Shown here: positions 1 to 28,532 of the stretch, piece after piece | Numbering within the stretch: position 1 is the first letter of the stretch | How the letters are laid out: each line of letters starts with the position of its first letter | From: Vulcanisaeta sp. AZ3 | GTDB taxonomy: Archaea; Thermoproteota; Thermoprotei; Thermoproteales; Thermocladiaceae | DNA length: 28,532 bases | NCBI GenBank assembly: GCA_000960865.2 | Contig: JZWU02000022.1 | Span: 1 to 28,532 of the forward strand | Direction of reading: 5' to 3' | Made by a program: the position numbers and the translations under genes | The notes under the pieces: model-generated | What the model was told of the DNA's origin: nothing | The model's database searches: none | What the model saw: only the letters and a program-made list of their open reading frames with translations

Positions 1-2
1 GG

Positions 3-806
3 AGGGTTCCTAAGTGGGCCACAATAGCTGCGTGGTTGATTGGCGCCTTATTCCTTATACCATATCCTGCATGGGTTTATATAGCCACGTTCATATCCTC
101 AACAACAGTACTGACTTATGTGGTTGTTGGTTCATCACTTGTAACCCTCAGGAAGACTGCGCCTAATGCGCCTAGGCCATTTAGGCTGCCTGCTGCTTAT
201 GTATTTGGTGCCTTGGCCTTCATATTTGCTTACTTAATACCGTATTGGTCTGGTTTCTCAACAATGTGGGGTGTTACTGCATTGGTTCTTGCTGGTTTGC
301 CTCTATTCTACATGTACACAGCCACTGGTAGGTTTGGTGTTGATAGGCTTCGTGCCATTATACTTGGCGTAATTTATTGGATTATACTTGGCTTGGCCAC
401 TTGGTTCTTAGTGTATGAGGATATTATTGTGCCATACAACGCCACTGGTGGTTTGCCATTGAGCTCTGCCTATGTTATGCCCTTTGTGGAGTATTTAGTG
501 GTCATGATTATTGTGATTTTTGCCTTCACTTACTTAATACGTTCGTGGTCTAATGAGGAGGGTAAGCAACATATTAATGCTGGTTGGTGGGTTTTAGGCG
601 TATTATTCACGGTATTAACTCTTGATTTCATAGGACCCTTTGGCGTATTCAAGACACCACCATTACCATTCCCATGGGATACTGTGACAGCAGCCATAGT
701 TGCACTGGTCCTATTCATATGGTCTGCATTTAGTGGAATACCAACAAAAGACCTAGAGGCTGTACTTAGAGAAACAGGTGCCATTAAGAGCGGAGAACAG
801 AAGTAA
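3..806 (+). CDS. APC-family amino acid permease, C-terminal part (5' truncated by window)
   Basis: Frame is open from the window start (RVPKWATIAAWLIG...). Many TM segments and the APC motif 'LRKTAPNAPRPFRLP'. Confidence 0.85.
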   Translation, partial: RVPKWATIAAWLIGALFLIPYPAWVYIATFISSTTVLTYVVVGSSLVTLRKTAPNAPRPFRLPAAYVFGALAFIFAYLIPYWSGFSTMWGVTALVLAGLPLFYMYTATGRFGVDRLRAIILGVIYWIILGLATWFLVYEDIIVPYNATGGLPLSSAYVMPFVEYLVVMIIVIFAFTYLIRSWSNEEGKQHINAGWWVLGVLFTVLTLDFIGPFGVFKTPPLPFPWDTVTAAIVALVLFIWSAFSGIPTKDLEAVLRETGAIKSGEQK

Positions 807-977
807 ATCAATAATCTAAAATCTAAAAATATTAAAATTCAATCCTTATATTTTGTGTTGATTATATCGTTAAGATTGACCAGTAGCAATTATTGAGTGA
901 ATTTATTGGTAGATTAATAATTAGATTAGTAAGTAACTTGGAAATGCGGCGATGAGCATCATTAATGCGGTTACTTA

Positions 978-1493
978 TTAATCTGAAATTACCTTATCAA
1001 TTGGTAACAATCTATCCCTCCAATCAGATACCAACTCAAGTATTAGCATCGTCTCTGTCTGAGCAATGTCTGGGTGTGTTGGTAGGTAATTAATGAGGAA
1101 GTAACTCAATTGTTTAAGGTCCTTAGCCCACACCTTAAGGAGTATGTCGTAACGCCCAGTTACTACGTAGGCCTCCTCAATCCAGGGGAGTTTTGGGTCC
1201 TCATCACAATCCTTGATTATTCTCTCTGTGAGGAGTACTTGTGCAGACTTGCCGCCACTTGGTGCGCTCCTCCTAACGCTAATTAGTACGAAGGCAAGCA
1301 TGTTAAAACCAACCTTCAATGGATCTATGACTGCTCTATACGACGTTATTATACCATCACTCTCAAGCCTAGCCAACCTAGTTGCTATTGTTGTCCTAGG
1401 CCTATTCAGAACCTCCGCCAACTTACTTACCTGTAATCTACCGTCCCTTTGCATCTCCCTCATGATCTCCTTATCTAGTTCATCAATTATCAT
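978..1493 (-). CDS. Lrp/AsnC family transcriptional regulator
   Basis: N-terminal 'IDELDKEIMREMQRDGR...LESDGIITSY' HTH and C-terminal RAM domain 'VTGRYDILLKV'. Confidence 0.95.
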   Translation of the reverse strand: MIIDELDKEIMREMQRDGRLQVSKLAEVLNRPRTTIATRLARLESDGIITSYRAVIDPLKVGFNMLAFVLISVRRSAPSGGKSAQVLLTERIIKDCDEDPKLPWIEEAYVVTGRYDILLKVWAKDLKQLSYFLINYLPTHPDIAQTETMLILELVSDWRDRLLPIDKVISD

Positions 1494-1580
1494 TAAACCA
1501 AGGTAAAGACTTGCACTTTAATTTTTATCTGGGGATAAGAGTATGGTTAATTTTTAATGTTTAATGAGGGAGGGACCGTA

Positions 1581-1907
1581 TTACGCGGGCTCCCCAGTGA
1601 TGTGGTACTTAGCCTTCCACTCCTCGAATTCCTTCCTCTCCTCATCCGATAATGTCTTACTGAACCTGTACCACCTAGACTTTGATTTTGCCGAATCAGG
1701 CGCTTCACTAGTCTTCCAAATGCAGGACACAGGGCAAACAGGTATACAACTAAAGTCGTCTAGGCACAAGTCCCATATGAGCCTTGCCTTGCCGTTTTCA
1801 TCAAGTTCCCATGCTTGGTATGGGCATACCGAGACACACGCACCACAGCCAATGCATATGTCCTGGTCATCTATGACCTTCACGTAAGGTCCTTTCTTCT
1901 CTGCCAT
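1581..1907 (-). CDS. Dicluster ferredoxin (likely 4Fe-4S + 3Fe-4S), copy 1
   Basis: CIGCGACVSVCP plus CLDDFSCIPVCP (CxxDxxCxxxCP); about 45 aa C-terminal extension. Confidence 0.93.
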   Translation of the reverse strand: MAEKKGPYVKVIDDQDICIGCGACVSVCPYQAWELDENGKARLIWDLCLDDFSCIPVCPVSCIWKTSEAPDSAKSKSRWYRFSKTLSDEERKEFEEWKAKYHITGEPA

Positions 1908-1932
1908 ACGAAATGTTATCTAGGCGTAGGTG

Positions 1933-1991
1933 CTAATATACATTGCTGATGATACTCCACATACGTTATATCGGACATGCAGTACCAATAG
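1933..1991 (-). promoter_or_regulatory. TATA-like box plus imperfect 11-24-11 inverted repeat upstream of ferredoxin 1
   Basis: TATATTAG on - strand about 26-33 nt before the ATG. CTGATGATACT(1946-56)-24 nt-AGTACCAATAG(1981-91), homologous to 2483-2528. Confidence 0.65.
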
Positions 1992-2118
1992 ACAAAAGAA
2001 AAATAATTGCACAGAAGGCTTAGGGGAAGTATCGTTAGATTCTGTAATAGCCATGCTCATGTGTTTATGGTTCAAGAAAATTGAGATATTTTAATTATCT
2101 AATGTTAGAATTACGACC

Positions 2119-2445
2119 TCACGCAGGTGCCCAAGTAATGTGGTACTTAGCCTTCCAGTCCTCAAACTCCTTCTTCTCAGCATCAGATAACGCCTTACTG
2201 AACCTATACCAATTGGGCTTGGACTTAGCTGAGTCAGGTGCCTCACTTGTCTTCCAGATACAAGTCACGGGACAGACAGGTACGCAGCTAAAGTCATCCT
2301 TACACATGTCCCATATTAACCTCGCTTTGCCATTCTCGTCAAGCTCCAACGCTTGATATGGACATACCGAGACACATGCACCGCAACCGATACATAGGTC
2401 CATGTCAACCACAACCTTCTGGAAAGGTCCTGTTTTCTCCGCCAT
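2119..2445 (-). CDS. Dicluster ferredoxin, copy 2 (tandem paralog)
   Basis: Same Cys motifs; 88/108 aa identical to copy 1 by manual alignment. Confidence 0.93.
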   Translation of the reverse strand: MAEKTGPFQKVVVDMDLCIGCGACVSVCPYQALELDENGKARLIWDMCKDDFSCVPVCPVTCIWKTSEAPDSAKSKPNWYRFSKALSDAEKKEFEDWKAKYHITWAPA

Positions 2446-2469
2446 ACCACCCGCCTAGTCTATTAGATC

Positions 2470-2528
2470 TTTATAACTATTACTATTGGTACTCCACGCA
2501 CGTATTATCAATCATGAAGTACCAATAG
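2470..2528 (-). promoter_or_regulatory. TATA box plus perfect 11-24-11 inverted repeat upstream of ferredoxin 2
   Basis: TTATAAA (-) at about 2470-76; CTATTGGTACT(2483-93)-24 nt-AGTACCAATAG(2518-28). Confidence 0.7.
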
Positions 2529-2541
2529 ACAAAGAACAAGG

Positions 2542-3255
2542 TCACACCCTGAAGAGCCTGGAGAAATTATTACTAATTCTCTCCCATAAATCCTCAACTG
2601 CCATTCCCTTAATCTCGGCAATTATTTTTGCTGCATCCTTAATCATGGGTGGTTCTAGAGTTATGCCTCTATACTCATATGGCCCATCACTCTCAATGAG
2701 TATCATGTCTAGGGGGGCCTCCTTTGCCACTGCCCTTGATTTTTCCTGAATTTTTATTGCTGCGTTTATTGAGATGTAATAACCATAATCGTGTATTTCC
2801 TGGATTAGGTTTAGGGGGCCTGTGTACCAGTGTATTAATGCCTTATTAACATCATCCCTCCTAATGATCTCAAGCACGTCCTTCCAAGCCTCTGGTGCAT
2901 GTATGTTTAATGGTAAGTCGTACTCCCTAGCCCACCTAACGAATACCCTAAAGAAATCCATCTGCCTCTCGAAGGATTGCGGAACAAACCTCCTATCAAG
3001 ACCAACCTCACCAATACACCTAGCCTCAGAGACTAATCTCTCAACCTGCCTTAACTCATCAATACTAACCTTATCCACATTCCATGGGTGAATACCAACA
3101 CATGGAACCACATTACCAAATCTCTCTGCTAGGTCTAGGGTTCTCCTTGATGATGGGTAATCATCAGATACGCCAGTGATGGTAATCTCCTTAACGAACT
3201 CCTCAATCCTACTATCTAGGAATTCATGTAGGTGGGAGTGAGCGTCGTAGAGCAT
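2542..3255 (-). CDS. tatD: TatD-family metal-dependent nuclease
   Basis: DAHSH, GIHP, GEVGLD, IH, HW and ESDGP motifs. ATG 3255 preferred over TTG 3267 on TATA spacing. Confidence 0.92.
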   Translation of the reverse strand: MLYDAHSHLHEFLDSRIEEFVKEITITGVSDDYPSSRRTLDLAERFGNVVPCVGIHPWNVDKVSIDELRQVERLVSEARCIGEVGLDRRFVPQSFERQMDFFRVFVRWAREYDLPLNIHAPEAWKDVLEIIRRDDVNKALIHWYTGPLNLIQEIHDYGYYISINAAIKIQEKSRAVAKEAPLDMILIESDGPYEYRGITLEPPMIKDAAKIIAEIKGMAVEDLWERISNNFSRLFRV

Positions 3256-3314
3256 TAATGTAATCAACGCCTCACCGCATTAAAAGCATTATTACGTAAA
3301 GCGCCACAAGAGAG

Positions 3315-3761
3315 TCACTGCTCAAGTTTGAAGACCTGGGGCTTAGCCTCAGTCACATCCTCTGGCTTGCCAATCACAACATGTCTAATGGTCTTTGCGA
3401 GAGGCCTTGCTTCACTGATGTAGACCTTGTCGCCTGGGTTAACATCGATGCATGGTGGTACCCTAACGTGCATTTTCTTTCTCCTTCTCTCGTACCTCTT
3501 ATACTTAGGGTTGTAATGTAACCACTCATGAACAACCACAGCGCTCCTCCCATGAACACTCTCCACAGTCACCTCAAATATTTGTCCCCTAATGCTTAGA
3601 TGTCCATGCCATGGGCACTCAGGGTCGTTGCATATCTTCTTAGGTGGTAGAAGCCAGGGAATACCTATATGCCTAACCCTAACATGTTCGCCATTGGGTA
3701 GCTCAATCTTCTCGCCTGGCTTGGGTCTCTCTGGCATTTCCTTAACAATAATTTCAACCAT
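3315..3761 (-). CDS. rps17: 30S ribosomal protein S17 (uS17), archaeal type with terminal extensions
   Basis: 'IGIP...CNDPECPWHGHLSIRG', 'KYKRYERRRKKMH', 'ARPLAKT'. Confidence 0.95.
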   Translation of the reverse strand: MVEIIVKEMPERPKPGEKIELPNGEHVRVRHIGIPWLLPPKKICNDPECPWHGHLSIRGQIFEVTVESVHGRSAVVVHEWLHYNPKYKRYERRRKKMHVRVPPCIDVNPGDKVYISEARPLAKTIRHVVIGKPEDVTEAKPQVFKLEQ

Positions 3762-3800
3762 TAAATCACGGGCATAAATTCCCCTTTAAAACAATTTCTT

Positions 3801-3849
3801 TTGACAAAGAATCGGCAAGCCTCGCCCTTTAGGGCGGGGAGGGGGTCAG
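3801..3849 (+). mobile_element. Solo IS200/IS605-type terminal hairpin (miniature element or scar)
   Basis: AAGCCTCGCCCTTTAGGGCGGGGAGGGGGTCAG is a hairpin plus TCAG end of the kind found at crenarchaeal IS605-type right ends, preceded by TTGAC. No tnpA or tnpB nearby. Confidence 0.7.
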
Positions 3850-3880
3850 TTAATGGTTCGTAGAGTGAATTATTGAAGGA

Positions 3881-3956
3881 GGGATGTTCGGAAATCCCCG
3901 CGGTTCGTCTACCGACTTCATTGGCGACCAATCGGTCGTCTCAGTGGTCTTCCCGC
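3881..3956 (-). ncRNA. K-turn hairpin small RNA, probable non-canonical H/ACA-like pseudouridylation guide
   Basis: GC-rich island folding GCGG/CCGC, internal loop, ACCACU/AGUCGGU, CUGA...AAUGA K-turn, CGACC-GAUU-GGUCG. A second hairpin GGGAU/AUCCC follows. BRE-TATA 27 nt upstream. Confidence 0.7.
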
Positions 3957-3975
3957 AATTTTTATTCTCCCTAAT

Positions 3976-3990
3976 TATTTAAATCTTTGC
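3976..3990 (-). promoter_or_regulatory. BRE-TATA promoter of the putative sRNA
   Basis: GCAAAGA-TTTAAATA on - strand, first T 27 nt upstream of G3956, with no ORF start at that distance. Confidence 0.65.
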
Positions 3991-4064
3991 GTTGCCTAGT
4001 CCTTTTCATGAGTCTTAGGGTAATGTTTATTAACGCCTTGTGCAGTGGTTGTTTTGTATGATGG

Positions 4065-4988
4065 GTGTTGGTATTTGCAGGGAGTGATAGGCGTGTTAAT
4101 GCTTTTCTTAGTGTGCGTGATTTTGTTTTTGGTTCGTGGCCAACGCCTTTGGTGAGGCTTGAGCGCTTTGGTGATGTTTGGGTTAAGTTGGAGTTCTTTA
4201 ATCCTCTTAGTAGGAGTATTAAGGATAGGACTGTCCTATTCCTATTACGTAAGTTTCTTAATGATGGTATTAGTGGTAGGCTTGTTGAGGAGGCTTCCTC
4301 AGGTAATGTTGCTCTGGCCCTCGCGTCCCTAGCTAATATTTATGGTTTTAGGTATAGGGCGTATGTCACGAGGCATTTACCGAGGATTACGGAGGTGTTG
4401 TTGAGGGTTCTTGGGGCTGAGGTTGTTAGGGTTGATAGGGATGGGATTGATGAGGATTTTTGGCGTTGGGTTGGGGAGGTGGCTTCTAGGGATGGTGCCA
4501 TAAACCTAAATCAGTTTGAGAATTTTGATAATCCCGAGGGGCATTATGTCGTGACTGGTGGTGAGGTTGTGGAGCAGTTTAGGAGTGTTGGTAGGAGGCC
4601 TAGGGTTTTGATTGCTGGTGTTGGTACTGGTGGGCATATAACTGGTATTGCTAGGAGGCTTAGGGATGAGTTTGGGGATGTGTATGTGATTGGTGTTCAA
4701 CCCGCCAGTGGGAGTGCCGTACCGGGTCTTAAGCGTGTTGAGGCTGGGACTAGGTGGGTTCGTGAGGTTGTTAATGAGTTCGTTGATGTGGGGTTGGAGG
4801 AAGCTGTTGATGGTGTGGTTAGGGTTGCTAGGAGTGAGGGGTTGCTTATTGGGCTTAGTAGTGGTGCTGTTTTTAAGGCGTTTCTTAAGGTTAGGGAGAG
4901 GTTTGGTGATGTTACTTACCTCCTTATTTTTCCTGATGATATTTATAAGTACGTAGATATTATTGGTCGTTTCGTGAATTCTACGTAA
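4065..4988 (+). CDS. PLP-dependent cysteine synthase family protein (O-acetylserine/O-phosphoserine sulfhydrylase)
   Basis: 'PTPLVRL...KLEFFNPLSRSIKDR' (PLP Lys), ASSGN, NQFEN, GVGTGGH, GLSSGA, IFPD. Confidence 0.9.
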   Translation: MLVFAGSDRRVNAFLSVRDFVFGSWPTPLVRLERFGDVWVKLEFFNPLSRSIKDRTVLFLLRKFLNDGISGRLVEEASSGNVALALASLANIYGFRYRAYVTRHLPRITEVLLRVLGAEVVRVDRDGIDEDFWRWVGEVASRDGAINLNQFENFDNPEGHYVVTGGEVVEQFRSVGRRPRVLIAGVGTGGHITGIARRLRDEFGDVYVIGVQPASGSAVPGLKRVEAGTRWVREVVNEFVDVGLEEAVDGVVRVARSEGLLIGLSSGAVFKAFLKVRERFGDVTYLLIFPDDIYKYVDIIGRFVNST

Positions 4989-5050
4989 GTTTGCTGAAAG
5001 TTTCAGTGTACTGTTTAAATAATAACCTGGAAACACTTATTTAACCTGTA

Positions 5051-5062
5051 CACGTATACGTG
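5051..5062. promoter_or_regulatory. Perfect 12-bp palindrome between TATA-like box and start codon (possible operator)
   Basis: CACGTATACGTG, directly before ATG 5065. Confidence 0.35.
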
Positions 5063-5064
5063 AT

Positions 5065-5307
5065 ATGATGAGCACAAGGTTTAGAGTCCTCGTAAATAGG
5101 AGGATGGGTAGGGTCTTAGTTAGTGGTAAGCCTGAGGACTTAGAATTAATTAGGGAGGGTTGGAGGGTTATTCATGAGGATAGTAATTGGAGAGGTGCCT
5201 TTGAGTATGCGAGGAGTTATGCTGATAAGCATGATTACATCCTTGAATGGTACCTAGAGGAGGAATTCACAATGACTAACACAAGCACCATATTAGAAGT
5301 TAATTAA
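5065..5307 (+). CDS. Small hypothetical protein
   Basis: 80 aa ORF with host-like codon usage and an upstream TATA-like CTTATTTA; no recognisable motif. Confidence 0.7.
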   Translation: MMSTRFRVLVNRRMGRVLVSGKPEDLELIREGWRVIHEDSNWRGAFEYARSYADKHDYILEWYLEEEFTMTNTSTILEVN

Positions 5308-5314
5308 AGTTAAA

Positions 5315-6997
5315 TTAAACCACACCTTGTTTTGCCTCCTCATAAACCTGCACCTGTCCTCTTAAGGCTGAGGCTATTGCTGCTACGAAGGCTAAGGCTG
5401 AACTCACATAGAATAAGGTGTGTAGTGAGTCCATGAATGCCGGGGCTATTGCGTTTGGGAACCAGGTGAGTCTCGTTATTGAACTTATGGCTCCCTGTGG
5501 CACATTACTTAATATGCCTTGTGGTATCATTGATAGCATGGTTCTCACAGGATCATAACCTAGAAATGCCGCGAATAATGCCACTGTTGGTGGTATCCTC
5601 GTTATGTACGGTACTAATGCAGATGCCCCGGCATTTGATAATGCCGTAGCTAGGGCTTGCGGTAAGTAGCCTGCAAATGCTATTATTACTATTGTGAATG
5701 CTAGGGCGAAACTAACAGCCTGTGCCGTATTTTGTAGTGTCGTCCTCATACCATTAGCCGCACCCCTATGTTGCGGGGGTACTGAGTTCATTATTGAGGC
5801 TGTGTTTGGGGAGCTAAACAACCCATTACCTATACCCAACATGAATGTTATTAATGCGAAGATTGGGTATTGGAAGTTATAGGGTAATGTGGCTAGGGCT
5901 AGGAAGCCAATACCCATTATCATCATACCCAGCGTTGCCAGTAGTCTTGGACCATACCTATCCGAAAGCCAACCACTAACTGGGCCTGTCATTAGGAAGC
6001 CGAGCATTAATGGTATCATGTATATCCCAGCCCACAATGGCGTCTCCTCATACGGTATTCCATGGAGTGGCAGCCAAATTGCCTGGAGCCATAGTGTGAG
6101 CATTATCATGAGGCTTCCATAGGCTAGGAATCTCAGTGTTGTTGCTAGTGTGGCTGCCGTGAACATCCTAATCCTGAATAATTCAAGCCTAAACATGGGC
6201 GCCTTAACTCTACTCTCAATAATAGGAAACAACCCTAGCAATACAAGGCCTGCAATGAACGATCCAATCACAAGTGGGCTATCCCAACCAAGGAGCGATT
6301 TACCATAGGGTGCTATTCCATAAGTTAGGGCAAGTAGTATAAAGGTTAAACCAAGCACGAATACCGCATTACCCGCCCAATCAACCTCCTCCTTAACAGG
6401 CCTCCTAACCTCCCTAAGCCTTAGGTAACTCCATATAGTCCCAAAAATACCAAAGGGCACACTGACCAGAAATACATACCGCCAATCATAGATCGCTAGG
6501 ACACCGCCCAATATTAAACCAACGAGACCACCAGCAAGACCAACCACTTGATTTAAGCCAAGGGCAAACCCCCTCTCATTAATTGGGAATGCGTCTGTTA
6601 ATAATGCTGCACTATTCACCATCAAGAGAGCCCCGCCGACCGCCTGCACAAGCCTAAATATTATTATTTCCAAGGCCCCGAGGACCCCCGTGTTTGGTGT
6701 TAGGTATAGGAGTATTGAGCCTATCGTAAATACTAAGAATCCCATGTTGTAGAGCTTAACCCTACCGTACATGTCCGAGAGTCTGCCTAGGGTTACTAGG
6801 AGTGATGCGGTGACTAGGCTGTAACCCATTAGTACCCATAGTAGGTATTGAAATGCGTTGGGGCTTAGTGGGTTTATTTTTATGCCGTTGAATATTGCTG
6901 GTAGTGATATTATTACTATGGTGTTATTCATAAATGCGAGGAGTGTCCCTACCGTGGTATTCGAGAGAACAACCCATTTATACTCCATTAAGGTCAT
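5315..6997 (-). CDS. MFS drug:H+ antiporter-2 (14-TMS) transporter
   Basis: Motif A 'GRLSDMYGR' and '[10 protein letters not shown]', 'RLVQAVGG', '[12 protein letters not shown]'. Confidence 0.93.
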
Positions 6998-7077
6998 ATC
7001 CTTGACTTTTGAGTAATTTATTGCTTTCTAATTATTGATTAGGAATTGAATTTTTATGGTTTAATTGCTTTAGTGGC

Positions 7078-8463
7078 TTATTTTGTTCGTTCTCTATCGA
7101 TTTTCCTTATAACATCGATGATTATGTCCACAGCCTTCTCAGCGAGTTCTATGGGTATGTTTAGTGGTGGTGCAATTCTAATTGTTGACTTGCCTGAACC
7201 AATAACAGCCACACCCCTCTTAAACGACTCATAAAGCACCTGCTCCAACTCCTTCGTTGCGTATTCCTTAGTCTTTCTATTCCTAACTAACTCAACACCT
7301 ATCATGAGGCCGAGGCCTCTTACATCGCCTATTAATTCCGTCCTATCCATTTCCTCCATAAACCTCCTCTTAATATACTCACCAACCCTCTGGGCATTGG
7401 TTAGTAGATCCTCCTCATTTATTACATTTATAACCTCAATCCCCGCCGCCAAAGTCACTGGATTACCTCCAAAGGTATTCGCATGGGAACCCTTTGGTAA
7501 ATCCATGACACTAGCCCTACCCACTATGGCACCTAGAGGTAGGCCAGCTGCTATTGCCTTAGCCATGGTTATTATGTCAGGCTCAACACCCCAATGCTCA
7601 ATGGCAAACCACTTACCAGTCCTACCAAAACCAGCCTGTACCTCATCATCAACAAGCAATATCCCATACTTATCAGCCAATTTACGTAACTCTGGGAAGA
7701 AATTCTTTGGCGGTACTACATAACCACCCTCACCCTGTACTGGTTCAAGAAATATTGCTGAAACCTCGCTTGGGTCTACCATCTTACCGAATATCCAATC
7801 CTCAAGATAACCAATAACAGCTTCACCACACTCCTCCTCAGTCAGGTTCTTGCCGAAGGGGCATCTGTATGGGTATGGATAGGGTATGTGGATTACGTTT
7901 GGCATCATTGGGTTAAAGCCAAACCTCTGTATTGGCTTGCTTGCAGTTAATGCCATTGAGCCGTAGGTCCTACCATGGAATGCACCAAGGAATGCTATTA
8001 CATAGGGTCTTTGGTTCTTGAAGTGGCCGCGTGAGATCTTTAGTGCGCCCTCTATTGATTCTGTGCCTGAGTTCGTGTAGAATACCCTCTTATCACTGCT
8101 TATTGGGACTATGCTGCTTAGCATTGAAGCATGCTTAACAATGAGTTCGTAATAGAAGTCAGTCATACTATAATGCGTAAATAACTCGGCCTGTCTCTTA
8201 ATTGCCTCAACAATCCGTGGATGACTATGACCAACATTCATCACGGCAATACCAGCGTTAAAATCTATGTAGAGATTCCCATCAACATCCTCAACAACAG
8301 GCCCATAACCCCGCCGAATAACCAATGGGTACCACCGACCAAAGGACTGCATTAGTAGTGATGCATCTGCTTTAACAATTTCCTGGGCCTTCGGACCTGG
8401 TGGTTCAACAACTATTTTAGGCACATCACCCATGTCTATATCCCAATACCATTTGGGAGCCAT
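7078..8463 (-). CDS. Class III aminotransferase (4-aminobutyrate/(acetyl)ornithine omega-aminotransferase-like)
   Basis: GHSHP, NSGTESIEGALK, FHGRT, EPVQGEGG, DEVQAGFGRTG, MAKAI (PLP Lys), NTFGGN. Confidence 0.93.
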   Translation of the reverse strand: MAPKWYWDIDMGDVPKIVVEPPGPKAQEIVKADASLLMQSFGRWYPLVIRRGYGPVVEDVDGNLYIDFNAGIAVMNVGHSHPRIVEAIKRQAELFTHYSMTDFYYELIVKHASMLSSIVPISSDKRVFYTNSGTESIEGALKISRGHFKNQRPYVIAFLGAFHGRTYGSMALTASKPIQRFGFNPMMPNVIHIPYPYPYRCPFGKNLTEEECGEAVIGYLEDWIFGKMVDPSEVSAIFLEPVQGEGGYVVPPKNFFPELRKLADKYGILLVDDEVQAGFGRTGKWFAIEHWGVEPDIITMAKAIAAGLPLGAIVGRASVMDLPKGSHANTFGGNPVTLAAGIEVINVINEEDLLTNAQRVGEYIKRRFMEEMDRTELIGDVRGLGLMIGVELVRNRKTKEYATKELEQVLYESFKRGVAVIGSGKSTIRIAPPLNIPIELAEKAVDIIIDVIRKIDRERTK

Positions 8464-8558
8464 TGATAGCCAACCGATTTGCTGAATTAATAAATTCTTC
8501 TTTATAGGACTTCAGCGTTAATAACTAAATAAATAGATTATATTTATTCCAATAAATA

Positions 8559-9497
8559 CTATTTAGAAACCAATAACCTAAGGCCCGCAAGCGTTGGAGT
8601 TACGATAGCCCTACCATCAGACAAATACCTAATCTCAACAAGCCCCATACTCGAGACTTTAATCAATGCCTTAACAACATCATTACTAGAAACACCTGTT
8701 GATTGAGATACAATATCAATGAGTGAATTCATGATAGAGAAACCGAACTCATTGACCGTACGTAGGATTTCCATTTCAACATCACTTAATTTCGTTTCTA
8801 CTGGCTCAAAATTATTATTTGTGATGCTCATGCCAAGCCTCGTCATTAATACCTCAGTACTACCACCATTACTAACCCTAATTAATTTCCCGAAGGTTTC
8901 TTGTGGTATTGATGTTGATGTTATTATTAAATCATCAAAAATCGCAACATTATGAGGAAGACGATTAGTGAAGACATATATATTGCCGAGACTCCTAACC
9001 TCCTCTAAGGCGTCTGCTAGTTCATCTATGAAGTCTGTACTAAGTATTACGGAACCCCTAACCCCATTAACCACCATATAACTCAAAATAACTGAGGATA
9101 CGAGAGACATTATAGGCTCAATAAGAGGAATGGCAATACAACCCTTATTAATCGGTCTCCAAATATTTAATGAACTCAGTATCTTCATGAAGTAATACAA
9201 CCTATCCGCATCATAATTAACATGCATGTCAAACACATAGTCAATCGCCTCACGAAGCCTTCTAGAATTAAGTAAAGACTCAAGCAAAAGCCTCGAGTCC
9301 CCATCCCTCAAACCAAGAACCCTACTCCACATAATGGCAAGCCTAACACCAACACCTTTACCCAACTCCCCGTCTACACCCTGCCCATTACTCGTATCAC
9401 TACATATTGTGGAGTATGTCCAGTCAATCCTTGGCAATACATTATGCACTAAGTAATCAAGCCCTAACGATCCGTGAATTAAAATAAGCATTAACAA
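8559..9497 (-). CDS. Hypothetical protein with C-terminal winged-helix domain
   Basis: 312 aa ORF. C-terminus 'LSDVEMEILRTV...NDVVKALIKVSSMGLVEIRYLSDGRAIVTPTLAG' is wHTH-like. Start codon uncertain. Confidence 0.65.
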   Translation of the reverse strand: MLMLILIHGSLGLDYLVHNVLPRIDWTYSTICSDTSNGQGVDGELGKGVGVRLAIMWSRVLGLRDGDSRLLLESLLNSRRLREAIDYVFDMHVNYDADRLYYFMKILSSLNIWRPINKGCIAIPLIEPIMSLVSSVILSYMVVNGVRGSVILSTDFIDELADALEEVRSLGNIYVFTNRLPHNVAIFDDLIITSTSIPQETFGKLIRVSNGGSTEVLMTRLGMSITNNNFEPVETKLSDVEMEILRTVNEFGFSIMNSLIDIVSQSTGVSSNDVVKALIKVSSMGLVEIRYLSDGRAIVTPTLAGLRLLVSK

Positions 9498-9593
9498 AAC
9501 ACTACGCTATGGAGTAAAAAGAATAATGATTAATATAACGATGGCTCGTGAGGAATCTTTTTAAGTAAATCAACCACGTATGACTTGGTCCCA

Positions 9594-11101
9594 ATGGCTA
9601 GGAGCGTGAGGTTGATGGCTGTCTCGGCATCTATGCTGGCCTTATTGAGTAGTTTGTTTATAATGTTGCCATAACGAGGAAAATACCCACAGCAGGCCTC
9701 GGCCTACTCTCACTCCTCAATGCATCAACAGGTTTCTCCCTACTACCCACTGCAGTCCTCTCCTTCGTATACCCAAGGATAACGGCTAGGGATGGCGGAC
9801 TTAACGTACGGGCCTCCCTGGGTGTTTCCTCAATTTTTTACTTAATAACCACTGCAATGACGATTGCCTACCTAGCCACCGTTTGGGATAAAATGGGGGG
9901 TTACGCCACACCCCTCTTGATCATCTCCCTGTTGTCTGAGGTCACGTATTACTTACAGGCGGTTACGAATTCTGTGCTTATGGTTAAGGATAGGAGTAGG
10001 TTTGTAATATCATCCATAATGCAGTCCCTGGTGAAGTTTAGTGCCGTGCCTGTGATAATGGTGCTTGGTTGGTCTATAGATGCTGTGTTATGGTCAACAT
10101 TCTTCATAGTATTCATACCCACAATATACACATTCATCTACACACTTAGGTTCCACGTAAGAATACACAACATGCGTAGGTACCTCAGGGAGGCCATTAA
10201 CGCCTCCTGGGTCCCACTCATGGGTTATGCCATAAATTCCTTCAGGTCGTTAGACGCCATGTTCATTGGGCTTCTGGGTTATGCTCAGCTTGGTATTTGG
10301 TATGTAATCTTCATATTGAGTAAGCCTCTTAATTTCAGTAGATCCTTGGTTAGTGTTACTTATGGGGAGTTGCTTGAGAGGGATAGGGTGGGTATTGTTT
10401 ATAGGGATTTCTTAATGGTGCTCTTAATATCTACATACATAGCCCTGACTCTGTCCCTATTCCCAGGTGTATTCCTTAATCTGGTTAGGCCTAGTTTGAG
10501 GGGTGAGTTTGGCTTACTTGTTTTGCCTGTTCTTTTGATGGTTGTGAATAGCACTCTCAATAATGTTAATCAATTCATTAGTAATGTGATGCAGGGTGTG
10601 GATAAGAGGGATTTGGCTAGTGAAATCATTAGGGCTAAGTCTTACGTGGGTTCCCTAGTCCTTCGCACACACTTGGCTGAATTATCATTCACCATTACAT
10701 ACCTAACAACCATGGTACCACTGATTTTATTATTCCAACACGTAGGTATTGCTTATTACGCGGTTGTTGGTGCTTTAGTGGCGTCCTTGCTTGCGAACGT
10801 CACAGCCATATTATTTAGGCTTAATGGGCTTGGGCAGGTTAGGGCTTTACTTAATGGGAAGCAACTAGTCGTGGATTACGTAGCCCCGCTCATTCCTACC
10901 ATAATTATACTCGTGGTAATTGGGCATTACTGGGTCATTGCCCTAATGCCGAATATATATGTGACATTATTGCAGATTGTTGAGGTGTCATTAGTGTCCT
11001 TAACTATTTATTTAGCACTTTCAATAATTATATCGAGGAATATAAGAGAGCTAATGAAAGTAATGATTAATAGGGTTTTAAGAAACCTAATAATTATTTA
11101 A
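9594..11101 (+). pseudogene. MOP/Wzx-like flippase (polysaccharide exporter) with a single-base frameshift near 9655
   Basis: The ATG 9594 frame stops at 9672-74, but the -1 frame from about 9653 reads YNVAITRKIPTAGLGLLSLLNAS... continuously into the 9857-11101 ORF. Joined length is about 502 aa, polytopic. Confidence 0.7.
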
Positions 11102-11109
11102 GCCTAGGA

Positions 11110-12378
11110 TTATTGCTTAGATGGTACCCATTTCCATGATAGGGCTGCGTATATTACGTATAGCAATAATGCGTTGAAGAAGGCAAAGGCAACGAGCGAG
11201 CCGTAGAGCAGACCTGGCTGTACCTCAACGAGTTGCAACAAGGCGTTTAATTGTGGTGTTAATAGTGTTGATACCTTTAATGTATTAGCGACATTCAATG
11301 TGAATTGAAGCCCATAGGCCTTTACTAAGGCGGGCACTGCACTCAACGGTGGTACAATGGCGTAGGGTAGGTGTGCAAGGCCATTCATAACCTCAGCACT
11401 TATCATGAGGGCTAGTACTAGGACTAGTTTGAGTGCTGATATTGCTTTGTTTACGTATTTGAAGGAGAGTAGTATGAGGATTAGTAGTATTAGTCCTAGG
11501 GCCATGTCTGTGTATAATATACCGCTTAGGTTCATTGTTGGTTGATACACTGAGTAAAGTGCTGTTGGTAGGTATGCAGGTGGTTTTCCAAAGATTGACC
11601 AAGCCACCGTCGGTGAGTAATTATAAACCTCATAGAGGTATAACCCAGCAAATACGGCATAAAGAACACCAAACACCAAGCCGACTAGGTTCCCAATCCT
11701 ATGCCCCGTGAGTCTATACTCACTCTTATCCACTGAGTATCTCCAACCAAATATTGCTGATATTAATACTCCAGTCATTGCTATTGCACCGAAGAGTGTG
11801 GCCAGGAATAATGGGGCGTATGTTGGGTTATCGAACACCTCACTCCAATTTATGCCTAGGATGAAGCCCACGAGGGAGGTTTTGCTTTGGAATACCTCAA
11901 CGCCCGCTGGGTAATTTATGAATGCAAAGACTAACCTAAACATGGCGGGTATTACTGTTAATGCTATTGCCATCCCATAACCAATAGCCACATGCTTCAT
12001 GGGCGATATTCTACCGAAACCCCTATAGTAGAAGCCAATGAATGGTAGGGCTATGGCAACACCAAACACAATAGCCACACCCCAGACCGGCCATAGTAAT
12101 GCACCAGCTATGTTAGTGAATATGGGCAATAGGCCGGCTAGGAAGACAGTTATTATAGTACCGAAGACACCACCTATTGCATAAACAGTTATTAAGTAAC
12201 TAGCCAAGTGATTAGCGAGATCCACGTAAACCTGCTTATTACGCCTATAACCAATGTACTCAAGAGTTGGTAATAACCAACCCAGCCCAAGCACAGTGTA
12301 AACCAGGGGTAAGTGTACTGAGAAGGCCCAGGCGATTAGACCCACGGCGATGTATGTTGCTGATACCATCACCACCAC
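11110..12378 (-). CDS. cydA': Cytochrome bd oxidase second subunit, CydA-paralogous (CydA')
   Basis: Homologous to the neighbouring CydA in the N-terminal helices (VHLPLV, GGVFGT, FINYPAG) but lacks the Q-loop, KLAAIEG and the second heme His. Directly downstream of cydA. Confidence 0.8.
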   Translation of the reverse strand: MVVMVSATYIAVGLIAWAFSVHLPLVYTVLGLGWLLPTLEYIGYRRNKQVYVDLANHLASYLITVYAIGGVFGTIITVFLAGLLPIFTNIAGALLWPVWGVAIVFGVAIALPFIGFYYRGFGRISPMKHVAIGYGMAIALTVIPAMFRLVFAFINYPAGVEVFQSKTSLVGFILGINWSEVFDNPTYAPLFLATLFGAIAMTGVLISAIFGWRYSVDKSEYRLTGHRIGNLVGLVFGVLYAVFAGLYLYEVYNYSPTVAWSIFGKPPAYLPTALYSVYQPTMNLSGILYTDMALGLILLILILLSFKYVNKAISALKLVLVLALMISAEVMNGLAHLPYAIVPPLSAVPALVKAYGLQFTLNVANTLKVSTLLTPQLNALLQLVEVQPGLLYGSLVAFAFFNALLLYVIYAALSWKWVPSKQ

Positions 12379-12379
12379 C

Positions 12380-13786
12380 TCAATACTCAGTCCTCACAAC
12401 CTCCTCCCTAGGCTTTCTTTTGAGGTATAAATATGACATGTAGACTGCAAGTGATGGCATTGCGACCTCCACAATTATTACCAATGCGGCTAGCCAAATT
12501 GGCATTGAGATTGTTGGGTTTAATAAACCGCCAAAGCCCACGGGCACTCCTGTGATAATCGGCGGGCCTCCACTAGGATTGGGCTCAGCTTGATTAAGTA
12601 TAAATGGATACCTACCAGACTCAGCGGTTACTGCACCACCTATTGCGGCGAAGGCTGCAAAGAATGGTATTAAGTAAACACCGCTTCTCTCGAAGAAGCC
12701 AGCCAATGCCCTAGCCCACGCCTTATTACCGAAGTAACCCGGAAATAGATACCAAAGTGAGAGCGCTCCAGTCCAGATACCAAGCAGTACTCCAAACGCT
12801 ACCATGAAGACTAGGTAAAACACAGTCACAAATTCTGGAGGCCTTACATCAGCTGGCCAGCTATAGTAGCCCCAGAAGGCATGATTGAAAGTACCGTAGG
12901 CGAGAAAGCTTGTTAATGGATCAACCCTCAACCCACTCCAATACATACCCTCTATTGCCGCGAGTTTAAGTGGGTCATATTGGGTCACTAATTCGCCTTG
13001 GAAGTGGCCTAGTACGAAGCCTTGAATTGCAGTTAATATTGCCACCGTTGGTACTAGGAGCTTAAGCATCATGAGTCTCTCGGGATTTCTATCCCTAATG
13101 TATAGGTATAGGTATATGGCTGAGATTATGGACCAGGTTAGTATTACGGCTGCCAATATGCCGTGGAATATGAATACATTCGCACCCCACCAAAACATAT
13201 TCCAAGCATCTGCAGGATTCGCCCATTTAATGACGTAATCCGTTAAGCCAACCACATTCTGCCCAGTGGCTTGGTAGAGGTTTAGTACTTCAAGGCCTGG
13301 TGGTCTCATGCTTAATGAAGCCATTACTGAAATTATGTTATAGGCACTCCAGTAACCGCCGAAGGCAGCTGCAATGCCTATGACCCAATGTAGGGTTTGG
13401 TTCTTTATTTTGCTCCAGGTAAATACGTAGAGCGGCAGTATTATAACCTCCATTAGGAATGCGAATAATTCTAGGTAGAATGGCAGTACAATTGCCTCAC
13501 CAATTAGGGATATGAAGTTACTCCATATCGTAACTAAGCCAAACTCCACCAATGTGCCGAAGGCGGCACCAACACCGAAGAATATTGTGGATATTACTGA
13601 GAATGCCCTAGCCGTATTAAGCCAGAATTGATTATGAGACCTTATGTATAGGTACTCAGCAACAACCGCAATTAATATCGTACCTAGGAAGGTAGATGCC
13701 AATGCTAAATGAGCCAGTATACCGACACCCGTTACTACCCTGACATCCGTGAGATTAGGCGGTACCCCAATAATTTGGTCTGTCAT
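12380..13786 (-). CDS. cydA: Cytochrome bd quinol oxidase subunit I
   Basis: His in 'LAHLAL', 'FIFHG', 'GHFQG...PLKLAAIEG', Met in 'LVFMV', 'AESGRYPF'. Confidence 0.92.
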   Translation of the reverse strand: MTDQIIGVPPNLTDVRVVTGVGILAHLALASTFLGTILIAVVAEYLYIRSHNQFWLNTARAFSVISTIFFGVGAAFGTLVEFGLVTIWSNFISLIGEAIVLPFYLELFAFLMEVIILPLYVFTWSKIKNQTLHWVIGIAAAFGGYWSAYNIISVMASLSMRPPGLEVLNLYQATGQNVVGLTDYVIKWANPADAWNMFWWGANVFIFHGILAAVILTWSIISAIYLYLYIRDRNPERLMMLKLLVPTVAILTAIQGFVLGHFQGELVTQYDPLKLAAIEGMYWSGLRVDPLTSFLAYGTFNHAFWGYYSWPADVRPPEFVTVFYLVFMVAFGVLLGIWTGALSLWYLFPGYFGNKAWARALAGFFERSGVYLIPFFAAFAAIGGAVTAESGRYPFILNQAEPNPSGGPPIITGVPVGFGGLLNPTISMPIWLAALVIIVEVAMPSLAVYMSYLYLKRKPREEVVRTEY

Positions 13787-13912
13787 CAAAAATAATTAAT
13801 ATCTAATTAAGTCTTTTAATTAATTGCGCGTTGCAATATAACTTATCATTATTAAGGCTGTTTATTTAAAATAACACTATATGGTATAGAATTAACCAGG
13901 CTCATTTGAACA

Positions 13913-15235
13913 CTACATCTTTAGAAATTGCCTTGCCGCAATAATGAGGGGATCCCAGACCTGCGTAATCGAGGGTAGGTAGGCTAGGTCTGTGAAGAAT
14001 AAATCCTCAACAGTCGCGCCTTTCATTATTAGACTTGAGAGTACATCTATTTTGCCAAGTACGTATGACCCATCATCACCAAGCACCTGGGCTCCCAGTA
14101 TCCTTCTTGACCCCTCATCGATTATTAACTTAATGATTACATCACCGCCACCTGGGTAGTACCTCGCCCTGATCCTAGATTTTATTGTTGTTGAGGTTGG
14201 TTTAAAGCCGTAATTCTTTGCATCCCTCTCGGTGATGCCTGTGGTTGCTATGTATAGGTTCATAAACCTCGTCATTGATGTACCAGCAACCCCTGGAAAC
14301 CTCATCTTAATACCGGCAATGTTACTACCAGCCACATAACCCATCTTATTAGCCGTAGTCCCAAAGGGGTGCCAATACGGTTTATTAGTAACAACGTTAA
14401 TGGTCTCAGCAATATCGCCTGCCGCATACACAGCATCATGACTTGTCTTCATACTATCATCAACCCACACAGCACCTGTCTCACCAATCTTAAGCCTAAG
14501 TTGTTTTGCCAATTCTGTGTTTGGTTTGATTCCTGTGGTGATGATTACTAGGTCTACTGTGTATTTATTGCCGTCAGTAATTATTACTTGTTTATCACCC
14601 TCACGATTAATCTCAAGTAATTTCTCGCCAAGCCTAAGATCCACTTGATGCTTAACTAACTCATTAATTACATGCTTACTAACATCCTCATCCAATGACT
14701 TACGAAGCGGGTAGGACCTACCAATCATCACAACATCCTTACCCCTAAACCTAGCAGCCTCAGCAACCTCAAGAGCTATGTAACCAGTGCCAATAATGCC
14801 CACACTCCTCGAGGCATTTAGTAAATCTCTAATCCTCATGGCGTCCGCTGGATGATGAATCGTTACGACTCTATCGCCACTAATGGGTATGTTGGGTATG
14901 TATGGCACAGCACCAACAGCAAGCACGAGGTAATCCCACTCATACCTATTACCCCTGTCGGTTATTACATAACCATCATTAACCTCCACAGCAGCCTCGT
15001 TAAGCCTCACATCAATCCTCCTAGTGCTCCTAAAGTAATCAGGCGTATAGTGCATGAATAGGTCGAAGTTGTCAAAAAGCCCTGCTAGGTAGTATGGTAT
15101 TCCACAAGGTGCGTGGCTTACTAATCCTGTTTTCTCAATAACAATAATCTCAGCATCATCCTTTAACCTCCTAATCCTCGATGCTGCGCTCATACCGGCG
15201 GCTCCACCGCCAATAATTACAACACGCATATCCAC
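13913..15235 (-). CDS. FAD-dependent CoA-disulfide reductase / NADH oxidase family (possible sulfur reductase)
   Basis: GGGAAG, redox Cys in 'SHAPCGIPY', GTGYIALE, YAAGD, 'DLAYLP'. The start may be ATG 15229. Confidence 0.9.
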   Translation of the reverse strand: MDMRVVIIGGGAAGMSAASRIRRLKDDAEIIVIEKTGLVSHAPCGIPYYLAGLFDNFDLFMHYTPDYFRSTRRIDVRLNEAAVEVNDGYVITDRGNRYEWDYLVLAVGAVPYIPNIPISGDRVVTIHHPADAMRIRDLLNASRSVGIIGTGYIALEVAEAARFRGKDVVMIGRSYPLRKSLDEDVSKHVINELVKHQVDLRLGEKLLEINREGDKQVIITDGNKYTVDLVIITTGIKPNTELAKQLRLKIGETGAVWVDDSMKTSHDAVYAAGDIAETINVVTNKPYWHPFGTTANKMGYVAGSNIAGIKMRFPGVAGTSMTRFMNLYIATTGITERDAKNYGFKPTSTTIKSRIRARYYPGGGDVIIKLIIDEGSRRILGAQVLGDDGSYVLGKIDVLSSLIMKGATVEDLFFTDLAYLPSITQVWDPLIIAARQFLKM

Positions 15236-15305
15236 GGAGTCATTCCCATGGTATAAAAATATTTGCGTTAATTAATGGGTTAAGGATTATGGAGGTATAA
15301 CGATT

Positions 15306-17978
15306 TTAATAGTGTTGTGCTTTCTCTATTTTAACTGCGGTTAATTTATACTCAGGCGTATGAACAATCCTATCAACCACATTACCAACAACCCTATTTA
15401 TTAATACGCTTGGGTGGTGTATTGTGGCGAATACCACACTTGGCGGCACATCGTCGTTTATCACAGCCTTAGCCTCGGTCTGGCCATACTTACTTATTAT
15501 TCTTACCTCATCACCATCATTAATACCAAGCTTCCTGGCATCTACTGGATTTATCTCTATGTAATCAGTGTTGTGGAGCGCCATGTTGGGTGTTCTCCTT
15601 GTCATCGTACCCATGTTGTATTGATAAATGACCCTACCCGTTATTAGCATGAATGGGTAGTCAGGGCTTGGCTGCTCAGGGCTTGGTACATAATCAACAA
15701 GCTTTAACCTAGCTCTCTCTCCAATTGTGAATTTACCGACATGTAGGATTTTAGTGCCGCTTGAGTCGAGTGTTGGTGCTGGGTATGGGATGCCGCCAAC
15801 CTTATCTAGTTTTTCGTAGGTTATGCCATAGACCGATGGCCATAGATTCCTTATTTCATTCCACACATCCTCAGGGGATTTATAGTTAAACTTATCATTA
15901 AGTCTAAGCGCCTTGGCTAAAGTCACTATTATTTCCCAGTCAGGCCTTGCCTCACCCGGTGGGTCTACAACCTTCCTAACCCTCTGTATGTGTCTATCTC
16001 CATTGGTGAATGTGCCGTCCTTCTCATAGGCACTGGCCGCGGGTAGGAATACATGGGCTACCTTGGAGGTTTCGTTTAGGTACATGTCTACCTGGACTAC
16101 CAACTCGAGGTTGGATAGGGCCTTCTCAACACGGTTTTTATTTGGGTAGGATGCTAATGTGTCCTCGCCAAATATAATCAATGCCTTTAACCCACCCCTC
16201 TCTGCAGCATCGATTATCTCAATACCATCAAGGCCGGGCTTCTCGGGTAATTTACAACCCCACACATCCTCAAATTTTTTCCTATGCTCGGGCGATGTTA
16301 TGGGCACACCTCCAACTAGTTTCTTGGGGTGAGCTCCCATTATTGTACCTGCCTGCACATTATTCTGCCCACGAAGCGGTACTAAGCCAGCTCCAGGCCT
16401 CCCAACATTGCCTGTTATTAAGGCTAAGTTTATTAGTGAGTATACGGCCTCAGTGCCTTGGAAGTGCTCTGTAATACCGAGGCTCCAGAATGTCATTGAG
16501 GGCTTATTCGTTGTGTATAACCTAGCTGCCTCCCTTATTAATTCTGCATCAACACCCGTTACCTCCTGAGCATACTCAGGAGTGTACTTACTGATGTGTC
16601 TCCTAAACTCCTCGAAGCCATCGACCCTCTTGGCTATGAATTCACCATCATAAAGCCCCTCTGTTACTATGACATTAGCCATGGCATTGAGTAGCGCAAC
16701 ATCCGTGCCAGGCCTTAGCTGTAAGTTTATGATTGCATACTTACTGAGTTCTATACGCCTTGGATCAATAACGATTAGTTTAGCACCGCCATAAAGCACC
16801 TGCCTCTTTATCCTAGCCCCAACCACTGGGTGGTTGTGAGTTGTGTTGGAACCAACAATCATTATTGTCCTAGCATTCTCAATATCATCGAATGTATTCG
16901 TTGCAGCCCCAGTACCAAACATCTCCTCAAGCCCCTGGGCTGATGGTTCGTGGCATAATCTAGCTGAGTTATCAACATTGTTAGTGCCAATCACAACCCT
17001 AGCTAGTTTCTGAGCTAGGTATTCCTCCTCATTGGTTATCCTAGTGCCAACTCTAATTGCCACGGAGTCAGGCCCATACTTATTAATGATCTCCCTCAAC
17101 CTATTTGCCACGTAATTAATCGCCTCATCCCAAGTAACGACTCTCCATTCACCATTAACCTTAACCATTGGGTGCATAATCCTATCCTGCGAGTATAGAT
17201 ACTCATAGGCATACCTACCCTTAACACAGAGGAGACCGGCATTAACCTCGGACTTAATTGAGGGCCTAATCGTGACTATACGGCCATCCTTAACACCAAC
17301 CCTAACCTGACAACCAACACCACAGTATGGACATGTGGTTTCAACCCAATGCTCAGGCTCTCCGTAGAGAATTATTGACCTGTCCTCGAGGGCTCCTGTT
17401 GGACAAACATCAACACAGAGGCCGCAACTAACGCAGGGACTGTGGGCTAGGTCTAGGCCGTCAGGCCTAATCATTAACCTATTACTCCTATTCCAAATTC
17501 TCCATACGAAGTATCCCTGAACCTCCTCACAAGCCCTGACACATCTAAAGCATTGTATGCATTTATTCATATCAACATGAATGTATGGATGCGAATCATC
17601 AACAAGCTCAAGTCTCCCTAAAGATCCACTGGGTTCAATGCCGTACTTAGTTAGTAATTGATGGAATTCCTTATTTGGATACTCCTTAAAGTAATTGATG
17701 GGATACTTCTCAGCCGCTAGGCCTAGTATAGTCTTCCTAGCCTTAACAACATTCTCTGACTCCGTGAGTATCTCCATACCATCACTTATGTACGTTGTGC
17801 ACGCCGTCACTAACCCCCTACCCTTAACCTCAACTACGCATAATCTACATGATCCATAGGGCTTAAGCCTATCCTCATAACAAAGCGTTGGTATATAAAC
17901 CCCCTTGGACCTGGCTGCTTCAAGTATTGTCATTGGTCTATCAAATTCGTAATCCACACCATTTATTCTAACCCTCAT
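15306..17978 (-). CDS. fdhA: Mo/W-bisPGD formate dehydrogenase alpha subunit (Cys type)
   Basis: 2Fe-2S (PTLC...SCRLC...TAC), two 4Fe-4S ferredoxin motifs, CPYCGVGC, active-site ARLCH, LRGQNNVQ, C-terminal molybdopterin dinucleotide domain. Confidence 0.92.
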   Translation of the reverse strand: MRVRINGVDYEFDRPMTILEAARSKGVYIPTLCYEDRLKPYGSCRLCVVEVKGRGLVTACTTYISDGMEILTESENVVKARKTILGLAAEKYPINYFKEYPNKEFHQLLTKYGIEPSGSLGRLELVDDSHPYIHVDMNKCIQCFRCVRACEEVQGYFVWRIWNRSNRLMIRPDGLDLAHSPCVSCGLCVDVCPTGALEDRSIILYGEPEHWVETTCPYCGVGCQVRVGVKDGRIVTIRPSIKSEVNAGLLCVKGRYAYEYLYSQDRIMHPMVKVNGEWRVVTWDEAINYVANRLREIINKYGPDSVAIRVGTRITNEEEYLAQKLARVVIGTNNVDNSARLCHEPSAQGLEEMFGTGAATNTFDDIENARTIMIVGSNTTHNHPVVGARIKRQVLYGGAKLIVIDPRRIELSKYAIINLQLRPGTDVALLNAMANVIVTEGLYDGEFIAKRVDGFEEFRRHISKYTPEYAQEVTGVDAELIREAARLYTTNKPSMTFWSLGITEHFQGTEAVYSLINLALITGNVGRPGAGLVPLRGQNNVQAGTIMGAHPKKLVGGVPITSPEHRKKFEDVWGCKLPEKPGLDGIEIIDAAERGGLKALIIFGEDTLASYPNKNRVEKALSNLELVVQVDMYLNETSKVAHVFLPAASAYEKDGTFTNGDRHIQRVRKVVDPPGEARPDWEIIVTLAKALRLNDKFNYKSPEDVWNEIRNLWPSVYGITYEKLDKVGGIPYPAPTLDSSGTKILHVGKFTIGERARLKLVDYVPSPEQPSPDYPFMLITGRVIYQYNMGTMTRRTPNMALHNTDYIEINPVDARKLGINDGDEVRIISKYGQTEAKAVINDDVPPSVVFATIHHPSVLINRVVGNVVDRIVHTPEYKLTAVKIEKAQHY

Positions 17979-19444
17979 GAACCAACCACCTCTGGATACT
18001 TACTCAATATATGTAAGTAAGTATCACCCATCCCCGTCCCAAAGCCACATAGGCTTGTGGACCTCATAACCTCCGCCACTGACTTAACCTCCTCCGCCTC
18101 ACTCTTAGTTAGGAAACCTCGGCCTAGAGCCTCCTTGGCTATGTCTAGAATCTTTGCATTACCATACCTACACGGGAAGCATTTACCGCAGGACTCGTAT
18201 GCGCCGAACTCGGCCATATGATGGAGTAATTCGAGGGGTGTTGTGTGATCGTCAAAGGCAACTATACTACCATGACCTATGAACACACCTGCACTCCTTA
18301 ACTCCTCATAACCAAACTTAACATCCAACTCCTCAGGTCTAACAACACTAAAGCTACCCACCACTAAACCCCTCAACTTCCTGCCATCCCTTAACCCACC
18401 ACCAATATCAAAAACAATCTCCCTAAGTGTTATGCCAAACTCAATCTCATAAATACCAGGCCTCTTAAAGAGAGAATTCAAGGATATGAGTTTTGTACCC
18501 CTACTCTTCGAGAACCCAAGATCATAATAAGCCTTACCACCATGTATCATGATCCAGGAAATATTAGCTAGAGTTTCCACATTATTAACAACCGTGGGCT
18601 TGCCAAACAAGCCCCTCTCAGTTGGGTATGGCGGCCTAGGCATTGGCTCTGCCCTATTACCCATGATAGCATTTATTAATGCCGTCTCTTCACCAGCTAC
18701 GTAGGAACCCTTACCAACAACAACCTCAACATCAATACTCACATCCTTACCCAACACCCTATTACCCAAGTAACCAGCGCTCCTAAGCTCCTCCACAGCC
18801 CTCGCCATGGCACTCACAGAGTCTGGGTACTCACGACGGATATAGACATACACCTTCCCAGCCCCAATTGCGTAGGCAGCTATTAGGGCACCCTCGAGGA
18901 CGAGGTATGGTGCATAACTCATTAGGTACCTATCAATGTACGCCCCAGGATCGCCCTCATCACCATTAACAACTAAGTACTTAACATCAACCCTCTGTTG
19001 ATAGGCTGAACGCCACTTAAGTCCTGTTGGGAATCCAGCACCACCACGGCCCCTTAAACCTGACTTCTCAACTTCAGAAATAACATCTTCAGGCCTCATG
19101 GTAGTTAACACCACCTCTAACCCCTTCATACCACCCCTTGCCTTGTACTCATCGAGACTCTTAATCGGCCCGTTTTTGATCCAATCAATGAGTACTGCGG
19201 TTCTACTTCTTGACTCCATAATTGGTGGCGCATCAATACCACTCCATGAGGGGGCTAGGTAGCATTTGCCTAGGCAGTAGGTTGGTGGTGTTTGTCTAAC
19301 GGCCATATCATAAACGCTTGGATTAAGGTCCCTGGCAACAAAGCATGCTAATCCATGGCAATACTCCTCACTTAGGGATACTGTTGAGAAGGAGTAGAAG
19401 GAGTCAACCTCAGGTCTTTTAATGCTGATGACAAGCCTATTCAT
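17975..19444 (-). CDS. NuoF-like FMN/NAD-binding subunit with fused minimal NuoE-like 2Fe-2S segment (FDH diaphorase subunit)
   Basis: GLRGRGGAGFPTG, NGDEGDPG, GEETAL, ESCGKCFPCR...SLCGFG. N-terminal CHGLAC...CLGKC. Overlaps fdhA at ATGA. Confidence 0.9.
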   Translation of the reverse strand: MNRLVISIKRPEVDSFYSFSTVSLSEEYCHGLACFVARDLNPSVYDMAVRQTPPTYCLGKCYLAPSWSGIDAPPIMESRSRTAVLIDWIKNGPIKSLDEYKARGGMKGLEVVLTTMRPEDVISEVEKSGLRGRGGAGFPTGLKWRSAYQQRVDVKYLVVNGDEGDPGAYIDRYLMSYAPYLVLEGALIAAYAIGAGKVYVYIRREYPDSVSAMARAVEELRSAGYLGNRVLGKDVSIDVEVVVGKGSYVAGEETALINAIMGNRAEPMPRPPYPTERGLFGKPTVVNNVETLANISWIMIHGGKAYYDLGFSKSRGTKLISLNSLFKRPGIYEIEFGITLREIVFDIGGGLRDGRKLRGLVVGSFSVVRPEELDVKFGYEELRSAGVFIGHGSIVAFDDHTTPLELLHHMAEFGAYESCGKCFPCRYGNAKILDIAKEALGRGFLTKSEAEEVKSVAEVMRSTSLCGFGTGMGDTYLHILSKYPEVVGS

Positions 19445-19539
19445 AACTTACCATATTGATTAATTTTACCTAGGATTTAAATTATGCGTCGGGATTTATT
19501 TAAGTTAACATTAAAGCATATATAATATTAATGAAGATC

Positions 19540-19566
19540 TTTATCATTGCCTTAGGCAAAGATAAA
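19540..19566. promoter_or_regulatory. 13-1-13 inverted repeat (12/13 match) in divergent promoter
   Basis: TTTATCATTGCCT-T-AGGCAAAGATAAA. Confidence 0.6.
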
Positions 19567-19608
19567 TTTAAATGAATAATTTCATTAAGGTACTATTAGG
19601 GTTATTTA

Positions 19609-20166
19609 ATGAGCAATGAGGAAGCATTGTTTAAAATAATTGAATCAATGAGGAGGCTTGAGAGAGACCTCGCCGTACTCTACATGACTATGGCCAACAG
19701 CATTCATGACAATACCATCAGTTCAATAATGAGGAAAATAGGCCTTGAATCTGCAACCCACAGCTACCTACTCACATTGGTAAAGAGCCTAATGAGGGAG
19801 TGCTTGCCTAGGAATATAACGGATTTGGAGACTCTATCCTCAATGCAGGGTGATATTGAGGAGTCCCTAACCCATGTTCATGAGCTCATGGATTTCGTGA
19901 ACTCCAAGAGTAAGGTTAGTGAGGATCTTACAGGAGTCGTTATTGAGAAGTTGAATGAATTTGAGGGTTTCGAGTCAAAGGCCACTAGAATGTATAGCTT
20001 CCTAATAAGAAGCTACCTACCAATAACCAGCACAAAGACTGACCTAAGGCGTCGAGCCACTTCAAAACTAATAGTTAAGTTATTGAAGGGCATATCCGAT
20101 GATGAGAAGGAGCACCAGGAATTACTCACACTAATTAGTGAATTATTAAGGAGCGAAAAGGCATAA
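19609..20166 (+). CDS. Ferritin/rubrerythrin-like di-iron four-helix protein
   Basis: Two E...ExxH repeats: LERDLAVLY...ESATH and FESKATRMY...DEKEH. Confidence 0.7.
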   Translation: MSNEEALFKIIESMRRLERDLAVLYMTMANSIHDNTISSIMRKIGLESATHSYLLTLVKSLMRECLPRNITDLETLSSMQGDIEESLTHVHELMDFVNSKSKVSEDLTGVVIEKLNEFEGFESKATRMYSFLIRSYLPITSTKTDLRRRATSKLIVKLLKGISDDEKEHQELLTLISELLRSEKA

Positions 20167-20179
20167 ATATTCTAAGGAT

Positions 20180-21754
20180 ATGCCTGCCCAGGTGGGTAGG
20201 CCGAGGCTTTTCCTTAGGAATTCCACAGGACTTGTTAGGGAGGTTGGTCCCTTAACTGCGCTTCTCATGAATATTGCCTTCATAGCCTTTCAATCAGGCT
20301 TCCTACTCCTCCTATCTAGTATGTTTAATTTCCCAATGGGGAATCCAATAATTGCCATAGCGCTGAGCGCCGCCCTATTCCTACCCTTGGCAGTCCTCCT
20401 TAATAGGGTTGGCATTACGTATTATAGGACGGCGAGTGATTACTTGTTTGTTAGTAGGAACTTAAATCCTGCCGTAGGCTTCGCCTCAATGCTCATGTTC
20501 ACAATAGACCAAATGTTCTTCAATGCCGTGCTAATAAGCCTAGGCCTAGTCACGGGATTGGCTCCCGCATTAATGGCGATTGGCCTTGCAAATAATGAAC
20601 ATTACCTAGTATTACTCAGTAATGAATTAAGCAGCAACCCATTGCTTATATTCCTCCTCGGCATCGCCATATTTGCAATCCTCATACTCATAAACGCCCT
20701 GTCCATAAGGGCAGGTAAGTACTTGGCTTCAACGCTTTCATTATTTGGCATATTAACATTCATACTAACAATAACCCTAACATACACATACTCCCACCAA
20801 ATACTCACAACAATAAACAACGCCTCACCAGGCCTACTAATGAAAGCCAGTAATGTGGCTAGGGAATTACCAACATATGGCCCAGTGCTAGATACGGTGT
20901 TCCTAATACCATACCTCGCCTATGTATTCCCCTTCATAAACTTCGTATTGTCAATCGGCGGTGAGGTTAGGAGGGGTAAGTCAATACCCCTAGCCATATA
21001 CGGCACCTACACCATCAGCGCCGTAATACTCATGATAAGTACTTGGTTAGTTCTCTCATCAATAGGCATTAATCACATAAATGGACTCTTCGCAATTTAC
21101 TACGGCGTTGCACCATCCATAACCTACCCAGGCACATTACCACCGCCATATCCACAAGCCCTATTAATACTCGTGATTAAGAACCCAGTGCTGCAGTGGT
21201 TAATAGCCATTGGCTCCTTCCTATGGTATGTTGGCATGGTCTCAGTACTAGTAATACAAATTGCCAGGTACATACTTGCCCTATCCTTCGACAGAGTGCT
21301 ACCATCAGTCCTAGCATACGTAAACCCAAGAACACATACACCAATTGCGGCTCACCTTATTGACCTCGCAGTAACCTCAATAATAATGTACCTATACAAC
21401 TTCAGTGTTGTTCCCCTACTCTCTGCAACCATGGACATAAGCACGCTGGTCACAATACTCATGTACTTCATGATAATAACAATAACAACCATAGCACTAG
21501 GCCTCAGGGTCAGGTCCATAGGAACAACAGCACTGGGCATATACACAACAGCCCTCTTTGCCTGGATGGCCTATGAAGAGGCTGTGAACCCCATGGCATA
21601 CCTATTCACCCCATCAATAAACGCCTACATAATTGGATTCTTCGCACTAATATTCATTGCGGGCCTCATAGCATTCCACGCCATGCGCATATATAGATTA
21701 AGGAGGGAGGGCGTGGACCTCAATGTGGTGTTTAGGGAAATACCGCCGGAGTAA
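20180..21754 (+). CDS. APC-family amino acid permease
   Basis: 'FLRNSTGLVREV', 'GGEVR', 'SFDRVLP...VNPRTHTP', C-terminal 'FREIPPE'. Confidence 0.9.
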   Translation: MPAQVGRPRLFLRNSTGLVREVGPLTALLMNIAFIAFQSGFLLLLSSMFNFPMGNPIIAIALSAALFLPLAVLLNRVGITYYRTASDYLFVSRNLNPAVGFASMLMFTIDQMFFNAVLISLGLVTGLAPALMAIGLANNEHYLVLLSNELSSNPLLIFLLGIAIFAILILINALSIRAGKYLASTLSLFGILTFILTITLTYTYSHQILTTINNASPGLLMKASNVARELPTYGPVLDTVFLIPYLAYVFPFINFVLSIGGEVRRGKSIPLAIYGTYTISAVILMISTWLVLSSIGINHINGLFAIYYGVAPSITYPGTLPPPYPQALLILVIKNPVLQWLIAIGSFLWYVGMVSVLVIQIARYILALSFDRVLPSVLAYVNPRTHTPIAAHLIDLAVTSIIMYLYNFSVVPLLSATMDISTLVTILMYFMIITITTIALGLRVRSIGTTALGIYTTALFAWMAYEEAVNPMAYLFTPSINAYIIGFFALIFIAGLIAFHAMRIYRLRREGVDLNVVFREIPPE

Positions 21755-21760
21755 TTAATC

Positions 21761-21805
21761 CGCAATAGGGATTAATTTCCTATTGTGATTACTCAATTAC
21801 TGAGT
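21761..21805. promoter_or_regulatory. Two dyads in the nre promoter / permease terminator region
   Basis: CAATAGG-9-CCTATTG (21763-85) and ACTCA-5-TGAGT (21791-805). Confidence 0.4.
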
Positions 21806-21807
21806 TA

Positions 21808-23058
21808 ATGGTTAGAATAAACCCATCACTATGCGTGAGGTGTAGGGGGGAGTATAATCTATGCGGGCTTAGTTACTGCCCAGTATTTACTGAATTACGC
21901 ACGAGGTACATGATTAAGCGAGTAAGTGGGCGTAGTAATGTTGATGGGTCATCACCACCAAGCGTTTTCGTCGGGCGTATTGGTTACCCCAGGGTTAATG
22001 TTTACCCAGCCTCACCACCAATGCACGGTGATACTAGAGACCTTGAGAACCCGAGGGCTTGGTTAGGGATGAGACTTGAGGATTTTCTATCAAGTAGGTT
22101 ATCCCTCATTAGGGGTTCTGTGAATGCCAAGGTTTATGACGCCAGGAACCCGCCTAGGACCTTACATGAGATTCAAGTCATGGCTCTCTCAGAGGGTCCT
22201 GTGGATACTGAGCTAATTCTTGAGAGGCCTATTGGTGGGAGGTTTATCTTAGATGAGCATTCACCACCCTTCGGCCCATCATCACCATTAAAGGAACTTA
22301 AACTATCCACCATACCACCCCCGCCTAGGGTTGTTGAGAGTGTTTATGATGACTTTGATCTCAACGCCACTGAGGCTGTTCTTAGGCTTTATGATGCTGG
22401 TGTTGATGCTCATCAAATATCTAGGCTATTGAGTGTTGGGGCTCTTGGCATTGCCAATAGGCGTAGGCTTGTGCCTACTAGATGGTCAATAACCGCTGTG
22501 GATAAGCAGGTTTCTGATGCGTTGTTTAAGGAGGTTCGTGGTTACCCATTGATTAATGAGTTTAGGGTCTACGTTAGGAGCATTAAGGATAACACCTTCG
22601 TGGGGATTCTAGCACCACACACCTGGCTTTATGAGTGGGCTGAGGCTTGGTGGCCAGGCTCTACCTGGAATCTCTGGGGTGGTGATGTTGTTATTGAGCT
22701 TGACTCTGAGGGTTATTGGGGTCGCGATGAGTATCCAGCAATAGGTGGTTGTTATTACGCGGCTAGGCTGGCAGTTATTGAGGCTCTTAGGGCCATGCGT
22801 AGACAGGCCGCTGTGGCTCTTTGGCGTGAGATATATCCAGGTTTTAATTTACCGGTTGGTGTTTGGTGGGTTAGGGAGAATGTTAGGGCTATGTTCAAGG
22901 GACCTTATGAGAAGTTTTACGAACTTAATGATGCCCTGAAGTACGTATCGAGATTCCTCAAGATACCCATTGGTGAGTGGGTTTCGAGGTCCTACGTAAT
23001 ACGTAGGTTGATGAGGCAGGGGAGTATAATTAATTGGTTAGGTGATGTGGGTAAATGA
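21808..23058 (+). CDS. nreA: Nre family DNA repair protein (PCNA-interacting)
   Basis: N-terminal CxxC...CxxxxC, 'GSSPPSVFVG..GYP', 'LVPTRWSITAVD', 'GGCYYAARL', 'PVGVW.VRE', C-terminal PIP-like QGSIINWL. Confidence 0.92.
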   Translation: MVRINPSLCVRCRGEYNLCGLSYCPVFTELRTRYMIKRVSGRSNVDGSSPPSVFVGRIGYPRVNVYPASPPMHGDTRDLENPRAWLGMRLEDFLSSRLSLIRGSVNAKVYDARNPPRTLHEIQVMALSEGPVDTELILERPIGGRFILDEHSPPFGPSSPLKELKLSTIPPPPRVVESVYDDFDLNATEAVLRLYDAGVDAHQISRLLSVGALGIANRRRLVPTRWSITAVDKQVSDALFKEVRGYPLINEFRVYVRSIKDNTFVGILAPHTWLYEWAEAWWPGSTWNLWGGDVVIELDSEGYWGRDEYPAIGGCYYAARLAVIEALRAMRRQAAVALWREIYPGFNLPVGVWWVRENVRAMFKGPYEKFYELNDALKYVSRFLKIPIGEWVSRSYVIRRLMRQGSIINWLGDVGK

Positions 23059-23888
23059 GTGGTTCCTTGGTTATTGGTAGGACGCTTGTTAGGGAGGTTG
23101 AGGTTAAGAGTGCATTGTCTAGGTCGGGGCTTCCTGAGTATGATTATGCGCTTAATCCATACGTTGGTTGTCAGCATGGTTGTGTATATTGTTATGCTAG
23201 AGAATTCACTAGGGGCGAGCCTAGCGTTAAGTGGGGTGAAGTTGTTTATGTTAAGGTTAATTTGATACGATTATTGAGTAGGGAGGTTAGGAGGTTTAAG
23301 CCTGGTGTTGTTGGTCTATCCACAATAACAGACCCATACCAACCAGTTGAATCTAGGTATAAATTATCAAGGAGATCAATTGAGATTCTATGTAGGGCTG
23401 GTTTTCACGTGAGCGTTCAAACGAAGTCCGCCCTCGTGGTTAGGGATTTAGATGTACTTAGTGGTTGTGGTGGTATGATTGATGTTGGATTCACAATAAC
23501 AACAATGAGGGATACCTATAGAGTGATAGAGCCCTTTGCCGCCCATCCAATGGCAAGGGCATCAGCACTTAGGAAGGTGAGGAGTGCAGGTATTGAGACG
23601 TGGATCTTCCTAGGCCCAATAATACCTGGGGTTAATGACCATAGGGAGGATTACGAGCCAATCATTAAGTTGGCTAGTGAGACGAATTCTCAATTAATAA
23701 TTGATAGGTTTAGGCCTAGGCCCTCAGTAATTAAGTCCATGATCAATAATTTAGGCGCAGTAGAGGCTGTGAGTAACGCATGGTGGCGTGGCGTGGTTAG
23801 GGATGCATTTAGATTATGTAATGAGTACGGAATTAATTGCATGACCGCTGAGGATGAGTGGAATAGACTTAGGAGTAAACGGCAATAA
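23055..23888 (+). CDS. Radical SAM protein, SplB/spore photoproduct lyase-like family
   Basis: 'LNPYVGCQHGCVYCYA' (CxxxCxxC), 'TDPYQP.E', 'QTKS.LV.RD.D'. Overlaps nreA at ATGA. Confidence 0.9.
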   Translation: MSGSLVIGRTLVREVEVKSALSRSGLPEYDYALNPYVGCQHGCVYCYAREFTRGEPSVKWGEVVYVKVNLIRLLSREVRRFKPGVVGLSTITDPYQPVESRYKLSRRSIEILCRAGFHVSVQTKSALVVRDLDVLSGCGGMIDVGFTITTMRDTYRVIEPFAAHPMARASALRKVRSAGIETWIFLGPIIPGVNDHREDYEPIIKLASETNSQLIIDRFRPRPSVIKSMINNLGAVEAVSNAWWRGVVRDAFRLCNEYGINCMTAEDEWNRLRSKRQ

Positions 23889-23910
23889 TTCGTATGCATT
23901 ACGATAAATG

Positions 23911-23943
23911 AAAGCCCGTCCTTAAAACGCGGGGTGAAGTGAG
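23911..23943 (+). mobile_element. Degenerate second copy of IS605-type end
   Basis: AAAGCCCGTCCTTAAAACGCGGGGTGAAGTGAG aligns loosely to 3817-3849. Confidence 0.35.
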
Positions 23944-23989
23944 CAGAAACACTTATTAGGTAGGAACTCGGTAATTCCTCGGCGATTAG

Positions 23990-24847
23990 GTGGAACAAAC
24001 AGGGAATGAGGAGCAAATAATTAGAGAGATCATGAATACTCTAGTAAGTTCTGCCCGTTACATGGCTGATGAGGTGAGAAACACCTTTTCTAACTACGTA
24101 AGTATGTACAGAGACGCCCTTGGCTTCGATACACAGCAAGTAAGTCTGGATATTGTTGAGAGTAATAAGAGGATTTTCTTAATTCATTCATCAATTACGG
24201 AACCAAACTACGACCCAGATAATTACCTAGTGAGTGGACTTAAGGACTTCTTCAGTATTAATGAGGCCTTTTACCCAACATACTTAATGAGTGGGATTGA
24301 ATGTTATATGCAGTCAGAGCCGAGCCAATCCACTGGTGTTAATGTTAGTGGTTCGACCGTATCTGTGTATAGCGGTGTTGGGGCTATTGAGGATAAGGAT
24401 CTTGGCAAAGTCACCTGCGTTAAGAAGGCCAGTATTAGATTTTCCGATGAAATCACCAGCGAGGTTAATGTAAATCCCAACGACCTATTCACCACATCAA
24501 TAAACACAATAAATAGAGTTAGAAATGACCATAACGCCTTACGTAACGACTTCGTAAACACGTACGGCTTCGAACCTGGAGACATAACCCTAACAGGCAA
24601 TGAGGTTATGCTAAGCACATTATTCGACCTAAAAATGTCAACCACATTAAGAGATCTTGTACAGAGGGTTTTCTCTGGCGTAATACCTAACCAAACACCT
24701 GAACTCATGGGTTTAGGCCTACTCTACGGTTCACAACCCGACCTGGTCTTCTCCTATGATGATAGTGAGAAAATACTCGTACTCGGACACCCACACAAGG
24801 TTAGTTCTGGCGATTGCCTAAAGTACTCCATTATTAAGTACTCATGA
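23990..24847 (+). CDS. Hypothetical protein (acidic, Asn/Ser-rich, soluble)
   Basis: 285 aa ORF with no recognised motif. Confidence 0.75.
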   Translation: MEQTGNEEQIIREIMNTLVSSARYMADEVRNTFSNYVSMYRDALGFDTQQVSLDIVESNKRIFLIHSSITEPNYDPDNYLVSGLKDFFSINEAFYPTYLMSGIECYMQSEPSQSTGVNVSGSTVSVYSGVGAIEDKDLGKVTCVKKASIRFSDEITSEVNVNPNDLFTTSINTINRVRNDHNALRNDFVNTYGFEPGDITLTGNEVMLSTLFDLKMSTTLRDLVQRVFSGVIPNQTPELMGLGLLYGSQPDLVFSYDDSEKILVLGHPHKVSSGDCLKYSIIKYS

Positions 24848-24863
24848 TTTTTAAGGACACGAC

Positions 24864-25667
24864 TCACGAACTTAAAACCTCACCACCCTTCTCCCTAACG
24901 GCGGAGATTATGTAACTAATGATCTTATTAATCTCCACCTCAGCACTCCTCGTATCCTCAGAACTTATGTAGACGTGAACCTCAATAAGCGGCGCCTTAA
25001 TCTCATGACCCTTAGGATGACTCTTAATGTAAACCCTATCGCTCATTTTCATACCCCTCTCAATGATTGGAGCCAAATCAGCCTCAGGAACACCCCTAAC
25101 AGTTATCGACCTCTCAACAAAGTGCAACCTAGGGCCTATCTCACGCAACCTCGGCTCTACATAACCCTCAAATATACCCATCATCTCAGAGGGCACACCA
25201 GGTAAGGCAATAATTATCGTACCCCCCTCCTCAACCCAAATACCCGGCGCAGTACCCACAGGATTCGGCAAAGGCCTAGCACCCTCAGGCATCTTCGCCT
25301 GCTTAAGCCTAGGCTCCGTCAACTCAAGGCCCCTAGACTTAAAGGTTTCAACAACCATCCTCAACGCATCATCATTAATAACATAAGCCCTACCCAAGGC
25401 CTTAGCCAAGTATTCACTGGTCTTATCATCAAACGTAGGCCCTAAGCCCCCCGTGGAAATAACAACCCTAATACCCCTCCTAACAGCATCCCTAAAGACC
25501 TCCACCTCATCCTCCTCACTATCCGGAATCGTTATTACACGCCTAACGTTATACCCAAGCAGGGTTAATTTCCTAGCAAGCCAAGTGGCATTTGTATTTA
25601 CTGTCTTTCCAATCAATAATTCATTACCTATTGATACAATCCAAGCAGTATAACTCATCAACCTCAT
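24864..25667 (-). CDS. CinA N-terminal (MoCF-biosynthesis-like, COG1058) protein
   Basis: 'IGNELLIGKTVNTNA', 'TGGLGPTFDD', 'NPVGTAPG', 'LPGVPSEM'. No C-terminal PncC domain. Confidence 0.9.
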   Translation of the reverse strand: MRLMSYTAWIVSIGNELLIGKTVNTNATWLARKLTLLGYNVRRVITIPDSEEDEVEVFRDAVRRGIRVVISTGGLGPTFDDKTSEYLAKALGRAYVINDDALRMVVETFKSRGLELTEPRLKQAKMPEGARPLPNPVGTAPGIWVEEGGTIIIALPGVPSEMMGIFEGYVEPRLREIGPRLHFVERSITVRGVPEADLAPIIERGMKMSDRVYIKSHPKGHEIKAPLIEVHVYISSEDTRSAEVEINKIISYIISAVREKGGEVLSS

Positions 25668-25733
25668 AAAACACCCAATAATTAAAACGCTTTCTCAATA
25701 AAACATATTAATAACTAAGACAGTAACTATCAC

Positions 25734-25988
25734 GTGAGGCACATAAGAAGATTCGCAATCATAATCATGGATTTAGACAACATACAACCAGAGGAAGACG
25801 ACAAAGCCCAACTCACTAAATTAATCGAGGACTCCCTACAATGGTGGCACAATTACCTAGGCCAAAACGATAGGCTCGAACTCGACAAATGGAGAGTATA
25901 CCACATAGAATGGGCTGATGAACTCACCGTAGCCCGTGTAATGAACGCCCTCGGCAAATTCAGAGAATACATAAAAGGCGAATTATAA
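25734..25988 (+). CDS. Small hypothetical protein
   Basis: 84 aa ORF with globular composition, divergent from the CinA-like gene. Confidence 0.65.
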   Translation: MRHIRRFAIIIMDLDNIQPEEDDKAQLTKLIEDSLQWWHNYLGQNDRLELDKWRVYHIEWADELTVARVMNALGKFREYIKGEL

Positions 25989-26083
25989 ACAAGCATGAAA
26001 ACCCAACATAATCACAGCCCTATCGAAAACTCAGTCTAACACGCCACCCTCAACACCCACGACCCCCTGAAGGAAAGAGAAAT

Positions 26084-26845
26084 CTACTCAATCCTAACCT
26101 CCTCATAACCACAATTCGGACAATGCAGAGTCTGCTTTATGGCATACCTACCATCAACCTGAACCAAGGCCTTATCAACAACCCTCATCCTATGCATACA
26201 CCTAGGGCAGGTGTATATTGAACGAAAACCCCTCTCACTAAGTATCCTCCTAACCACGTAAGTACTTAACCCCAACCTCTCAGCAATTGCCCTCTGACTC
26301 AACCCCTCACTGTAGAGCTTAACAACATCATTAATGATGCTCTCAGGCAATGAATCAGCCTTAGACCTAATCCTCCCCGATGCCCTAAGCCTATCCATAG
26401 CAGCCTTAGTCCTCTGCCTAATGAACTCCCTCTCCATACTAGCCACGAAAGCCAAAACAGTCCTTAGAAACTGCCTATACGCACCATCCAAATTCTGCAA
26501 TATAGACTCCCTCTCACTAGTACTAACAATGAGTAAGCCTAGCTTATTCTCAACAACATCAAGAAGCCTAAACAACTCCTGAAAATTACGCACCAACCTA
26601 GAAGTCTCATAAACAAGCAAAACAGTAGGCCTCGGACTAAGAACACCCCCCTCAAGATCCTGCACCAAAGCCCTAAACGCAGGCCTCTCCAAAAGCGGCG
26701 TAACCCCACTCACAGCCTCATCAACATAGAACTTAAGTATAACAAAACCACGCCCCAACGCCCACTTACTCAAATAATCAATTTGATTAGCAGGATCCTG
26801 CAACTCCGTACTAACCCTAACATAAGCCACCGCCGGAATAGGCAT
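26084..26845 (-). CDS. Small serine recombinase (resolvase/invertase) with C-terminal HTH and Zn ribbon
   Basis: Catalytic 'AYVRVST', 'DEAVSG...RPAF', 'SRLVR', 'EREFIRQRTKAAM', HTH 'GLSQRAIAERLGLS', CPRC...CPNC. ATG 26845 fits TATA spacing. Confidence 0.92.
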   Translation of the reverse strand: MPIPAVAYVRVSTELQDPANQIDYLSKWALGRGFVILKFYVDEAVSGVTPLLERPAFRALVQDLEGGVLSPRPTVLLVYETSRLVRNFQELFRLLDVVENKLGLLIVSTSERESILQNLDGAYRQFLRTVLAFVASMEREFIRQRTKAAMDRLRASGRIRSKADSLPESIINDVVKLYSEGLSQRAIAERLGLSTYVVRRILSERGFRSIYTCPRCMHRMRVVDKALVQVDGRYAIKQTLHCPNCGYEEVRIE

Positions 26846-26893
26846 TGAATTACGGAATTTCAGCAACCCTTATTAAGTTCCCCCTCCCCCGAT

Positions 26894-26934
26894 TAGTATG
26901 TATTACGTAATTACTATAAATACTAAATAGTATT
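26894..26934. promoter_or_regulatory. Cluster of dyads, candidate res/autoregulatory site
   Basis: TAGTA-13-TACTA (26894-916), ATTACGTAAT (26902-11), AATACTA-AA-TAGTATT (26919-34). Confidence 0.4.
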
Positions 26935-26972
26935 AGTTAAAGTTTAAATAATTAATTGAATTTAGGAGGGTT

Positions 26973-27908
26973 ATGGTGAACGTATTAATAACAGATGCCG
27001 TGGATGAATACATAATAAACACCCTAAAAGATAAGGGCTTCAACGTCGACTATAAACCCGGCATTAATAAAGAGGATTTACTAAAGACCATTAGCGAATA
27101 TGACGCATTAATCGTTAGAAGCAGAACCAAGGTTGACAAAGACATCATAAACGCCGGATCCAGGTTAAGACTAATCGCAAGAGCCGGTGTTGGACTCGAC
27201 AACATTGACGTTGAATACGCCAAATCCAAAGGCATTGAAGTCATAAACGCCCCAGAAGGCTCCACAGAATCCGCCGCCGAATTAACCATAGGCCTCATGA
27301 TAGCCGCAGCCAGATTAATACCACTACAGAATAGTTTAATCAAGAACGGCGATTGGCCAAAAGGCAAGTACGTAGGCATTGAACTTCAAGACAAAACCCT
27401 AGGCATTATTGGCTTTGGAAGGATTGGACAGAGAGTCTCCACAATCGCCAAAGCTCTAGGCATGGACGTAATTGCCTACGACGTAATTGACATATCGAGG
27501 AAAGCCAACGAACTTGGCGTGAGAACCGTGAGTTTTGACGATCTACTTAAGGTTAGTGACATCATTACCATACACGTAACCCTAACACCACAGTCATACC
27601 ACATGATAGGCCCTAGGGAATTCGAACTCATGAAGAATGGCGTAATAATAATAAACACCTCAAGAGGCGAAGTAATCGACACAAAGGCACTCCTCAACGC
27701 CCTAAACACAGGCAAAATAGCCGCAGCCGCACTCGACGTACTCGAACACGAACCACCCAAGGAACCCTGGGAATTAGAACTAATCAAACACCCCAAGGTC
27801 ATAATCACACCACACATCGGCGCCGAAACCAAAGAAGCACAGAGAAGAATCGCAGAAATACTTGTAAATAAGATCATAAACATTCTATCGAAGCATCCCC
27901 AAGCCTAA
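26973..27908 (+). CDS. serA: D-3-phosphoglycerate dehydrogenase-like D-2-hydroxyacid dehydrogenase (short, no ACT domain)
   Basis: VRSRTKV, RAGVGLDNID, GFGRIG, NTSRG, LDVLEHEP, TPHIGA. GGAGG upstream. Confidence 0.8.
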   Translation: MVNVLITDAVDEYIINTLKDKGFNVDYKPGINKEDLLKTISEYDALIVRSRTKVDKDIINAGSRLRLIARAGVGLDNIDVEYAKSKGIEVINAPEGSTESAAELTIGLMIAAARLIPLQNSLIKNGDWPKGKYVGIELQDKTLGIIGFGRIGQRVSTIAKALGMDVIAYDVIDISRKANELGVRTVSFDDLLKVSDIITIHVTLTPQSYHMIGPREFELMKNGVIIINTSRGEVIDTKALLNALNTGKIAAAALDVLEHEPPKEPWELELIKHPKVIITPHIGAETKEAQRRIAEILVNKIINILSKHPQA

Positions 27909-28176
27909 CCCTGCCCCCTTAATTTAGAATTCACCCTAGTAATTATATCCACAGCCCTCCCTAACAAGTCAACCCTCTCAGGCCTTATTATGAAATTCTC
28001 ATCACCAATCGCATACTCAACATCACACTCACCACCCCTACACAATATCGATATATACACACTGAAATCCTCACCCAAATCCACAACAACCACCCTCTCA
28101 TCCCCATACCCCTCAACACTAAACCTAAGCCCAACCCCCTCAAAAGCCCCAACACCTCCTCAAACACATCAACCAT
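27905..28176 (-). pseudogene. Small hypothetical gene split by a single-base frameshift in G runs
   Basis: MVDVFEEVLGLLRGLG continues in the -1 frame as LRFSVEGYGDERVVVVDLGEDF...; joined length about 90 aa. Confidence 0.55.
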
Positions 28177-28280
28177 ACCAAACCCAAACATCTTAGAGCA
28201 TTAAAGACCTTTACCAAAACACAAACAGCCCAAACCCACCACACAAACACAAACACGAAAGACGCTTTTGCTTCATGCCA

Positions 28281-28532
28281 TCATTCTCCAACTTCTCCGC
28301 CGAAGGATGATGTCGCCCTGAGGTACCTAATTATTGACACAATCGCGTAGACCAACAACGCAACAACTATGATTGTCACGATCGTATTAATAATTGGATT
28401 GACCGAGTTGAAATAATTGTACTGTGGAGGTATGATTATGCCAGCGCTTTTGAAAGCAGTAAGTATGATCGATATTATTATTGCTACTATTGCTCTTACT
28501 AGTGCCGCACTGAGGTTCCTACTCATCGACAC
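28281..28532 (-). CDS. Small two-TM membrane protein (may be 5' truncated by window)
   Basis: Two hydrophobic helices in an 83 aa ORF at the window edge. Confidence 0.6.
   Translation of the reverse strand: MSMSRNLSAALVRAIVAIIISIILTAFKSAGIIIPPQYNYFNSVNPIINTIVTIIVVALLVYAIVSIIRYLRATSSFGGEVGE

What the first reader, a model, noticed from the sequence alone, without database searches (positions are those of the whole stretch)
3881..3990. Unannotated K-turn sRNA that looks like an ACA-less pseudouridylation guide for the 23S peptidyl transferase centre
Seen: the - strand from G3956 reads GCGGGAAGACCACUGAGACGACCGAUUGGUCGCCAAUGAAGUCGGUAGACGAACCGC, 27 nt downstream of a BRE-TATA. It folds into a basal stem, an internal loop, an upper stem, a C/D-type K-turn (CUGA opposite AAU-GAAG) and a capping hairpin. 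No ACA box sits at the canonical 14-16 nt spacing. Known: archaeal H/ACA guides are L7Ae-bound K-turn hairpins, and atypical forms are described in Pyrobaculum. Inference: pocket strands GGGAA and GACGA would bind UCGUC-U-C-UUCCC. This resembles the conserved LSU segment GUCG(G/U)CUCUUCC around E. coli U2511, which as I recall corresponds to a pseudouridylated site in yeast. The host rRNA is not in this window, so the target is a prediction.
Basis: partly seen in the sequence, partly recalled or inferred. Interest (0 to 1): 0.75.

Follow-up and report, generated by a model that had tools for sequence, protein, structure and literature searches.

The report
Conserved ACA-less pseudouridine-guide-like small RNA
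This is a real, conserved small RNA of hot-spring archaea, built like the known "atypical H/ACA" pseudouridine guides, and its invariant tail matches ribosomal RNA next to the peptidyl transferase centre, but the target is still only a prediction.

Summary
On the minus strand, 3957-3893 is a K-turn hairpin followed by an invariant 3' tail, N-GACGA-R-CCGCGGGG, and a TATA box lies 26-27 nt upstream.

A covariance model built from three other genera finds one full-length copy in all 31 genomes of the taxonomic family. Four related copies occur in a sister genus. 13 of 14 stem pairs show compensatory changes.

No Rfam family reaches its threshold. The nearest are the Pyrobaculum H/ACA-like sRNAs 207 and 209.

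The host MAG has no 23S. This places E. coli U2511, which by numbering offset is yeast Psi2880, at the pocket.

The conserved part is the 3' tail. Its second block also matches the helix-89 strand at 2483-2490, which gives a rival target, U2496 (yeast Psi2865 by the same offset).

I read it as a new family of the known atypical H/ACA-like guide class, most likely aimed at U2511. Expression, protein binding and modification are all untested.

The parts
3976..3990 (-). Promoter: purine-rich BRE-like gcaaaga (3990-3984) and TATA-like tttaaata (3983-3976).
   Evidence: Read. A TATA-like box lies 18-36 nt upstream of the model hit in 31 of 35 homologues by a simple pattern. The other 4 have similar A/T boxes.
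3949..3957 (-). Predicted start and 5' leader UGCGGGAAG. (U)GCGG (3957-3953) can pair with CCGC(G) at 3903-3899.
   Evidence: The start is inferred from the TATA spacing and not measured. The pairing appears in the MFE fold. The leader is not conserved among relatives.
3943..3948 (-). 5' strand of the stem between guide and K-turn (ACCACU).
   Evidence: It pairs with 3917-3911, with C3914 bulged (model alignment). The equivalent stems covary across genera: GUCC/GGAC, GGUAGC/GCUACC, CCAGGC/GCCUGG, CACGGC/GCCGUG.
3941..3942 (-). K-turn G-A on the non-bulged strand.
   Evidence: It lies opposite G3919-A3918. The UGA at 3920-3918 is invariant in the 28-sequence alignment.
3923..3940 (-). K-turn C-stem and apical hairpin, GACGACC-GAUU-GGUCGCC.
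   Evidence: All four inner pairs show compensatory changes.
3911..3922 (-). K-turn bulge AAU (3922-3920), sheared G-A (3919-3918), and the 3' strand of the stem AGU(C)GGU (3917-3911).
3910..3910 (-). Spacer N (an A here). In relatives it is G, A, U or C.
   Evidence: Pyrobaculum sR207 also has one spacer nucleotide (U) between stem and guide.
3905..3909 (-). 3' guide block 1, GACGA. It is complementary to 23S UCGUC (E. coli 2506-2510), which lies directly 5' of U2511.
   Evidence: Invariant in all 35 homologues. UCGUCU occurs once in the 6,069-nt rRNA locus of a relative. The sister genus has GACGAC, which extends the match to G2505.
3896..3904 (-). 3' tail block 2, A-CCGCGGGG. It is complementary to 23S CCCCGCGG(U) (E. 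coli 2483-2491, the 3' strand of helix 89). In some lineages it also pairs with the 5' leader.
   Evidence: CCGCGGGG is invariant in all 31 family genomes, and the sister genus has CCGCGGG. CCCCGCGG occurs once in the rRNA locus. The block is shared with the tail of Pyrobaculum sR207.
3875..3895 (-). 3' extension AUUUCCGAACAUCCCUCCUUC, with a displaced ACA (3887-3885) and a weak hairpin (GGGAU 3898-3894 with AUCCC 3885-3881). The 3' end is not determined.
   Evidence: Conserved within the genus only. The hairpin appears in the MFE fold. An ACA or NCA lies 5-8 nt after GGGG in several genera.

Best explanation
A small RNA of about 65-85 nt is transcribed from its own promoter on the minus strand, starting near 3957/3956. 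It belongs to the atypical H/ACA-like class of archaeal pseudouridine guides. This class has a single hairpin interrupted by a K-turn (the expected L7Ae site), no ACA box at the canonical distance, and at most a vestigial lower stem.

Inferred mechanism: Cbf5-Nop10-L7Ae assemble on the hairpin, and the single-stranded 3' tail selects the substrate. After one spacer nucleotide, GACGA pairs with 23S UCGUC (E. coli 2506-2510). This leaves U2511 and C2512 unpaired at the foot of the stem, where U2511 would be isomerised. In this genome only, the leader GGGAA adds five pairs on the other side (2513-2517).

The second invariant block, CCGCGGGG, is inferred to act as an anchor on the helix-89 strand 2483-2490, looping out about 14 nt of rRNA. 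In lineages that have a matching leader it may also form a vestigial lower stem.

What is shown: the sequence, its conservation, the covariation, the promoter box, the complementarity to relatives' 23S, and the presence of Cbf5, Nop10 and L7Ae genes. What is inferred: transcription, protein binding, and which U, if any, is modified.

My odds are about 0.85 that it is an H/ACA-like guide RNA, and about 0.5 that U2511 is a target given that it is one.
For: (1) Distribution. The 14-mer, allowing one mismatch, is present in 30 of 30 other genomes of the family plus this one. Model R1, trained on 12 sequences from three other genera, finds one full-length copy in all 31, including two untrained genera at 30-42 bits.

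(2) Structure. 13 of 14 pairs have changes on both sides, 93.6% of cells are paired, 0 of 500 shuffles reach the covariation score, and slid controls score at most 0.12. The unfitted alignment agrees.

(3) Independent gene. A TATA-like box precedes 31 of 35 copies. The flanking genes differ between genera, and within the genus the RNA cassette is inverted in this genome.

(4) Class. The best Rfam matches are the Pyrobaculum H/ACA-like sRNA 209 for the window (18 bits, threshold 42) and sRNA 207 for the sister-genus copy (27.5 bits, threshold 60). sR207 has the same layout: stem, one spacer nucleotide, then G-CCGCGGGG. [quoted passage not shown]

(5) Target. UCGUCUCUUCCC is exact in 26 of 29 relatives' 23S and unique in the rRNA locus. 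The sister genus has GACGAC, which adds a sixth pair to G2505, and carries AUA at positions 16-18 after the stem. Most genera have 9 stacked layers plus the spacer. That fits the 10-layer rule of PMC4652768 (section read) if the duplex starts at GACGA.

(6) Joint match. Both blocks match 23S in the right order, with a U following, in 28 of 20,000 shuffles of the tail (152 of 20,000 without requiring the U). The block definition was post hoc.

(7) Proteins. Nop10, the Cbf5 DKCLD domain and L7Ae-family genes are present in the MAG.

(8) Precedent. Yeast Psi2880 is a conserved PTC pseudouridine and maps to E. coli 2511 by the constant offset 369.
Against: - No transcript evidence: no RNA run holds the stretch.
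- The host 23S is not in the assembly, so the target sequence comes from relatives.
- The GACGA:UCGUC duplex is only 5 bp. It is worth -6.6 kcal/mol at 37 C and about 0 at 85 C.
- The 5' complementarity is absent in nearly all relatives.
- The 23S segment is invariant across the order, so there is no guide-target covariation to settle the register.
- The best single duplex of the tail with rRNA is the continuous 12-bp pairing with 2483-2494 (-26 kcal/mol), not the U2511 site. Even that duplex is matched by 9 of 100 composition-preserving shuffles.
- The number of stacked layers between K-turn and tail varies from 8 to 10 between genera by my reading, which weakens geometric arguments.
- A Gar1 Pfam match was not found in the MAG. 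The MAG is 90% complete, and the same search also missed the Sulfolobus control.
- No pseudouridine at this position is listed among the three 23S sites of S. islandicus.
Confidence: 0.6

Rival explanations
1. Same RNA class, different site. The tail forms one continuous 12-bp helix (CGAACCGCGGGG with 23S CCCCGCGGUUUG, E. coli 2483-2494, including one G-U pair). The first unpaired U downstream, U2496 (yeast Psi2865 by offset), is modified. Alternatively, as proposed for Pyrobaculum sR207, one of U2491-U2493 is modified.
For: - This is the most stable duplex of the tail anywhere in the rRNA locus: -26.0 kcal/mol, or -25.8 against -24.7 for the split pairing.
- The A/G polymorphism at tail position 6 keeps a pair with U2491, as A-U or G-U.
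- The CCGCGGGG block is shared with sR207, whose published targets are two adjacent 23S U's (PMC4652768).
- Yeast Psi2865 is a conserved PTC site.
- In H. volcanii assays the most 5' unpaired U is converted and unusual spacings are tolerated (PMC7075261, abstract).
Against: - It leaves three guide nucleotides (N, G, A) and G2495 unpaired between helix and stem, unlike sR207, where the helix starts right after the single spacer.
- It does not explain why G-A at the start of the tail is invariant in all 35 copies.
- In the sister genus the extra C has to be bulged.
- 9 of 100 shuffled tails find an equally stable duplex.
Confidence: 0.2
2. The RNP does not modify. It acts as a chaperone or assembly factor that holds the helix-89 strand, and perhaps the start of helix 90, open during 50S maturation. 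Some eukaryotic H/ACA snoRNAs act in processing rather than modification.
For: - The most conserved feature is an 8-nt block complementary to one strand of helix 89, where no U is correctly placed.
- There is no ACA box at the canonical distance.
- Toffano-Nioche et al. judged the related sR207 pairings 'not expected to be productive'.
Against: - GACGA next to a U, in the sR207-like register, looks like a modification guide.
- ACA-less atypical guides are catalytically active in S. islandicus.
- Nothing here tests chaperone activity.
Confidence: 0.1
3. A K-turn RNA with another role: a box C/D-type methylation guide, a 5' leader regulating the downstream S17 gene, or an L7Ae-titrating element.
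For: - CUGA and UGA motifs form a C/D-like K-turn.
- In this genome the RNA is transcribed towards the S17 gene, 3761-3315.
Against: - The motif order is D-like then C-like within one hairpin. There is no terminal C/D pair and no Rfam C/D match at E up to 10.
- In 8 of 8 same-genus relatives where S17 is adjacent, the RNA is on the opposite strand and points away from S17. In other genera S17 is not adjacent.
- S17 has its own TATA-like box about 26-32 nt before its ATG.
Confidence: 0.05

Closest known systems
Pyrobaculum sRNA 207 (Rfam RF02805, PyrR207; H/ACA-like; Bernick et al. 2012, discussed in PMC4652768)
   Same: Both are a single K-turn hairpin. Both have one spacer nucleotide after the stem, followed by a 3' tail containing (G)CCGCGGGG, which is complementary to the same 23S helix-89 strand. 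In both the lower stem is vestigial. True sR207 copies read ...CCCCC-U-GCCGCGGGGUU-C-ACA. The same-genus genome searched (G008) has no separate sR207. The sister-genus genome (G044) has two sub-threshold PyrR207 matches: one is this family's copy and the other is an sR201 copy. This family therefore looks like the sR207 counterpart in these genera.
   Different: - Five to six extra nucleotides (GACGA, or GACGAC) lie between the spacer and the shared block. This moves the nucleotide at the foot of the stem to a different 23S site.
- There is no ACA at positions 14-16. It reads AUU here, and only the sister genus has AUA.
- Scores are far below the Rfam threshold: 27.5 against 60 for the sister-genus copy, and no PyrR207 match at all for the window at E up to 10.
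- I could not read the primary paper. The equivalence of its L2596/L2597 with the U's after CCCCGCGG is my inference from complementarity.
Atypical H/ACA RNAs of Sulfolobus islandicus (sR109, sR136, sR148, sR563; PMC11077068)
   Same: They have a K-turn hairpin without a lower stem or ACA. sR148 uses a single 3' guide, serves two nearby 23S sites, and works with a duplex as short as 6 bp. They are Cbf5-associated and active in vivo and in vitro.
   Different: There is no sequence relationship that I tested. Their targets differ: 16S U8, U1009, U747 and U1162, and 23S U2060 and U2066. The RNA here has a two-block tail whose blocks match two separated 23S segments.
Pyrobaculum sRNA 209 (Rfam RF02807, PyrR209)
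   Same: It is the best Rfam match for the window itself. The K-turn and apical hairpin align well.
   Different: The score is 18 bits against a threshold of 42, E 0.94. The guide sequences are unrelated. By my reading, the sR209 consensus guides match the 5' end of 16S, and a true sR209-like copy exists elsewhere in a sister-genus genome.
Yeast snR34 and snR46 (H/ACA snoRNAs for 25S Psi2880 and Psi2865)
   Same: The predicted sites, E. coli 2511 and 2496, coincide by numbering offset with these two conserved eukaryotic PTC pseudouridines.
   Different: They are canonical two-hairpin eukaryotic H/ACA snoRNAs. No sequence was compared. The site equivalence rests on a constant offset of 369, not on an alignment of yeast rRNA.

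Membership tests
Canonical archaeal box H/ACA guide RNA | K-turn or K-loop in the upper stem, about 9-10 stacked layers above the pocket. | tested here: met
   Tandem G-A pairs, the AAU bulge and the C-stem are conserved and covarying. By my count there are 8 layers plus a G-A apposition here, and 9 in most genera.
Canonical archaeal box H/ACA guide RNA | Lower stem closing the pseudouridylation pocket. | tested here: not met
   Only 4-5 bp are possible here. A CCGCG/CGCGG pairing exists in most same-genus and sister-genus copies. There is none in the short-leader genera, and the pairing is in a different register in another genus.
Canonical archaeal box H/ACA guide RNA | ACA/ANA box 14-16 nt 3' of the pocket top. 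| tested here: not met
   Positions 16-18 read AUU. ACA is at 23-25 (3887-3885). The sister genus has AUA at 16-18.
Canonical archaeal box H/ACA guide RNA | Bipartite guide flanking an unpaired U-N in a stable RNA. | tested here: inconclusive
   In this genome 5+5 nt match UCGUC-UC-UUCCC of relatives' 23S. The 5' half is not conserved, and the host 23S is missing.
Atypical H/ACA-like sRNA (Pyrobaculum / Sulfolobus type) | Single K-turn hairpin lacking a lower stem and/or ACA, with a conserved single-stranded 3' guide. | tested here: met
   The tail N-GACGA-R-CCGCGGGG is invariant next to covarying stems in 35 copies.
Atypical H/ACA-like sRNA (Pyrobaculum / Sulfolobus type) | 3' guide complementary to rRNA or tRNA directly 5' of a U. 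| tested here: met
   GACGA matches UCGUC, which is followed by U, and this is unique in a relative's rRNA locus. The result is by sequence only and uses relatives' rRNA.
Atypical H/ACA-like sRNA (Pyrobaculum / Sulfolobus type) | Association with Cbf5/Nop10/L7Ae and sRNA-dependent pseudouridine. | not testable with these tools
   The genes for Nop10, Cbf5 and L7Ae are present. Gar1 was not detected. There are no binding or modification data.
Atypical H/ACA-like sRNA (Pyrobaculum / Sulfolobus type) | Expressed as a discrete small RNA. | not testable with these tools
   No RNA run holds the stretch. Only promoter boxes are seen.
Rfam PyrR207 / PyrR209 families | Score at or above the family's gathering threshold. 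| tested here: not met
   The window has no gathering-level hit. PyrR209 scores 18.0 against 42. The sister-genus copy scores 27.5 against 60 for PyrR207 and has no gathering hit.
Box C/D sRNA | Terminal C (RUGAUGA) and D (CUGA) boxes with internal C'/D' boxes and guides upstream of D/D'. | tested here: not met
   CUGA precedes UGA within one hairpin, there are no terminal boxes, and there is no C/D family match at E up to 10.

The most novel reading that the evidence does not exclude
The single 3' tail is a two-block guide that clamps two non-adjacent 23S segments: the helix-89 3' strand (2483-2490) and the start of helix 90 (2506-2510). This loops out the roughly 14-nt central-loop strand of the peptidyl transferase centre. 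The distal block would replace the lost lower stem and ACA as the anchor. The same RNP could serve both U2511 and U2496, the two positions that by numbering offset carry the conserved eukaryotic pseudouridines Psi2880 and Psi2865. That would be an archaeal origin, and a new substrate-holding mode, for PTC pseudouridylation.
Probability: 0.25. Interest if true: 0.6.

Novelty: new member of a known kind. Interest (0 to 1): 0.45.

Why it matters
Pseudouridine guides remain unidentified in most archaeal genomes because atypical forms escape H/ACA search rules.

This work defines a family with a usable covariance model. It has one copy per genome in all 31 genomes of one family of the order, plus a variant in a sister genus. 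It is absent from Rfam 15 at threshold.

It links the Pyrobaculum sR207 type to a form with a longer, two-block tail. It also gives concrete, testable target predictions inside the peptidyl transferase centre, at positions that are pseudouridylated in yeast. If confirmed, it would extend the set of rRNA pseudouridines shared by archaea and eukaryotes. It would also show how a guide can function after losing its lower stem and ACA box.

Tried and rejected
- **Single-sequence folding.** It gave no signal (z -0.69), so I relied on comparison.
- **Rfam at gathering thresholds.** Nothing in the window and nothing for the sister-genus copy.
- **Host 23S.** Not in the MAG. Only part of 16S is present. 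I used relatives' 23S instead.
- **Other targets in the host genome.** A search for the complement of the whole tail, with G-U allowed and up to 2 mismatches, found only the gene itself at 0 mismatches. The 24 other places at 2 mismatches were scattered, and I did not follow them up.
- **Pattern hits in the sister family.** I inspected 12 of the tail-pattern hits in the sister family of the order. None is preceded by a K-turn hairpin, so I treat them as chance. The reversed-pattern control is about as frequent in that family.
- **Weak model hits outside the family.** Most are other K-turn hairpins. One, with a similar tail in a different family of the class, lies in a frame that stays open across the fetched 176 nt, and I dropped it. 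Its 23S is the same as the others, so it gave no covariation test.
- **Guide-target covariation.** Impossible, because the 23S segment is invariant in the order.
- **RNAduplex significance.** Weak: 9 of 100 shuffles do as well.
- **Expression.** No RNA holder is listed for the stretch.
- **Literature.** The primary Pyrobaculum paper (PMC3285929) is not held. Supplements are closed, so tables of sRNA targets in PMC4652768 and PMC11077068 that I could not see may bear on whether this site or family was already listed. A full-text search for 'Vulcanisaeta' with 'ACA-like' found 0 papers. That is the only novelty search I ran.
- **Gar1.** Not found by Pfam, but the same search also missed the Sulfolobus control, so this says little.
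Full report
**What is there.** In order it contains:
- a purine-rich stretch and the TATA-like box tttaaata (3983-3976);
- 26-27 nt later, the leader UGCGGGAAG (3957-3949);
- a stem, ACCACU (3948-3943) with AGU(C)GGU (3917-3911);
- a K-turn, made of G3942-A3941 opposite G3919-A3918 with the bulge AAU (3922-3920);
- a capping hairpin, GACGACC-GAUU-GGUCGCC (3940-3923);
- one spacer, A3910;
- the tail GACGAACCGCGGGG (3909-3896);
- a 3' extension, AUUUCCGAACAUCCCUCC.

The region is intergenic. It lies between a ribosomal protein S17 gene (3761-3315, minus strand; Pfam S17, 68 bits) and a PLP-dependent enzyme gene (4065-4988, plus strand; Pfam PALP, 188 bits). Folding this one sequence gives nothing beyond chance (z -0.69). 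Rfam at its curated thresholds finds nothing in the whole window.

**It is a conserved RNA gene.** The window lies in a 1.51-Mb, 90%-complete MAG. Its S17 is 76% identical to that of a contig titled Vulcanisaeta sp..

BLAST of the region found the hairpin and tail in 11 of 12 other genomes of the same genus. An alignment showed that the 3' side is nearly invariant while the 5' leader varies.

The 14-mer tail, allowing one mismatch, is present in 30 of 30 other genomes of the taxonomic family, spread over five genera. In each it sits right after a K-turn hairpin whose stems differ between genera but stay complementary. Examples are GUCC/GGAC, GGUAGC/GCUACC, CCAGGC/GCCUGG and CACGGC/GCCGUG.

On an ordinary MAFFT alignment of 12 sequences from three genera, my structure gives:
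- 95.2% paired cells;
- 9 of 14 pairs changed on both sides;
- a covariation score of 0.606 against 0.243 in shuffles (0 of 500 reach it);
- at most 0.26 when the partners are slid.

A covariance model built from those 12 finds one full-length copy in all 31 genomes of the family. This includes the two genera it was not trained on (30-42 bits). The window's copy scores 38.9 bits at 3957-3893. On the model-fitted alignment of 35 copies (34 distinct), 13 of 14 pairs have double changes and the score is 0.718 against 0.191 (0 of 500). This alignment leans towards the structure by construction.

A TATA-like box lies 18-36 nt upstream of 31 of 35 copies. Flanking genes are shared only within the genus. 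There the cassette points away from S17 in 8 of 8 relatives where S17 is adjacent, but towards S17 in this genome. This argues against a leader or cis-regulatory role.

**What kind of RNA.** With permissive thresholds, the best Rfam match for the window is Pyrobaculum sRNA 209, an H/ACA-like family. It scores 18 bits against a threshold of 42 and aligns through the K-turn and apical hairpin.

Four weaker model hits in a sister genus of the neighbouring family have the same build, with the tail N-GACGAC-GCCGCGGG-AUA and a leader GCCGCGACG. One of them matches Pyrobaculum sRNA 207 at 27.5 bits (threshold 60). The alignment shows an insertion exactly where GACGA sits.

True sR207 copies (85-88 bits) read: stem, U, GCCGCGGGGUU, C, ACA. 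The present family therefore looks like an sR207 relative with five or six extra nucleotides between spacer and shared block, and with the ACA lost. Here positions 16-18 read AUU, and an ACA sits at 23-25.

The class is established:
- Toffano-Nioche et al. describe Pyrobaculum H/ACA-like motifs without a lower stem, with residual pairs and displaced or missing ANA boxes, and a rule of 10 stacked layers between K-turn and pocket (PMC4652768, section read).
- Li et al. showed that such atypical RNAs bind Cbf5 and guide modification in S. islandicus. One of them has a single 3' guide, serves two nearby sites and works with a 6-bp duplex (PMC11077068, sections read).
- In H. volcanii, pairing on the 3' side of the pocket matters more than on the 5' side, and the ACA is dispensable at normal spacing (PMC7075261, abstract and section headings).
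- The MAG encodes Nop10, Cbf5 and L7Ae-family proteins. Gar1 was not detected, but the same search missed the Sulfolobus control.

**The target.** The MAG has no 23S, so I used relatives.

The 23S stretch CCCCGCGGUUUGGUACCCAGACGUCGUCUCUUCCC is identical in 25 of 29 genomes of the order. The exceptions are two copies with homopolymer-type differences, one divergent copy and one U-to-C change.

I numbered it by aligning to an annotated E. coli 23S. That copy is 2,903 nt long and runs one behind standard numbering at the GGAAAGACC landmark. The landmark's standard numbers are from my recall. On that basis CCCCGCGG is 2483-2490 and UCGUC is 2506-2510.

The unpaired U is U2511.

Two papers give yeast/E. 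coli equivalences of 2826/2457, 2870/2501 and 2921/2552, a constant offset of 369. Yeast Psi2880 (snR34) and Psi2865 (snR46) are listed as conserved PTC sites. By that offset they correspond to 2511 and 2496. This is an inference from numbering, not from an alignment.

**Which register.** Two pairings fit.

(A) GACGA pairs with 2506-2510, placing U2511 opposite the spacer. CCGCGGGG is then either idle, paired with the leader, or anchored on 2483-2490.

(B) A continuous 12-bp helix forms with 2483-2494. The first free U is then U2496.

Energies are close: -24.7 kcal/mol for A with the anchor, -25.8 for B, and only -6.6 for the 5-bp helix alone.

I favour A for four reasons:
- sR207 starts its helix right after one spacer nucleotide.
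- Most genera have 9 layers plus the spacer, which fits the 10-layer rule.
- The sister genus has GACGAC, which adds a pair with G2505 under A but must be bulged under B. It also keeps AUA at the canonical distance together with a 5-bp lower stem, so it looks like a near-canonical pocket whose 3' strand is GACGAC.
- Only A explains why the first G-A of the tail never varies.

Both blocks matching 23S in the right order with a following U is rare among shuffled tails: 28 of 20,000. I defined that test after seeing the data.

Against A:
- The helix is short.
- The 5' guide GGGAA that makes a neat 5+5 pocket exists only in this genome. One relative has GGAA.
- The layer counts vary between 8 and 10.
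- The rRNA is invariant, so there is no covariation test.
- The best single duplex is B, although 9 of 100 shuffles equal it.

The invariance of CCGCGGGG in lineages whose leaders are too short to pair with it needs a reason beyond a lower stem. An anchor on helix 89 is the simplest one I can offer.

This is a new family of a known class, close to Pyrobaculum sR207. Nothing about expression, protein binding or modification has been tested. I could not see the primary Pyrobaculum paper or any supplements, which may already list related RNAs or this site.

Noticed in passing
window 3815-3854 (either strand), between the sRNA and the S17 promoter: A short GC hairpin element. The minus strand reads CTGACCCCCTCCCCGCCCTAAAGGGCGAGGCTTGCC. 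There is one full copy in this MAG, but many near-identical copies (87-100% over 30-50 nt) in many genomes of both families of the order (30 copies printed). On the plus strand it matches the 3' half of the Rfam family HgcC at 25.1 bits (threshold 50, E 0.001), including the motif after the hairpin. What it is remains unexplained.
   Followed up: partly
window 3893-3957 versus loci L150-L160: The sRNA cassette is inverted in this genome. In 8 of 8 same-genus relatives where S17 is adjacent, it points away from S17 and towards the PLP-enzyme gene. Here it points towards S17. This genome's copy is also the most divergent in the genus, with different stems and a different leader.
   Followed up: partly
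5' leaders of homologues: Many leaders are complementary to the invariant tail, but in different registers. CCGCG pairs with CGCGG in most same-genus and sister-genus copies. CGGCUCGU pairs with ACGAGCCG in another genus. Because CCGCGG is a palindrome, the common leader CCGCGAC is also complementary to the other strand of 23S helix 89 (GUCGCGG, E. coli 2459-2465), just 3' of U2457-C2458.
   Followed up: no
G000 contig C29 (L001, L002): The only rRNA found in the MAG is a partial 16S (model positions 4-828, plus a 28-nt piece) at a contig end. No 23S was found.
   Followed up: no
L134 (a genome of another genus in the family): Its 23S fragment differs strongly from all others in the otherwise invariant PTC stretch (GUCGGCUUUUCCC, 85% identity). 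It may be a foreign or contaminant rRNA fragment.
   Followed up: no
L173 (a sister-genus genome): A clear sR209-like RNA scoring 35.8 bits, just under the Rfam threshold of 42. Its 5' guide GGCAGGAUC and 3' guide CCGG fit, by my recall of the conserved archaeal 16S 5' end (no call checked it), a U near position 8. That would parallel S. islandicus sR109.
   Followed up: no
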